DNA of 64,000 bases from a virus. Lineage: Duplodnaviria; Caudoviricetes. Location of the stretch: the IMG/VR virus record IMGVR_UViG_3300043449_001907, positions 1,694 through 65,693 of that record; one strand, 5' to 3'. This document shows positions 1-64,000 of the stretch, piece by piece; the first letter of the stretch is position 1; the number at the start of each line of letters is the position of its first letter. The position numbers were made by a program, and so were the translations under genes. The notes under the pieces were generated by a model. That model had not been told where the DNA came from, made no database searches, and worked only from the letters and a program-made list of their open reading frames with translations.

Positions 1-7
1 TTCGTTA

Positions 8-460
8 ATGAATTCTTATTATAATATCATTAATAAATTTAATGATTCTAATATTCAAAAAGCTGTTCTAGAAGACTGTTTTAGTTTATTTTTATCTCAT
101 TGTGAGAAGCCCTTTGATTTTTTTGGGAAGCCATTGATTCAGTTTTCTCTTTATCAGTTAAAATTACTTGCTTATGGAAGAATGTTCTTAAACATCTTTC
201 AGAACGTGGATAAGATTCCCGATTCTATTAGAAAAGACCCCGAAGCTCTTATTAGTTTTGCTGAAAGCAGTCGCAACAAAGAAAAATTAACTTCCAAAAT
301 GAAAGACAATTCTGCAACTGCTGTTTTCGGTGCTACAAAAGAAGATTTAGACTTTGTTGATCCAGAAGCCAAACAAGTTTCTCTTCAAGATTTGCTTGAG
401 AAAAATGGTGGACAATTAAATATGGAACAAATGATGGAATTTATGGGACAAAAGGTGTAA
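8..460 (+). CDS. Probable tail assembly chaperone-like protein (C-terminal part; frame is open at the window edge)
   Basis: Lies immediately upstream of the TMP, the usual chaperone position; no in-frame stop between the window start and the ATG at 8, so it is probably 5'-truncated. Confidence 0.45.
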   Translation: MNSYYNIINKFNDSNIQKAVLEDCFSLFLSHCEKPFDFFGKPLIQFSLYQLKLLAYGRMFLNIFQNVDKIPDSIRKDPEALISFAESSRNKEKLTSKMKDNSATAVFGATKEDLDFVDPEAKQVSLQDLLEKNGGQLNMEQMMEFMGQKV

Positions 461-481
461 TAAACCTTTAAGGAATAAGGT

Positions 482-3400
482 ATGGCCGCACCAATTAATA
501 TCCAAGCAAATGTACAAATTCAAAATCTGTCTCAGTTAGAAAGACAGCTTATGCAAGCCACTGAAGGCTTGAGGAAGGGTATGGCAATGGGCAATAATGC
601 CCGTTCAGTCAAAGCTCTTTCTCAACCTCTTGGTCGTTTAACAGGTCAAGCTGATGAATTCACAAAATCAATGGACGCTGCTAATGCTCGCGTTCTTGCA
701 TTCGGAGCTTCTGTTGGTGTTGTTAATGCCTTTACTAATGCTTTTAAAAGTCTAATTGCTTCGACTATTGAAGTTGAGAAAGCCATTAAAGCAATTACTG
801 TTGTTGGTGATCAATTCGCAGGAAGTACCAAAGAATTAAGTCAAGGATTATTTAATGTTGCGAAATTAACTGGACAAAGTTTTGCTGAAGTTTCTAAAGC
901 TGCTCTTGAATTTTCTCGTCAAGGTTTAAAACTTGAAGATACTCTTCAAAGAACTAAAGACGCTCTGATTCTTACTCGTTTGACTGGATTAGATTCAGCA
1001 AAAGCCGTTGATGGTTTGACTGCTGCTTTTAACGCTTTCTCTAAGGCTGGTATTTCAACTAGCCAAATTTTAAATAAATTAGCGGCTGTTGACCAAGCTT
1101 TTGCTGTTTCTTCCGCTGACCTTATTGAAGGCTTTAACCGAAGTGCTGCTGTTGCTCAAAATGCTGGCATTTCATTTGATGAACTTGCTGGTATTATCAC
1201 TTCCTTACAAACTCAAACATCTAGAGGTGGTGCAGTTATTGGTAACGCCTTAAAAACTATTTTTACAAGAATTCAAGATAAAGACACTCTTGAGAAATTA
1301 GATAGCTTGGGAATTGCTGTTACTGATGTTCAAAATAGAATCTTGCCAGCTAGAAAGATTTTAGAAAATTTAGCAAACGATGTAGAAGGTTTGGGTAAAA
1401 TTACCCAACAAGGCATTTTCGCAGATGTAGCTGGAACTTTCCAAATCAACCAATTGATTTCTTTGGTTGGAGACTTGAATAAACAAAATAGTATTGCTGC
1501 TGATGCTACTAAAAAATCTGCTGGAGCCACTAATGAAGCTTATACTGCTAATGAAAAACTTAATCAGTCGCTTGATGCTATTTTAAATAAAGTTGCTCTT
1601 TCTGGTAAACAGATTGGTTCAATTTTAGGTGATCTTGGAATTGCTGATAATCTTAAAGGTCTTCTTGATGGTTTAAATTCATTTTTGGAATACGCGAGTG
1701 AAACTTTGCAAGGAGATAGTATTGGAGCAAAATTTGCTAAAGGTATTGTAAAAGGCATTGGTTCTATTTTAACTGGCCCTGGAGTTGGTCTTTTTCTTGC
1801 CATTATTGGCAAATTAAGTTATGACCTTATTAAGTTCGGCACTCAAAGTTTAAAAACATTCTTTAATATTGGTCAAGCTGCTAAACAACAACAACAGATT
1901 CAAGAATCTATTGTTCAAACACTCCTTCGCAACCAAAATGTTCTAAGTCAAATTGTAAATACGCAAGGTGGACAAAATGCACAAGCTCAAGCTTTTTTAA
2001 ATATTCTTCGTCAAGAAGAGGAAACTTTACAAAATATTAGAACTCTTGCTGGCGGTATTGCTGCTCCAGTTATTGCTCAAGGTTATAGAACTGGTGATCA
2101 AGGATTACGCCGCCGTTCTGCTGGTGGCTATTTACCAGCGCAAGAAGCGTCAGATGTTCGCCGTGGCGTTGGTGGTGCATCTCCAAGCTCAAAGGTTGTA
2201 GCTATTCCTAATTTCGCATTTGGCGGCGGCAAGCGCGGCACAATGATTGCTAACACTAGCGAATATATCGTTCCCAATTACGCTGGCGGTGGTTCTGCTA
2301 TCTTTAATCAAGACATGGCAAAGACCATGGGATTACCGCCAGGGGCGAAAAAGATTTCTGCTGCTGGTGGATTTATTCCTAATTTTTCTGACAACACTAA
2401 TGCTCAAGACCCTAAAAATGTTAGTGGCAAATATGCTCTACTTGTTAATGACCTTGAGAATCCGAGATTAGGTGAGACAGTTTCTTATAAGCCGAAAGAT
2501 GGAGACAGAGTTTATTATAAAGCAAATATTTATGGCGTTCAAGGAACTAAAAATTTAACAAGCGCAGAACAACTAAACAGATTTCGCTCTGAATTTAGTA
2601 CGGAAGCTTTGACAGCAAAGTATGAAAAATTAGCTTTAGAAGATATAGGAAAATATTCTAATGCAGTTGTAGGCGAACCTATATCTCCAGTAGCGGCGAC
2701 TAAATTAGCTAATAAAGGCTCTGTGCCAAGCTTAGTTGGTTCTATTTTTGAATCAGCGATTATTTCTGCTCTTTCGGACGCTGATTTAATAAATGCTCAA
2801 GCTGAACGCAATCCTAATGCTCCTTTTGATTTTGCATTAGCTGGCAAGAGTAAGCAATTTAATAAATTTTTTGGCATTCCTCAAGGTATTGATTATATTG
2901 AAGCTAAATACAGCGCTAATAGTTCTACAATAGAAAGTTTTGCATCTAAAATTGACAGAATAGAATCTGGAAAATATGTTGAAAAAGAAATAAAACAAAA
3001 AGGCGCAGCGAAAAGACCTTTTTTAATAAGAGATAAAAAAAGCGTTTTAAATGCTTTAGGAAAAACTAGAGGGCCAAGCGAGCGTTTTAATTTTCAAATT
3101 GATAAAGATGCTAAAATTTCACCAGAGGATATTCAAGCCTTAATAAAAGCTGGGGGTATTCAGACAAATGCTTCTAGTGGTTATATTCCAAACTTTGCTA
3201 GTACCGCTCTCCAAGCTGCAATCTCTCGCGAGAGAAGTGCAGGAGTTCCAGCTTCACAAATTTATATTGATAAGAGTCCTGCGCTTCAGTCTTCCGCTAA
3301 CCCAATGGGGTTAATGGTGGCTAATCGCAGAGATGAGCCTGCTGGCGGTTTCCAAGGCATTTCTCGCGCACGCAAGGAAGGTAGAAATCCAAAGACTTAT

Positions 3401-6400
3401 GGTGCGGCTAATGGATTTGTGCCAAATTTCTTTAGCTATTCTCCATTGTCTCCTCGCTACGCTCCCGCTCCCGCTCCCGCTCCTGCTCCTGCTCCCGCTG
3501 CCTCTACCGCTAGCGGAGGTAGTGGTGATGATAGTCCAAAATCATCTGGAGATGCTCTTGCTAAAGTTTTTGCTTTGCAAAGCGCTCTTGTTGGTTTAAC
3601 TGCTGTATTTGAAGAAACTGCTGGCGAAGGCAGTTCATTAACAGAAGGTTTTAAAAAGGTTGGTGGAGTTGTTACTGGTATTCTTAGTGGAGCGACTCTT
3701 CTAAGTGCTGGATTGGGGGGGATAGGAATTGCTCTAGCTGCATTAACTTCTGGTTTTAATGTTGTTAAAGCTCTTTGGCCCAATGCTATTCAGTTAATGT
3801 TAGAATCTTTTGGTGGATTATCTAAAGCAGGCCAAGAAGCTAGCGAAAATTTAAATAAATTTGGAGAAAAAATTGCGTCTGGAGGTGTTTCTCCAGAACA
3901 AGCTCTTGCGGATGCTAAAAAACAAGCTGAAGAAGCTAGGATTAGAATTCAAGCTGCTCGACAAGGAGTATCTACAGAAACTAGCGAAGGAGGTCAAAAA
4001 GACCAAGCTAAACTTGCAAGAGAATTAATTCTTAAACAAGCTCGCGAAAACTTATCTTCGCAAATATATCAAGCAGGAATATTAAAACAAACAGGTACGA
4101 GTACAGAACAGCGATATATACCATCACAGGCTGGTGGATCATATTCCTATTTCAGTACTCCTATTTTTGATATTGCGGAAGCTCAATTTAAAGACTTAAA
4201 CGAAAGTACTCAAAATGTTATTTTTGATATTCTTGAAGAATCTGTATCAACAACTAAAGAAGGTCTTATATCCTTAGCTAAAACAAGAGGATTTAAAGAT
4301 ATTGATCCTAAAAAAATTATTACAGAAAAAGATTTAAATGATTTAAGAACAAAATTATTAATTGATATTGTCGGAGGAAAAAAAGCATCTTCTGTTATCC
4401 AAAAAGCTATTCAAGACGCTACAGATTTAAAAACTGGAAAACTAGATCAAACTAAACTACAAGACCTACTTAGGAAAAGCGAAGATTTTGCAAAAATTCC
4501 AATTGAAAATTTACAAGCTGCTATTAAAGGTATTCCAGCAGTTGAAGATTTATCTCCAGAAAATCAAGTTCGTATTAAACTTGATGACTTTTTGCGTACT
4601 TATAATGATTTTAGTTCTGAAATAGATCGTAGTATAACTGCTACAACTTCATTATTTGAAGGAATCATTGGAAGCCAAGCTTTTTCAGCTTTGAGTGAAC
4701 AGAGACAATCTGAATTAAAAACTCAATTAGATCGTTTTAAATTTACTACATCGTCACAAAAATCTGAAAGAGCATTAGTTTCAGAAGCTCAAAGTTTAGC
4801 AGCTTCTAAAGCAAAAGATTTAGCCGCGACACAGGGAAATCCAGCTTTATTAGCTAAATTGCAAAATCTTGCCACTTCTACTTCCAGTGTAGCAGATATA
4901 CAAAATAACTTTACTGAATTAGCTACAAGCACTTCTTTGGTTGGAAAAGATTTAGAAGATTTTAAAAAAGAACTATCTGGTTTAATTAATAGAACTAAAG
5001 ATTTCCAATCTAGTCGCGATACAGAAAGTAAATTACTAGAATTATCTATCTTAGAGAGAGAAAATGAATTAAATTCTATCAAGTCATTTTATCAAGGTCT
5101 TGACTCTTTCAATAAAGGAATTAGAGAAAAAGAAGCTAAAATTCGTCAAATTGATTTTCAAATCAAAAGCAATCAGCAATTAACTGATTATAGAAAAGAA
5201 ATGGTTAGTTTGACTACTAGCGGTCTTGATGAATATAGATCAAAAACTAGAAATGTTGAAAACCAAGGATTTACTAAAGAACAAGGCTTAATAAAAGAAC
5301 AAGCTGATCTTCAAGCTAAGATAGAGCTTGAAAAAGCCTTATATACTCAAGATAATATTATTGCTTTAAATAGAAACACAGAAGCTTTAGAGACTGCTTA
5401 TAAAGAATTTACGGCAGAATCTATACAAAAGAGAATTGATGCAATATTATTAAAACCAGGCAATACAAATACAAGCGATAAGCAAGAATTAGAATCGTTG
5501 CAAAAGGCAAGAGCAAATCTTATTAATCCTATCGCTAATAATGAATCTCTTAATTCTAGTAATAAACTAACTGAAATCATTAATGCCCCAACTGAGGAAG
5601 TTAGAAAACAACTTTTAGATTCTATACCTAACGAATCTCAACGCAATAATTTAAAACAAGCGTATGAAAATTATACTATTGGTTTATCTATTAATGCTGA
5701 AAGACTTGGTAATGAAGCTGAATTAAAAAAACAAAGTCAAAAGCAAGAAGATGATCTTAATAAAGTTAGAGATTCTTATACTTCAGCTTTAGCCACAGAA
5801 GCTCGACAGATTGAACAGTCATTAAGAAGTCAACCAATGAGCATGGGTCAATATTTGACCGAAAGCAGAAAACGCGAAACTGCTTTAAAAGAAGAGAGCA
5901 TGTCTCCAGAAGCTGTCAGAGAATCTCGTTCTTCTTTCCGTCGAGGCTTTGAAGATTCTATGACTGAAATTGAAGCAAAAACTGCTGATTTTAGAAATGA
6001 AATTGGTCGCGAAATTCCACAACTCTTCTCATCTAATCTTGCTCAGGGACTAAGCGATGCAATCAGTGGTGCAAAATCACTCAAAGATGCTCTTCGCGAT
6101 GCTGCGACTAGTTTCCTTAATGCCCTTACTCAAAAGAATATCGAAAATATTGCTAACCTTTTCACTAGCTCAATTGGCGGAGCCGCAAAAGGTTTCGCTA
6201 GTGGCGGCATGATCTCTGGCGGTTCAGGAACCAAAGACGATGTTCCAGCAATGCTCATGGGTGGCGAATATGTCATCAAAAAATCAGCAGTCAAAAAATA
6301 CGGTTCAAGATTCTTAGACTCCTTAAATAATGGAGGAATCCAAGCTTTTGCTGCGGGTGGAGGAGTCCAATCTGGTGAGGGCGGATTCTATGTCCCTGGC

Positions 6401-7468
6401 GACTTTGGCACTGGTGCAATTACTGGTAAAAATCAATTACTTCAATTTGCTGGTCAAAGCTTCACAGGTGGTCAATATGATCGCATGGGAGGTTTTGGAA
6501 TGAGCGGAGCTTCAATTAGTCTTGAGCCAGAAAGCGCGAGATTAACAGCCGCTGGTCGTGAAAATAGTCCAATTTTTGAACGAGTTCAACAAGCCAAAGA
6601 AGAAGCTTTTAATGTTTACCTGAATCAATTAAAACAAGAAAGCTCTTATCAAGAACAATTAAAGCAAAGAGCAGAAGCGGAAAAAGCTAGAAAAAAACAA
6701 CTTCAAAGAGCAATCATTAGTGCTGTAGTTAGCTCTGCGGTAAGTTATGCTGGCAGCAGCATGGCTGCTGGCGCTAAGAATGCAAATGCCGCTGCCATCG
6801 CTAGTGGTGGAAAATCCAGTTTCATGACAGGATTTAAAGGAGCTTTAACTGGATACAAGGGCCAAGGAGGTCTTGGCAATATTTTTAGCTCTAATGCTTT
6901 AACTTTGAGTTCAGACGCTCAATTTTTTAAATCTATTGGAGTTAGTTCTTCAAAAGACTTGTATAGCGGAAAACTTTCTCCAGAAAATTATGGAAAATTA
7001 TTTAATCAATATCCTAACTTAGGCAAAACTTATAATTTTGATTACAATACTAGAAATTATATACCTTCTGGCAGAGCTTTTGGAGGATTAATTTCTGGCG
7101 GTTCTGGAATGCGCGACGATGTTCCAGCCATGCTTACTGGCGGTGAATTTGTTTTAAATAATCGTGCCACTCGTAAACTCGGAGTTCAGAATCTTAACCG
7201 CCTGAATGCTGGTTCAACAGAGTCTCAGCAAAGTTCTGGCGGCGTTTCTGACGCTCTTATCTCTAAGCTTGACGAACTCATCCAGACCACTCGCGAAAGC
7301 TCCAAAGACAATGTTGTTGTCAATGTCAGCGGAATGGAAACTGGCGGCGAAAAACGCTCTGATGAAAACAAATCCTCTAACGATAAAGAACTTCAAAGAA
7401 AAATTAAAGAAGCAGTACTTGCAGTCATTGCTCAAGAAAAACGACTTGGAGGATCACTAAATAAATGA
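482..7468 (+). CDS. Tail tape measure protein (2328 aa) with internal accessory domains
   Basis: N-terminal phage TMP core (VAKLTGQSFAEV..EFSRQG..SRGGAVIGNALKTIFTRI), Ala/Gly-rich hydrophobic stretches, coiled-coil region, and two C-terminal FA.GG.ISGGSG..DDVPAML.GGE.V motifs typical of TMPs. Confidence 0.93.
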   Translation: MAAPINIQANVQIQNLSQLERQLMQATEGLRKGMAMGNNARSVKALSQPLGRLTGQADEFTKSMDAANARVLAFGASVGVVNAFTNAFKSLIASTIEVEKAIKAITVVGDQFAGSTKELSQGLFNVAKLTGQSFAEVSKAALEFSRQGLKLEDTLQRTKDALILTRLTGLDSAKAVDGLTAAFNAFSKAGISTSQILNKLAAVDQAFAVSSADLIEGFNRSAAVAQNAGISFDELAGIITSLQTQTSRGGAVIGNALKTIFTRIQDKDTLEKLDSLGIAVTDVQNRILPARKILENLANDVEGLGKITQQGIFADVAGTFQINQLISLVGDLNKQNSIAADATKKSAGATNEAYTANEKLNQSLDAILNKVALSGKQIGSILGDLGIADNLKGLLDGLNSFLEYASETLQGDSIGAKFAKGIVKGIGSILTGPGVGLFLAIIGKLSYDLIKFGTQSLKTFFNIGQAAKQQQQIQESIVQTLLRNQNVLSQIVNTQGGQNAQAQAFLNILRQEEETLQNIRTLAGGIAAPVIAQGYRTGDQGLRRRSAGGYLPAQEASDVRRGVGGASPSSKVVAIPNFAFGGGKRGTMIANTSEYIVPNYAGGGSAIFNQDMAKTMGLPPGAKKISAAGGFIPNFSDNTNAQDPKNVSGKYALLVNDLENPRLGETVSYKPKDGDRVYYKANIYGVQGTKNLTSAEQLNRFRSEFSTEALTAKYEKLALEDIGKYSNAVVGEPISPVAATKLANKGSVPSLVGSIFESAIISALSDADLINAQAERNPNAPFDFALAGKSKQFNKFFGIPQGIDYIEAKYSANSSTIESFASKIDRIESGKYVEKEIKQKGAAKRPFLIRDKKSVLNALGKTRGPSERFNFQIDKDAKISPEDIQALIKAGGIQTNASSGYIPNFASTALQAAISRERSAGVPASQIYIDKSPALQSSANPMGLMVANRRDEPAGGFQGISRARKEGRNPKTYGAANGFVPNFFSYSPLSPRYAPAPAPAPAPAPAASTASGGSGDDSPKSSGDALAKVFALQSALVGLTAVFEETAGEGSSLTEGFKKVGGVVTGILSGATLLSAGLGGIGIALAALTSGFNVVKALWPNAIQLMLESFGGLSKAGQEASENLNKFGEKIASGGVSPEQALADAKKQAEEARIRIQAARQGVSTETSEGGQKDQAKLARELILKQARENLSSQIYQAGILKQTGTSTEQRYIPSQAGGSYSYFSTPIFDIAEAQFKDLNESTQNVIFDILEESVSTTKEGLISLAKTRGFKDIDPKKIITEKDLNDLRTKLLIDIVGGKKASSVIQKAIQDATDLKTGKLDQTKLQDLLRKSEDFAKIPIENLQAAIKGIPAVEDLSPENQVRIKLDDFLRTYNDFSSEIDRSITATTSLFEGIIGSQAFSALSEQRQSELKTQLDRFKFTTSSQKSERALVSEAQSLAASKAKDLAATQGNPALLAKLQNLATSTSSVADIQNNFTELATSTSLVGKDLEDFKKELSGLINRTKDFQSSRDTESKLLELSILERENELNSIKSFYQGLDSFNKGIREKEAKIRQIDFQIKSNQQLTDYRKEMVSLTTSGLDEYRSKTRNVENQGFTKEQGLIKEQADLQAKIELEKALYTQDNIIALNRNTEALETAYKEFTAESIQKRIDAILLKPGNTNTSDKQELESLQKARANLINPIANNESLNSSNKLTEIINAPTEEVRKQLLDSIPNESQRNNLKQAYENYTIGLSINAERLGNEAELKKQSQKQEDDLNKVRDSYTSALATEARQIEQSLRSQPMSMGQYLTESRKRETALKEESMSPEAVRESRSSFRRGFEDSMTEIEAKTADFRNEIGREIPQLFSSNLAQGLSDAISGAKSLKDALRDAATSFLNALTQKNIENIANLFTSSIGGAAKGFASGGMISGGSGTKDDVPAMLMGGEYVIKKSAVKKYGSRFLDSLNNGGIQAFAAGGGVQSGEGGFYVPGDFGTGAITGKNQLLQFAGQSFTGGQYDRMGGFGMSGASISLEPESARLTAAGRENSPIFERVQQAKEEAFNVYLNQLKQESSYQEQLKQRAEAEKARKKQLQRAIISAVVSSAVSYAGSSMAAGAKNANAAAIASGGKSSFMTGFKGALTGYKGQGGLGNIFSSNALTLSSDAQFFKSIGVSSSKDLYSGKLSPENYGKLFNQYPNLGKTYNFDYNTRNYIPSGRAFGGLISGGSGMRDDVPAMLTGGEFVLNNRATRKLGVQNLNRLNAGSTESQQSSGGVSDALISKLDELIQTTRESSKDNVVVNVSGMETGGEKRSDENKSSNDKELQRKIKEAVLAVIAQEKRLGGSLNK
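3461..3500 (+). repeat. (Ala-Pro)n linker, GCTCC(C/T) tandem repeat inside the TMP
   Basis: gctcccgctcccgctcctgctcctgctcccgct encodes APAPAPAPAPA. Confidence 0.9.
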
Positions 7469-8268
7469 GTATAGACAGATCAAACTCAGTCCTTCAATAT
7501 GATCAGAGCTTTATTGCTAATGGTTATCAACTTTCTGGAGTAAACTCTGTATCGGTTTCTTACAGTGTTCCTCTTGAAAATGCATTGACTCTCGGCTCTG
7601 TTTTTGGTTATAATTTGAATAATCCGTTTCAGGCAGAAATCACTATTAATAGAACCTGCTTATATCAAGACCCTTTGCTTTCCCTCACTGGAGACTCGCC
7701 CATATCTGGTAGTTTCAAATACAACGGCCTTTCCTATGGCTTTACAAGCGGATACTTATCAAGATACTCAATCAATTGCGGCGTTGGAGAACTACCCTCT
7801 GTGGCTTGCAGCATCACTGTCTATGGAGAGCTAAAACCAAACTTGGAAGTTCTTCCTTCTCAAACTCATGGGGCTATTTTTATTCCTAGCCCAAGATCAA
7901 TCTCTGTTTCAGGAGACAATACTTCTACAAATAGAGTCAAGGGATTCTCTTATGAGCTTCAAATTAATCGTCAGGCTAACTTTTCAATTGATAGTTATCA
8001 GTCTGTTGATGAGGTAGTATTTTTGCCACCAATTAATGTTTCAGCCTCTCTCGACTTTGATGCTGTGAACTTTACACCAGAAAATTACGAATATTTTATC
8101 TCCTCAAGAGAAAAGAAGACATTTAATATTACTATTAATGATAGAGCTTCTAACAATAATATTTTTAATTTAAATATTCCGAATATTGAGTTAGTGTCTC
8201 AGTCTTTAGATAGTAATGCGGATAATAAACTATCCATTACAAACAATTATATAGGATACCTTGAATGA
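7465..8268 (+). CDS. Tail protein, probable tail-tube-like fold
   Basis: Directly follows the TMP with an ATGA overlap; beta-rich, with two similar halves (GVNSVSVSYS..; RVKGFSYELQINR..PPINVSASLDF). Confidence 0.55.
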   Translation: MSIDRSNSVLQYDQSFIANGYQLSGVNSVSVSYSVPLENALTLGSVFGYNLNNPFQAEITINRTCLYQDPLLSLTGDSPISGSFKYNGLSYGFTSGYLSRYSINCGVGELPSVACSITVYGELKPNLEVLPSQTHGAIFIPSPRSISVSGDNTSTNRVKGFSYELQINRQANFSIDSYQSVDEVVFLPPINVSASLDFDAVNFTPENYEYFISSREKKTFNITINDRASNNNIFNLNIPNIELVSQSLDSNADNKLSITNNYIGYLE

Positions 8269-10511
8269 GTTTATTTTATAACAGAGATAGAAACATAACA
8301 GGCGTTGAGCAAATCACCTCAATGTTTACGATTAATCCTAACTATGGATCAACAGTTTCTTTTGTTTGTAAAAATAATAGGGTAGATTATAATAGTAATA
8401 CTTTCTCAATCATGCCTTCGACGCTTAATAACGTCACGGCAAATTGCTCTTTTAACTTTACAACAAATGAGGCTCAGGCTAAAAAAATAGTTAACTTCTT
8501 TGAGAGTCAAAGCGGCACTGGATATTTTGGCATTGCAGATTCTTCATTAATTTATCAGACACTATATGGTTTTGCAAATGGTTTTGATATTTCAATGGAT
8601 CACAATAACTTGTACAATATCTCATTGAATTTTAGCGTCGAAAGAAACGCCAGCGTGCTTGATTGGAGCGGCATGAGTTTTGTGAACTACTTATTTGAAG
8701 AGTGGCAAACTGATAAAGCTTATAGTAAATATCAACCAGTCTATTTTGAAACACAAAAAGACAACTTGATTAAAAACTTCTTTTATGCGAAAGAAAGTCA
8801 TACCAGTTCTTTAGATAAAGCTCCAACTAATGAAAATTATTGGACTCAAGAATTTTTCTTTGAAGATGATCTTGGTTTAAAAGTTGATACTGAACCAACT
8901 ATTGACTTCTTAAATTTTAAGAATTCTTTTCCTCAAAGAATCAAAAGTCAAGACAATATTCATACTTTTAGAAAATTAGAATTAGGTTTTAAAAATTTGA
9001 GCGATTTTAAGCTCAAGTCAATGCTTCATTTCTTAGAGAGTCATCTTGGCTATCTTAAGTTTCAATTTAATTTGCCAAAAATTTACGACCGTCCAAAAAT
9101 CTTTTATGCTGAATCTTGGACTCATACTTGGAACTATAAAGATTCTCATAATTTAACCGTTACATTGGCAGAAGACCCGCTTGGAATCTTAAATCAGGTT
9201 GATTCTCCAGACGTATCTTTATTTCAAAATTCTGACCAATCTTTTATTAGTTTAAATGCTTCGGCAGAAGATGGTATTTTTCTTGTTGATTTTACTGGCA
9301 AAAAACAAGCAGTTCAAAACGGCCTTTTCTCAGGAAATTGGGGAACTTCACCAATACGAACAACAAAGCTTTATCAGCAACTAAATTCTATTTCCTGCAC
9401 TGGACAGAATTTAAAAAAACTTTCATTTGGTTCTAGAGTTGAACTAAAAACTGGCGTTTTTTCTCAGAACAATATAAATGAAGTTAATTTCAACAGCGCG
9501 AAAAACATTGAATATTTAAACTTAAGTGGCAACTCAATTGAGAACTTCTCATGTTTAAATGTTACTGGTCTTCAATATATAAACTTAAATAGTAACACTG
9601 TTTTAACTGGCGCAAATTTCTCTGGATGCAATAACTTAACTGGAGTATTTATTCAAAAGACTGGAAATGTTATCTCTCAATCTTCTCTTGGTACTATTCT
9701 AAATGGTGTTGGTGATGGCGATGGTATTTCTGGCACGATTCGATGCTCAGGAATTGTTTCTGGCAGTTCTTCATTATTGTCTAAAGTATCAAACTTAGAT
9801 TATAGAAAATGGACTCAAGAATACAGTGGATTGAGTTTACCAATGAATCCAAGTTCTTATTCAAATGGAGCTAATGTTTTTTGGTATGAAAATAGTCAAG
9901 CTCTTGAAACTGGTGAATCTTATTTCTTAAAATGGTATTCTTCAAAACAAGAGAATACACTTGTTCAAACTTATACTCCCAACTCTCCAGATTGGTTCGC
10001 TCCAGTTCAATTTCAAATTGGTCAAAGAACAGCTTTTAATTTTAAAAATACATATCTAACAGGAACAGGAATAAATAATTCAGCCGACTTTTTAGCAGTG
10101 TTTTCTGTATTGAGTTTATCTAGTAGCGATTATCAATGTATTGCTAATTTTTCAGATACTAAAAAATATGGACTCTTTGCTAGTGGCGCATGTTTATATT
10201 TCATTAATGGAACAGAGCTTAGTCAAATTTCAAGCACTTTGGATTTAAATTCTTACTATTCTGTTGGTTTCGTTAGAAACTCCACTCACTTTACTGGTTT
10301 CATTAATGGGTCTGGCTCAAATACTGGAAATCTTTCAGCGAGTAGTTTATTTTCAATTAAACCTTCTGTGGGGGCTTCTTATTTACAGAATGACTTTTTC
10401 AATGGCAAGATTGCAGAACTTTTAGTTTATAGTAAAAACTCAGAACCTTATCTCACAAACACTGGAGAACTTAATTTTCTTTTCAATTCAAAATTCGGAA
10501 TCGTTGTATGA
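8265..10511 (+). CDS. Minor tail protein: gpM-like domain(s), CBM5/12-like insert, LRR-like segment and C-terminal LamG/ConA-like domain
   Basis: KFQFNLPKIY..KIFYAESWTHTWNYKDSHNLTVTLAED resembles lambda gpM; LxxLNLSGNxI repeats; C-terminal FNGKIAELLVYS is LamG-like. Confidence 0.6.
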   Translation: MSLFYNRDRNITGVEQITSMFTINPNYGSTVSFVCKNNRVDYNSNTFSIMPSTLNNVTANCSFNFTTNEAQAKKIVNFFESQSGTGYFGIADSSLIYQTLYGFANGFDISMDHNNLYNISLNFSVERNASVLDWSGMSFVNYLFEEWQTDKAYSKYQPVYFETQKDNLIKNFFYAKESHTSSLDKAPTNENYWTQEFFFEDDLGLKVDTEPTIDFLNFKNSFPQRIKSQDNIHTFRKLELGFKNLSDFKLKSMLHFLESHLGYLKFQFNLPKIYDRPKIFYAESWTHTWNYKDSHNLTVTLAEDPLGILNQVDSPDVSLFQNSDQSFISLNASAEDGIFLVDFTGKKQAVQNGLFSGNWGTSPIRTTKLYQQLNSISCTGQNLKKLSFGSRVELKTGVFSQNNINEVNFNSAKNIEYLNLSGNSIENFSCLNVTGLQYINLNSNTVLTGANFSGCNNLTGVFIQKTGNVISQSSLGTILNGVGDGDGISGTIRCSGIVSGSSSLLSKVSNLDYRKWTQEYSGLSLPMNPSSYSNGANVFWYENSQALETGESYFLKWYSSKQENTLVQTYTPNSPDWFAPVQFQIGQRTAFNFKNTYLTGTGINNSADFLAVFSVLSLSSSDYQCIANFSDTKKYGLFASGACLYFINGTELSQISSTLDLNSYYSVGFVRNSTHFTGFINGSGSNTGNLSASSLFSIKPSVGASYLQNDFFNGKIAELLVYSKNSEPYLTNTGELNFLFNSKFGIVV

Positions 10512-12385
10512 TCATTAGAAGCAACTCAATAATTTTAGCCTCTGATTTAAGCCCTGCATTTTTTCCACAAAATGATTTTGCTCAATATAAGAAGGGCTTT
10601 TTTCCGCTTGCTATTGTTAACAACTTAAGCTTCGATGTTCAAAACGCAAGATCAAGATCAAAGCAAGTAGGTAGTCAGTTTTTTGCCCAAGAAGCTCTTC
10701 AATATTCTCCAGTTGTTAATTTAAGTTTTGACTATGTTAGCTCGCTGTCTTTTGAGAATGAGAATTTATTGAATTTCTTTTTTCGCGCTAATGAGTTTTT
10801 TGAATCAAATTTTAAAAACACAAACTCCTATGCGGCTAACTTGTACTTTTTAGTTAGCGATCTTGAACATTATGATTTCATTAATAGAATTGTTTCTAAA
10901 GGAAATTTAAATGGAGTTGATGCTATTTGTTTCGGCAATTGTTATTTAAATTCTTATTCTCTTTCTCTTCCAAGTGCGGGACTTCCTGTTTCCAAAGTGC
11001 AAATGCAAGCAGTAAACATGGAAATGAAAAGAATCAGCGGTAACACTCTTGTTGTTCCCGCTGTGAATCTAGCGGTTGGCAATCAAGAAAGCGGATGCCC
11101 TTTACTTCTTGAGACAGGATCATTTATTCAAAATTTACAAAGACTAAATACTGCTACTGGTAATCACCCGATTCTTCCAACAAAGAACTCTACATATTTT
11201 CAAATCTCAACAGAGAATCTACAAGTTCCATCAACAGCTTTTGCTCCATTTAGTAATTGTGCTATTGATTCATTGGAGCTTTCTTTTGGAATTGATCGTG
11301 AAAACTCTTATGGTTTCGGCAGCGATTTCATCTACGATAATAAAATTAAGTTTCCAATTTTAGGAAGCTTGAATGTTAATTTAGTTAATTTAAATTTCAA
11401 TACTGGTGAGGGAACTCTCACTGGAGTAATGAAAAATGAGAGCGGTTATAATTTAGAGATGACGTTTAGTGGAGTTAACTCTCCAGCAAAAACTCTAAAA
11501 ATTAATAATGCTAAATTGAATTCTCATTCTTATTCAATTGATTATTCAAACTATTTAACTTCGAATTTTGCTTTTGATTTTCAATGTAATGAAGCTACTG
11601 GAGTAAGTTCAAAATGGAGTTATGTTGAATCATTATCTGGAGCATTATTTAGTAATGAGACGCAGAGACTATTAGATGTTAATGGTAGTGGTTTATTTGC
11701 TTATACTGGTATGACTCCAACGCCTACTCCAACACCAACGCCTACTCCGCCGCCAACGCCACCATCACCAGAGCCTATTGCATATGTTTTTAATTATAGT
11801 CAAGATTCAGAAACTGAAGCTTGTTCATATTTTCCAACGTCTACTTATTATTCTATAGCTTTAAACTTAGTAACTGGATCGGTTTTATATGATGATGATG
11901 GATTATCTAATTTAGCAAATCCAGGTTATTACGCAAACCAAGGAATCGTTTACTATATTGAAGCTCCTAATGATGGAGTAATTGCATCTATTAATGATTG
12001 CCCTCCTGCTCCTCCGCCAACACCTTCACCAACACCTTCACCAACACCTTCACCAACACCTCCACCTCCTCCCCCTACGCCATTTATACCTCCAGTTGGT
12101 CAATTTGATATTCTTGAAGCTCTTGTGACTGAAGACGGTTTAGGTATCAGTATAGCTTTCTCTGTATCATATTATGCAGATTCTTACTCAATATATAGAT
12201 CAGAAGATGGGGGATCAACATACATTCTTTTACAAGATAATTTATCATTTGGCAATAATCCTTATTCAGACTATACAGTCCTTGGTGGCGGCGTTGGTAC
12301 TCCAAATTATTATACTTATTACATGTCTTCAGTTAATGGATTTAATTCAACCACAACACAAGCAGTCACAGTAGGAATCGAATAA
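10508..12385 (+). CDS. Tail-tube-like protein with Pro/Thr linkers and C-terminal accessory (FN3/Ig-like) domains
   Basis: N-terminal region resembles 7465..8268 (CYLNSYSLSLPSAGLP vs YLSRYSINCGVGELP); two PT linkers; terminal YSIYRSEDGG..YTYYMSSVN is FN3-like. Confidence 0.55.
   Translation: MIIRSNSIILASDLSPAFFPQNDFAQYKKGFFPLAIVNNLSFDVQNARSRSKQVGSQFFAQEALQYSPVVNLSFDYVSSLSFENENLLNFFFRANEFFESNFKNTNSYAANLYFLVSDLEHYDFINRIVSKGNLNGVDAICFGNCYLNSYSLSLPSAGLPVSKVQMQAVNMEMKRISGNTLVVPAVNLAVGNQESGCPLLLETGSFIQNLQRLNTATGNHPILPTKNSTYFQISTENLQVPSTAFAPFSNCAIDSLELSFGIDRENSYGFGSDFIYDNKIKFPILGSLNVNLVNLNFNTGEGTLTGVMKNESGYNLEMTFSGVNSPAKTLKINNAKLNSHSYSIDYSNYLTSNFAFDFQCNEATGVSSKWSYVESLSGALFSNETQRLLDVNGSGLFAYTGMTPTPTPTPTPTPPPTPPSPEPIAYVFNYSQDSETEACSYFPTSTYYSIALNLVTGSVLYDDDGLSNLANPGYYANQGIVYYIEAPNDGVIASINDCPPAPPPTPSPTPSPTPSPTPPPPPPTPFIPPVGQFDILEALVTEDGLGISIAFSVSYYADSYSIYRSEDGGSTYILLQDNLSFGNNPYSDYTVLGGGVGTPNYYTYYMSSVNGFNSTTTQAVTVGIE
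11714..11772 (+). repeat. Pro/Thr-rich linker repeat 1
   Basis: Encodes TPTPTPTPTPTPPPTPPSP. Confidence 0.9.
12001..12090 (+). repeat. Pro/Ser/Thr linker repeat 2 (ccaacaccttca x3)
   Basis: Encodes PPAPPPTPSPTPSPTPSPTPPPPPPTP; exact 12-nt tandem units are visible. Confidence 0.9.
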
Positions 12386-12606
12386 TGAAAGCAGAATTTA
12401 TTTACCCATATATACAAATAACCGCATACTCGGATGTTATGAAGTCCGAAGATGCGGTTAACTTTGATTTTCTTTACAGAGGAGGCTTATACAAGGATTA
12501 CAAAATCTGTATCCCCGCTATTAATGAATCTCCTAACTTTTATTACTACAGAGGAGACGGAGAAGAGATTTGTGTTCCTGTTCAACATCCTGAATCAAAA
12601 GGCTGA
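12385..12606 (+). CDS. Hypothetical protein
   Basis: TAATG coupling to the upstream gene; 73-aa ORF with no recognised motif. Confidence 0.55.
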   Translation: MKAEFIYPYIQITAYSDVMKSEDAVNFDFLYRGGLYKDYKICIPAINESPNFYYYRGDGEEICVPVQHPESKG

Positions 12607-12821
12607 AACACAACGTAGTCTGGCTGATTGTCTTTTTCTTTAAATTTGTTTTTAAAGATAACTACGTTTTGCGTTACTTTCTGACCATTGATTTCAATAG
12701 TAATCTTTCCTGATAAGAACTTACTCTTGCCGTTGTCCTTCAGCCATAAGCCCCCCAAGTTGTTTTGTGTCCACTTGTTCGTAGAAGAGTTTGAGTCCTG
12801 TGATGAAGTCTTGTTTTGCAT
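12582..12821 (-). CDS. Small protein, DUF736-like
   Basis: LGGLWLKDNGKSKFLSGKI..VVIFKNKFKEKDNQPDYVVF matches a widespread small phage family. Confidence 0.6.
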   Translation of the reverse strand: MQNKTSSQDSNSSTNKWTQNNLGGLWLKDNGKSKFLSGKITIEINGQKVTQNVVIFKNKFKEKDNQPDYVVFQPFDSGC

Positions 12822-12933
12822 GTGCGGGTAGTCTATTATAGCGCTTCTTTACTCTCCTGTAAACTCTTTTGTTTACGGAATTATTTTCTGGATGGATAAT
12901 GGCTCTAAGTTTTTTTGCGACTGTTTTTCTCAT
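12721..12933 (-). CDS. Small basic hypothetical protein
   Basis: ATGA-coupled to the GNAT gene; Arg/Lys-rich (KRVYRRVKKRYNRLP). Confidence 0.6.
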   Translation of the reverse strand: MRKTVAKKLRAIIHPENNSVNKRVYRRVKKRYNRLPAHAKQDFITGLKLFYEQVDTKQLGGLMAEGQRQE

Positions 12934-13388
12934 ATTTTTTTAATATAGGTTTCGGAATCTTTATTGAATCCTAATTTTTTGTAAATTTCTTTTAGTCTTT
13001 TTGACTTTGGATGATTTTCTACACAACTAATTGTAACGTATTCAGCACCCCTCTCTTTCGCAAAAGATAAAGCTTTTCTAAGCAAAGAAAATGACTTTTT
13101 AGAATTCTTACATATCCAAAAGAATTCCATAAACATCTTCTTTCCGAAGATGGTGCTATAGCTTTCTAAAAACATAATAACACCATTTGCTTTTTCATCT
13201 TCTATGCTTGCCCATGTATGCATTGTATTTTTTAACAAAGCTGCGTGCGCCCAGCTATCAATTACGCATTTTGCAGAAATGGGTTGAGCGCAATGCCCAA
13301 ATACTTTATTCTCTTCTTGAAAGAGAACGTCTAAATCTTCCCAAACCTTTTTAAATTCTTTTGGGTCTGTTATTCTTTTGATTGACAC
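12930..13388 (-). CDS. GNAT-fold acetyltransferase-like protein
   Basis: MEFFWI..FSLLRKALSFAKERGAEYVTISC..RLKEIYKKLGF matches GNAT motifs A/B; GTG start. Confidence 0.65.
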   Translation of the reverse strand: MSIKRITDPKEFKKVWEDLDVLFQEENKVFGHCAQPISAKCVIDSWAHAALLKNTMHTWASIEDEKANGVIMFLESYSTIFGKKMFMEFFWICKNSKKSFSLLRKALSFAKERGAEYVTISCVENHPKSKRLKEIYKKLGFNKDSETYIKKI

Positions 13389-14116
13389 GAAGAAACAAGA
13401 GTTAGAAGCTTGCGACAGTCTTTAACAGGAATATCGTCAAAACTTTTCCAATCTTTTGCGCTTTCGTTTTTATAAGACTCGTCTTTCCAGAACTTGCGAA
13501 GCAGTTTGAGGAAATCTTCAAAATTAGAATATCCAGCTTGGCGGCAAGCATTTTGTAAAGCACCATGAGGTGTTAGAGCCTGAACAATAGCCTCGCTTTC
13601 CTCATAAGCTACTTTGTTTTTTGACTTGTCAATTTCATCATCACCAACAATATGAATATTGAGATAATTACGAACAGCGCGAACAAAAGCTCGGTTCTCA
13701 GCGATAGCCTCTAGGAACTTGACTCCAAAACCAGAACAGTTATCAGAGGTAGCATTTGCTGTGCTAGCAAACACTTGCGCTACTCCACAAGTTTCATAGT
13801 TTGGCATCCAGCAGATTTCACAAATAGCTGTTGCATACTTATCGGTTAGAGTATTGAGAGTGTATTGAACCGAATTGAATCCTCTAAGTCTTGCGAGTTC
13901 TTTAATACCTCCAAGCTTAACAAGAAGCTGATGATCTGCTAATCCCTCAACAGTTTCTGGAACTGGCATTTTTCGAACTTCAAACCATTCCTTGTTTGGA
14001 TATAGGAATTCAGGCTTGATCATGGCTCGCCAGTTAATTGAGCCATCTTCGTTAAACTGGTATTGAACGCCTTCAATAAGGCCGAGTTCGTTTCTTTTAT
14101 AATTAGAAGGATTCAT
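13370..14116 (-). CDS. Rad52/Sak-like single-strand annealing protein (putative)
   Basis: LVKLGGIKELARLRGF and AIAENRAFVRAVRNYLNIHIVGDDEI resemble the Rad52-superfamily AETRA.xRAxR signature; start moved to the ATG at 14116. Confidence 0.5.
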   Translation of the reverse strand: MNPSNYKRNELGLIEGVQYQFNEDGSINWRAMIKPEFLYPNKEWFEVRKMPVPETVEGLADHQLLVKLGGIKELARLRGFNSVQYTLNTLTDKYATAICEICWMPNYETCGVAQVFASTANATSDNCSGFGVKFLEAIAENRAFVRAVRNYLNIHIVGDDEIDKSKNKVAYEESEAIVQALTPHGALQNACRQAGYSNFEDFLKLLRKFWKDESYKNESAKDWKSFDDIPVKDCRKLLTLVSSCQSKE

Positions 14117-15269
14117 AGATGAGATAATTTTCCAAGTCTTTCCAGAACTCTTTACTATCAATTACGCTTGAGGCTTTGTCAAGCATTTGTTGATCTGAGT
14201 CCAAGTGGGCTTTAGAAGCATAACGCTTTCCATTGGAAAAGATGTCTCTTTTTGTCAAGAATTTAAGATTTGGGATTTTCTTAAGTTCATCTACTACTTT
14301 TTCATTTGCCTCACTATCTTTTTCAATTAAGAAGTCGAAATAAAATTCTCTAATTTCGTTAAGTTTTTCAAAATTTTTACAAACTCCAAGCAGTTTAATT
14401 CCCAAATTTTTAACTGATTCAAGATAATCAACCGAAAAAACTTCACAATCGTTAATTTCGAACGTAATTTGTTCAATATTTTTTCTTGTGTTTTTTAGAA
14501 TATTTAAATCAACTGGTTTATCAGTGATGATATGAACATGATAATTAGAAGACCATTGCATCAAACATGGTTCATTAAAATGATAATCCATTCTGATATT
14601 TAATAATCTATCTTTCAATTCTTTAGATTCGCCAAAGAAATTTGGGATGATTTCTACAAATGATGTGGAATAAGACTCTCCAACATATTTTGTGCAAATT
14701 GATTTGCTATATGGAATATTCAATAACTCACATGCATTTTTAACAATGTCTTCTGGCTTGATTGTGTTAATGCTTTTGGGCTTCTCTTGATAGCTGTAAC
14801 TTGGCTTGTTGCCTTTTCTATCTGCTTCAAGAATTCTTACTTTCTCTTTCGTACTCCAGTATGGGTATGCGTGTTCAGGATAAATGTGAGAATAAAGAGC
14901 AATAATGGGAATATCATAGACGCTTGCTAAGTGAACTGGAAAGCTATCAATGCCAATATGTAATGAACTATTTTTAATGATGTAGGCGGTTTGTTTTCTA
15001 GTGAAGCCAAGGTATGACTTATCCACATTAGAAAGTGCTGGGTCTTCTGGCCCGCCAATTTGAAAAATTTTATATCCAAGTTTGCCAATAATACCTTTTA
15101 GTAGATCGAGAACTTCGGGGAAAAGTTCATAATACTTTGAGTCAATTTTGTTATCAACATGAATTGTGATGTATTTTTCATCAGTAATTGGCAAATAATG
15201 AGGTTCGAAAATTGGCTTGCCAATTTTAACTCCTAGACTCTTTGCATATTCTTCTACTAAATGTGACAT
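14103..15269 (-). CDS. Glycosyltransferase GT9-like, C-terminal (donor-binding) Rossmann domain plus an extra domain
   Basis: QIGGPED..TAYIIKNSSLHIGIDSFPVHLASVYDIPIIALYS is the GT9 heptosyltransferase-like motif; no N-terminal GT9 domain. Confidence 0.75.
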   Translation of the reverse strand: MSHLVEEYAKSLGVKIGKPIFEPHYLPITDEKYITIHVDNKIDSKYYELFPEVLDLLKGIIGKLGYKIFQIGGPEDPALSNVDKSYLGFTRKQTAYIIKNSSLHIGIDSFPVHLASVYDIPIIALYSHIYPEHAYPYWSTKEKVRILEADRKGNKPSYSYQEKPKSINTIKPEDIVKNACELLNIPYSKSICTKYVGESYSTSFVEIIPNFFGESKELKDRLLNIRMDYHFNEPCLMQWSSNYHVHIITDKPVDLNILKNTRKNIEQITFEINDCEVFSVDYLESVKNLGIKLLGVCKNFEKLNEIREFYFDFLIEKDSEANEKVVDELKKIPNLKFLTKRDIFSNGKRYASKAHLDSDQQMLDKASSVIDSKEFWKDLENYLIYESF

Positions 15270-15270
15270 A

Positions 15271-15663
15271 TTAATCTCCTTTTTCTACGCGAATAGAATC
15301 ACTATCTTCATGATGAGTTGAAAATTCCATGATTTCAGAATCTTCTAAAGCTAAAAGCCTGTGTCGAAGTCCAGTTGGAACATGAAAAACATCACCAACA
15401 GAAAGCTCCTGCATAATAGCTGCGCCAATATCGTCGCTGTAGCCATAATAAAGAACTACATTTCCTTTATTGATATAAAATGTTTCTGTTTTCTTTTCGT
15501 GATAATGCCAAGAGAGTTTCTTTCCCTTGTTCATAAATAAAAGTTTGCCGCAATAATCATCGCGGTTAACAATCCATTTTTCGTAGCCCCAGCCTTTAGG
15601 GACAAAATGAGAAGTTTTCCAGCCTTCTTTACTGAAGTTGGAGTTGAGTTCGATCTTTTCCAT
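15271..15663 (-). CDS. Cupin (sugar isomerase-like)
   Basis: PKGWGYE..LSWHYHEKKTETF..GLRHRL..EFST cupin metal motif. Confidence 0.8.
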   Translation of the reverse strand: MEKIELNSNFSKEGWKTSHFVPKGWGYEKWIVNRDDYCGKLLFMNKGKKLSWHYHEKKTETFYINKGNVVLYYGYSDDIGAAIMQELSVGDVFHVPTGLRHRLLALEDSEIMEFSTHHEDSDSIRVEKGD

Positions 15664-17518
15664 TATGATGATATGTAAAATGTTTTTGAGTTGTTACAAA
15701 AGGAAGGAATGCGATTTCAAAGTAACCTTGATGAGAACCTTGTCCTTCCAAGAATAAAAGATTATCAAAGATTGGAGAATATGGCAGAATCTTATGAACT
15801 GCTGGATGCTCGTTAACAATTTCAAAGAATTGTGGCAGAGTAACAAAATAAATATTATGCTCTGGATATAGTTCTTTCAAATTAGAAAGAAGAGAGTTAA
15901 CCATTAGAACATCACCAGCAGATTGCGGCATTACTACAGCGATTCTTCTGCCAGCATCGTCTTTATCTAAGACATCTTCAATATCAACTTCCTTTTGTCC
16001 TTTCTGAGAAGCAGTTTGACGAAAATGATTATAAATTCCTTCCCTATTTGAATCTGATTTGAGCCTAGCTACCCAATGCAAACAAACTTGACTATTCTTA
16101 TCAATTGTTTCGCCAAGCATATTTTTATACAAATCAATAATCCATTCAGCATCATCTGTAATTTGTGGATTTGGATAGTTTGGATTTTTAATTTTTTGAG
16201 GAATATTCCAATCCTCAACAAATGGAGCGTTATCAAAAAACTCTTCTAGCTGTTTACAAACGCTTTCGATAGAACAATTATCAATAACAAACTGTCTAGC
16301 AATCTCGCCCATCTTTTGTCTCTTATCGGGTTTCATATTGTAAACCTTTGAGAGTTGTTTCGAGATGCTTGAAGGAAGAGTTGAAGCTTTAATGAATTGA
16401 GTTCCTGGCTCTCTGTATTCAGCCCAAGATAAGGGCAGTCCACCGCTATCTTCTTGGCAGTAATCTTCGCCACATGAATAGTCAGTAACCAAAGTAATAA
16501 GCTTTGTCAATTTAGCTTCTTGAACAGGAATTTCTTGACCACCGCTGGTAAATGGGTGGCAATAAACATCCATAATATTGTAGATTTCGTTCAACTGACT
16601 TTCATTAACTCCATGAGCAATGTTAGTTGTTGAAACTGATCTAGCCGATCCACAATAACCACAGTTCAAATCTTGACCTGAGAATGGGCGGATTTCATAC
16701 TGTTTGCAGTTCTTGCAGAAGTAGGTTGTGTAAACATCTTCTGCCGCAATGTTTTTCTCGCGCATTAGGCGCGGAATATCCCATCCTTCAGACCAGTGAG
16801 TATGAAGTAATAGCTTTGGTTTTGCCTGCGGATTTTGACGCTTAAATTCAAGAAAACCATCAAGCATATTAGGAACGCTTTTTCTAAGCTGGTTTCTAAA
16901 GACAAAGCCAATAACAAAATTATTTTGAAGTCCAAATTTCTGTTTTAGCTTCTTTTTGTCAAGTTCAGAAAAAGCATAGAACTGATTTGTGTCAAGAGTG
17001 CCTCGGATTGTTTTGACATTATCATAACCAAGCTCATTCAAACCTCTTTCTGCGAAAGATGCCCAAACAAAATAGTTCTTAACTTTTGCAGCAGCATCAA
17101 CCGCATCTGGAAGAATTGGCGTAGAATCCAAAGTCGTCCAAATTGCAGAAGTGATGTGATTCCACCAAGGCTTGTCCCAAAAACCATTGAATGCCCAAAC
17201 GTCTTCAATACCAAGATAAACATCTGGCTTGAGTTCTTGAATAGCTCGATCAATAGAGAAAGCTCCATAGTTTGCCATTCGTTCTTTGTTGCCATCTCCC
17301 CTAATTGAAGCTAATACATTAGGAGACGGAAGTGAGCCGTAACTCTTCCAAGGTTGACGCTGGCAATCTGGCGAATCCCATGGCAAACCATTAGCGAATT
17401 CAATAACTTCATATTTGCCAGTTTTATTTAAATAGCGCAGGATATTTTTGCAATTCTTCCCGAAACCAGTAAAGAGTCGGGAAAAATTTGTATGAATTAG
17501 AATTCGCTTTTTTTTCAT
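15629..17518 (-). CDS. GT4-like glycosyltransferase with a Zn-ribbon insert, a DUF4214-like domain and a C-terminal GT9-like N-domain
   Basis: FRNQLRKSVP and DVYCHPFTSGGQEIPVQEAK (GT-B); CKNC..CGYC; DLYKNMLG..HWV..L; terminal SAGDVLMVNSLLSNLKELYP..EHPAVHKILPY. Confidence 0.8.
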   Translation of the reverse strand: MKKKRILIHTNFSRLFTGFGKNCKNILRYLNKTGKYEVIEFANGLPWDSPDCQRQPWKSYGSLPSPNVLASIRGDGNKERMANYGAFSIDRAIQELKPDVYLGIEDVWAFNGFWDKPWWNHITSAIWTTLDSTPILPDAVDAAAKVKNYFVWASFAERGLNELGYDNVKTIRGTLDTNQFYAFSELDKKKLKQKFGLQNNFVIGFVFRNQLRKSVPNMLDGFLEFKRQNPQAKPKLLLHTHWSEGWDIPRLMREKNIAAEDVYTTYFCKNCKQYEIRPFSGQDLNCGYCGSARSVSTTNIAHGVNESQLNEIYNIMDVYCHPFTSGGQEIPVQEAKLTKLITLVTDYSCGEDYCQEDSGGLPLSWAEYREPGTQFIKASTLPSSISKQLSKVYNMKPDKRQKMGEIARQFVIDNCSIESVCKQLEEFFDNAPFVEDWNIPQKIKNPNYPNPQITDDAEWIIDLYKNMLGETIDKNSQVCLHWVARLKSDSNREGIYNHFRQTASQKGQKEVDIEDVLDKDDAGRRIAVVMPQSAGDVLMVNSLLSNLKELYPEHNIYFVTLPQFFEIVNEHPAVHKILPYSPIFDNLLFLEGQGSHQGYFEIAFLPFVTTQKHFTYHHNGKDRTQLQLQ

Positions 17519-17519
17519 A

Positions 17520-17798
17520 TTATACTAGATCGTAAGTAGCTTCAAAAATATCTTTTTTGCATGGATAAATTTCTCCTTTAACGCCTATAATCAACATATC
17601 TTCGCGAGTCATTTTCATAATTCCTTCTAAAGTAGAAATTAAATATAAATCATCATTTTCGTGAGTGATTGAATGGTTATTAAATTTCCATGACCAAGGC
17701 ATTCCATTTTGGATATTTGCTCCATTTTGACGGCCATGTTCCACTAATTCGTCAAATGTAATGGCTTCAATAATTACTGGTTTTTTTCTATATTTCAT
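17520..17798 (-). CDS. Conserved phage hypothetical protein
   Basis: KYRKKPVIIEA..TLEG..GVKGEIYPCKKDIFEATY, a very common phage family. Confidence 0.75.
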   Translation of the reverse strand: MKYRKKPVIIEAITFDELVEHGRQNGANIQNGMPWSWKFNNHSITHENDDLYLISTLEGIMKMTREDMLIIGVKGEIYPCKKDIFEATYDLV

Positions 17799-17802
17799 AA
17801 TA

Positions 17803-18264
17803 TTAATCAGTCTGCGCGGAGTTTTTCAATTCAAACATTTTAACTAAACAAGTTTCAAGAAAAACTCGGAGAGCTTCTGCTTCTGCTAGTTCAACTCCCA
17901 TGCCAAACTTCTGATTACCATTACGAGAGATTGAGAAAGAAAAAGCGTCAGAGCCGTCCTTTTTCTTGTATCTTGTCCAAGAGATTTGAGTTTTGTTTTC
18001 CTCAAAAGAGTGGAAAGCTTTCCATTCTGCGTATGTGCGGATAGCATGGATAAGACCACCGATTTCAATTTCGTTTAGTTTGATAGCAATTGTTTTTTCA
18101 GGGTTTTCGCGATTACCAGAGAAGGAACCATTCTTGGTTTGCTCATTCCAAGAAAACTGCTGAATACCATTAACATAAACTGTAGGAGCGCCCTTAGTAG
18201 AAAGCTGAAAAGAGAAAGCGCAGCCAGTATTTTTACTGTTTGGTTTGTAGAATGCTAAATTCAT
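17803..18264 (-). CDS. Putative Whirly/PC4-like ssDNA-binding protein
   Basis: Beta-rich, IKLNEIEIGGLI resembles the Whirly SLSxxEIG segment; start moved to the ATG at 18264. Confidence 0.4.
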   Translation of the reverse strand: MNLAFYKPNSKNTGCAFSFQLSTKGAPTVYVNGIQQFSWNEQTKNGSFSGNRENPEKTIAIKLNEIEIGGLIHAIRTYAEWKAFHSFEENKTQISWTRYKKKDGSDAFSFSISRNGNQKFGMGVELAEAEALRVFLETCLVKMFELKNSAQTD

Positions 18265-18351
18265 ATAGGATAGTAATATTTTATAGTTAAAACTCAAAAT
18301 AATCTCTTTAACTATTTAATAAAATTACTGTATGTTGCATAAAGGTCTATA

Positions 18352-19446
18352 TTAAAATTTCCACAGTGATAGATTTTTTTCTTTTACATATTCTTCAATA
18401 TTTAATATAGGCTTTCCTAAATTAAATGGTTCTATTTCCATATTGATTGGGCTATAACTGCCACATACTATTTTTTTTCTCTTTGAATTATCTTTAACTA
18501 GATAATTTGTTGCTAGTAAAAATTCACATTTTATTTTTTTTAAAATATTTAAAATAATTTCATTCGGTAAATGAATAAATAAGTCTCGACAAATTACTAT
18601 TTGACTTTCTATTTTTTCAAATTCTTGTATATTTTTTTGTATTAAATTTAAGTTTGGATAATTATCCCAGGTTTTAAATCTAGTTATGTCAATACCTGTA
18701 TAATTTACATTTTGATTTAAAATACAATTCTTTGCAAAATTTAAATCACCACATCCTATTTCTAGAACATTATTTATATTAAATTTTTTAAAAATTTCTG
18801 GTATTTGTTGTATAACATTAGTCATATTTTTAACCATAGAGCCGCATCCACAAACGGTTTCTGTACCTCCGCTAGTCCAAAAAGACGGATATTTAATATC
18901 TAATTTTTGTTGATTTATAATTTTTTTAAATCTTCGGCTGGCTTGGTTTTGAGAAATTACATTATCATCAGATTTAAAAAAATCAACTTTACAATAAGAT
19001 GGTGGAAGAATGAAGTGATTAATTTTTTTATTTAAAATAAGTTTTTGTAAAATTTTTTGATCCCATTCTTTTGGATTATTTACGCATTCTTTAATCCACT
19101 CATCTAATAAATCAAATATTTGTTCAGATGGTTTTAAAAAAATAGTTCCAGATAAATATTCTCCACGATAAACACATATCCCCAAGTCCTCTTCAATTTC
19201 AGTAAACAAAGTTGGAGGTTTTTTGATTACTGCATCTGCATCTAACCATACAATAGGTTCTCTCAATTCTAAGAGTTTATTTTTAATAACTGTTGCTTTT
19301 TGTTGGCAGTTTTTTTCCCAAGTACCTAAATTATTAATGGGAACAATATGTTTAGTAGAAAATCCAAATTTAATTAAAGATTCTTTTAAATTTTCTATTT
19401 CTTTCTCGTATGGAGTATTTACAGTATAAGCACTTATAAAGTTCAT
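18352..19446 (-). CDS. GT-A glycosyltransferase (nucleotide-diphospho-sugar transferase / GT77-like) fused to a class I SAM methyltransferase
   Basis: IVWLDADA (DxD), SGTIFLKPS..LLDEW..WDQKILQ; C-terminal VLEIGCGDLNF..GIDI..CRDLFIHL. Confidence 0.75.
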   Translation of the reverse strand: MNFISAYTVNTPYEKEIENLKESLIKFGFSTKHIVPINNLGTWEKNCQQKATVIKNKLLELREPIVWLDADAVIKKPPTLFTEIEEDLGICVYRGEYLSGTIFLKPSEQIFDLLDEWIKECVNNPKEWDQKILQKLILNKKINHFILPPSYCKVDFFKSDDNVISQNQASRRFKKIINQQKLDIKYPSFWTSGGTETVCGCGSMVKNMTNVIQQIPEIFKKFNINNVLEIGCGDLNFAKNCILNQNVNYTGIDITRFKTWDNYPNLNLIQKNIQEFEKIESQIVICRDLFIHLPNEIILNILKKIKCEFLLATNYLVKDNSKRKKIVCGSYSPINMEIEPFNLGKPILNIEEYVKEKNLSLWKF

Positions 19447-19450
19447 ATCT

Positions 19451-20011
19451 TTATTCTAAAGAAAAGTGGCAATACATATTTGCATAATAGTTACCATTAA
19501 AAGGTGTTTTACGCCCATGTAAACAGAGAGCGGATTCATAAAATACACATTCTCCAGGTTCAATTAAAATTTTATGCTCGTTGCCATCATGATCTATAAT
19601 ATCAAAAAACCAAGGTTCTCCATCTAAAGCGACACTCATATTTACACTAATATGATGAGTTTCTTTTCTATCTACATGCATACCTAGCGTAGCTCCATTT
19701 TTATAAAATCGAATACCATATAGAATACCTCGTTTTTTTAATTTTGCACCACTCCATTCAGAAAGTAAATTATACATTTCTTCTACAACTATTTTTTTAA
19801 CTTCTGGAAACCTACTAAGACATAAAAAATCTGTTGCTATATTAAAGTCTTTAGATTTAATCCAAGTTTTTAAATCTGGTTTAAGTGAATCTGAATACTC
19901 AGGAACTCTTTCGTTAATATGATTAATTAAAACTTCTGTTATCATTTTCCAAGAAGTTTCTGGTATTTTAGTTTTATAAAATCCTTTTGATGTAAATTTT
20001 TTTAATTCCAT
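19451..20011 (-). CDS. 2OG-Fe(II) oxygenase (prolyl-hydroxylase-like)
   Basis: Facial triad H-x-D (MHVDR) and distal H (LHGR) in a DSBH pattern. Confidence 0.8.
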   Translation of the reverse strand: MELKKFTSKGFYKTKIPETSWKMITEVLINHINERVPEYSDSLKPDLKTWIKSKDFNIATDFLCLSRFPEVKKIVVEEMYNLLSEWSGAKLKKRGILYGIRFYKNGATLGMHVDRKETHHISVNMSVALDGEPWFFDIIDHDGNEHKILIEPGECVFYESALCLHGRKTPFNGNYYANMYCHFSLE

Positions 20012-20012
20012 A

Positions 20013-21032
20013 TTATTTTAAATAATTTAAATAAGCTTCTTTAATTTTAATAGCAATTTGATTTTGTGGAACCTGCTTTGAATTCCACCAATTTATCCAT
20101 TTATTTTGGTTTTTTATATTTGGTTGATTATAATCTAATAGAGTTTCCCAAGAATTAGGCTCATAAAAAATATTAAAATTATTAAACCAACTTTTTCCAG
20201 TAGCAATTATTTTCTTATTACATAGAAGAAATTCATTACTTGTAGAAGTTGAATTAATGATGTTAAATTTGGAATGAGCATATAATCTGACATTTGCATC
20301 TTTTTCAAATATTGCAAATGGCATTTTTTCAGCATCTCTAGGATTGTTAGTAAAAATAATACACTCATCTTTGAGTTTTTTTAAAGCTTCCTCAAATCGA
20401 GAATAAACATTTGGTGCTTTTTTAATTACTGGAATAAGCCCTTGTTTTTTAATTTCACTAATGCATCTAGTTAGCCACTCATATTCAAATATTCTTTTAT
20501 CGTTAATATAAAAACATTCTCTCAATAAATGTAATGCTTGCTGCGTCCATATAACACAATAATTTTCAGAACCAAGACCCTTTAGAGGTTCTTTAGACTG
20601 CGCTAAATGAAAGTTTTCAATAATTTTATTTCTATATTCTTGGATATTTGGCTGAAGAGTATTAAAATCTATATCTTCACTTGCAGCAGACCATTCTTTT
20701 TTTATAGAAGATTCGCAATTATATAAATAAGGATCAACTAAAAAAGTTTTTCCATGGTCAAAATAACCAAAATCCATAGCCATCGGAACTATATTTTTAT
20801 TAATACATTTGTGACAACACTCTATCCAAAAATCATTAGTTTCTAATTTTGCATGATCGCTAACATGAAGTAATATATTTATATCTTTATCGTTTTCAAT
20901 TTCTCTAGTAAGAGACTCTTTTTCATTAACTTCTTTGTATTGGAAATTGAATTGATCTAAACTTTTTTTTAAAATTTCAATATGACTTTTATGAGCTTGA
21001 ATATGTGGATGATAAATTAAAATTTTCATCAC
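20013..21032 (-). CDS. KpsS/KpsC-like GT-B glycosyltransferase (putative)
   Basis: MDFGYF..IINSTSTSNEFLLCNKKIIATGKSWF resembles the capsule-export GT motif TxNSTxGxEALLxGKPVxxxG. Confidence 0.45.
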   Translation of the reverse strand: MMKILIYHPHIQAHKSHIEILKKSLDQFNFQYKEVNEKESLTREIENDKDINILLHVSDHAKLETNDFWIECCHKCINKNIVPMAMDFGYFDHGKTFLVDPYLYNCESSIKKEWSAASEDIDFNTLQPNIQEYRNKIIENFHLAQSKEPLKGLGSENYCVIWTQQALHLLRECFYINDKRIFEYEWLTRCISEIKKQGLIPVIKKAPNVYSRFEEALKKLKDECIIFTNNPRDAEKMPFAIFEKDANVRLYAHSKFNIINSTSTSNEFLLCNKKIIATGKSWFNNFNIFYEPNSWETLLDYNQPNIKNQNKWINWWNSKQVPQNQIAIKIKEAYLNYLK

Positions 21033-21412
21033 AGTTCAATTTTAAAATTTTTATTTTCAATAGTTTTTGGTCTATCTGCAATATGTTTTGCACCTTTTCT
21101 TTCTTTAGAATAGTCTTCAAAGAACTTCTTTTTAACAGGGTCAACTCCACCAGCTTGTTCTGCGCGTTTTGCACTCATTTCCGCACTGTAATCAAGCATG
21201 TCTCCCATTGTACCTTTCTTTGAAGCGGTACGTTCTACGAACTTCTGTGCGCTAAATGCGTCTGTTTTGGTATCAATACTAGCGTTCGGGGCAAAGAATA
21301 CTCTATCCCATTTAAGACCAGAAGAGTCAATGAATTCATGAACATCATTCATTCCTTGAATGATCTCTACTTCTTCTCCAGTTTCAGGATTGCGATAACA
21401 GTATAAGGGCAT
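21029..21412 (-). CDS. FmdB-like small regulatory protein
   Basis: MPLYCYRNPETGEEVEIIQGMND resembles the FmdB N-terminus with the Zn ligands mostly lost; start moved to the ATG at 21412. Confidence 0.55.
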   Translation of the reverse strand: MPLYCYRNPETGEEVEIIQGMNDVHEFIDSSGLKWDRVFFAPNASIDTKTDAFSAQKFVERTASKKGTMGDMLDYSAEMSAKRAEQAGGVDPVKKKFFEDYSKERKGAKHIADRPKTIENKNFKIEL

Positions 21413-21423
21413 AACAATATTAC

Positions 21424-21453
21424 AAAAAAAGGGAGGGTTTTTCAACCCTCCCT
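21424..21453 (-). terminator. Rho-independent terminator
   Basis: Minus strand reads AGGGAGGGTT-GAAA-AACCCTCCCT then a T run: 10-bp stem and GNRA loop, just after the stop at 21469. Confidence 0.85.
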
Positions 21454-21468
21454 CTATTTAGATTTTAA

Positions 21469-22542
21469 TTATAAACCTGAAACGATTTGATTCAGAGTTT
21501 TTTCATAAGTGAATGTCTTGCCCAATAAAAGACCAGATTCATTAACTTCTCCGATTTTCTTTTCAGCTTTTTCAAAAGCTTCAATGACTGATTCTTTAGA
21601 CCAATCAAACATATTACCCTGATTAAAGGGCTGATTTGGCCTGAAAAATACGTTATCATAAATCGGCATTTCTTTATCAGGTTCAACCAGAATACTATTT
21701 TCTGAATTCGCCCAATCCTTATGAGAGGTGGCGTTCAGAACGATTGACCACTTGCCCAAGCAGGTTGCATTGAAAGATGGGAGATTCCAGCCCTCTGCTC
21801 CTGAAAGACCTGTAAGGTCAATATCAATAGCGTTCATAAAATCATTCACTTCTTCATTTGTTTTCAAATAAGGAAGAAAATTGATATTTGAATAAGCCTT
21901 TCCTCCAAGAGTAGATGTAATAAGGCTTTTCATCTGCTCTTCATTGAAGAATGGATTAGTAATGCAACAACTCAAAAGATAATTTGGGTTATTACCATAC
22001 TTAGAAAGCCAAGTTTCAATAATTTTAGCAGTACGCTTTCTATGTTCAAATTTACCCATTAGTCCAAAATGGATTCGATTTGAAAGATACTTTTTACCAG
22101 TAACTTTAAATGTCGGATCGAAACCAAGAGTAAACAGTTTAACATTATCACATCCAACTTGCTTGAATTTCTCAACAGAATAAGAAGAGGAAAGAAGCGT
22201 AGTTGTTTGCAACTGAGCTAAAGTCTTTTCAACTTCTGTAGGCTGGCTACATTCATAGAATGTGACGAGGTGCTGTTCTTTGGTTTTCCTATTTTCGCTA
22301 CCGTTTAGATGCCAAAGTTTAACTGATGGAATATCCTTCTTTAGCAGAGAGAATCTCCTATCAATAGAATGCTGAATCCACTGAGAAAATTCAGGCTCAA
22401 TTGAATGAGCAGAACCATCTGCATTATCACCAATCGGGAATAGTCCAACATCATATCCCTTCTTCCACATCTCACGAAGGAGATTAATGGCAACATTGCC
22501 GAATGAAAGAGAGTTAATGGGAGCTTCAAAAATTAATTGCAT
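21469..22542 (-). CDS. GT4-like glycosyltransferase
   Basis: HFGLMGKFEHRK..AIDIDLTGLSGAEGWNLPSFNATCLGK (E-x7-E-like GT-B motif). Confidence 0.8.
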   Translation of the reverse strand: MQLIFEAPINSLSFGNVAINLLREMWKKGYDVGLFPIGDNADGSAHSIEPEFSQWIQHSIDRRFSLLKKDIPSVKLWHLNGSENRKTKEQHLVTFYECSQPTEVEKTLAQLQTTTLLSSSYSVEKFKQVGCDNVKLFTLGFDPTFKVTGKKYLSNRIHFGLMGKFEHRKRTAKIIETWLSKYGNNPNYLLSCCITNPFFNEEQMKSLITSTLGGKAYSNINFLPYLKTNEEVNDFMNAIDIDLTGLSGAEGWNLPSFNATCLGKWSIVLNATSHKDWANSENSILVEPDKEMPIYDNVFFRPNQPFNQGNMFDWSKESVIEAFEKAEKKIGEVNESGLLLGKTFTYEKTLNQIVSGL

Positions 22543-22545
22543 AAA

Positions 22546-22971
22546 TTAAAAAGGAATATCGTCTTCATCGCCCTGAACTGCAACTGGCTCATCTGCTTCT
22601 TGAACAGCAGGCTTTGAGGCAGCTTTGGCTGGAGGGGCTTTTGCAGCGGTTTGTTCGCCGCCAGTCTTTTCGCTCTTAAATGCGAACGTGACTCGATCAG
22701 CAACAATGCTGGTCTTGCTAACCTTTTGGCCTTCCTTATTTGTATAAGAGTCATCATGAAGACGACCATCTACAATCACGTTAGAACCTTTCTTGAGAAC
22801 CTTGGCGCATGTTTCACCTTCTTTGTCCCAAACGTCAACACTGATAAAAATAGTCTTATCCTTGGTTTCATTGTGAGCAATGCGGAAGGAAGTAATGCAC
22901 TTGCCAGTTTTGGTATAGCGGCTTTCTGGATCGGAAACTAGATTTCCAGATAGGAGAATTCGATTAATCAT
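22546..22971 (-). CDS. ssb: Single-stranded DNA-binding protein
   Basis: INRILLSGNLVSDPE..VDGRLH and the acidic C-terminal tail DEDDIPF. Confidence 0.95.
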   Translation of the reverse strand: MINRILLSGNLVSDPESRYTKTGKCITSFRIAHNETKDKTIFISVDVWDKEGETCAKVLKKGSNVIVDGRLHDDSYTNKEGQKVSKTSIVADRVTFAFKSEKTGGEQTAAKAPPAKAASKPAVQEADEPVAVQGDEDDIPF

Positions 22972-23530
22972 AATTTATATTTTTTTTAATTTCTTTAATG
23001 AATCTTTTGTGAATATTTATACAGCCTTGTATTGATAATTTTAACTTTTTAGCAATTGTTTTCCAAGGCGTTAGTTTGTTCTTGTCACAATCTTTGTAAC
23101 GCATTTGGATGATCTTTCTTACTCTTTCATCTGGACTTTTTTCCGCAAAATCAAAAATTCGATCAATTAGTTCTTTTCTTTCCAGATTTTCAAAAACATC
23201 TTTTTCAACTAGATTTTCAGCTTGTGCGGCTATGTCAATGTATTCATACTTTTTTGTTTTGTTATGAATATTTAAACACTTCCATCTTGTTTCATTTCCT
23301 AAATAAGTGCTGAATTTTATATCTCTTGAGCTATCGTATTTTAAAGCCTTTTCATAAATAAAAAGGTCTTTCTCATCGAGAATATCAGACTTGATTACGT
23401 TCGACTGATCTGAAATTGTTTGGTTCACCATTTGGGTATAAATTCCCGAATGACGAGCAATTAATTCCTTTAAACAGTCTTCGTCTTTGTCTTGTTTAAT
23501 CTTTTGGATAAGGGATAAGTCGTCTGCCAT
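22964..23530 (-). CDS. Phage sigma70-family RNA polymerase sigma factor
   Basis: Region 2-like YDSSRDIKFSTYL and region 4-like RKIIQMRY..TPWKTIAKKLKLS; start moved to the ATG at 23530. Confidence 0.8.
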   Translation of the reverse strand: MADDLSLIQKIKQDKDEDCLKELIARHSGIYTQMVNQTISDQSNVIKSDILDEKDLFIYEKALKYDSSRDIKFSTYLGNETRWKCLNIHNKTKKYEYIDIAAQAENLVEKDVFENLERKELIDRIFDFAEKSPDERVRKIIQMRYKDCDKNKLTPWKTIAKKLKLSIQGCINIHKRFIKEIKKNINYD

Positions 23531-24096
23531 TTTTGAATTTCCTCCATTCCGAAACAGGCTTGGAAAAATGCATAACAAAAATCGGTCATTAGATTTTTAT
23601 CTAAATCTCCAAATGTTTGCCAAACAAAACATGGATCACTTAATCCAGCCACAATCGGGTCGTTAATTTTTTCCTGTTCATTAGCTGGCGGAACAGTTTC
23701 GCCAGAATTAAGAGTTCTTGAAATATGAACCAAAAGACCTCCATTGTCTTTAATCCATTTAGCCTCGTTCTCATATCGAATATCAGATACAATCATGATT
23801 TCTCCATCATTACGAAGCTTTTCTAAAGCCTTAATCCAACAATCTTCATCAAGCTTTCTCCTCATTTCCGTTCCATAGAAAACAAGAAAGGGTCTGATGA
23901 TTTTCTTTTCTTCATCGTTTGTTGTAAAAGGGTCAATGCCAATATTCTTCTTCAAGAAGTTTCTGCATTCGTGTTTCAAAGCATCAGCTAATGCATAACG
24001 CTTTGCCTTAATTCCAAACTGTTTAAAGATTTCTACGAAGCCATTGGCAAGAGTATCTTTGCCGCTTCGTGCCACTCCTGAGATTCCAATAATCAT
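23470..24096 (-). CDS. Deoxynucleoside monophosphate kinase
   Basis: IIGISGVARSGKDT P-loop, YALADALK, VSDIRYENE. Confidence 0.85.
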   Translation of the reverse strand: MIIGISGVARSGKDTLANGFVEIFKQFGIKAKRYALADALKHECRNFLKKNIGIDPFTTNDEEKKIIRPFLVFYGTEMRRKLDEDCWIKALEKLRNDGEIMIVSDIRYENEAKWIKDNGGLLVHISRTLNSGETVPPANEQEKINDPIVAGLSDPCFVWQTFGDLDKNLMTDFCYAFFQACFGMEEIQKWQTTYPLSKRLNKTKTKTV

Positions 24097-24629
24097 AGAC
24101 CAGTACTTCCAAAGCCTCCTTCGTTTCTTTCTGACTCTCCAAGATTTTCAACAAGCTCAATCAATGGATGAAAATGCTGTTGAAAAACAAGCTGACAAAC
24201 TTTGTCGCCTTTTTGATAAATTTTATCTGAATTGATGATTCCACAAACATTTCCCATTTGTGAAACCTTTAAATCTTCTGGTTGAAACAAATATTTAAAT
24301 CTAACTTTTATATTTCCTCTATATCCAGAGTCAACAACGCCGATAGAGTTACAAAGAGATAGGTTATACTTGCTAATGCTAGACCTTGGGAACACTAAAG
24401 TAAATACATCGCTTTGGCTAGAATTGACTGGTTGAAAACCATCAATCTTGATCATTAAATCGTATTCGATATAGTCAATGCTTTTCCAGTATCCTTCTGG
24501 ATTCTTTTTGCCAACAATTACTGGTTCAGAAGAAGCAATAACATCATATCCAACATCTCCTTCCTTTGCTGGGTCAGAGATTGCCATCTCTTCGTCAACA
24601 ATGAAAATGTATGGGGGTAAATTACTCAT
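24093..24629 (-). CDS. dut: Trimeric dUTPase
   Basis: GYDV, PRSSIS, GVVDSGYRG, GDKVCQLV and RNEGGFGSTG (motifs I-V). Confidence 0.95.
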   Translation of the reverse strand: MSNLPPYIFIVDEEMAISDPAKEGDVGYDVIASSEPVIVGKKNPEGYWKSIDYIEYDLMIKIDGFQPVNSSQSDVFTLVFPRSSISKYNLSLCNSIGVVDSGYRGNIKVRFKYLFQPEDLKVSQMGNVCGIINSDKIYQKGDKVCQLVFQQHFHPLIELVENLGESERNEGGFGSTGL

Positions 24630-24909
24630 TTGCGGGAATTAAATCTTTAGCAAGTTCATGAAAGCCTGCATCGGCTAGAACTGCTGTTGAAAGAAAATAC
24701 GTTGCAGATTCAAAATCTTCAATAATTTCTTGACAAGAAATTAGAGTCCCAACAGTGAAGTTCGGTTCATCTTGAACCACGAAATGCTCAAGAGATTCCG
24801 TCATAGCTTTTGCAGCAGCTTCACTAGCGTCTTCGGCATTGATAACTGAAGACCATCCGCCACTCTGACACAGGTAAAGTTTCTTTCTTGAATTTGGAGG
24901 TAAAAACAT
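24622..24909 (-). CDS. Hypothetical protein
   Basis: First gene of the leftward unit; overlaps the dUTPase start. Confidence 0.6.
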   Translation of the reverse strand: MFLPPNSRKKLYLCQSGGWSSVINAEDASEAAAKAMTESLEHFVVQDEPNFTVGTLISCQEIIEDFESATYFLSTAVLADAGFHELAKDLIPANE

Positions 24910-24915
24910 AAGTTG

Positions 24916-24943
24916 AAGGTAAGCTAGGAAAATGTTCTGTCAA
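24916..24943 (-). promoter_or_regulatory. Sigma70-like promoter for the leftward unit
   Basis: TTGACA-N16-TACCTT ending 6 nt before the ATG at 24909; the -10 match is weak. Confidence 0.5.
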
Positions 24944-25148
24944 GAACTTTTTCTATTTATACGGAAAAGAATTATAAGAACATTAAGTATAAATTTTATA
25001 TTTTAAGTACTTCGATATTCTCCTTGCGAACGCAGAGGGGTACGAGGGGAGGAAACCCATTCTTTCAAACTTTTTTCAGAATTTTTTCAGTAATGCAAAT
25101 TCTTTGTTTTAGTGTTTGAAAAAAGACAAGATTTTTCTCAAAAGCTTC

Positions 25149-25177
25149 TTGACCAAAGAGCCTTCGAAGTGTAATAT
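25149..25177 (+). promoter_or_regulatory. Sigma70-like promoter overlapping a GTGTAA motif, upstream of nrdB
   Basis: TTGACC-N17-TAATAT, 6 nt before the ATG at 25184. Confidence 0.65.
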
Positions 25178-25183
25178 ATCGGT

Positions 25184-26179
25184 ATGACAAATTCAGACTC
25201 TCCCAAGACCATTTTTGACGAACAAATTGCCCGCAAACCAGACAAATACCCTTGGGCGCAGGAGTTTATTTCTGCGATGCATGAGGGCTTTTGGACACAT
25301 AAAGAATTTAGCTTTTCTAGTGATATTCAAGACTTTAAGGTAAATCTTACAGAACAGGAGAGGGAAGTGGTCATTAGAACACTATCTGCTATCGGCCAGA
25401 TTGAAGTCGCGGTTAAGAAGTTTTGGGCAAAGCTTGGTGACAATCTTCCACACCCCAGCCTAACTGATCTAGGATACGTCATGGCTGGCGTTGAAGTTAT
25501 TCACAACAATGCTTATCAGCGCCTTTTGGAAGTTCTTGGCATGGAAGATGTTTTCGAGCAGAATCTTAAACTTGATGTTGTTTCTGGTCGCGTTAATTAT
25601 CTTCGCAAATATAACCATAAATTCTATAAAGACTCCCGTAAGCAGTATGTCTATGCGCTAATCTTGTTTACTTTGTTTATTGAGAATGTTTCACTGTTTT
25701 CTCAGTTCTATGTTGTTCTGTGGTTCGGTAGGTTTAAGAACGTACTCAAAGACACTACTCAGCAGGTTACATATACCAAAAACGAAGAACTTATCCATGC
25801 TAAGGTTGGCATGAAGCTTGTGAATACTATTCGCAAAGAATGTCCAGAACTTTTTGATGAAGAGCTTGAAGCTAAAATTCTACATGAAGCAGAAGAGGCT
25901 TTTAAAGCCGAAAGTAAGATCATTGATTGGATTGTTGGAGACTGGCAAGATAAGAGGATTTCTGCTGATATTTTGAAAGAATATATTAAGAGCAGAATCA
26001 ATGATTCTTTGAAAGAAATTGGGTTCAATCAGTTATTTGATATTGACAAATCTATGGCGCGAGATTATGAGTGGATGGATGAAGAAGTCCTAGCTAATAA
26101 TGCTGTTGATTTCTTTTATCAGCGTCCGACAGATTACTCCAAAGCAAATAAAACTTTCGAATTAGAAGATTTAGTTTAA
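25184..26179 (+). CDS. nrdB: Ribonucleotide reductase class I beta subunit (class Id-like)
   Basis: QIEVAVK, EVIHNNAY, ENVSLFSQF, EELIH and the C-terminal DFFYQRPTDY. Confidence 0.95.
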   Translation: MTNSDSPKTIFDEQIARKPDKYPWAQEFISAMHEGFWTHKEFSFSSDIQDFKVNLTEQEREVVIRTLSAIGQIEVAVKKFWAKLGDNLPHPSLTDLGYVMAGVEVIHNNAYQRLLEVLGMEDVFEQNLKLDVVSGRVNYLRKYNHKFYKDSRKQYVYALILFTLFIENVSLFSQFYVVLWFGRFKNVLKDTTQQVTYTKNEELIHAKVGMKLVNTIRKECPELFDEELEAKILHEAEEAFKAESKIIDWIVGDWQDKRISADILKEYIKSRINDSLKEIGFNQLFDIDKSMARDYEWMDEEVLANNAVDFFYQRPTDYSKANKTFELEDLV

Positions 26180-26186
26180 TATCAAC

Positions 26187-27833
26187 ATGAGCAAATACTA
26201 CTGGTTAAATGAAAAGTCTCGCGAATTTCTTTCTCGCGGGTATGTCAAAGAAGGTCAAACAGCAGAGCAGAGAGTTCGGGAAATTGCCGAAGCTGCTGAA
26301 AAGTATTTAGGTATTGCTGGCTATGCAGATAAGTTTGAGGATTACATGTCCCGTGGTTGGTTTAGCCTATCATCTCCTGTTTGGGCCAATTATGGCCTAG
26401 AGAGAGGTCTTCCTTGCTCATGCAATGGTTCGTTCATTGACGATACAATGGAAAGCATCTTGTATAAGAATGCTGAAATTGGAATGATGACTAAAAACGC
26501 AGCAGGAACATCTGCATATTTTGGCAAGATTCGTCCTCGCGGAGCAGCTATTAGTTCAGGAGGAACTTCCAGCGGTGCTGTGCATTTCATGGAACTCTTT
26601 GACAAGGTTTCTAATGTTGTTTCTCAGTCTAGTGTTCGTCGTGGTTCAATGGCTGCGTACCTCGACATTGACCATCCAGACCTTGAAGAGTTCCTTCGTA
26701 TTCGTGGTGAAGGTCATCCCATTCAAGATTTGAGCATTGGAGTTTGCGTCTCTGATGAATGGATGGAAGGTCTTCTGAATAAGGACAAAGAGAAGCTAAA
26801 GATTTGGGGCGCAGTAATTAAAAAGCGTTTTGAAAGTGGCTACCCATATATTCATTTTACTGGCAATGCAAATAAAAATGCTCCAAAGGTTTATCGCGAT
26901 AAAGGCATTAAAATTTACGCATCCAATCTCTGCAATGAAATCCAACTATCTTCTGACTCTGAAACCTCTTTTGTTTGCGTCCTTTCTAGCATTAACCTCC
27001 TTCACTATGAAGATTGGAAGGATACTGACGCTGTTGAAGTTCTAACTTATTTCCTTGATACTGTAACGGAAGAATACATTCGCAAGACTCAGAATATGCC
27101 ATTCATGTCTGCTGCGAATAAGTTTGCAAGAGAACAGCGTGCTGTTGGTCTTGGAGTTCTTGGTTGGCACTCTCTCCTACAGAGCAAGATGATTGCTTTT
27201 GAAAGCATGGAAGCTAAAATGCTCAACGCTCAAATCTTCAAACTCTTGGATGATAAGAGTCTTGTTGCAAGTAAAGAACTTGCTGAAAAGTATGGTGAGC
27301 CAGAACTTCTTAAAGGATATGGAGAGCGTATGGTGACAAGAATCGCTATTGCTCCAACAACTTCTTCTTCCTTTATCCTTGGTCAGGTTTCTCAAGGAAT
27401 TGAGCCTCAGAACTCAAACTATTATGTAAAGAAACTTGCAAAAGGATCATTTACTTATAAGAATCCTTATCTTAAAAAACTCCTTGAAGAAAAGGGTCAA
27501 GACTCGCAAGAAGTTTGGAAAAGCGTTCTTGAAAAAGGTGGCTCAGTTCAGCATTTGGATTTCTTGTCTCAAGATGAGAAAGACGTATTCAAGACCTTTG
27601 GAGAAATTTCCCAAAAGGAAATCGTTATTCAAGCTGCTCAAAGGCAGAAGAGAATTGATCAAGGACAAAGCTTAAATTTAAACATTCCGCCTTCTGCAAC
27701 TATTGGAGAAGTTAGTAAGCTTCTAATCTTTGGTTGGGAAAATGGAATCAAGGGATTTTATTATCACCGTTCTAGCAATCCAAGTCAAGTTCTTGCTCGA
27801 TCACTTAATGAATGCAAATCCTGTGAGGCTTAA
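26187..27833 (+). CDS. nrdA: Ribonucleotide reductase class I alpha subunit (short, no ATP cone)
   Basis: SSPVWAN, PCSC, SNLCNEI, APTTSSS, KGFYY and the C-terminal CKSCEA. Confidence 0.95.
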   Translation: MSKYYWLNEKSREFLSRGYVKEGQTAEQRVREIAEAAEKYLGIAGYADKFEDYMSRGWFSLSSPVWANYGLERGLPCSCNGSFIDDTMESILYKNAEIGMMTKNAAGTSAYFGKIRPRGAAISSGGTSSGAVHFMELFDKVSNVVSQSSVRRGSMAAYLDIDHPDLEEFLRIRGEGHPIQDLSIGVCVSDEWMEGLLNKDKEKLKIWGAVIKKRFESGYPYIHFTGNANKNAPKVYRDKGIKIYASNLCNEIQLSSDSETSFVCVLSSINLLHYEDWKDTDAVEVLTYFLDTVTEEYIRKTQNMPFMSAANKFAREQRAVGLGVLGWHSLLQSKMIAFESMEAKMLNAQIFKLLDDKSLVASKELAEKYGEPELLKGYGERMVTRIAIAPTTSSSFILGQVSQGIEPQNSNYYVKKLAKGSFTYKNPYLKKLLEEKGQDSQEVWKSVLEKGGSVQHLDFLSQDEKDVFKTFGEISQKEIVIQAAQRQKRIDQGQSLNLNIPPSATIGEVSKLLIFGWENGIKGFYYHRSSNPSQVLARSLNECKSCEA

Positions 27834-27862
27834 CAATTTACTAGATATTTTTTAATTTTTAA

Positions 27863-27871
27863 GTGTAAAAA
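27863..27871 (+). promoter_or_regulatory. GTGTAA phage promoter-like motif
   Basis: AAGTGTAAAAATAGATC-ATG; same spacing as the copies at 25169, 38718, 48251 and 55545. Confidence 0.55.
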
Positions 27872-27877
27872 TAGATC

Positions 27878-28921
27878 ATGGAAGTAGATTTCTCTCAACA
27901 AATTTCTGAAAGCAAAAAAAGATCAGGGCCAAAAAGCTCTGCTCAATCACCAGCCCAAGAAGAAGAAAAGAAAAAGGGTTCAAAAACCAATAAACCTGGC
28001 TCTGCTGGCACGAAACCAGACGCGAAAGAGCGTGCTGAAAAAGCACTTGAGAGAGAAGATGAAAAAGAACTCATTAAAGCTGAAATTACATTTAATGATA
28101 AAATCATTAATTCTTTAAAAAAGAAAGTGGAAGAGCATAACTCCAAGCACGATAAAAAAGTGAGTCTTTCTCAATTAAAGAAGGTATATCGCCGTGGTCT
28201 TGGAGCTTTTAGCTCAAGTCATCGCCCTGGCAAAAGCCGTCAACAATGGGCAATGGCTCGCGTTAATACATTTCTTAAAATGATGCGCGGAGAAAAAGTA
28301 AAAGATGCTTACAAAGCTGCTGATGGCGATATTGCCAAAGGTTCAGAAGCTTTTGATCACAATCATTTATATGACGCTTATGAAGATGTTGAGCTTCATC
28401 TGGCACATATTCACTTGGTTGAAGCTGGCATCTCATTTGATGAGATGAATATCTTTAATGAAGATATTGATTATACAGAAGCGGAGAAAAAGACACTAAA
28501 CAAACCATTTAGACTACCTTCAGGTTCTAATAAGAAATTTGGCGTTTATGTCAAAAACGACAAAGGTAATACTGTGATGGTTAAATTTGGCGACCCTAAT
28601 ATGGAAATCAAAAGAGATGATCCAGAAAGGCGCAAAAATTTTCGCGCTCGTCATCAATGCGATACTAATGTTGGCCCAAAATGGAAGGCTCGCTACTGGT
28701 CTTGCCGCTTCTGGAGTAAAAGTCCAGTTTCAAAAATGACAGCAGAAGAACTTGCAGACCTAGACCCAATTGAAGCTTTTTATATTAAACAAGAAGAGAG
28801 AATGTCTTCTTTAGAAGAAGGCGGTTTTGACGAAAATGAAATCCCTACACAAGAAGATATTTTAGCACTTAATCCTCTTCTTGATAATGTTTACTATATT
28901 GAAGAAGAGGCTGAAATTTAA
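27878..28921 (+). CDS. Multi-domain basic protein with two widespread uncharacterised viral domains
   Basis: LKKVYRRGLGAF..QQWAMARVNTFL and VKFGDPNMEIKRDDPERRKNFRARHQC..ARYWSC; Lys-rich N-terminus and acidic C-terminus. Confidence 0.7.
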   Translation: MEVDFSQQISESKKRSGPKSSAQSPAQEEEKKKGSKTNKPGSAGTKPDAKERAEKALEREDEKELIKAEITFNDKIINSLKKKVEEHNSKHDKKVSLSQLKKVYRRGLGAFSSSHRPGKSRQQWAMARVNTFLKMMRGEKVKDAYKAADGDIAKGSEAFDHNHLYDAYEDVELHLAHIHLVEAGISFDEMNIFNEDIDYTEAEKKTLNKPFRLPSGSNKKFGVYVKNDKGNTVMVKFGDPNMEIKRDDPERRKNFRARHQCDTNVGPKWKARYWSCRFWSKSPVSKMTAEELADLDPIEAFYIKQEERMSSLEEGGFDENEIPTQEDILALNPLLDNVYYIEEEAEI

Positions 28922-28973
28922 GCTAGAATAACTCATTTATTAACGTATCATCTTATATAGATCGTACGTTACT

Positions 28974-29744
28974 ATGTTTAGTATTTATCATTCTGCTTTT
29001 AACTTAATTAAACATGGTTTTGTTGGCTGGCAGCAAAGTGTTCAGAATTCTTGCCAGTTTGCAGATGAAGTAATTATAGCTGTAAATACATCAGTTGATG
29101 GCACTAAAGAAGCTATCGAAGAAACATTAAAGGAATTTAATAATTGGAAAATTCTTGAAACAAATTTTAGCTATCAAGACCCTTGGCTAGATGGTAAGAT
29201 CAAGAATGAAGCTTTGCAAGCTTGCACTCAAGACTTTAAAATTCAACTCGATCTTGATGAGTATATTCCGCTTTGGCAAAAGCCAATTTGGGAAAATATG
29301 GCTATGCAAATGGCGTTTCATCCATGTCAATGCGCAGCAGTAGCGTCAGTTAATCTTTATAAAGATTGGAATCATTTTTCATCAATTACCAATAAGCAAT
29401 ACTTCCATAAGGGACAAGCATATAGAGCGCCTTCTATAGCTGCAAGAAAGCAAGATGGCACTATTAACACAAAGATGAGTGATGGCTGTGATTTGGTAGA
29501 TTCAGTAGGTAATTTTGTTTCTACAATTGGAACTCCAAATGACCAAAATATTCTTGAACAAAATGTTGCTCCATTTGTTGTGCATTTTGGTTATGTTGAT
29601 CTTGATTCTCGACTAAAGCGTAATCACGAATTCTGGCACGAACATTGGTATATAGAAGGTGGTGGACAAGACCCCGCTCACGTTATTCACATGAAACATG
29701 AGGACTTTGAATATCCTTATATTGAACACAAATTAAAGCTATGA
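28974..29744 (+). CDS. GT-A (GT2-like) glycosyltransferase
   Basis: FADEVIIAVNTSVDGT..KNEALQACT..QLDLDE (DxD)..VVHFGY. Confidence 0.75.
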   Translation: MFSIYHSAFNLIKHGFVGWQQSVQNSCQFADEVIIAVNTSVDGTKEAIEETLKEFNNWKILETNFSYQDPWLDGKIKNEALQACTQDFKIQLDLDEYIPLWQKPIWENMAMQMAFHPCQCAAVASVNLYKDWNHFSSITNKQYFHKGQAYRAPSIAARKQDGTINTKMSDGCDLVDSVGNFVSTIGTPNDQNILEQNVAPFVVHFGYVDLDSRLKRNHEFWHEHWYIEGGGQDPAHVIHMKHEDFEYPYIEHKLKL

Positions 29745-31096
29745 AAGCTATTTTATTTGATTTAGACGGTGTTTTAGTCTCAGCTAAAGAGATTCATTAT
29801 AAAGCTTTAAATGAAGCTTTATCAAAAATTGATGAGAAATATGTAATTTCTGAAAATGAACACTTAAGTATCTTTGATGGTTTAAAAACAAATGAAAAGC
29901 TCCATCTCTTAACAAAGCTAAAAAATCTTCCAGAAAGTTACCATGAGCAAATTTGGAATTTAAAGCAACAAATTACATTAGAAAAAATAAATGATCTAAA
30001 ACGTGATGTGAATTTAGTTCATGTATTTGAAGAGCTTTCAAAATTAAATATTAAAATCGCCTGTTGTTCTAATTCGATTCGGAAATCGGTTATTAACATG
30101 CTTACGAATATAGGAATCATAAGATATTTTGATTTGATTTTATCGAATGAAGATGTAAAAAATTCAAAGCCTCATCCAGAAATCTATTGGAAAGCAATGT
30201 CATTATTTTCTTTGAATCCAGAAGAATGTTTGATTGTTGAAGATTCTCCACATGGATTACTAGCTGCACAAAGAGCAAATTCTAAAATTTTAAGAGTAAA
30301 AAACCCCAAAGAAGTAACTTTAGAAAAAATTAAAAACTATTTATCTGATCAAAAACTGATGAAAACTAAATGGCAAGATAAGAAAATGAACGTATTAATT
30401 CCAATGGCAGGTGCAGGTAGCCGCTTTGAAAAAGCTGGTTATACATTCCCTAAGCCATTAATTGAAGTAAAAGGAAGACCAATGATTCAGGTTGTCGTTG
30501 ACAGTTTGAATTTTGATTCTAGGCATATTTTTATTACTCAAAAAGATCATAGAAGTAAATATAATCTTGATTCTCTTCTTAGCTTAATTTCTCCAGAATG
30601 TTCTATTATTGATGTTAATGGAGTTACTGAAGGCGCTGCTTGCACAACGCTTTTGGCAAAAGAGCTTATTAACAACGACGATCCATTAATTATTGCAAAT
30701 TCAGATCAATTTGTTGAATGGAATTCTAGTGAATTCATGTATAAAATGCAAGAACAAGATGTTGATGCTGGCATTCTTACATTTGAATCTAATCATCCAA
30801 AATGGTCTTACGCTAAACTAGATGAGTATGGATATGTGACAGAAGTAGCTGAGAAAAATCCAATTTCAAATATCGCCACTGTTGGTATTTATTATTGGAA
30901 AAGAGGAAGAGATTATGTCCGTTTCGCAGAAATGATGATTGAGAAAAATATTAGGGTCAATAATGAATTTTACGTTTGTCCAGTATTTAATCAAGCAATC
31001 GAAAATGGATTAAAAGTAAAAACATTTAATATTGAAAAAATGTTTGGACTAGGAACACCAGAAGATTTAAATTTTTATCTACAACAATTTAATTAA
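29741..31096 (+). CDS. HAD phosphatase fused to a sugar-nucleotidyltransferase-like domain
   Basis: FDLDGVL, KPHPEIY and VEDS (HAD); IPMAGAGSRF..PKPLI..NSDQ..GLGTPEDL (NTP transferase). Confidence 0.9.
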   Translation: MKAILFDLDGVLVSAKEIHYKALNEALSKIDEKYVISENEHLSIFDGLKTNEKLHLLTKLKNLPESYHEQIWNLKQQITLEKINDLKRDVNLVHVFEELSKLNIKIACCSNSIRKSVINMLTNIGIIRYFDLILSNEDVKNSKPHPEIYWKAMSLFSLNPEECLIVEDSPHGLLAAQRANSKILRVKNPKEVTLEKIKNYLSDQKLMKTKWQDKKMNVLIPMAGAGSRFEKAGYTFPKPLIEVKGRPMIQVVVDSLNFDSRHIFITQKDHRSKYNLDSLLSLISPECSIIDVNGVTEGAACTTLLAKELINNDDPLIIANSDQFVEWNSSEFMYKMQEQDVDAGILTFESNHPKWSYAKLDEYGYVTEVAEKNPISNIATVGIYYWKRGRDYVRFAEMMIEKNIRVNNEFYVCPVFNQAIENGLKVKTFNIEKMFGLGTPEDLNFYLQQFN

Positions 31097-31098
31097 AT

Positions 31099-31734
31099 AT
31101 GAATTTATTTTATCAAACCGATTATTGGAAAAATTTTATTCACTCATCTGATAAAGATGTCTTATGTAAAGATTTACATAGCTCTTGGGATGAGCAGAAA
31201 AAAGAATACACTGAACATACAGAGATTCATTCTCAAATGCTCAATGTAATTGAGTCAAATACTTCGATGAATAAAGTTTTAGATTTTGGTTCAGGAATGG
31301 GGCGTAATTCCAAATATTTGCAAAGCCTTTTCAAAAATTATTACGGATTTGACCTGCCAGAAATGATAGAAAATCTATCAAAGATTCAACCAAACTTAAT
31401 TAATTTATATTCAGATTGGGAAAAATTAAAATTAGAAAAATTTGATCTTATATATGAATCAGTTGTTATGCAACACATTCCGCCACAAGAAATAATTTAT
31501 AGATTACAATGTATATCTTACATGTCTCCATATTTTGTTTCGTGGACAAGAAGTTACAACGACTATCTTAGAGATTTCCAATCTCAAAAACTTGGAGTAA
31601 ATATGGCATGTTTGATTAAATCTTTAGGGTCTTTTGAAATGGTTTCTTGTACCGTAGATCAAGAAACAGCAATGTCAAAGATGGACGAAACACATTACAA
31701 AGTCCTTTATAAATCTAAGAATTTTCGCTCATGA
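31099..31734 (+). CDS. Class I SAM-dependent methyltransferase
   Basis: VLDFGSGMGRN..GFD..FDLIYESVVMQHI. Confidence 0.85.
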   Translation: MNLFYQTDYWKNFIHSSDKDVLCKDLHSSWDEQKKEYTEHTEIHSQMLNVIESNTSMNKVLDFGSGMGRNSKYLQSLFKNYYGFDLPEMIENLSKIQPNLINLYSDWEKLKLEKFDLIYESVVMQHIPPQEIIYRLQCISYMSPYFVSWTRSYNDYLRDFQSQKLGVNMACLIKSLGSFEMVSCTVDQETAMSKMDETHYKVLYKSKNFRS

Positions 31735-32486
31735 AAATAGCTATTTGCATTTCTGGACATTTAAGACATTTTCACAAATTAAAAGATAATTTTAAATGGT
31801 TTAAAAAACAACTTCAATCAATCAGTGATGTTGATGTATTTGTAGCTACATGGGATAAGCAAAATACTTTGCAAAGTTGGTCACATGCTCATGGTATTTC
31901 GAACGCAGAAACCGCAAAAAATATCGTTAACCTTGAAGAGGTAAAGAATCATTATGAAACAAATTTTGTAAAGCTTTTAGACTATGATTTTTATAGTTCT
32001 GACTACTCTCCAATTAATTATAAACAATTTACAGATCAAAAATACAGTTGGGATTCCAGAGGTATTGGCGGCAGTGTAGTTAATTCTTCCAAGATGTTTT
32101 TATTGATTCATGAAGCAAATAAATTAAAAAAATATCAAGAATTTCTTCAAAAACAAAAGTATGATCTTGTAATTAGGACTCGACCAGACTATGAGTATAA
32201 TAATCTATCAGCTTTCGTGGACTTAAAAATAAAACCTAATACTATTTTTTGCTCAAAACCGTATCCAGATTCAAAAATTGACGACCAATTTGGAATGGGA
32301 GATTCTGACAGTATGGATAAATATAGCGCATGTATTCTTAAACAACCCTCTATTTTCCATTCTAATATTTGGGGAAATCCCGAAGATATTCTCATGTATT
32401 CACTATTAAGTTTTCATGATTTGCGTCTTGAATGGATTCAAAGAGTAGGTTTTTTAGGTTCTGATATTTGCGACTTCAAACGATGA
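31731..32486 (+). CDS. Putative glycosyltransferase-like protein of glycan clusters
   Basis: KIAICISGHLR..YDLVIRTRPD..DQFGMG, a pattern commonly seen in polysaccharide loci. Confidence 0.55.
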   Translation: MKIAICISGHLRHFHKLKDNFKWFKKQLQSISDVDVFVATWDKQNTLQSWSHAHGISNAETAKNIVNLEEVKNHYETNFVKLLDYDFYSSDYSPINYKQFTDQKYSWDSRGIGGSVVNSSKMFLLIHEANKLKKYQEFLQKQKYDLVIRTRPDYEYNNLSAFVDLKIKPNTIFCSKPYPDSKIDDQFGMGDSDSMDKYSACILKQPSIFHSNIWGNPEDILMYSLLSFHDLRLEWIQRVGFLGSDICDFKR

Positions 32487-32899
32487 AATTGATTTCTCAC
32501 AGAGGTAATGTAAATGGATCATGCGATGCGGAAAACGAACCTCACAACATACAAGAACTTCTAGATTCAAAAATAGATTGTGAGATTGATGTTTGGCATA
32601 CACATAAAAAATTTTATTTAGGTCATGATTTTGCTCAGTATGAAGTTAACTTTGCATTTTTACAACAAAGTGGATTATGGTGTCATGCTAAAAATTTAGA
32701 AGCATTATATGTAATGCTTTCTAATGGAATTCGTTGTTTTTGGCATGAGAATGATGATTTCACATTAACTTCTGATGGTTTTATTTGGACTTATATGAAT
32801 AAACCAGTATGTGAAAAATCAATTATAGTTGATAATTCTTCCAATTGGAAATCAATGAATTATAATTGTTACGGAATATGCTCTGATTATATTTTATAA
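32483..32899 (+). CDS. PLC-like / glycerophosphodiesterase-like short protein
   Basis: ISHRGN..EN..EIDVW..LGHD..WCHAKN; start moved to the ATG at 32483 (ATGA overlap). Confidence 0.65.
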   Translation: MKLISHRGNVNGSCDAENEPHNIQELLDSKIDCEIDVWHTHKKFYLGHDFAQYEVNFAFLQQSGLWCHAKNLEALYVMLSNGIRCFWHENDDFTLTSDGFIWTYMNKPVCEKSIIVDNSSNWKSMNYNCYGICSDYIL

Positions 32900-32900
32900 A

Positions 32901-33938
32901 ATGAAAACAGTTATTATTACAGGTATTACAGGTCAAGACGGCTCATTAATGGCCGATTATCTATTACAAAACACTAACTACTTTGTGCTTGGAGCGCATC
33001 GTCGTCTTAGTGTTCCTAATCACGACAATATTGAACATCTTAAAAACCATCCAAGATTTTCAACAATTGAACTAGACATCACTGACTCTGAAAACATTAA
33101 TCAGGTGATTCGAGAAAAGAAGCCAGATTATTTTATTAATTTTGCAGCTAATTCTTTTGTTGGTAATAGTTGGAAGATGCCAGTGAATCACATGCAGACA
33201 AACTGTATGGGAGTTCTTTTTTGCTTAGAAGCTATCAGAAATTTTTCTCCAGAAACGAGATTCTATAATGCTGGCAGTAGCGAGCAATTTGGCGATGTTA
33301 TTTACTCTCCACAGGACATTAACCATCCATTCCGTCCAAGATCGCCGTATGGTGCCGCAAAATGCGCTGCACACCATCTTGTTAAGGTTTACAGAGACTC
33401 TTATAACCTTTATGCTGTTCAAGGCATTCTTTTTAATCACGAAGGCGTTCGTAGAGGCGAAGAATTTGTCACTCGTAAGATTTCAAAGAATGTTGCCAGA
33501 ATCCATAACGCAATCAGTTCAGATGAGTCATTTCTGCCAATTGAACTAGGTAATCTAGATGCCAAAAGAGATTGGAGTGATGCCGAAGACTTTGTAAGAG
33601 GAATCTGGTTCATGATGAACCAAGAAAGTCCAAAAGATTATGTATTGTCTTCTAATGAAACTCATACTGTTCGTGAGTTTGTAGAACTAGCATTCAAAGC
33701 AGCTTTTATTGAAGGAGAATGGATTGGTAACGGAATTGATGAAGTTTTTGTCCAAAAAGAAACAAATAAAATTTTAGTTAAGATCAACTCTCAATTTTAC
33801 CGACCAGCAGAAGTTGATCTTCTTTGGGGAGATTCAACACCTGCAAGATACTCTCTAAATTGGGAGCCAAAAACATCTTTCCCTAAATTAGTTGAGAAAA
33901 TGGTTGCAAAAGATTTAGGTTGGCCGTATGGTAGTTGA
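32901..33938 (+). CDS. gmd: GDP-mannose 4,6-dehydratase
   Basis: ITGITGQDGS, SSEQFG, PRSPYGAAK, ILFNHE, LGNLDAKRDW and YRPAEVDLLWGD. Confidence 0.95.
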   Translation: MKTVIITGITGQDGSLMADYLLQNTNYFVLGAHRRLSVPNHDNIEHLKNHPRFSTIELDITDSENINQVIREKKPDYFINFAANSFVGNSWKMPVNHMQTNCMGVLFCLEAIRNFSPETRFYNAGSSEQFGDVIYSPQDINHPFRPRSPYGAAKCAAHHLVKVYRDSYNLYAVQGILFNHEGVRRGEEFVTRKISKNVARIHNAISSDESFLPIELGNLDAKRDWSDAEDFVRGIWFMMNQESPKDYVLSSNETHTVREFVELAFKAAFIEGEWIGNGIDEVFVQKETNKILVKINSQFYRPAEVDLLWGDSTPARYSLNWEPKTSFPKLVEKMVAKDLGWPYGS

Positions 33939-34288
33939 TGGCTTCTAAGAAACCAAATAAAAAAGCTCTCGTTGCCAAGTTCGTAGAAGTTCCTCTAAAA
34001 TCAAGGAGAGAATTTTGGCAGCGAGAGTATGTATTGCTCAATCGCTTGATTGAACGATATAGTCTTGAGTTTTTAAAAGACACTTCTTTTTCTTTCAAAG
34101 GAGAAAGTTTGGCAATTCTTTTTGCAGATAAAATCCTCAAAGAGCTAGATTTCAGATTCAAGATTTACAATTCTTCTTGGAAGAAAGAGAAGGAAACCAT
34201 CGTACTTATTGACGATCCGCTTGTTGAAAAAAGACAAGTAGCAAAACAAATCAAAACAATCAAAGATTTTTTAAATGGCGAAGACTAA
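33935..34288 (+). CDS. Hypothetical protein
   Basis: Coupled ORF between gmd and recA. Confidence 0.65.
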   Translation: MMASKKPNKKALVAKFVEVPLKSRREFWQREYVLLNRLIERYSLEFLKDTSFSFKGESLAILFADKILKELDFRFKIYNSSWKKEKETIVLIDDPLVEKRQVAKQIKTIKDFLNGED

Positions 34289-35417
34289 AACTACTACAGA
34301 AGAAAAGAAGATCACTTCAAACGAAGTTCTCAGTTCATTTTTAAAGCAAAATGCAGAGGATCATTATAATTTTGAAGAGACAGTTGATTACAAGGTGTCA
34401 AGTGGTTCTTTACAACTTGATCTTCAACTAGGAGGAGGTTTCGGCCCTGGCCTTCACCGATTCGTTGGAATTAACGAAGGTGGAAAAACTAGCGAAGCTT
34501 TGGAAGTAATGAAGAACTTTCTTCTTAGCGTTCCAAACTCAAAAGGTTTTTATATCAAAGCAGAAGGTCGTCTTTCACCAGAAATGCAAAAACGCTCTGG
34601 TGTAAAGTTTGTCTTTTCTGCCGAAGATTGGGTCGCAGGTACTTGCTTCGTATTTGAAAGCAATATTTATGAAACAGTGGTTGATGCCATGCGCCAGCTA
34701 GTTTCCAAGAATGAAGAGAAGACTAAGTTCTGTTTCTTGCTTGATGCTGTGGATGGTCTGATTGCAAAGAACGATATGGACAAGTCTTTTGAAGAGAGTT
34801 CAAAAGTTGCTGGTGGTGCGGTTATCGCTGCCACATTCATGAAGAAACTATCTATCGCTCTTGCAAAGCGAGGACACATGGCAATCTTTATCTCTCAAGT
34901 AAGAGCAGATATTAAGCTAGACCCATATTCCAAAGCTCCTATTCGTCAAACATCTGCAACAGGGGGTAATGCTCTACTTCACTTTGCGAACTGGATTCTT
35001 GAGTTTGAGCCACGCTTTAAGGGAGATTTGATTCTAAAAAATCCTTCTGATAAAACTATTGACTTGGAAAAAAATCCTCCAGTTGGACATTGGGCAAAAG
35101 TTACTGTTAAGAAGTCTCCAAATGAGAAAACCAATCTCACAATTCCATACCCAATTCGATATGGCAGAAGTGGCGGCAAATCAATCTGGATTGAAAAAGA
35201 AATCGTTGATCTATTGCTTGCTTGGGAATTAATCAATAAAAGTGGGGCTTGGTTTTCTCCGAGCGAAGATTTTGTTCAGCTTCTAGCAGAGAATGGACTA
35301 TCTATTGAAGCTAAGATGCACGGTGAAGCCTCGCTCTTTGATGTGGTTGAGAAAAATGAAGACCTTCTAAAATTCCTAATTAATTACTTTAGAACCTTAA
35401 TCCCGCATGAAGTTTAA
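34275..35417 (+). CDS. recA: RecA/UvsX-like recombinase
   Basis: VSSGSLQLDLQLGGG, Walker A GINEGGKT, FLLDAVDGL, FISQVR, ATGGNALLHFA and VKKSPN. Confidence 0.9.
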   Translation: MAKTKTTTEEKKITSNEVLSSFLKQNAEDHYNFEETVDYKVSSGSLQLDLQLGGGFGPGLHRFVGINEGGKTSEALEVMKNFLLSVPNSKGFYIKAEGRLSPEMQKRSGVKFVFSAEDWVAGTCFVFESNIYETVVDAMRQLVSKNEEKTKFCFLLDAVDGLIAKNDMDKSFEESSKVAGGAVIAATFMKKLSIALAKRGHMAIFISQVRADIKLDPYSKAPIRQTSATGGNALLHFANWILEFEPRFKGDLILKNPSDKTIDLEKNPPVGHWAKVTVKKSPNEKTNLTIPYPIRYGRSGGKSIWIEKEIVDLLLAWELINKSGAWFSPSEDFVQLLAENGLSIEAKMHGEASLFDVVEKNEDLLKFLINYFRTLIPHEV

Positions 35418-35814
35418 AACACTCTATGGAAAAGAAAAGACTCTCAAGAATGCGAAAAAGTATTTAATTGATTGGCGCAAAAAAACTCGCAGCAAGTTCC
35501 AAGATGAAGTAAAAAGATTTTTGCTTAAGTACTGGAAAGATGATGTTGTGTTTGAAGAATTGAGGTTAGTCGAAACCCGACTAACCTTTGATTTTTTTAA
35601 CGCTAATAAAAAAATAGCCATTGAAGTCCAAGGACAGCAGCATACAAAATTCATTCCATTCTTCCATGGAAATAGAAACAAGTTTTTACAACAGTTAAAG
35701 AGAGACTCAAAAAAATACGATTTTTGCGAAATAAACGGTATTAAATTAATTGAAATCTATGACGTTAAAGAACTAACAAAAGATTTTTTCGAATCTCAAG
35801 AAATTTATTTATAA
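35407..35814 (+). CDS. Vsr/DUF559-like endonuclease
   Basis: LTFDFF..IAIEVQGQQH..RDSKK..C..NGIKLIEI. Confidence 0.8.
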   Translation: MKFKTLYGKEKTLKNAKKYLIDWRKKTRSKFQDEVKRFLLKYWKDDVVFEELRLVETRLTFDFFNANKKIAIEVQGQQHTKFIPFFHGNRNKFLQQLKRDSKKYDFCEINGIKLIEIYDVKELTKDFFESQEIYL

Positions 35815-35818
35815 CTAT

Positions 35819-36112
35819 ATGGCAAGAAAGAAAAAAGACCTAACAGACGGAATGCCAAAATTCCAAATGCCTCCAAATTTAATTGATCAACTTTATGAGT
35901 TGAGCGGCAATGCGGATAAATATAAAGGAGTGGTCGTCGCTTACCTTTCAGAAGATGGCACTCCATTAATTTATGCTAAATATGATTCCCAAGTCATTGA
36001 ATTTGGAATGCGAAAAGCTTTGGAAAAATACTTAGAAAGCTCAGACATGAATGAAATGACAATCAATGGCGATGAATCTTTTGGTGAAGAAGGACTTGAC
36101 GAAGAAGAGTAA
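35819..36112 (+). CDS. Hypothetical protein with an acidic C-terminus
   Basis: Clean ORF in the replication operon. Confidence 0.65.
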   Translation: MARKKKDLTDGMPKFQMPPNLIDQLYELSGNADKYKGVVVAYLSEDGTPLIYAKYDSQVIEFGMRKALEKYLESSDMNEMTINGDESFGEEGLDEEE

Positions 36113-36124
36113 TTGAGCTAACAT
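36096..36124 (+). promoter_or_regulatory. Sigma70-like promoter upstream of dnaB
   Basis: TTGACG-N17-TAACAT, 9 nt before the ATG at 36134. Confidence 0.55.
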
Positions 36125-36133
36125 ATCACAGAC

Positions 36134-37651
36134 ATGATTTACTCTTATGAACTAGAAAAGCAGCTTCTTGCTGCATTGATTAAAAATCCAGAAAATTACT
36201 TTGATATTTCTGCATTTATTAATGAAAAAGATTTTTATAGCGAGGACAATTCTCTCAACAAGACAATCTTCACAATTGTTAAGCAAGCTCTAGAGGCTCA
36301 TGAGGATATTGACGATGTTATTATTGCTCAACGAGTTCAGAATCTAGGAATCACATTTGATGATGTTGTTAATGTTGGAGAGTATGTAAAGTCTCTTGGC
36401 ATGAGAAAGGTTGCTGACGGAAGCATCATTAAAACAGCAAAAGAGCTTAAAAAGTATACTATTAGAAGAGAGATTTTTGAGTCTTCGCAGTCAATTGCGA
36501 AAAAGATGAAAAGCCTTCCTGCTGAAAGCAGCTATGCTGACATCATCGCGATTGCTGATAAAGAATACAATGCTCGCATCAATCAGTATGAGGTAGGGAA
36601 TGATTCTCCCGAAAACATTTATGATGAAATGGAGTCATTGATTGAGGAGCGTGGCGCTAATCCTGTTACAGAGTTTGGCATGATGGGGCCGCATGAAAAG
36701 ATTAATGATATTTACGGTTCTCTTCTTCGCCCTGGTAACATCACTGTTGTGGTTGCTCGCTCAGGCGTTGGTAAAACGCAGTTCTGCATGGATTATAGCA
36801 CCAAGGTAAGCTTGGAGTATAATGTTCCAGTACTTCACTTTGATAACGGTGAAATGAGCAAGGAAGAGCTTATTATGCGCCAATGCTCGGCATTGAGTGG
36901 AGTTCCCATGCACTTGATTGAAAGCGGGCAATGGCTACGAGCAGGCAAGGAAACAGTTGATAAGGTAAGAAACGTATGGGCCAAGGTTAAAAAGCTCCAG
37001 TTCTACTATTATAATGTTGGTGGAATGGATGTTGATTCCATGATTAATACTTTGAAGCGTTTTTACTATTCAAAGGTTGGTAGGGGAAACCGCATGATTT
37101 TTAGTTTTGACTACATCAAGACTACTTCTGATATGGGTTCTGGAAACAAGACAGAATGGCAGGTTGTTGGTGAAATGGTTGACAAGTTTAAAAGATGTGT
37201 TCAAAAAGATATTCTTTATAATGGTGTGCCAATCATTCCAATGATTACTTCCGTTCAGTCAAACAGAAGCGGCATTACAAACAATCGAAACTCTCAAAAT
37301 GTCATTGATGATGAGAGCATTGTGTCTCTCTCTGACCGAATTACTCAATTCTGTTCTCACATGTTTATTCTCAGAAATAAAACTGCTGATGAAATCTTGA
37401 ACGAAGGAACTCGATTCGGAACTCATAAACTCATCAATGTTAAAGCTCGACACTTGGGTAAAGATATTCCTGGCGCTGTTGAACCAGTTCGCGTTGGAGA
37501 TACTCTTAGAAAGAACTTTATTAATCTAGAGTTCAAAAATTTCTGCATCACAGAAAGAGGAGATTTGAGAGATATTGTCGAATTCAATGATATTGGAGAA
37601 GGAGTTGAACACAATGGAAGAAACACAGCACCAGACTTTGACGAACTCTGA
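36134..37651 (+). CDS. dnaB: Replicative DnaB-like helicase
   Basis: N-terminal DnaB domain, ARSGVGKT, EMSKEEL..R, FDYIK, SVQSNR and KARH. Confidence 0.92.
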   Translation: MIYSYELEKQLLAALIKNPENYFDISAFINEKDFYSEDNSLNKTIFTIVKQALEAHEDIDDVIIAQRVQNLGITFDDVVNVGEYVKSLGMRKVADGSIIKTAKELKKYTIRREIFESSQSIAKKMKSLPAESSYADIIAIADKEYNARINQYEVGNDSPENIYDEMESLIEERGANPVTEFGMMGPHEKINDIYGSLLRPGNITVVVARSGVGKTQFCMDYSTKVSLEYNVPVLHFDNGEMSKEELIMRQCSALSGVPMHLIESGQWLRAGKETVDKVRNVWAKVKKLQFYYYNVGGMDVDSMINTLKRFYYSKVGRGNRMIFSFDYIKTTSDMGSGNKTEWQVVGEMVDKFKRCVQKDILYNGVPIIPMITSVQSNRSGITNNRNSQNVIDDESIVSLSDRITQFCSHMFILRNKTADEILNEGTRFGTHKLINVKARHLGKDIPGAVEPVRVGDTLRKNFINLEFKNFCITERGDLRDIVEFNDIGEGVEHNGRNTAPDFDEL

Positions 37652-38687
37652 TGATATTCGAAACTCTTTAGAGAAGCTCGGTTATTCTCTAAAAGATTTT
37701 GGAAGTCACTGGAGAACAAAAGCTATTTATCGTGGAGGGGATAATCCTACTGCTTTAAAAGTGTATAAGAATACAGGAGTATGGCAAGATTATGTTCAGG
37801 GTAGCGGTTCAATGCCGTTTCAAAAACTAGTTGAACTAACTTTAAATACAAAAGACCCAAAAGTAATTAAGGAGTATATTAAGAAATCTGATTTTTCAGA
37901 AATCCAATATATCGTAAAAGAAAAAATTGAAATGGACAAAATCTATCCAGAAGAATGTTTGAAAAGACTTTTTCCTAATTTCTCATTTTACAAGAAGAGA
38001 AATATTAGTGAAGAAACCCAAAAACTTTTTAAGTGCGGTTTGGCTGGAAATGGTCAGATGTATCAAAGAATTGTTTTTCCAATTTACAATTCAGAAGGTC
38101 AAATCTTTGGGTTCAGTGGTAGAAAAATTAACGACAATACTGACTCTCCAAAGTGGAAACATATTGGCACAAAAACAAAGTGGGTATATCCAGCTTTTGT
38201 TCCAAGAGAGAAGACAGTAGATGAACTGATTGAAGAAAAGAAAGAAGTTATTCTTGTTGAAAGTATTGGCGATAGTTTAGCTTTAACCGAAGAGGGTTAT
38301 GCCAATAACCTTGTTACTTTTGGACTAGATTGCTCACCAGCACTTCTTAATTATCTATGTTCTAAAAACCTAGATAAGATTATTATTGCCACAAACAATG
38401 ATTCTGAAAAGCAGAAAAATCATGGTAAAATCTCAGCTATGAAAAACTACATGAAGCTCAGTCAGTTTTTTAATTTCGAGCAGCTTTCAGTCCAGCTTCC
38501 ATGGGCAAATGATTTTAGTGATATGCGTCAGCAAGAAATGTCATTTGCAGATTGGTACAACCCTCCACAAGCTTCGCAAGAAGCAAAGTTAAATGACTAT
38601 AAAGAATTCTGCTTACTCAACCGTAGTTCTTTCCAAGACAAAAAACTTAAGAAATTTTTAAAGAAAATCGAAGACTTTGGAATCTAA
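37614..38687 (+). CDS. dnaG: DnaG-like primase
   Basis: RIVFPIYN..GFSGR..KWKH, Toprim LVESIGD; start moved to the ATG at 37614. Confidence 0.85.
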   Translation: MEETQHQTLTNSDDIRNSLEKLGYSLKDFGSHWRTKAIYRGGDNPTALKVYKNTGVWQDYVQGSGSMPFQKLVELTLNTKDPKVIKEYIKKSDFSEIQYIVKEKIEMDKIYPEECLKRLFPNFSFYKKRNISEETQKLFKCGLAGNGQMYQRIVFPIYNSEGQIFGFSGRKINDNTDSPKWKHIGTKTKWVYPAFVPREKTVDELIEEKKEVILVESIGDSLALTEEGYANNLVTFGLDCSPALLNYLCSKNLDKIIIATNNDSEKQKNHGKISAMKNYMKLSQFFNFEQLSVQLPWANDFSDMRQQEMSFADWYNPPQASQEAKLNDYKEFCLLNRSSFQDKKLKKFLKKIEDFGI

Positions 38688-38717
38688 AAATAAATGGAGC
38701 AAAAAGAGGGTGTTTAA

Positions 38718-38726
38718 GTGTAATAT
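38718..38726 (+). promoter_or_regulatory. GTGTAA motif upstream of the GIY-YIG gene
   Basis: AAGTGTAATATATTGC-ATG. Confidence 0.55.
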
Positions 38727-38731
38727 ATTGC

Positions 38732-39490
38732 ATGTATTTATATTTAATAACTAACTTATTGAATAATAAACAATATGTTGGGATTACTACGCAGAAAAAC
38801 CCATATAGAAGATGGGTCGAACATAAATCAAAAGCATTAAAAAATAAAAATAAAAATCCGATTCATTCTGCGATTAAAAAATACGGATGTGAAAATTTTA
38901 AATTTGAAATCGTCAAGGAGTTAAATAGTTCTTGTATTAATGAGCTTTTAGAAGAAGAAACAAAATTAATTTTAAAGCTTAATACCTTAGCTCCTAATGG
39001 TTATAATTTGAAATTAAAAAGCTCTTTTCGTATTGCAAGTCCAGAACTATCTAGGAAATTGTCTCGCGGAAATCAGGGAGTAAGTAAATTAAAAAATCCA
39101 TCTTCTCGTTTTATCGGAGTTTACAAGAATCGAAAAAGTTTATCATTTTCATGCGAAATAGCCTTCCAAAAGGAAAAGTATAAAAAAGTTTTTTTACTAG
39201 AAGAAGAGGCTGCGAAAACGTACGATATGATGGCTATATATTTTTATGGTCGAGAGAGTAAAACAAATTTTCATCAATCTTTGTATTCTGATGAACAGGT
39301 AAATAAATGTTTCAGTTCTTTTTACGAAAGGTCGAGTGATTTTTATACCTCTAAATATAAAGGGGTTTATTTCTCTAAAGAAAGAAATTGCTACCGCGCC
39401 AGATACAAAAACAGACACATAGGACAAGCACCAACTGAAGAAGAAGCTTATAATAAATTACAAGAATATTTAAAAAATAATGTCACATAA
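38732..39490 (+). mobile_element. Free-standing GIY-YIG homing endonuclease with two AP2-like DNA-binding domains
   Basis: YLYLITN..QYVGIT..RW.EH; SRFIGVY..EEEAAKTYD..TNF and SKYKGVYF..YRARY..TEEEAY; more AT-rich than its neighbours. Confidence 0.85.
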
Positions 39491-40508
39491 ACCTAAGACT
39501 CCATTATCTGCTAGTAGAATTAAAACTGCACAAAGTTGCAGTTGGTTATACTGGTGTAAATACCATTTAAAATTGCCAGATAAAGGTAATGAAGGAAGCT
39601 CCAGGGGGTCAATTTGCCACTTGGTTTTTGAATGCTTGGGAGAAAAGCGTCACAAAAAACACTACGATCTTATCATTAAAAAGAAAGATATTTTTGCAAG
39701 CAAAGCTATTGAGCGAATGGTAATGAAGCACGCTCGTAGAGATGGCGTAGATTCAGAAGACAATATCCAACAAATAAAGACAATGACTCTAGCTGGACTA
39801 GAGTACGACTTCTTTGGCAATGAAGAAGGCAAGCCTACCCAAGCTTTAAGCGAAGAGGATTTTGACTTCAACTATCAAGACGGTGAAGTGAGCTATAAAA
39901 TCAAAGGCTTTATTGATAAGTTGTTTCTATATAAGAAAAAGGGCTTGGCAATTATTCGCGACTTTAAAAGCAGCAAGGAACCATTTAAGGGCAAAGAGAT
40001 TGAAAACAATCTTCAAGACCTAATGTATGCCTTAGCTGTTAGAAAGAAATTTCCAGATTATAAAATCACACGTTCTGAATTTTTATTCCTAAAGTTCTTG
40101 CCAGAAGTAAAGGGAGTAATCAAAATGGCAGAATTGACTGATGAAGAATTGCGCGGATTCGAATTGGAATTGACTCAAATCCAAAAGTATTTAGATAATT
40201 TTTCTATTCAAGACGCTTTCTCTGATCTTGCGGCTCGCAAAGACTATCCAAAAGATAACTCGTTTGGCGGGCCATTGCAATGTGGCCGAGCTACATTCAA
40301 AGGTCAAAAGAAAAAAGATGGTAGTATTATGTACCATTGTCCATATAAGTTTGATTTTTATTATTACAAAATCAATGACAAACAGGGCAATATGGTAGCC
40401 TCTTGTTTCTTAGAAGATTTCGATGAGTACATTAAAAAGTATCCAGAAAAAGACTTCCTATATCAAACCGTTTATTACAGTGGTTGTCCTGCGCATCGAA
40501 AATCATAA
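39480..40508 (+). CDS. PD-(D/E)xK exonuclease (RecB/Cas4-like)
   Basis: LSASRIK..C, GSICHLVFE, IKGFIDKL..IIRDFKSSK, and C-terminal Cys residues. Confidence 0.85.
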   Translation: MSHKPKTPLSASRIKTAQSCSWLYWCKYHLKLPDKGNEGSSRGSICHLVFECLGEKRHKKHYDLIIKKKDIFASKAIERMVMKHARRDGVDSEDNIQQIKTMTLAGLEYDFFGNEEGKPTQALSEEDFDFNYQDGEVSYKIKGFIDKLFLYKKKGLAIIRDFKSSKEPFKGKEIENNLQDLMYALAVRKKFPDYKITRSEFLFLKFLPEVKGVIKMAELTDEELRGFELELTQIQKYLDNFSIQDAFSDLAARKDYPKDNSFGGPLQCGRATFKGQKKKDGSIMYHCPYKFDFYYYKINDKQGNMVASCFLEDFDEYIKKYPEKDFLYQTVYYSGCPAHRKS

Positions 40509-40514
40509 AAGAAC

Positions 40515-40543
40515 TTGACTCTTATGCGTACTACTACTATAGT
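40515..40543 (+). promoter_or_regulatory. Sigma70-like promoter upstream of the polymerase genes
   Basis: TTGACT-N17-TATAGT, 5 nt before the ATG at 40549. Confidence 0.7.
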
Positions 40544-40548
40544 AGTGC

Positions 40549-41301
40549 ATGATTCCAATTTTCAAGTCCAACTGTAGTATTGGCAAGTCAATACTAACAC
40601 TTGATGACCCATCGAAAACAAAAGATGGTTCTGCCGATAGTATAATTTCTATAGCCGTTGAAAACGGTCTAAGTCAACTCTTTTTGGTTGAAGACTCAAT
40701 GATTGGTTTCATTGAAGCATTTACAAAATGCAAAGAGAATAATATTCAACTCGTTTTTGGACTTAGAATCAGTTGTTGCAACGATAGAATGAGCGAAGAC
40801 AAGAATCTTTCTCATAGTAAAATCGTTATCTTCGCAAAGAACGATGAGGGTTTAAAAACTTTGACAAAAATTTATTCCTTGGCAAATACAGAGTCCCAAG
40901 GTTTTGTTGATTCCTCTCTTTTGAAGAAGCATTGGAATAGTAATGTTCTTATGGCTATTCCATTCTATGATTCTTTTATTTATAACAATAACTTCAAAGG
41001 ATCGCTTTGCGTTGCTGATTTTGAATTCGCAAATCCAATTTTGTTTGTTGAGGAAAACGATTTGCCGTTTGATCATATCCTCCAAGCGAAAGTTGAAAAA
41101 TGGGCGCAAATCAATAACTCAAGAATTGAAAAAGTTAAATCAATCTACTACAAAGACAGAAAAGATTTTGAGGCTTGGCAGACTTATAAATGCCTTTGTA
41201 ATAGGTCGTTTGGCAAACAACAGTCTCTTTCTAGTCCAAATCTAGAACATTGTGGCAGCGACTCTTTTTGTTGGGAGGCATTTAAAGAAAATGAAAGATA
41301 A
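40549..41301 (+). CDS. Stand-alone PHP domain of DNA polymerase III alpha (degenerate)
   Basis: FKSNCSIGKSIL..AVENG..VEDSMIGF..VFGLRI..VIFAKNDEGLKTLTKIYSLA follows the DnaE PHP pattern. Confidence 0.8.
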   Translation: MIPIFKSNCSIGKSILTLDDPSKTKDGSADSIISIAVENGLSQLFLVEDSMIGFIEAFTKCKENNIQLVFGLRISCCNDRMSEDKNLSHSKIVIFAKNDEGLKTLTKIYSLANTESQGFVDSSLLKKHWNSNVLMAIPFYDSFIYNNNFKGSLCVADFEFANPILFVEENDLPFDHILQAKVEKWAQINNSRIEKVKSIYYKDRKDFEAWQTYKCLCNRSFGKQQSLSSPNLEHCGSDSFCWEAFKENER

Positions 41302-41926
41302 TTTACTTCGATTTGATTTTAATCAAAAATACGTTATTCTTGACACCGAAACAGAAGGCTTAAATCTTCTCAAGTCAAGACCTTGGCAAATTGCTTGGAT
41401 TGAAGCTTCTGGCAAGAAGATTCTCTCGAAAGAAGAGAGGTTCATTTATTGGCCCGATTTGAATATCAGCGAAGAAGCTGCTCGGATTACTGGATTCAAC
41501 TACGACAAGTATCGGTCACTAGCTAAATCTCCAGAAGAAGTTTTGGAAGAGTTCTTGCCAATCTTGAACAATAAAGACACTAAAATTATCGGCCAGAATA
41601 TTCTTGGCTTTGATGTTTACATGTTGAATTCTTGGCAGAGAGCTATTGGTCAAAAAGCTAACTTTGATTATGTTAGCCGTATTATTGATACAAAAGCTTT
41701 GGCAATGGCTATCGCTAAAGGCATCAAAATCGTTGAGTCTGATGACTTGATTAGCTGGCAGTATAGGTGGCTTAATCATCGCGAAAAAGGCATTAAAACG
41801 AGCCAAGCTCATCTTCTCAAGCATTATGAAATTCCTCATGACCCAGCGATGCTTCATGATGCTCTTTACGATATTGAAATGACTTTTAAAATTTTTCAGA
41901 AACAAATTTACGACATTGAAATCTAA
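41291..41926 (+). CDS. DEDDh 3'-5' exonuclease (DnaQ/epsilon-like)
   Basis: ILDTETEG, GQNILGFDV, IIDT and HDALYDI; start moved to the ATG at 41291. Confidence 0.9.
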   Translation: MKDNLLRFDFNQKYVILDTETEGLNLLKSRPWQIAWIEASGKKILSKEERFIYWPDLNISEEAARITGFNYDKYRSLAKSPEEVLEEFLPILNNKDTKIIGQNILGFDVYMLNSWQRAIGQKANFDYVSRIIDTKALAMAIAKGIKIVESDDLISWQYRWLNHREKGIKTSQAHLLKHYEIPHDPAMLHDALYDIEMTFKIFQKQIYDIEI

Positions 41927-44481
41927 TGATTGAATTATTCCAAAAATACGAACAACCAGTTCTCCCTGGCGTTAAGCTTCCACAGATTATTATTGAACAG
42001 AAGTATTATGATCTGCTAAATATTCCGAACGACTCAAGCAACTATCAGTTTCTTCGAAAGCTTTGCCACAAAGGAGTTCTCGACAAAGGTATTGATAAAA
42101 AAGAAAATTGCCAAGTTTATTATGATCGTGTTAAAAATGAACTTTCTTTATTTGAAGAGCTTGGGTTTATTGACTATGTTCTTCTTAATTGGGACATTCT
42201 AAAGTTCTGTCATGAGAATGGAATTCCCACAGGCCCAGGGCGAGGTTCTGCTGCTGGTTCTCTTGTGCTTTACTTGATTGGCGTTACAAAGGTTGACCCT
42301 ATTCAATACGATCTTTACTTTGAGCGATTTGTTTCAAAGAGTCGCGCAAGAAAGATTGAAGCGAACGGTCAAGTTTTCCTTGACGGTTCCCTGCTGGCAG
42401 ATGTTGATAATGACATTGCTTATGAGCGCCGACATGAAGTTATTAAATTTATTGAAGAAAAATATGCTGGTAAGACTTGCAAAATTCTCACACTCAATAC
42501 TCTAAGCAGTAAACTCTGCATTAAAGAGTGTGGAAAGCTTGTTGGAGAACTTGCAGAGTCTCAAGTGAATGAAGTCAGCGACATGATTCCAAAGAAGTTT
42601 GGCAAAGTCGCATCTTTGAAAAATGCCTGTGAAGAAAATGAGAAGTTCAAAGAGTGGGCAAATGAAAACCCAAAAATCTTTTCAATTGCTAAAAAGCTAG
42701 AAGGTCTTGTTAAAAATACAGGAGTTCACCCATCTGGCATTGCAATTAGCCATTATTCCTTGGAGGATATTATGCCTCTTCAAACAACAGGAGAAGGCGA
42801 TCTTGTATCTGGCTATGATATGAACGATGTCGCAAGTCTTTGCGTTAAGTTTGACATTCTTGGACTCCGAACTCTTTCAGTGATTCAAGATGTTTGCAAA
42901 CAGATTGGTTTAGATATTCTATCTGTTGATCTAGCAACTAATGATATTTACGACAACCTACAGAATCTTATCTGTCCACAAGGCTTGTTCCAGATTGAAG
43001 CTGACACGAACTTTAAAGTCGCCCAAAAGGTCAAGCCAAAGAATCTAGAACAGCTTTCTGCGGTGGTGGCTATTGCTCGCCCTGGAGCATTGGACTTCTT
43101 GGACAGATATGCCAGATATGTTGAAACAGGAGAGTTCCAAAGCGTCCACTCTTTCTTTGATGATATTCTGGAATACACTGGTGGCATTCCTCTTTATCAG
43201 GAACAGCTTATGAGAATGGCCGTTAAGGTTGGCTTTACACTAGATGAAGCTGAACAGCTTCGCCGTATTGTGGGCAAGAAGAAGGTTGATCAAATGGCAG
43301 CTTGGCAAGATAAGATCAAGCAAAAGATTGAGGAGAATAAACTCGATCCTGTCATTGGAGAGGTTCTATGGAAAGTCGCGGAAGATAGTGCGAACTACTC
43401 ATTCAACAAATCTCACTCAATCTCTTATGCTATTTTGGCAGCTTGGACAGTTTACCTCAAGTTTAAGTATCCGCAGAACTTCTTTCTTAGCTTGCTTAAG
43501 ATGACTCAGTTTGAGCCAGACTCTTATTCTGAAATTAATAAAATCAGTCAGGAGCTTACTTATTTCAATATCAAACTCTTGCCTCCCGACTTAACAAAGT
43601 CAAAAGCAGATTTCAGCATTGAAAAAACCAATATCAGATATGGCTTGAACAGCATCAAGGGTATTTCAGATAATACCGTAAACTCTCTCATGGAGTTCTG
43701 CAATACAGAACTAAAGCATAAATATGATGTTTTCATTACTGCGAAGCAGGTTGGCTTGAATATTGGAGCGTTATCTGCACTAATTCAGGCAGGCGCTCTT
43801 AATAGCTTTTCAGAAGATCGTTGCAGAATGGTTCTTGAAGCTCAAGCTTTCAATATTCTAACTGATAGAGAAAAGCGACTTTTTGAATCAATTGGTGAAA
43901 AGTATAATTATGATATTTTAACTAGTATCTACGATTGCGTTAGAAACAAGCAAGTTGGTGATGATAATAAACCAATCATGAGCGAAAAAAGATTCAATAC
44001 ATTCAAGACTAAGTATGCTGGTTATCGCGAAATTTATGACAAGAACAGCAAAAGTCCTAAATTTGCAAACTGGTATTTTGAAACTAAACTTCTCGGATAC
44101 TCTTATTCTCAAGTAGTCAGAGATATTTTTTCAGAGTCGAGTTCAGAAAGATACGTTGATTGCATGACCTTCAATTCTCTTGACATTAACGAGAATGTGC
44201 GTATGGTTGGAGTTGTAAAAGACTGCTTCCGAAAGAAAAGTGCCAATGGAAATAAATATGCTAGACTTGAAATCGCTGATGAAAACGGCAAAATCAAAGC
44301 TATGCTTCTTGACTCCAATCAAAAAGCAAGACTTACAGAATATCTAGACAATGGCAATAAACTACCAAAAGAAGAAAACATTGTCATTGTAACAGGTAAA
44401 AAAGGCGACGATATATTATTTATTGACAAGATGGCAATTTTAGACGAAAAGATTTATATGAAACTTTCTGAGATTAAATAA
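41926..44481 (+). CDS. dnaE: DNA polymerase III alpha catalytic core (no PHP domain)
   Basis: GPGRGSAAGSL, LYFERF, ADVDND, HPSGI, KFDILGL, YSFNKSH and a C-terminal OB fold. Confidence 0.95.
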   Translation: MIELFQKYEQPVLPGVKLPQIIIEQKYYDLLNIPNDSSNYQFLRKLCHKGVLDKGIDKKENCQVYYDRVKNELSLFEELGFIDYVLLNWDILKFCHENGIPTGPGRGSAAGSLVLYLIGVTKVDPIQYDLYFERFVSKSRARKIEANGQVFLDGSLLADVDNDIAYERRHEVIKFIEEKYAGKTCKILTLNTLSSKLCIKECGKLVGELAESQVNEVSDMIPKKFGKVASLKNACEENEKFKEWANENPKIFSIAKKLEGLVKNTGVHPSGIAISHYSLEDIMPLQTTGEGDLVSGYDMNDVASLCVKFDILGLRTLSVIQDVCKQIGLDILSVDLATNDIYDNLQNLICPQGLFQIEADTNFKVAQKVKPKNLEQLSAVVAIARPGALDFLDRYARYVETGEFQSVHSFFDDILEYTGGIPLYQEQLMRMAVKVGFTLDEAEQLRRIVGKKKVDQMAAWQDKIKQKIEENKLDPVIGEVLWKVAEDSANYSFNKSHSISYAILAAWTVYLKFKYPQNFFLSLLKMTQFEPDSYSEINKISQELTYFNIKLLPPDLTKSKADFSIEKTNIRYGLNSIKGISDNTVNSLMEFCNTELKHKYDVFITAKQVGLNIGALSALIQAGALNSFSEDRCRMVLEAQAFNILTDREKRLFESIGEKYNYDILTSIYDCVRNKQVGDDNKPIMSEKRFNTFKTKYAGYREIYDKNSKSPKFANWYFETKLLGYSYSQVVRDIFSESSSERYVDCMTFNSLDINENVRMVGVVKDCFRKKSANGNKYARLEIADENGKIKAMLLDSNQKARLTEYLDNGNKLPKEENIVIVTGKKGDDILFIDKMAILDEKIYMKLSEIK

Positions 44482-44491
44482 GTGTAAAAAT

Positions 44492-46909
44492 ATGAGGATG
44501 AAAAATTTTAACTTGACTCCAAGAGTCAAAAAAGCAATTCAAAACGCTCAAAATTTTGCGAAAGAAATGGGGCATCAAAGAGTTAACTGCTCCCACATCT
44601 TTAAAAGCATTCTTGAATTGGATTATCCGCTGTTTAAAAGCTTATTCAGACCTTATCTAGTCAACCATCTTGAAATGGCTGATGAAGTAGTTAAATATGT
44701 TTTTGAAAATCATCCAAGCCTTTTCGATAAAAAAGTCAATCAAAAAACTTGGCACAACGAAGTTGATGAAATTTTAAAGTTCTCTAGTGAGGTTGCGTCT
44801 CAGTTAAAACAAGAATATATTGGAGTTGAGCATATCCTATATGCAATCACAATGACTTCTCCAACAGTCCGAGGATTCTTGAGAGATAAAAATTTCCCAA
44901 TCGAACAGTTTGCGGGAAGTCTTATTTCTTACATGAATCCTCAAAGCGCTTCGCTGCCAAGCTTAGAACCAAAGAAAGCTCCAGTTGAAGAACGGCAAGA
45001 AGAGGAAGAAGTCGAGTCAAAATATATCGCAAAATACTGTGTCAACCTAAATGACGCAGCGAGAAACGGCAAGCTCAATAGCCTTCATGGAAGAGACGAA
45101 GAGATCAAGCTTCTTGTTGAAACACTTCTTAGAAAGACAAAAAGTAATGCAATTTTAATTGGCGATCCTGGCGTTGGTAAAACAGCAATTGTTGAAGGAT
45201 TAGCGAATAAGATTGTGCGCGATGAAGTGACTCCTCTTCTTGCTAATAAAATTGTCTTGTCTTTGAATATGGCAAGCATGGTTGCTGGCACAAAATATCG
45301 TGGTCAATTTGAACAAAGATTCCAAGGTCTTCTTGACGAACTCAAGAAAGATTCTAGATACATTATTTTTATTGATGAAATTCACACAATGATTGGCGCT
45401 GGCAGCGGAGAAGGTTCTCTTGATGTTGCCAATATGATTAAGCCCGCTCTTGCAAGAGGAGAAATCACATGCATTGGCGCAACCACACAGTCAGAATTTA
45501 AAAAGCTCTTTGAAAAAGACGGAGCCTTAAAAAGAAGATTTGAACAGATTATTGTTGAAGAACCTTCAAAAGATCAGGTTGAAGCAATCATGTTGAATGC
45601 TAAAACTCAATTTGAAGACTTTCATAATGTTTATTTCTCTCCAGAGATTATTAAAAATCTAGTTTATCTTTGCGATAAATATATGCCTTATCGTAAATTT
45701 CCAGATAAGTCGTTCGACATGCTGGATTTGATTAGCTCAAAGGTTAAAATCTCTAATTTTAAAATGCCTAAAAATCTCTCTTCTTTAGAGAAGAAGCTGA
45801 AAAAGAATATCCTTCGCCAAGAAGATGAGGTGCAAGAACATTTTTCAGAAATGATCATGGAGTATTCTCAAAAGCTTTATGATTGGGCATCTAAAAAGCA
45901 TAAAAAAATCAACGTCACAAATGACCATCTTGTAGAAGTCTTTTCTCAAAAACTAAAAATTCAAAAGAACAAAATCGTTCTTCCAGAAAATATAGAGACT
46001 GATGACTTGTCGAGCATTCTCAAAAAGGGAGTTTTTGGCCAAGATCAGGCTATTGATAAAATTTCGGATGTTCTTTCCTGCTCAAGAGCAGGGTTGAGAC
46101 AAAAGGATAAGCCAATGGGCAAGTTCTTGTTTATTGGGCCAACAGGAGTTGGTAAAACGTGGACAGCGAAACTAATTGCCGAGAAGTTCTTGGGTAACGA
46201 AAAGCTATTGCTGAAATTGGACATGAGCGAGTATCAAGAAAGCAGTTCAATCAATAAGCTGCTTGGTTCATCCATTGGATACATTGGATGCGAGGAAGGT
46301 GGCATTCTGACTGAATTTGTGCGCAATAATCCAAGTGCAGTGGTTTTATTTGATGAAATTGAAAAGGCTCATAAAGACCTTAACAGTATTCTTCTTCAAA
46401 TCATGGACGATGGCTATGTCACAGACAGTCTTGGTCGCAGAATTGATTTTAGCAATACAATCATTATTCTAACTGGCAATATTGGTCAAGAGAATGCTTC
46501 TCCAAAACCTAGCATGGGCTTTGTTCCAGTTGTCGAAAAACCAGAAAACGGATACAAAAAAGCTGTAGAAAACTTCTTTAGGCCAGAGTTCTTAGCTCGT
46601 CTTGACGATATTATTGTGTTTGAGAAAATCTCAACCAATGAATTCCATAAGATTCTAGAAAAGCTCATGCAAAAAACATCAAAGCTTTTGGAATTACAAG
46701 GTAGAAAGATTGAATTTTCAGAAAATGTATTCTCTTTTCTTCTCAAGAAGATTGAAGAGTCTGGTAGCAATGCCCGCTCTATCGAGAAGATTTATCGCCA
46801 GCACTTTGAAATTCCCCTTGCTAAATTCATGCTCAAGAATAGCGTGGCAGAATTTTCTTCCGAAATTTTTGAAATGGAAGTAAGGTTTGTTGAGAGTGTG
46901 CGTAGTTAA
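44492..46909 (+). CDS. ClpA/ClpC-type AAA+ ATPase
   Basis: Clp N-repeat, GDPGVGKT, FIDEIH, PDKSFD, GPTGVGKT, LFDEIEKAH, an MGF loop and FRPEFLARLD; true start may be the ATG at 44498. Confidence 0.93.
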   Translation: MRMKNFNLTPRVKKAIQNAQNFAKEMGHQRVNCSHIFKSILELDYPLFKSLFRPYLVNHLEMADEVVKYVFENHPSLFDKKVNQKTWHNEVDEILKFSSEVASQLKQEYIGVEHILYAITMTSPTVRGFLRDKNFPIEQFAGSLISYMNPQSASLPSLEPKKAPVEERQEEEEVESKYIAKYCVNLNDAARNGKLNSLHGRDEEIKLLVETLLRKTKSNAILIGDPGVGKTAIVEGLANKIVRDEVTPLLANKIVLSLNMASMVAGTKYRGQFEQRFQGLLDELKKDSRYIIFIDEIHTMIGAGSGEGSLDVANMIKPALARGEITCIGATTQSEFKKLFEKDGALKRRFEQIIVEEPSKDQVEAIMLNAKTQFEDFHNVYFSPEIIKNLVYLCDKYMPYRKFPDKSFDMLDLISSKVKISNFKMPKNLSSLEKKLKKNILRQEDEVQEHFSEMIMEYSQKLYDWASKKHKKINVTNDHLVEVFSQKLKIQKNKIVLPENIETDDLSSILKKGVFGQDQAIDKISDVLSCSRAGLRQKDKPMGKFLFIGPTGVGKTWTAKLIAEKFLGNEKLLLKLDMSEYQESSSINKLLGSSIGYIGCEEGGILTEFVRNNPSAVVLFDEIEKAHKDLNSILLQIMDDGYVTDSLGRRIDFSNTIIILTGNIGQENASPKPSMGFVPVVEKPENGYKKAVENFFRPEFLARLDDIIVFEKISTNEFHKILEKLMQKTSKLLELQGRKIEFSENVFSFLLKKIEESGSNARSIEKIYRQHFEIPLAKFMLKNSVAEFSSEIFEMEVRFVESVRS

Positions 46910-46917
46910 CTGTGCAA

Positions 46918-47141
46918 TGAAAATTCGCTCAACTCAAAACAGTATTGTTAACGCTATGCGTTCCAGCCGTGGCCGTTTCTTCGGTCTTACTACCACCCAA
47001 GGTAATCAAGTTAATGCTCGTTTCGTTAACGAAACCCCTCGTTACGTTCGCGTCTATGACCGCAACAGCGACACGACTCTAACTCTAGCCAAGACTAGCC
47101 TCGCAGGAATCCGCCTTAACGGTACTACAGTCAAAGCCTAA
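46918..47141 (+). CDS. Small basic protein (74 aa)
   Basis: ATG at 46918; codon usage is richer in C-ending and CGT/CGC codons than the flanks; followed by a terminator. Confidence 0.75.
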
Positions 47142-47161
47142 TTAGGGCGCAACATGAAATT

Positions 47162-47193
47162 AGAAACCCGTCGAATTCGACGGGTTTCTTTTT
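47162..47193 (+). terminator. Rho-independent terminator (perfect 28-bp palindrome)
   Basis: AGAAACCCGTCGAA/TTCGACGGGTTTCT followed by a T run. Confidence 0.88.
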
Positions 47194-47202
47194 ATTATAG
47201 GT

Positions 47203-48261
47203 ATGGCAAGGGTAACGAATCTTTTTAAAGATAAGGTTTATGTATTTAGCTCTTTGAGAGAGGTTTTCTCTAGCGAAGAAGAGCTAATCGCAAAGATTTT
47301 TAATAAAGAAGGATTGCAGAGTCCAGAAGAAATAAAATTTCTAAGCGCAAACCTTAACAATGATTTATTTTTAATCAGAACAAACGAAGGAGAATTTTGT
47401 CTCAAAATGTCTCTTGATAAAAACAACTCCAATCTAGAAAAGGAATTTTTAATTTTAAAAGATAATTGGAAAAGGAGAATTGCGCCGTTTCCCATTTGTC
47501 ACGGTATCGTTCCCAATCACTCGTCTGTAGAATACAGCGTAGTTGGATTTGTACCTGCTCCTAATTTATACGATTTTGGAATTCAAGAAGTTATAGAATC
47601 AGAAGATGCCATTCCTTATTTTTTCGCTAACTTAAGCAGATATGACTGCTCAAATACTAAAAAGACAATGAAAGATCATCTTGAATATTATTTATCGTTT
47701 GATATTTTTAAAATTCCAGATGTTGATGCTGAATGGATTAAAAACCATAATAAAATTAAAGATTTAATTAAAAATCAAGTCATTTTTCTACAGAACCTAC
47801 TCAAAGAAAAGTTACAAAATTTCGCTTTTTCAGAAAAAGATTTTTGCCATGGGGACTTGAACTGCTCGAATATTTTAGCTTTTGGAGAACATTTGCACGC
47901 TATTAATTACGAGAAATCCTATAGCGGAGACTGGGTTTTTGAATTTCTTTGTCTCAAATATGACTTATTTTTTCCCAATTCTATTGAAAAAGAATATCTT
48001 GATAAGATTGAAAACCTTCTCAAAACCAATTTAAACGGTCATAATATTAATCAATTAATGGAATTTGTCTGTTATTTTAATTTGCTTAAATTAATGATTG
48101 AATATTTAACAGAGGTTTATATGCTTAAATGCTCAAGGCAAAACAAAATCTTACAATGTGGAATCAAACTGAGTAAAAACTATGACCATTTTTATCAACT
48201 TCCTGATTTTGACAAAAAACTAAAACCAATAGCAGAATTTTTCGTAGAAAGTGTAATTTAA
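47203..48261 (+). CDS. APH/choline-kinase-like phosphotransferase
   Basis: FCLKM..EKEF, HGDLNCSNIL (Brenner motif), then INYE in place of IDWE. Confidence 0.7.
   Translation: MARVTNLFKDKVYVFSSLREVFSSEEELIAKIFNKEGLQSPEEIKFLSANLNNDLFLIRTNEGEFCLKMSLDKNNSNLEKEFLILKDNWKRRIAPFPICHGIVPNHSSVEYSVVGFVPAPNLYDFGIQEVIESEDAIPYFFANLSRYDCSNTKKTMKDHLEYYLSFDIFKIPDVDAEWIKNHNKIKDLIKNQVIFLQNLLKEKLQNFAFSEKDFCHGDLNCSNILAFGEHLHAINYEKSYSGDWVFEFLCLKYDLFFPNSIEKEYLDKIENLLKTNLNGHNINQLMEFVCYFNLLKLMIEYLTEVYMLKCSRQNKILQCGIKLSKNYDHFYQLPDFDKKLKPIAEFFVESVI
48251..48259 (+). promoter_or_regulatory. GTGTAA motif
   Basis: AAGTGTAATTTAATTAT-ATG. Confidence 0.55.
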
Positions 48262-48265
48262 TTAT

Positions 48266-48469
48266 ATGCCCTTACCGAACGCAAAACCAAAGGAAAAGCA
48301 ACAGGAATTCATGAATCGCTGTATGTCAGACGATATTATGAATAAAGACTTTAAAGACCAGAAGCAACGAGCCGCTGTTTGCTATTCTCAATATCGCAAG
48401 AGAACAAAAAACAAGTCAGAAGCATCTTGGGATGATGTTCGCAAAGGAGATATTTTAGGACTGATTTAA
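48266..48469 (+). CDS. Conserved small phage protein
   Basis: MPLP..EKQQEFMNRCM..QRAAVCYSQY, a motif common in phages. Confidence 0.75.
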   Translation: MPLPNAKPKEKQQEFMNRCMSDDIMNKDFKDQKQRAAVCYSQYRKRTKNKSEASWDDVRKGDILGLI

Positions 48470-48473
48470 TTTT

Positions 48474-50048
48474 ATGATTTCTCTTGATTTAAACGCAAAC
48501 CAAATCAACCAAGCTCTAAATGCAGCTTATACAGGATTAGTATTTGCTGGCACTGGAATTGTGCGCTTGACTGGTTCTCAAAATATTTCAGGAGACAAGA
48601 CATTTTATGGAGCCGTTAATTCAAGCGGTTCTTTTGAAACTACTGGAGTTTCGCGGTTTTTACCCCCAAGTGATGTTTCTGTTGATTTAGGATCAGCGGG
48701 TCTTAGGTTTAAGACGGGATTTGTTTCGGGTATTGATGCGATTACTGGATACATTCGAACTCTTAAAGTAGATAATTTAATTGCTTCAGTTACTCCAAAT
48801 CTAGTTAATGCTACTGCTAATAATTTAACAATCAGTGGTCAAACAAACATTCAACAAGCTGCCATTTCTGGAAATGCTTCAATTGGCGGAAATGCTATTA
48901 TCACTGGCGCTCTTAATGTTACTGGCAATACAGTTTTAGCTGGAACAGTTTATTCTACTGGAGAAAAAACATTCTCTGGAACTTTAAATCAGAGTGGTAG
49001 TTTAAATATTTTTGGCACTGAATCAATTAGTGGTGGATTAAATGTAACAGGAGATGTTTTTTGCACTGGCAACGCTCTCATTAAAGGCAATATTAGCATT
49101 ACTGGCAATTATAGCCAAACAGGAGGTTTCTTTTTAAATACAAATGATAGCAATGTAATAATTACTGGCGCTGGAAGTAGTCATAAGTTTTCAGTGATTG
49201 CTCCCATGTTTTTTTCAGGAATTATTTCTCATGGTGGAGATTTAAATAGTACTGGAACATTTCTCCACAAAGGGGATTTTTCAAATAGCGGAGCTTTTTC
49301 AAATACTGGAAATTTTACAGTTTTTGGAAACGTAATAGCCACAGGCAATTTTGCAGCTTCAAAAGTTTTCGCTACTGGGATTACAGCGACAGGAACATCA
49401 TCCACACCAGCTTTAATTGTTCAATCGAATCTAACATCTTCTCCAAGTGGCGGAGCTATTGAATATAATAAAAATTATTTTTCTTTAACTGCTGAATCTA
49501 CTGGTTCTCCAACAAGATCAATTGTTAATCAAACCTTCTCTTATTTTGCTCCACAGAGTTTTTATTCAGGAATACCAACAGCCCATGCCGATAACTCACT
49601 ATTAGGAAATACTGGTATTTATCTTAATACTGGACGTTATCATATTAAATATGATGTAAAATTTAGCTTATCAGGTACTTTTGCAAAAGATATTGCTTTG
49701 GGAATTACTGGTGATTATTTTACTAATAGAATTGGTACTTTAACAAGTTCACCTGCCGTTGCAAATGCAGCAATGACAAGAACTGGGTTTTTTGGTCAAA
49801 CCTATGTAAAAGGAATTATTGTCAGTGGTGCTGATATTGGTAATGCAGGGGCAGATACTTGGAATAGTTTTTACTCTTTTGATGCCACAGTTACAATTAC
49901 TGGAGCTACAAAAATTCGTCCTATTTTTAGAATGGGAGTAACTCCTGTTGCGATTACTGGTAGAGCTTTTACTATGGAGGTAACTCAACTAGCCACTGGC
50001 ACAGGAGTTGGTTTAGCTGGAGCTAATGGCCCATGGTCTGACGCATAA
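48474..50048 (+). CDS. Fibre/spike-like structural protein with beta-solenoid repeats
   Basis: LTGSQNISGDKTF fibre motif; periodic I/V-x-G-N repeats; rich in Gly, Thr and Ser. Confidence 0.6.
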   Translation: MISLDLNANQINQALNAAYTGLVFAGTGIVRLTGSQNISGDKTFYGAVNSSGSFETTGVSRFLPPSDVSVDLGSAGLRFKTGFVSGIDAITGYIRTLKVDNLIASVTPNLVNATANNLTISGQTNIQQAAISGNASIGGNAIITGALNVTGNTVLAGTVYSTGEKTFSGTLNQSGSLNIFGTESISGGLNVTGDVFCTGNALIKGNISITGNYSQTGGFFLNTNDSNVIITGAGSSHKFSVIAPMFFSGIISHGGDLNSTGTFLHKGDFSNSGAFSNTGNFTVFGNVIATGNFAASKVFATGITATGTSSTPALIVQSNLTSSPSGGAIEYNKNYFSLTAESTGSPTRSIVNQTFSYFAPQSFYSGIPTAHADNSLLGNTGIYLNTGRYHIKYDVKFSLSGTFAKDIALGITGDYFTNRIGTLTSSPAVANAAMTRTGFFGQTYVKGIIVSGADIGNAGADTWNSFYSFDATVTITGATKIRPIFRMGVTPVAITGRAFTMEVTQLATGTGVGLAGANGPWSDA

Positions 50049-50051
50049 TTT

Positions 50052-50726
50052 ATGCCTTATCTCAATCACAACATTCCTACGATTACTTGTTTAATTCGTA
50101 ACGAATATTTATTTAACCATGAAAAAGGTCATGGTGAATATACGCCAGCCGATGTTCATTCTGTTGCTTCGATTGAAAAAAGAGTTCCACTATTTGAGGC
50201 GTATTTAAATAACGGCGTTAATTGGACTCGTCGCCCCATCACAGCATTTTGCTGGAAGCCTTGCGATCCTGTTCCTCTTGAACACGCAATGTATTGGGAC
50301 TGTTTCTCACCCTATGTTGACGTTCAGGTGCGTCAAAGAATGCGCGGATTACGCGCAAAGCTCATTACACCTTCCAACACCAAAGAGTGCGGAGAATACA
50401 TGTTTACGCTTGATTGGGCGTGGGAGAACAAAAGCGTTCTAGATACTAATTTCAGTGAAACACCTGAGCATAAATGCGCTCATGTATTTAAAATGGATAA
50501 CGGCAATTTCTACGCTTATCCAAATAATCGCATCATCTGGCATGATGATGCTTGGGTTTACGAGCCTATTGAAAAAAACCCAGGCTATAAAATTGATTTA
50601 ACTGTTTATTCAGTAGAAAATAAAAGAAATAAATTTACTGATTATAGTTACATCACTGAATTTTCCGATGCGCCAATCAATCATCCAGAGCCTCAAATTC
50701 CCACAAACGAAACTCGCACCTTCTAA
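50052..50726 (+). CDS. Conserved phage hypothetical protein
   Basis: YLNHNIP..WDCFS..YMFTLDW..EHKCAH..GNF.AYPNNRI pattern. Confidence 0.7.
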   Translation: MPYLNHNIPTITCLIRNEYLFNHEKGHGEYTPADVHSVASIEKRVPLFEAYLNNGVNWTRRPITAFCWKPCDPVPLEHAMYWDCFSPYVDVQVRQRMRGLRAKLITPSNTKECGEYMFTLDWAWENKSVLDTNFSETPEHKCAHVFKMDNGNFYAYPNNRIIWHDDAWVYEPIEKNPGYKIDLTVYSVENKRNKFTDYSYITEFSDAPINHPEPQIPTNETRTF

Positions 50727-51075
50727 AATTAATGGTGCAGGAGTAGGTGTTTTCGCCATTAATAAAATACCAGAAGGCTATCCTATTTTTGGCCCCAAAG
50801 GTAAATTATTTTTTATTAGTTGGGATGAAACATCTGACATATCAGATGAACTGCGGTCTTACATCAGATATATCTGTCACTCTAATGAAACTGGATTTTG
50901 GATTGATCGCCATCTTGATCAAATTGATTCTAGTTTTTATGTGAACCATTCGGAAAATCCGAACACTTGGCACGATAAAGAAGCTGACATTTTCTACGCA
51001 GACAGAGACATTGAAGCTGAAGAAGAGATCACTTGCCTATACCCTTATGAGGAAAGAGACTGGTTGTTTAACTGA
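50668..51075 (+). CDS. SET-domain protein-lysine methyltransferase
   Basis: SKINGAGVGVFA (motif I), YVNHSENPN (motif III) and ADRDIEAEEEITCLY (motif IV). Confidence 0.88.
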   Translation: MRQSIIQSLKFPQTKLAPSKINGAGVGVFAINKIPEGYPIFGPKGKLFFISWDETSDISDELRSYIRYICHSNETGFWIDRHLDQIDSSFYVNHSENPNTWHDKEADIFYADRDIEAEEEITCLYPYEERDWLFN

Positions 51076-51485
51076 TCCCAAAGAGTCTTATAATAAAAAC
51101 CATAAGCTACCATAATTTCTCTGAATCTAAGAGTAGAAACAGCTACAATTTGACCGTCAAAATCTTTAATTTTTTGAAGTGTGGAATTATCAATCATGCC
51201 CAAGTCTAAAGCTTCTTTGACAAGAGCTAGCATTTGACTAAAAACTGCTCGGTCTTCGTCCCACAATTTTAACTTAAAATTTTCTGGAGAAACAAGAAAT
51301 CCATTTTCAACCGCTTGATTATATTCATTCCAGCGAACTTCTTCTGGAGAAGGTGAATAAGGAGGAGGGGCAGGTGGTGGAGTTGGTTCAGGAACAATCG
51401 TCCAACCTTTTCTCAAAAGAGTGTCAATAACGCTTTGATCATTTTCGTTGCGATAAGAATTTAATGGTTCGTAAAAAAGTTTCAT
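51045..51485 (-). CDS. Tail fibre assembly-like protein
   Basis: Last gene of the fibre cluster; short Pro linker followed by a helical domain. Confidence 0.5.
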   Translation of the reverse strand: MKLFYEPLNSYRNENDQSVIDTLLRKGWTIVPEPTPPPAPPPYSPSPEEVRWNEYNQAVENGFLVSPENFKLKLWDEDRAVFSQMLALVKEALDLGMIDNSTLQKIKDFDGQIVAVSTLRFREIMVAYGFYYKTLWDQLNNQSLSS

Positions 51486-51488
51486 AAA

Positions 51489-52238
51489 TTATTGATTTGG
51501 AAAAGGTTGAGTTGGTGGAGTGAAGCTAGCTCCAACTCCAGTTGGGTATCTAGCTACTCCAGTTGTTATTCTTAAGTCATCTAATACATGCGGATGACTA
51601 TTTGCTGTTCCAGGACTGCCTCCTAAAGTTAAAATAGCAGAACCCGAATGAGTTAAAGTATTTGTAATTCCGCCCACTCTAGTTCCATTAATAAAAACAT
51701 CATAAACTCCAGTTATAGGAGTTGAAACGGTATTTTTTCTTTGAAACGCTACATGTTTCCAAGCTCCAGTACCAACATTATAATTTAATAAAATATTTAT
51801 AGGAGTTGTAAAATTATTAGCAGAAGTTTGAAAAGTTAAAACTCCAGTAGTTGTTGTGCCTAAAATTCTAGCGAAAGATGTATTAAATAAAGTTCTAGCC
51901 GTTGCCCCATTCAACCAATACCAACCCTCTACTGTCCACTCTTGATTAGTAAGGGAAAATCTTCCATCATTACTTCCAGAAGCGTATGCAGTAGCAGTAC
52001 TTGAAAAATTAATACTTCCCGCACCAAATTTAGGAGTTGTTGGAGAAGTTCCCGTTAAAAGATTTACGTTTGTGGCTCCAGTTATCGTTATTGGATTTTT
52101 TGAAACATCATAAAAAGTTCTATTAACTCCACTAGTGTCAAAATGAGATAAAAATACCACATTATTCCAATAAGGATCACTATCCCCACTAGGAGCTTGA
52201 GACGTAAAGTTTTTTCTTCTAGAAGGAAGTATTACCAT
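51489..52238 (-). CDS. LamG/ConA-like lectin-domain tail protein
   Basis: DPYWNNVVFLSHFD..KFGAGSINF..WTVEGWYW..WKHVAF..LDDLRITTGVARY. Confidence 0.8.
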   Translation of the reverse strand: MVILPSRRKNFTSQAPSGDSDPYWNNVVFLSHFDTSGVNRTFYDVSKNPITITGATNVNLLTGTSPTTPKFGAGSINFSSTATAYASGSNDGRFSLTNQEWTVEGWYWLNGATARTLFNTSFARILGTTTTGVLTFQTSANNFTTPINILLNYNVGTGAWKHVAFQRKNTVSTPITGVYDVFINGTRVGGITNTLTHSGSAILTLGGSPGTANSHPHVLDDLRITTGVARYPTGVGASFTPPTQPFPNQ

Positions 52239-55183
52239 GCGTTAATTCTATTTCCTGTATATTGAATAGATACACCAAGCAAGTAAGCATTAGCTCCTAA
52301 ATCGTCACTAGCATTAGCCACGCTTCTGTAAACTCTAAACAAGAATAAGTCTCCACTAGCTAAAACCCCAGAGGGAGTGAAGGTTGCAGCGGCAGAAGTA
52401 AAAAAGCCAGTTCCAGTAGAGAAGAAGTCATTAACTTCAACTCCTCCAGCAAAACCAGAGTTTAAGAATTCAGTATCACCAACGGCTCTAGATTGAATCC
52501 CCCAAACAATACCTCCAGTCGCACTTCCTGGCGCTGTCCAATGAAACTTAGCTTTCATTGCTCCAAGATCGTAGTCATCAAGAGCAAATTTAAATTGAGT
52601 AAATCCAGTAGTCGCAGAATCAAAGGAATAACAATCATAAGCAATTCCAGAATTTAAAATAGAAACACCCGTTGGAGTTGCACCAGAAATTCCAGTTAGC
52701 ATTGCAGCAGCATCAATATAAATCTCCTGAACATATTGAGAAGAAGTAGTTAAGAATGATCCTGTTTGATTTGTTGTTACGAAATTGCCTGTAGAGCCAG
52801 TGCCAACAAACTGTCCAGTTTGAGAAGAAGTTATAAAGTTTCCAGTTGCTGATTGTAGGGCATAACGATCATCAGCAGCACCAGTTGTTAAAAATGCTCC
52901 TGTCTGAGAATTAATAACAAAAGAACCAGTCTGTCCAGTGGTAATAAATGATCCTGTTTCTGATTGCAAAACATAATTATTAATTCCAGAAACATCGCCA
53001 GTCGTAATTTGGCGAGCAAACCAAGCTCCACTTGCAGAATTATAAAGTAAGGTATCTTTATTTGAAGCATTTAAAGCATAAACATTATGAAGCTCTTCTA
53101 CTTCAAAACCGTTTTGAATTTGAACATAAACCTTGCCATTATTTGATTGAGAACGAAGAACAACACCTAGATAAACTAGATTGTTTAGTCCATAAGGTTT
53201 ACTTCCAGTTCCATAAAGAATTTGTCCAGTTGGGCCAAGCCACATTGGATCACCAGCAGCGCCAGCACTAGTATCAAATCCTTCCAAAGCTCCTTCGGTA
53301 ATTACATAACCCAAATCATTAGGATTCAATGTTTGCGCCAAAAGACCAATAGTTTTAGAAGAGGAAAACTCTCCAGTATTACTAGCCATTTTAATTAATG
53401 GATTTGAGCCATTAGCGCCACCAATATAAACAGGTTGTCCCTTATTTAAAATAAAGGACTCGTCATTTTTAGCATATAAATGAACAATGTCAACAGGATC
53501 GCCGCTCACTAAAACAGGAACATCCAAAACAGTTGGCCTTGTTTGAAAATCCTTAAGACCAGAAATGTCTTGATTTCCTGTTGTGTAAACAACATTCTCT
53601 ACAGGAGCGCTACCACTTCCTCCAGAATCAGTAAAAGAGGCGGATAAAATTGAACCATCCCTTTTGTATAAATTAATTGTTTTGGTGCTGCTTCCAGTAA
53701 CTTCAATGCCAGTTACAGAACCACTATAACCAGAGACAGCATAGCCACTAGTTGTATTAATTTTATTTTGTAAATCTCCACTTACACCAGTAACATATCC
53801 AGTAGTAGCATAAGAACTCAAATCAACTCCAGTAATATATCCAGAAGGATTACTAATTGGATAAAACTGTCCAGTCTGGCTAGAAGTAATGAAAACTCCA
53901 GTTTGACCAGTGGTTATAAAAACTCCTGTTTGTGATTGAAGAGCATAACGAGCGTCTGCCGCTCCTGTGGTTAAAAATGCTCCAGTCTGAGACGATACTA
54001 CAAAATTTCCAGTAGAACCAGTGGCAACAAATTGCCCCGTTTGAGATGCAGTTATGAAACTGCCTGTTGCTGATTGAAGAGTGTAACGAGAGTCTGCTGC
54101 GCCAGTAGTAAGAAACTCACCAGTTTCACTAGGGCGAACAACAGAACCAGTAACAAAGTTTCCAGTCGTTCCAGTACTAACAAATTGTCCAGTTTGACTA
54201 GATGTGATAAAAGAACCTGTTGAATCAGTCGAAACAAACTGACCAGTTTGAGAAGAGGTAATAAAAACTCCAGTTTGACCTGTTGTTACAAAAATTCCCG
54301 TTGCTGATTGTAAAGCGTAACGACTATCAGCAGCACCAGTAGTAAGAAAAGCTCCAGTATCGTTTGGTCTTACAACGCTACCTGTAACAAACTGTCCTGT
54401 AGAACCAGTAGATACAAACTGTCCAGTTTGGCTAGTAGTAACAAAAGAACCTGTTGCTGACTGTAATGCATAGCGACTATCAGCAGCGCCAGTTGTTAAA
54501 AATGCACCAGTGTCAGATGGCCTTACTACATTTCCAGTCACAAATTGACCAGTGGAACCAGTAGATACAAATTGTCCTGTTTGACCAGAAGTGATAAATG
54601 ACCCTGTTGCAGATTGTAATGCGTAACGAGAGTCTGCCGCTCCTGTAGTCAAGAATGCACCAGTTTGACTAGAAACTACAAAATTTCCAGTCTGTCCAGT
54701 TGTAACGAAACTACCTGTTGAAGATTTTGTAACGTAACTGCTTAAATCAACACCAGTAATATAACCGCTAGGATTAGAGTTTAGTGGATAAAAAGCACCT
54801 GTTAGAACTCCTGTATTAATCGCGCTTTCTCCACTTAAGAGAATTCCCGTTCCATTTACTGTTGGTCTAACAGTAAAATTCTTTAAAGAAGAAATTGTTT
54901 GAGAACTTCCAGTATCTAAAAATGCTCCAGTATTTGAAGGACGAACAACTGCTCCTTGAACATAACCGCTGGGATTGCTTCTTAATGGATAAAAAGAACC
55001 AGTAAGAGTTCCTGTAGCAGCAGCACTTAAATAATAAGAATCTAGAGAGTCAGAACCCCCAGGAGCATGAGTTACTGCATGATTGGGAATTCCTTGTCCA
55101 ACAACCACATCAACTTCGGGTGCAGCGCTAACAGTAGCAGCAACAGAAGGAGCAGGATTAATTGTAACATTAATATCGGCCAT
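52232..55183 (-). CDS. Tail fibre-like protein with TG-rich tandem repeats
   Basis: Six copies of TGxFLTTGAADxRYxLQSxTG, many TGxFxT units, and an IYIGGANG..GEVEELHNV fibre-type segment. Confidence 0.75.
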   Translation of the reverse strand: MADINVTINPAPSVAATVSAAPEVDVVVGQGIPNHAVTHAPGGSDSLDSYYLSAAATGTLTGSFYPLRSNPSGYVQGAVVRPSNTGAFLDTGSSQTISSLKNFTVRPTVNGTGILLSGESAINTGVLTGAFYPLNSNPSGYITGVDLSSYVTKSSTGSFVTTGQTGNFVVSSQTGAFLTTGAADSRYALQSATGSFITSGQTGQFVSTGSTGQFVTGNVVRPSDTGAFLTTGAADSRYALQSATGSFVTTSQTGQFVSTGSTGQFVTGSVVRPNDTGAFLTTGAADSRYALQSATGIFVTTGQTGVFITSSQTGQFVSTDSTGSFITSSQTGQFVSTGTTGNFVTGSVVRPSETGEFLTTGAADSRYTLQSATGSFITASQTGQFVATGSTGNFVVSSQTGAFLTTGAADARYALQSQTGVFITTGQTGVFITSSQTGQFYPISNPSGYITGVDLSSYATTGYVTGVSGDLQNKINTTSGYAVSGYSGSVTGIEVTGSSTKTINLYKRDGSILSASFTDSGGSGSAPVENVVYTTGNQDISGLKDFQTRPTVLDVPVLVSGDPVDIVHLYAKNDESFILNKGQPVYIGGANGSNPLIKMASNTGEFSSSKTIGLLAQTLNPNDLGYVITEGALEGFDTSAGAAGDPMWLGPTGQILYGTGSKPYGLNNLVYLGVVLRSQSNNGKVYVQIQNGFEVEELHNVYALNASNKDTLLYNSASGAWFARQITTGDVSGINNYVLQSETGSFITTGQTGSFVINSQTGAFLTTGAADDRYALQSATGNFITSSQTGQFVGTGSTGNFVTTNQTGSFLTTSSQYVQEIYIDAAAMLTGISGATPTGVSILNSGIAYDCYSFDSATTGFTQFKFALDDYDLGAMKAKFHWTAPGSATGGIVWGIQSRAVGDTEFLNSGFAGGVEVNDFFSTGTGFFTSAAATFTPSGVLASGDLFLFRVYRSVANASDDLGANAYLLGVSIQYTGNRINAW
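53870..54740 (-). repeat. Protein-level tandem repeat block in the fibre gene
   Basis: Repeating TGAFLTTGAADSRYALQSATG / SQTGQFVSTG units with diverged synonymous sites. Confidence 0.9.
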
Positions 55184-55530
55184 TATTCAAACCCTCCTCC
55201 TTCTACATCAACATCGCCTTGAATAATTCTCACAGGGCAACCGCTACTAGGAGGATAAATATAAACTTCTTGTTCGTAAGCATCTAAGCTTAGTTGAGAA
55301 GTATCAGAAGCAGTTAATGTCATATTAATAATTCCAGAACCAGTACTTAGAATGGTTGCTGTCCAATTTGGGCCAAGAGTTCCATCCCACTTTCTTCGCA
55401 AATAGCCAGAAGCGGCATATCCAGAAAGAGCATATTCCCCACTCGAAGTACTTAAATCAATCGAGTAAGCATAACAAGCCCCTCTCTGAATTGCGTTTGA
55501 ACCAGTCAAATTATAAGTCCCTGCTGCCAT
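55183..55530 (-). CDS. BppU-N-like baseplate/fibre adaptor protein
   Basis: IQRGA..GY.ASGYLR..G.INMTLTASDT..L..YEQEV..RIIQGDVDV. Confidence 0.65.
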   Translation of the reverse strand: MAAGTYNLTGSNAIQRGACYAYSIDLSTSSGEYALSGYAASGYLRRKWDGTLGPNWTATILSTGSGIINMTLTASDTSQLSLDAYEQEVYIYPPSSGCPVRIIQGDVDVEGGGFE

Positions 55531-55536
55531 ATTATT

Positions 55537-55545
55537 AAATTACAC
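55537..55545 (-). promoter_or_regulatory. GTGTAA motif
   Basis: Minus strand reads AAGTGTAATTTAATAAT-ATG. Confidence 0.55.
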
Positions 55546-55551
55546 TTCAAA

Positions 55552-57081
55552 TTAGAAATCGCTCTCTAAAAGAATCCTTCCCCATGAATCATTTCCAGTA
55601 GCAATAAATAAGTATCTTCCACTTACAGAATATTCTCCAATAACACCACTAGAAAGCGCATTTTCTGGAGGATTTACATAGTTTAAGAAATAACCAGTTT
55701 GACCAGTAGTAAGAAATGCGCCAGTTTGACTTTTTAAAACATAATTTCCAGAAACATCTTCTGTGGTTGGAATTTCTTTCCATTGTCCAGACTGAACAAG
55801 TAAAAGTTTTTGTCCAGAAGCTCCTGTTTGATATATTAAACCACCATCGAATGTTGTATTTTGTGGAGAGGCATTCCCTGAATAAAATAATCCAGTTCTT
55901 GTTTCAAAATCTAAAACAGGAGGAACCCCAAATCCATAATTTAAAAGATCAATTTCCTGTTTTAAATAAGCTGGAACTCCAGAAGCGTACACATAACCAG
56001 TTCCAAAATCATCATAAGGAACAAACTGATAATAAATAACTTGATTATTTGGAACTTCTGAAGCAAAAATTGAAAATGTTTGACCTTGAGCGTTTTGTAA
56101 AAACGAAATATTCTTAAATAATAAAAATCCACTTAATGAATACCCGCTTACGCTAGGACTAGAACCAGTATAAATATCAACACTTCTAGGAATATAATTC
56201 GTTACAGCATCATCGCTAAAAGTAATTTCAAAAATAACTTGACCAGTTAAACCAGAAAGATTGCCAGTAGAATAATCAGAAACAATAACATCAGATATTT
56301 GAGCAGGTAAATGATAAACTGTTGCTAAAACAGAATTTTCTAAACCTTCATTTAAAACATTAAATAAAATATCATAATATCTTTGCGCTCCACTAGAACC
56401 AAAATAAGAAGCATTCTCAGTTTTGAGAAAAGAGAATTGAAGAGATTGCTGGTTAGTTTTAAAATCACCAGTTACTAGATATGGAGATACATTACCAACT
56501 GTTGCACCAGTAGTATATAAAGAAGTTCTATAGGAGAATTCAGCAAGACCCTGAGCTAATTGCAATTCATTATCAATAACATTATCATAAACATCTTGAT
56601 ACTGAAGAGTAACTGATAAATCTTTAGTCGGGGAAACAATAAATGCCGTTCCCGTTCCAATTGAAGAATCAGACGGATTAAATGAATTAATAGTTGCTGG
56701 ATATGCTGGTGGTGCTGGTACTGGAGGTATCGGCGGAGTCGGAGGTATTGGCGTTGGCGGCGGCGTAGGCGGTGTAGGCGGCGTTGGCGGTGTAGGCGGC
56801 GTTGGCGGTGTAGGCGGCGTTGGCGGTGTAGGCGGCGTTGGCGGTGTAGGCGGAGTCGGAGTTGTAGGCGGCGGCGTAGGCGGCGTAGGCGGCGTTGGCG
56901 GCGTTGGCGGTGTTGGCGGAGTCGGAGTCGGAGTTGTAGGCGGCGGCGTAGGCGGCGTAGGCGGCGTTGGCGGCGTTGGCGGTGTTGGCGGAGTCGGAGT
57001 TGTAGGCGGCGGCGTAGGCGGCGTAGGCGGCGTAGGCGGTGTTGGCGGTGTAGGCGGTGTAGGCGGTGTTGGGGTTGGCAT
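55552..57081 (-). CDS. Tail-associated structural protein with an N-terminal (Pro-Pro-Thr)n array
   Basis: About 110 N-terminal residues are almost only Pro and Thr; Ig/FN3-like core; C-terminal GRYLFIATGNDSWGRILL is fibre-like; sits directly after gpJ. Confidence 0.7.
   Translation of the reverse strand: MPTPTPPTPPTPPTPPTPPTPPTPPPTTPTPPTPPTPPTPPTPPTPPPTTPTPTPPTPPTPPTPPTPPTPPPTTPTPPTPPTPPTPPTPPTPPTPPTPPTPPTPPTPPPTPIPPTPPIPPVPAPPAYPATINSFNPSDSSIGTGTAFIVSPTKDLSVTLQYQDVYDNVIDNELQLAQGLAEFSYRTSLYTTGATVGNVSPYLVTGDFKTNQQSLQFSFLKTENASYFGSSGAQRYYDILFNVLNEGLENSVLATVYHLPAQISDVIVSDYSTGNLSGLTGQVIFEITFSDDAVTNYIPRSVDIYTGSSPSVSGYSLSGFLLFKNISFLQNAQGQTFSIFASEVPNNQVIYYQFVPYDDFGTGYVYASGVPAYLKQEIDLLNYGFGVPPVLDFETRTGLFYSGNASPQNTTFDGGLIYQTGASGQKLLLVQSGQWKEIPTTEDVSGNYVLKSQTGAFLTTGQTGYFLNYVNPPENALSSGVIGEYSVSGRYLFIATGNDSWGRILLESDF
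56715..57078 (-). repeat. GC-rich 9-nt VNTR encoding PPT repeats
   Basis: Units of ccgcc(a/t)ac(a/g); near-identical ~60-66 bp blocks at about 56862 and 56928. Confidence 0.95.
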
Positions 57082-57097
57082 GGCAGTATATCAATTA

Positions 57098-60000
57098 TTA
57101 TAATGAATTAATAGCAAAACCTTTAACAATTCCATTGCTTCTTTTAGGAGCAACATACGATAGAACTTTAAAAGTTTTCGAATGAGTGGCAGAAATTGGA
57201 TTAGGATAAACCCCAGTTTGAACAGCAGTTACTTTTAATGTGTAATTTCCAACTTCACCTTGGTCTTCAAATAAGACAGAATTTCCTGTTGTTTGAATTT
57301 TTGTGCTTTTGTATTTGGGAGAAATTAATTCCACATTGTAGGAATTTGCACCATCAACAGATTGCCACTGTCCAGTAATATCTACAACATCATTTTGAGC
57401 ATTAAAATTACCAGTAGTAAAAGTTGTAATAAGAGGAAATCCAGTAAGTTCATAAACAAACTGATTTGAGATTTTAGCGGCAGTTCCCTCATTTACAAAG
57501 GTGTCTCTAACCGATGGAAAATAATTAAAGAACTCGTTTAAACTTTCTCCAGCTTCAATTTCAGCAAATTTACCAGTGTCAAACTTTGAAGCAATGATCT
57601 CGTATTCGTTCAAATTTAATTCTTTGATTGACTGAATTTTATAAATTTCTTGCGCTGTATTTGCCAAGGTAATTGAGCAAGGAGTTCCAATTTTTACTTG
57701 ATCTAAAAGAGGTAATCCTGAATTAGAAATTCCTGTATTAAGGAGCATTTTTACTCCATAAGAACTAAAGTCATAACCTGTAGCGGTTAAGTTAACCGAT
57801 TGAGGAATATCTGTTTGATAAACGCTAGCAATGCTTAGTTTAGATGGACTTTTGGCAAGATCATAAAAATCATCAGACTGAAGCTTTCCAGTTGGCACAA
57901 GAATAGAAATTTGACCAGTCAAACCAGAAGGACTAAATGATTCTGCGGTCAAATCAATGTTTGTCCTGATAGCATAATTAGCCAAGTCAACTTCTAAAAT
58001 TCTTCCAACATGTCTTTTTAATGAACGAAGCTCATCATTGACAGCAATCAAATCTCCTGGCCTGCATAGAAGAGATTCTAATCCAGCAGAGAATTGAATA
58101 TTTTGATCTTCATTAATTGTTGAATAAATAATATGCTGACCAATGCGTTGCGCATGAGCGCGGCTAGTTACGCCAAAGGTTTGAGCAGAAGTTCTAAGAA
58201 TACCTCTAACTTTAATATCGTCAGGGTCTTCAACGTACTCGATTTTTTCTTTAAATAAATCGTCTCGATCCAAATAAGAAACTTCCACAACATTGTATTG
58301 AAGGTCTTTTCTACTGTTTGTATAAGTAAAAATACCGTCTCTCACATTAGAGTTATTAAAAAATGACATGATAGGTTTAAGCCTATCGTTTGTGAAATTA
58401 ATCTCAGAATTTGAATAGAACATATTGCCCCTGAATGAAGAGACAATAGATTGAATCATATCAAATACATTAGTTTTATCAGCGATAGCGCCGTTAAAAC
58501 CATAGCGAGGTTCTTTGCCACCATTTGCAGATGGGACACCAGTAAAAATTCCATCACCATCAACAGCATCACAATACCTGCCAATCTTATAAAGCTCCCA
58601 ATAGTTAACCTGTTCTGGAGAAATAAAGTTACCTAAACCATATCTTCTATTAGTCAAAAGATCAAAAAGAATCCAAACAGGATTATCAGTCCATGCTAAT
58701 TTAAATGTCCCATCCCAATTACCTTCATAAACTCTTTTTTGTTCTGTTGTTGCTTCTGCAAATTCAGCAGAAGTCAAATATCTTTTATCTTTACCGTTAG
58801 GAAGAAGAGGAAAATAATTACTAGGAACAAAAACCTTCTTAAATCTTGCGTCATAACTACGCGCAGGAATTTGAGGAATTGTTCTAGCATCTAATTTCAA
58901 ACCACAAATAGTTGAATAAGGATAAGAAAATGGAAGACTAACAACTTCTGTAACTTTTTCTAAGCTAATTTCTCTCTTAACAAGAGATGAATAACTTTCA
59001 TAGGTCGTTCTGTAAACACGAACAAATCTTAATTGATCTGGCTGATATGCTGGAAGATTTAACGGACTAGCTACACTTTTTTTATCGCCAATAATGAAGC
59101 GAGAATATTTAGTGATAATTTCGGCAGTATCATTTTCTCCACGCCCAATGTCAATTGTTACTGGTGTTTCAACCGATCCTTTAATTTGATATTCTCTTGA
59201 TTCAGAAATAATTTCGTTTCCCATTTTATCTTGATAGCCAACTTCAATTTTAAAATTAATAATTGATGGAACAGAAGTACCAGCTTCTACTGGATCAGCT
59301 GTTTTGTTAAATTTTAATAAAGTCGCATTTTTATGAGCAATATCTCTAAGCACTCTCACAGCAATACTTAAATAAACACTATCTACATTTGGATTATTAA
59401 TGATATGAGTCGTTGGAATTGCTGGTTCAGAAGAATTCGCTATATATTCTTTATTCCAATCACTGAATTTTTCGTTAATCGCGGAGCCTCTAGTATCATC
59501 ACTACCTTCATTTCTAATAGCGTATAATAAAGCTGATCCAAATAACGCAGCAAGATCAAAATCATTTAGATGATAAACTGCTTTATTAGCTTCATAAGTT
59601 ATATCGAACGCCAAAAAGCTATCTCTATCAATAATAAAACCATTGCCATGTGTTTCATCAATAATATTAACAGTAAATGGTGCAGTTCCGTTACTTTGAA
59701 TAGTTATCGTGGGACTAAATTTTAAATTCTCTAAATTAATATTAAAATATGCAGAAGTTACTGCGGAATTAGATATTGAATGTACAACATTATCATCTCT
59801 GTCTTTATAATAGAAATCTAATGATGCAGAGTATGTAAAATTTAAAATTCCACTACCATTTACGTTTTCTAAAACAACATTATCAAAATAATATTTTCCT
59901 CCTTTATTGCGAATATCAGTCAGTGAGCCAGAAACATACCCTAACCATGATTTAGCTGCCGCACCCACTCCAGTATATAAACCGCTGTTAGCAACTTTAA

Positions 60001-61237
60001 TTTCTTCAGCTTTGCTATCAGTAATTGTATCACTAAATGCATTTTTATCAATGCCTGAAATAGCTTCTGCGGAATTTGTATTAAAAACAGTGTCTAATGC
60101 ACTAAAATTACCTTTATATAAGGTTTGAATATTTCTTCCTTTCGCAAATGGGCCTCTCAATAACACTCCATAACTTTTATCGCTATAAGTTTTAGAAAAA
60201 GAACTTAAAGGTTTTTGCAATTCAAAACCATCTTTCAATTCCATGCTGGCATTTCCAATATTGTATTTGCTTCTTGGATTATATACTTTTAAATAATTTA
60301 AATATTTGATTATTGCATCAATTGAATTTTTTAAAGGAATTGCATTTTCCTTATAAAGAAAAATATAAATAGAACCATTCAAATAAGGATTACTAGATTG
60401 AGTATTTAAATTAAAATACGTTAAATTCAAAGACCTTTGTTGAGGCAAGAATCTGCGGTTTTGAATTTCTGTTGATTCTAAAGGAATATAAACTTGATTG
60501 AAAATATCATTTTCTAAGACAGTAACAGTATCATAACCATAACTTCCACTCAAGGCTGGGATTGAATTATCACTATTAAAAGAAAGCTTGACACAAAAAA
60601 ATGGATATTCTGAATCTAGTTTTTCTGGAGTATCAGGAAGTAGGTAAGACTGAACTTCTTTTACAGAATTAAAATTAAATTTAGAATTTAAGGTAACAAA
60701 CTGCTGATAATAAACATTTTGATAAGAAGCGCTACTAGAGTAAGATGAGAGACGATTTTTAATTACTTTAATATCATCATAAATACTAGTGGCAATGTCA
60801 AGCTTAGAATTTAAAACAGAATAGGAAATTCCAGAAACAGAGTTTTTTAATTGAGAAACGACATCGTTCGTTAAAGTTTTTTCAACAAATTGATTATTTG
60901 AATAAAAAACTCCAGAAAAACCTTTGCCAACAAAATCTAAATATCCAGTATAAATTGCATCGTTAGAATATTGAACCGTTTGTTTGACAGGAGTGTCTTC
61001 TAAATAAATTCCTTCAAATATACCAAAATCTTGAACATATTCACCACGATTATTAACTAAACCATCAATAATACCATCAGAAATAAGGTCAATACTTTCT
61101 ACATATTCATAAGATGAAATAGCTTGCAAATCACCTATTTTAGGGGGCTTCAAAGTTGGTGGTGGTGGCGGATCGGGTTTTTTTGGCCCACCAGCACCAG
61201 CTAAATTTGAGGAATATCTTATGGAAAAATGACTCAT
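57098..61237 (-). CDS. Tip attachment / central tail fibre protein (lambda gpJ-like)
   Basis: IDLISDGII.GL, YPYSTICGL, WTDNPVWILFDLLTNRRYGLG, EPRY.FNG, FGVTSRAHAQRIG and PGDLIAV. Confidence 0.92.
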   Translation of the reverse strand: MSHFSIRYSSNLAGAGGPKKPDPPPPPTLKPPKIGDLQAISSYEYVESIDLISDGIIDGLVNNRGEYVQDFGIFEGIYLEDTPVKQTVQYSNDAIYTGYLDFVGKGFSGVFYSNNQFVEKTLTNDVVSQLKNSVSGISYSVLNSKLDIATSIYDDIKVIKNRLSSYSSSASYQNVYYQQFVTLNSKFNFNSVKEVQSYLLPDTPEKLDSEYPFFCVKLSFNSDNSIPALSGSYGYDTVTVLENDIFNQVYIPLESTEIQNRRFLPQQRSLNLTYFNLNTQSSNPYLNGSIYIFLYKENAIPLKNSIDAIIKYLNYLKVYNPRSKYNIGNASMELKDGFELQKPLSSFSKTYSDKSYGVLLRGPFAKGRNIQTLYKGNFSALDTVFNTNSAEAISGIDKNAFSDTITDSKAEEIKVANSGLYTGVGAAAKSWLGYVSGSLTDIRNKGGKYYFDNVVLENVNGSGILNFTYSASLDFYYKDRDDNVVHSISNSAVTSAYFNINLENLKFSPTITIQSNGTAPFTVNIIDETHGNGFIIDRDSFLAFDITYEANKAVYHLNDFDLAALFGSALLYAIRNEGSDDTRGSAINEKFSDWNKEYIANSSEPAIPTTHIINNPNVDSVYLSIAVRVLRDIAHKNATLLKFNKTADPVEAGTSVPSIINFKIEVGYQDKMGNEIISESREYQIKGSVETPVTIDIGRGENDTAEIITKYSRFIIGDKKSVASPLNLPAYQPDQLRFVRVYRTTYESYSSLVKREISLEKVTEVVSLPFSYPYSTICGLKLDARTIPQIPARSYDARFKKVFVPSNYFPLLPNGKDKRYLTSAEFAEATTEQKRVYEGNWDGTFKLAWTDNPVWILFDLLTNRRYGLGNFISPEQVNYWELYKIGRYCDAVDGDGIFTGVPSANGGKEPRYGFNGAIADKTNVFDMIQSIVSSFRGNMFYSNSEINFTNDRLKPIMSFFNNSNVRDGIFTYTNSRKDLQYNVVEVSYLDRDDLFKEKIEYVEDPDDIKVRGILRTSAQTFGVTSRAHAQRIGQHIIYSTINEDQNIQFSAGLESLLCRPGDLIAVNDELRSLKRHVGRILEVDLANYAIRTNIDLTAESFSPSGLTGQISILVPTGKLQSDDFYDLAKSPSKLSIASVYQTDIPQSVNLTATGYDFSSYGVKMLLNTGISNSGLPLLDQVKIGTPCSITLANTAQEIYKIQSIKELNLNEYEIIASKFDTGKFAEIEAGESLNEFFNYFPSVRDTFVNEGTAAKISNQFVYELTGFPLITTFTTGNFNAQNDVVDITGQWQSVDGANSYNVELISPKYKSTKIQTTGNSVLFEDQGEVGNYTLKVTAVQTGVYPNPISATHSKTFKVLSYVAPKRSNGIVKGFAINSL

Positions 61238-61245
61238 AAATGAAG

Positions 61246-61863
61246 TTAAGTTAAAGCTGTTGAAATTAAGTTTGAATTTGTATTATCAATAAAAGCAGAT
61301 TGGTTAGTTGCTTTTTTAACTGAAGTATTATTAAATTCATCAGCTAGAGTCATATTTAATGGGAATGATTTAACAGTGGATTGAATTACAAAAGAACCAA
61401 CTTTTAATCTTCCATAAACAAGAGGAACAGGATTCCCTTGTTCTAAAATATTTTCTCGATTACTAAAAGCTAGAGAACGGCTAAGTGCTGAACTTGTAGC
61501 TTCTGCGCCAGGAATTTTGGGATATTCAACTTTTCCAGCTTGAACATAAGCATAAACAGCAGATGCGATTGAAACTATCAAACTCGCTATAGCAAATCCA
61601 GTTGGGCCGCTTCCTAAAATAATTGGTACAAAATCTAGTTTTTTGATCTTTTCATTACCAATGCTTTCATTATTTTTAACCCAACGATTGTTTACAACAA
61701 AAGTGTAATGAATATTTTTTTCTGCTAGTTTTTTAAGCTCAAGAGGAAAAGAGTCGTCGTTTGCCTCCATTGCCAACAATAAATCTTTTGGTTTAGCAAG
61801 CGCAAATTTATGCACTTTACCATACTTTTTAGCTAAAATACCATGAAAATGAACTTCTGTCAT
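61246..61863 (-). CDS. Tail assembly protein (lambda gpI-like)
   Basis: VHFHGILAKKYG beta-grasp-like N-terminus, FVPIILGSG and QGNPVPLVYG. Confidence 0.88.
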   Translation of the reverse strand: MTEVHFHGILAKKYGKVHKFALAKPKDLLLAMEANDDSFPLELKKLAEKNIHYTFVVNNRWVKNNESIGNEKIKKLDFVPIILGSGPTGFAIASLIVSIASAVYAYVQAGKVEYPKIPGAEATSSALSRSLAFSNRENILEQGNPVPLVYGRLKVGSFVIQSTVKSFPLNMTLADEFNNTSVKKATNQSAFIDNTNSNLISTALT

Positions 61864-62264
61864 AATAAACCTTTTACCTTGTTCAGAATATTTACATCTA
61901 CTTCGTGATTTTGAGGCTCATAAATTGCAAATTTTTGAGTTATAACAGAATAAACAATTGACGAAATACAGCACGCATCCGCATTAGCCTTATCTAAATC
62001 AGAAAACTCTGTATCAGAGTTAGGATGAGAGTGAAACAAAAAAAGCAATTCATTCTCTGATTCGAATCTTAAAAAATCTAATGGATCAACACAAAAAAAT
62101 GCGTTAGGTTCTGGAGAACGATTTGGCAAAATTTCAGCAACAAAATCGCCATCTTTCATTCCCACAAATCCGCAACACTCGATATTAAAATATCTATCAC
62201 TATGTTCTTTGAAGAAATCTAAAATATCTTTAAAATTACTTGCGGTTTTTGTAGGTAGCTCCAT
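61860..62264 (-). CDS. Tail tip protein, JAB/MPN domain only (lambda gpK N-terminal-like)
   Basis: ECCG..FHSHP....FSDLD JAB motif; start moved to the ATG at 62264. Confidence 0.85.
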   Translation of the reverse strand: MELPTKTASNFKDILDFFKEHSDRYFNIECCGFVGMKDGDFVAEILPNRSPEPNAFFCVDPLDFLRFESENELLFLFHSHPNSDTEFSDLDKANADACCISSIVYSVITQKFAIYEPQNHEVDVNILNKVKGLL

Positions 62265-63255
62265 ATTCGTATTTATCTGTTGCGGGAAATCCGCCAAAGG
62301 GCAGATAAGCATTTGTTTGGCTAGCGTTCAATGCGGCTGGAACAATATTATAAGATGTGTAGATTCCAGTGCTTGCTCCAGAATAGCCACTATAAGTTAT
62401 GCCAGTATTGGCAAATCTTTTGCGGCAAGCTGAAATTGTTTTTGAACAACCGTCCTTTTCCCAAGGAGAAGAGTCTAAGTTTGGATGATTGTTTTCTGAA
62501 CCTGTGTGATTGCTTTTACAAACATACCATGTTCTAAAGGGGTCTTTTTCTGTAGAAGTATAAATAATGTCTCCACTGTAATAGCTTTTTCCATAATTCC
62601 ACTCATTTTCAGTGGTTTGGAAATTAAATTGTCCAGTCGGAACGTGAGTAAATTGAACATCATTCTCTTGACAAACAGGAGCGCCAAAGTAATTGCAACC
62701 AAGACCCCGATACTGCCAGTAACAATATCTAGCCAGCACAAGTCTCCCAGGCACGGAAAAGTTCTCCAAGTCAAAAGGAGATGTGAGTTCAAACTCTACA
62801 AGTGTTCTATTTTCTTGTGTTTTCTGAGAAATAACATAAGAGTCTTTGCTGATTTCTGCGGTTGGGTCAGCAATGCCATAGGGGTTAACGCCTCCATCGA
62901 AATTTGCATCATCAATATATTTTAAGAAAATTTTAATTCTCTCTAGTCTTGCATGTTTAAAATCGTTCTTTCTTCTAAGAACCTGACTCATTACCAAGTT
63001 TTCATTGGCGATTCTGATTTTTGGGCGGCTAATTCGATTAAAAATGTTTGATTCAAAATCCTCAACCTCAACAGCAATCGGCAAATAAGGAATGCCGTTG
63101 AGAATAATCTTGCCATTCAAGCCATTTGAACAAGGATGAAAAGGAAAATAAGAATCTGGTTCATTCACCGTATCATAGTAGAGTTTATAAAACTCCAATA
63201 TCGCGGTTGGCTCCAAATCAACTAAATCATTGGAAATTTTATTGTTAATTGGCAT
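62236..63255 (-). CDS. Minor tail protein (lambda gpL-like)
   Basis: VEFELTSPFDLE, CYWQYRGLGCNY and DGCSKTISACRKRF..FGGFP (Fe-S Cys motif). Confidence 0.92.
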   Translation of the reverse strand: MPINNKISNDLVDLEPTAILEFYKLYYDTVNEPDSYFPFHPCSNGLNGKIILNGIPYLPIAVEVEDFESNIFNRISRPKIRIANENLVMSQVLRRKNDFKHARLERIKIFLKYIDDANFDGGVNPYGIADPTAEISKDSYVISQKTQENRTLVEFELTSPFDLENFSVPGRLVLARYCYWQYRGLGCNYFGAPVCQENDVQFTHVPTGQFNFQTTENEWNYGKSYYSGDIIYTSTEKDPFRTWYVCKSNHTGSENNHPNLDSSPWEKDGCSKTISACRKRFANTGITYSGYSGASTGIYTSYNIVPAALNASQTNAYLPFGGFPATDKYEYGATYKNRK

Positions 63256-63784
63256 GACTATAAATAATAACGAGTGTAACTATAAATTACACGAATTTTC
63301 GGGGGATTCCCTAGAACATCAACAACTGTTTGATTTGTACCTGCGTTTTTGCGCACGATCTCAGCCTTTGCCCCCAAAAGGCAGAACTTTTTCTGAACAA
63401 AGAAAAGAATCTGAGGCTTATTTTTCTAAACTAGTCGAGACAAATAAAATCATCTTCGCAACACAAAACAGTAAAATTATTGGTTTTATTTCTTTTGATT
63501 TTGGTTTAAAAACCTTGCATATACCAGAAACACTGACAGCTTTTATTCAATCAAAGCCGCAGTCTCAATATTGCGAATTCGTTTTTGCAGCATCAGATTC
63601 AAACCTTCTCTTGCTAAAAGAAGCTGCTCATGGTATTTTTCAGTTGCTAAAACAAAAGTATCAAGTACTATATATCGTGGGCAATATTAATCGCGAACAC
63701 AAGAAAAACAAATACATAAAAACCATTCAAAGAATTTTTGGTTTCAAAGTTTTCCAAGATTTTGCCTATTATGAAGTACCGTAA
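63254..63784 (+). CDS. Hypothetical protein, possible GNAT-like fold
   Basis: KIIFAT..KIIGFISF..YCEFVFAA; start uncertain (ATG at 63254). Confidence 0.5.
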   Translation: MTINNNECNYKLHEFSGDSLEHQQLFDLYLRFCARSQPLPPKGRTFSEQRKESEAYFSKLVETNKIIFATQNSKIIGFISFDFGLKTLHIPETLTAFIQSKPQSQYCEFVFAASDSNLLLLKEAAHGIFQLLKQKYQVLYIVGNINREHKKNKYIKTIQRIFGFKVFQDFAYYEVP

Positions 63785-64000
63785 TCGTTTTGACAGAACA
63801 GGAGAGTGTTCTGAAAAAGGACATGATGCAGAAAGCTTGTTTATTTCAATTGCGGAAAAACAAGGCTGGAAAACTGTCAAAGCAGATCGCAAGCAACAAT
63901 TATCACATATTGATGTTTTTCTGTCCAAGGAGAGTTACCCAACCTACTCTATAGACATTAAAGCAAGAAAAAAAATCAAAAGAACTGACGCTGAAACAAA
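63771..64000 (+). CDS. PD-(D/E)xK nuclease-like protein (partial; runs off the window and is absent from the ORF track)
   Basis: Hand translation MKYRNRFDRTGECSEKGHDAESLF..QLSHIDVFL..SIDIKARKKIKR shows the E / ID / DxK pattern. Confidence 0.7.
   Translation, partial: MKYRNRFDRTGECSEKGHDAESLFISIAEKQGWKTVKADRKQQLSHIDVFLSKESYPTYSIDIKARKKIKRTDAET

Follow-up and report, generated by a model that had tools for sequence, protein, structure and literature searches.

The module of a phage tape measure protein (TMP) that had previously been described as a swapped-in nuclease cassette is the constant core of a TMP module array found across a clade of large, uncultured, aquatic siphovirus-like phages. 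We examined this core module (positions 2387–3169, aa 636–896), which lies between the first two of a series of short PNF peptides, in a 64,000-nt stretch of viral DNA (hereafter the window). A core-module HMM recognised it in 122 of 124 related TMPs and at 80 of 81 IMG/VR loci, and its most conserved positions are charged residues arranged in the order of a PD-(D/E)xK active site. The explanation that we tentatively favour, at somewhat less than an even chance, is that of a divergent restriction-endonuclease-like module set in a constant TMP array, with the PNF peptides serving both as functional motifs and as joints. IMG/VR contributes 343 stretches to this clade; among MAG contigs, only two, from Verrucomicrobiales and Neomarinimicrobiota bins, carry the TMP, and host assignment failed.

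The tape measure protein and its module array

The array is part of a single open frame encoding 2328 aa (positions 482–7468; this frame and all the TMP features described here are on the plus strand). Its PhageMin_Tail domain (PF10145; 869–1435, aa 130–318; Pfam E 7e-29, 101.6 bits against a cut-off of 33.2) identifies it as a TP901-type TMP. Several TMP PHROGs also match this frame, and more than 1400 homologous TMPs are present in the databases. The downstream ORF at 8265–10511 gave a weak Phage_min_tail match that fell under the cut-off. Two DDVPAMLxGGE[FY]V repeats were located by a regular expression on the translation (6236–6274, aa 1919–1931 and 7115–7153, aa 2212–2224), and it is at these repeats that phrog_35029 and phrog_13338 each match the TMP twice. 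An (Ala-Pro)n linker (3461–3499, aa 994–1006) was also seen in the translation. No recognisable muralytic domain was detected in the window's TMP by Pfam scan.

Hydropathy analysis (Kyte-Doolittle, 19-residue window) recovered both hydrophobic stretches that had been said to bracket the segment, the first at 1742–1822 (aa 421–447, peak 1.72) and the second at 3551–3778 (aa 1024–1099), where two segments were resolved (aa 1024–1044 and 1060–1099, peaks 1.74 and 1.77). Between these membrane-type segments the TMP is laid out as beads on a string: N-flank repeat, core module and C-flank repeat follow one another, each closed by a PNF peptide. The N-flank module (2117–2386, aa 546–635) begins with a degenerate SAGGYLP (2117) and ends with SAAGGFIPNF (2357–2386), and the C-flank module (3170–3430, aa 897–983) begins with ASSGYIPNF (3170–3196) and ends with AANGFVPNF (3404–3430). 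All of these motifs were thus found where the preliminary description had placed them; it had overlooked two extra PN[FY] copies inside the N-flank, AIPNFAF at 2201 and IVPNY at 2267. The pattern [FYIVL][IVL]PN[FY] occurs four times in the TMP against 0.012 expected from 5000 shuffles; a search of the window in all six frames found it at one other place. From 672 instances we derived the consensus A-[AS]-x-G-[FY]-[IV]-P-N-[FY]-A. The PNF stretches were modelled by AlphaFold with pLDDT below 50, as opposed to 75–95 for the modules, and the peptide is predicted to be a disordered linker.

The two flank modules had been proposed to be repeats of each other, and both BLASTP (38% identity over 50 aa, E 0.001) and hhalign (probability 75%, E 2e-5) bear this out, the repeats being diverged. 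The N-flank, modelled as beta strands (pLDDT 84–90), is the best-conserved piece of the TMP, with 60–97% identity in about 120 TMPs, and exceeds the core module in this respect; the C-flank is 55–94% identical among relatives. Since the flank protein is 90–97% identical while synonymous sites are saturated, we concluded that the flanks are under purifying selection. A tblastn search of 50,697 cultured phage records with the N-flank returned no match. Among shorter proteins containing the N-flank, many of them on short contigs, those with a name or Pfam label were TMPs and the others were unlabelled. Our literature search retrieved no paper on the PNF motif in TMPs, nor any describing a PNF-fenced TMP module system.

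Conserved charged residues of the core module

The core module comprises a three-stranded beta sub-domain (2432–2536, aa 651–685; pLDDT 80–93 in AlphaFold on alignment A3) kept in closer relatives only, a conserved core with the nuclease-like residues (2648–3016, aa 723–845), and a C-terminal alpha/beta sub-domain (2996–3169, aa 839–896). Within the conserved core, E757 (2750–2752) lies in GSIFESAI (2738), D783 (2828–2830) in PFDF (2822) and E807-x-K809 (2900–2908) in IEAKY (2897), giving a spacing of E-26-D-24-ExK. The 43–51 TMPs aligned share only 20–30% identity in this domain, and E757, D783 and K809 are the sole invariant columns of the core module in alignment A3 (43 sequences). In alignment A4 (51 sequences), D783 and K809 are invariant and E757 is conserved in at least 90%; in a few members it is replaced by Q or D, which we count against a nuclease. 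The E807 position is E or D among the alignment rows printed, and the hydrophobic surroundings of the conserved E, D and K vary among relatives. The E..D..(D/E)xK order noticed in the preliminary description therefore holds up well, since it is made of the most conserved core-module positions among very divergent relatives.

The accompanying claim of PD-(D/E)xK nuclease identity stands as regards this residue order, but significant family similarity and a fold match were not obtained. Comparison of the 262-aa module with Pfam, PHROGs and PDB sequences gave nothing meaningful. Scans of all 51 members against Pfam (E up to 10) and PHROGs (E up to 1) revealed no recurrent family, and no PDDEXK-clan family recurred in the Pfam scans, a single member showing an isolated match to Dna2 (E 0.065). 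With genome-derived alignments of Mrr_cat, Mrr_cat_2 and YraN as targets, hhalign gave non-significant probabilities of 0.2%, 0.1% and 0.9%, respectively; the control of Mrr_cat against YraN reached only 54%, which makes this a weak test within the PD-(D/E)xK superfamily. In permissive, likewise non-significant, hhalign alignments the E, D and ExK of the core module fall on the FE, D and QxK of Mrr_cat and on the GE, D and EVK of YraN. Among the ESM-Atlas neighbours of the core, the top named ones all belong to PD-(D/E)xK families (Mrr_cat_2, Mrr_cat, MunI, Hjc, PDDEXK_3, PDDEXK_14 and Tox-REase-7) with scores of 0.83–0.85; scores below 0.9 are leads only, and ten matches to one clan were also returned by a third of shuffled proteins. 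Two other candidates were rejected: a similarity to hemopexin-type plant lectins, found with the 51-core profile among PDB sequences (whole-sequence E 0.002), was judged to be due to chance (domain E of about 0.5, over 'G-T-[IV]-FE'), and a pol-beta nucleotidyltransferase-like 'GS-x12-DxD' at aa 753–769 was dismissed as its DxD is not conserved.

The AlphaFold model on alignment A3 (pLDDT 75) consists mostly of helices with two short strands in the core; D783 and E807 fall at these strands, E757 falls within a helix, and the remainder is helical. The expected first strand of the restriction-endonuclease fold was modelled as a helix, with low confidence. Searches of this model with Foldseek, a check proposed in the preliminary description, and with VIA yielded no restriction-endonuclease match among the matches listed. 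A single-sequence AlphaFold model (pLDDT 40) was discarded.

A HMMER scan of 1.84 billion representatives with the 262-aa module gave nine matches, the full-length ones being TMP-sized. All significant relatives found for the core module are in TMPs or TMP-sized proteins, bar one 184-aa protein of unknown context, which was also the only free-standing small protein with the core that a search for such proteins returned. No match was found by tblastn with the core module in the cultured phage records searched above. Toxin and effector nucleases usually have relatives in other settings, and the absence of any outside TMPs counts against the nuclease reading.

In the explanation that we tentatively favour, the core module would be a very divergent metal-dependent phosphodiesterase (Mrr/YraN/Hjc-like), or a nucleic-acid-binding derivative of one. 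Its first helix would bear E757, and two successive strands D783 and E807-x-K809, respectively. Riding in the tail lumen within the TMP, it would exit the virion with the TMP just before the DNA and act on nucleic acid at the entry site, where the hydrophobic segments on either side would hold it close to the membrane. The PNF peptides may be functional short linear motifs, as cleavage or docking sites, and they are also where modules are gained and lost in evolution. Against the explanation, a tail tube offers little room for a folded domain of 260 aa.

The rival that survives best, to which we give only slightly less weight, treats the core module as a non-catalytic domain peculiar to TMPs, with a part in structure or assembly. 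Such a domain might pack the lumen, contact the tube or an assembly chaperone, or form part of a membrane channel, and its E, D, E and K would make up a buried salt-bridge or metal site that mimics a nuclease signature. The confinement of the module and its flanks to TMPs, its constancy in the array and the missing nuclease fold or family match all fit such a role, as does the stronger conservation of the flank repeats, which is what assembly contacts should show. What speaks for the nuclease-like alternative instead is that the three invariant positions are charged residues in PD-(D/E)xK order and spacing while the hydrophobic core varies, that P-loop modules accompany the core module in many relatives, and that nuclease families make up all of the top named language-model neighbours.

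Accessory modules and the proposed exchange at the flanks

In the 124 relatives, the slots between the flanks measure 222–1523 aa and contain one to six modules each. Splitting the slots at internal PNF motifs gave 22 module clusters, or 21 excluding that of the core module, and at least 20 accessory module families vary. Relatives add one to five further modules, each of which ends in its own copy of the consensus decapeptide. Two of them, P0002 and P0017, differ from the window's TMP by exactly one 'module + PNF' unit, and this unit carries the Walker A motif GPAGSGKST; some of the accessory modules are P-loop modules. A Pfam scan of three multi-module relatives identified no recognisable enzyme in their accessory modules. 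We think it unlikely, but worth stating, that the PNF-fenced array is a general cargo bay in which processing at the PNF peptides, for example autocatalytic cleavage at the invariant Asn or cutting by a protease from virion or host, would free the nuclease-like, P-loop and some 20 orphan kinds of module as ready enzymes inside the host.

The preliminary description had proposed a variable interval between conserved PNF flanks, occupied by a foreign polymorphic effector nuclease that is swapped at the repeats and released by cleavage there. Its first part is correct in that whole modules are gained and lost exactly at the PNF peptide, itself a conserved linker modelled as disordered, but the core module is not the variable part: it is a constant member of the array at the frequencies given above. 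A polymorphic effector would vary in close relatives and be shared with other delivery systems; the core module is constant and, bar the 184-aa protein, restricted to TMPs, and no relatives were found in other toxin systems. The reported GC contrast is real (0.46–0.49 in the flanks, 0.34 in the core module) but does not indicate a foreign cassette, since the GC of the core module equals that of the rest of the TMP gene and of the window (0.354) and it is the flanks that are odd. Their high GC reflects an abundance of Gly, Ala, Pro and Arg residues; at third positions, GC is only marginally off expectation (z +1.9, +1.4, -2.7). Raised synonymous-site identity was not found in the flanks, which thus show no sign of recent DNA exchange, and the PNF copies use different codons; recent recombination at the repeats is not borne out. 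Taken as a whole, the foreign-cassette proposal appears very unlikely.

Muralytic domains are common in TMPs, and the 'FES' after Gly in the core module presumably bears a loose likeness to the Glu-Ser of lytic transglycosylases. Relatives carry lysozyme, SLT, GH19 and, by precomputed Pfam labels, VanY domains that have no recognisable counterpart in the window's TMP. A role for the core module in hydrolysing a substrate other than nucleic acid during entry, for instance lipid or cell wall, from a periplasmic position between the membrane-inserting segments, is nevertheless very unlikely: in relatives, the lysozyme, SLT and GH19 domains occupy a different place (aa ~1840–2080) in proteins that keep the core module alongside, the Ser after the Glu is not conserved, and no glycosidase or peptidase family was matched. 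The muralytic domains are located neither inside the PNF slot nor between the DDVPAML repeats, both of which had been considered as their place.

Significance and comparison with known systems

TMPs are usually regarded as helical rulers, some of which have a motif that degrades the cell wall. In this widespread clade, the TMP carries a string of small folded modules separated by strictly conserved ten-residue peptides. If these modules are delivered and active, the tails would bring ready enzymes, in a variable assortment, into the cell before the genome, which would bear on how phages overcome early host defences; the array would then also be a scaffold of natural origin on which proteins could be loaded into tails. 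Were the cargo-bay idea true, phages would have their own version of polymorphic effector delivery as part of the TMP. Even without a nuclease role, a disordered decapeptide and the two flank repeats are the best conserved of 2300 residues, for a reason that is testable, as is the question of how a tail tube accommodates folded domains.

The core module resembles PD-(D/E)xK enzymes such as Mrr_cat (PF04471), YraN/UPF0102 (PF02021) and Hjc in the order and spacing of its motifs: a helical Glu preceded by a Gly, an Asp with hydrophobic neighbours, and then a hydrophobic (D/E)-x-K. It differs from them in showing no significant sequence or profile similarity, in a fold that was not recovered from the model, and in being embedded in a TMP with no free-standing relatives.

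A precedent for enzymes riding on a TMP is gp96 of Thermus phage P23-45, a giant TMP fused to a virion RNA polymerase, so that a cytoplasm-acting enzyme is borne on the same polypeptide (Chaban et al. 2024, PMC10770324). That protein is a single N-terminal fusion of known fold and proven activity, whereas here there is an internal, peptide-fenced array of small orphan modules. Embedded accessory domains are also known from TMPs with wall hydrolase domains, such as the Mt3 cell-wall hydrolase motif of mycobacteriophage TM4 (Piuri and Hatfull 2006, as cited in PMC13277306), and occur in relatives of the window's TMP; these are of known families, target the wall and occupy a different region of the protein, in contrast to the orphan core module.

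Polyvalent proteins combine many unrelated domains in one polypeptide thought to enter the host with the DNA, and proteolytic processing has been proposed for them too (Iyer et al. 2017, PMC5512222); tape measure proteins are mentioned zero times in that paper. Their domains are mostly recognisable enzymes common to other systems, and no repeated fencing peptide is described, whereas the TMPs studied here hold one to six mostly orphan modules. The window's TMP has a single orphan module, and its relatives have up to six, P-loop modules included.

The tape measure gene and its PNF array

The array lies within one 6987-nt ORF (482-7468, + strand) with a 2328-aa product. This product matched PF10145 (PhageMin_Tail) of Pfam at aa 130-318 (E 7e-29) and gave fifteen PHROGs matches at E ≤0.1, eleven of which, including all the strongest, are annotated as tape measure protein (TMP); on the basis of these matches we assign it as a TP901-type TMP. 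Ribonucleotide reductase, a DnaE-type polymerase, a ClpB-like ATPase and tail proteins are among the other genes of the window, which belongs to a large phage genome.

Two flank modules, the N-flank (aa 546-635, 2117..2386) and the C-flank (aa 897-983, 3170..3430), enclose a slot that is occupied here by a single core module (aa 636-896, 2387..3169). The flank motifs were found where the preliminary description had placed them, namely SAGGYLP at 2117, SAAGGFIPNF (PNF1) at 2357-2386, ASSGYIPNF at 3170-3196 and AANGFVPNF at 3404-3430, together with two PN[FY] copies that it had overlooked, AIPNFAF at 2201 and IVPNY at 2267. Within the TMP the PNF pentapeptide pattern is present four times (0.012 expected from shuffles), with one further occurrence outside it across the six frames of the window. 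The flanks were also recovered as diverged repeats of one another (BLASTP E 0.001; hhalign probability 75%, E 2e-5), and the proposed hydrophobic stretches on either side of the array were located at aa 421-447 and aa 1024-1099. An (Ala-Pro)6 tract (3461-3499) follows the last PNF motif just ahead of the second hydrophobic region. A second duplicated module of the TMP, DDVPAMLxGGE[FY]V, is present at 6236-6274 and 7115-7153; its copies are 293 aa apart in the window and 196-440 aa apart in 54 relatives, and the stretch between the two window copies showed no family match.

As the preliminary description had anticipated, the interval between PNF motifs varies among related TMPs while the flanks are conserved. 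The slot ranges from 222 to 1523 aa, and internal copies of the PNF peptide split it into modules some 80-520 aa long. When clustered, the 250 modules fell into 22 clusters, the one containing the core and 21 others. Slots hold one to six modules in many different arrangements, the commonest being the single module seen in the window (46 of 124 TMPs). The PNF consensus from 672 instances was A-[AS]-x-G-[FY]-[IV]-P-N-[FY]-A, in which the Pro and Asn were set by the search pattern and their invariance is no independent result. P0002 and P0017, two of the closer relatives, differ from the window TMP by exactly one extra "module + PNF" unit directly after PNF1. The extra unit bears a Walker A motif, GPAGSGKST, and matches many P-loop families weakly, below threshold; in several dozen of the 124 TMPs, Walker-A modules adjoin the core. 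Together, these comparisons show that modules are gained and lost at the PNF peptide.

Distribution and conservation of the region

When 8000 candidates were scored in a protein search with aa 540-990, at least 1453 proteins matched at E 0.001 or better; those that have a source name are called TMPs, and PF10145 is present in nearly all of the matches listed. A scan of IMG/VR gave 343 stretches. Neither the core module nor a flank was found in any cultured phage record searched, and matches in prokaryote genomes were limited to two metagenome-assembled genome (MAG) contigs. These two contigs, CALFSW010000038.1 and JAYPYG010000004.1, come from bins labelled Verrucomicrobiales and Neomarinimicrobiota, and source names of other relatives mention Nanopelagicales and Flavobacteriaceae MAGs. 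Such labels are weak clues to the host, as the phage contigs may have been mis-binned. The TMP clade is aquatic and uncultured.

Identity to the window TMP was 60-97% in the N-flank and 55-94% in the C-flank, about 70-78% over the N-terminal 540 aa in closer relatives, and mostly 23-28% past aa 1000, with one locus at 48%. Judged by these identities, the most constrained part of the TMP is the flank repeats and not the ruler part. Comparing 2099-3451 with 3452-5680, the N-flank was 90-97% identical even where identity past aa 1000 was only 23-28%. Synonymous codon identity was about 0.5-0.7 everywhere, with no excess in the flanks, and the PNF copies are encoded by different codons. That the flanks are so strongly conserved as protein therefore reflects purifying selection and not recent DNA exchange.

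The core domain is confined to TMPs: its significant relatives all reside in TMPs or TMP-sized proteins, and a profile search of proteins of 66-268 aa returned one 184-aa protein with the core. Shorter proteins with the N-flank are TMPs where named or Pfam-labelled; many of them lie on short contigs, and TARA and GOS marine samples are the source of several.

A candidate nuclease and its alternatives

The core module had been described as a PD-(D/E)xK nuclease-like cassette, and the motifs on which this was based are present as reported (GSIFESAI at 2738, PFDF at 2822 and IEAKY at 2897). In a 43-sequence whole-TMP alignment, E757, D783 and K809 are the sole invariant columns of the module, the Glu position of ExK being E or D across the rows listed. 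A 51-sequence alignment of the conserved core (aa 723-845), with identities of 17-30% except for six closer relatives, kept the D and K invariant and the E in at least 90%. The context, G-x-[IV]-[FY]-E on a helix, a D between hydrophobic residues and then hydrophobic [ED]-x-K, with E-26-D-24-E spacing, fits PD-(D/E)xK. Under permissive realignment with hhalign, the three core motifs fall opposite FE / D / QxK in Mrr_cat and GE / D / EVK in YraN. The top named ESM-Atlas neighbours all belong to the restriction-endonuclease clan (Mrr_cat_2, Mrr_cat, MunI, Hjc, PDDEXK_3, PDDEXK_14 and Tox-REase-7), at scores of 0.83-0.85, which by the tool's own rating are leads only.

Sequence and profile searches of Pfam, PHROGs and PDB found no nuclease family for the core or module, and hhalign probabilities against nuclease families were 0.1-0.9%, in a test of little power within this superfamily, where the true families Mrr_cat and YraN reached only 54% as positive control. 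An AlphaFold model from the 43 sequences (mean pLDDT 75) divides the module into a beta sub-domain of three strands, a helical hairpin, a core in which D783 and E807 fall at short strands, and an alpha/beta sub-domain at the C-terminus; the stretch expected to form the first strand was modelled as helix at the lowest pLDDT of the module (62-63). What supports the nuclease reading is thus the residue pattern, its spacing and the language-model neighbours, not homology or fold. A borderline profile match to hemopexin-fold plant lectins (whole-sequence E 0.002) over 2717-2776, at G-[ST]-[IV]-F-E-x-[AG]-[IL], was judged a chance resemblance to the blade motif.

The array with its joints, the invariant residues, the flanking hydrophobic segments and the restriction of the domain to TMPs are established. 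We tentatively propose, at somewhat short of an even chance, that the core is a highly diverged phosphodiesterase of the PD-(D/E)xK type, or a derivative of one that binds nucleic acid. The core would exit the virion together with the TMP, before the DNA, and act at the entry site, and the PNF peptides, conserved yet disordered, would serve as processing or docking sites. Only slightly less probable is a non-catalytic, TMP-specific structural domain.

That the core is a foreign cassette, as first suggested, is improbable, and a swapped-in origin does not hold for this module. An HMM of the conserved core detected it in 122 of 124 TMP proteins and in 80 of 81 IMG/VR loci, the sole exception being truncated. 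The GC contrast offered for this view is real, and its direction had been misread: the module (0.342) has the same GC as the window (0.354) and the remaining TMP, and it is the flanks that are unusual (0.46-0.49), owing to their high content of Gly, Ala, Pro and Arg. At third positions, GC departed only marginally from expectation. Swapping in does describe the accessory modules of relatives. The original observation stands, and its interpretation is supported in part. A hydrolase of a non-nucleic-acid substrate is also unlikely.

Comparison with known systems

A literature search found no papers on the PNF motif in TMPs. Polyvalent proteins likewise join many domains in one delivered polypeptide, in a paper that never mentions tape measure proteins (PMC5512222). 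Relatives in the clade, P0026 and P0072 among them, carry muralytic domains (lysozyme, SLT and GH19, plus VanY by precomputed Pfam labels), and the window TMP has no recognisable one. In P0080, P0095 and P0099, lysozyme, SLT or GH19 lies at aa about 1840-2080, outside the PNF array and upstream of the first DDVPAML repeat. Enzymes embedded in TMPs have precedents: gp96 of P23-45 carries the virion RNA polymerase (PMC10770324), and the TM4 TMP is cited as having a peptidoglycan-hydrolase motif (in PMC13277306). The window TMP is a further TMP carrying accessory domains.
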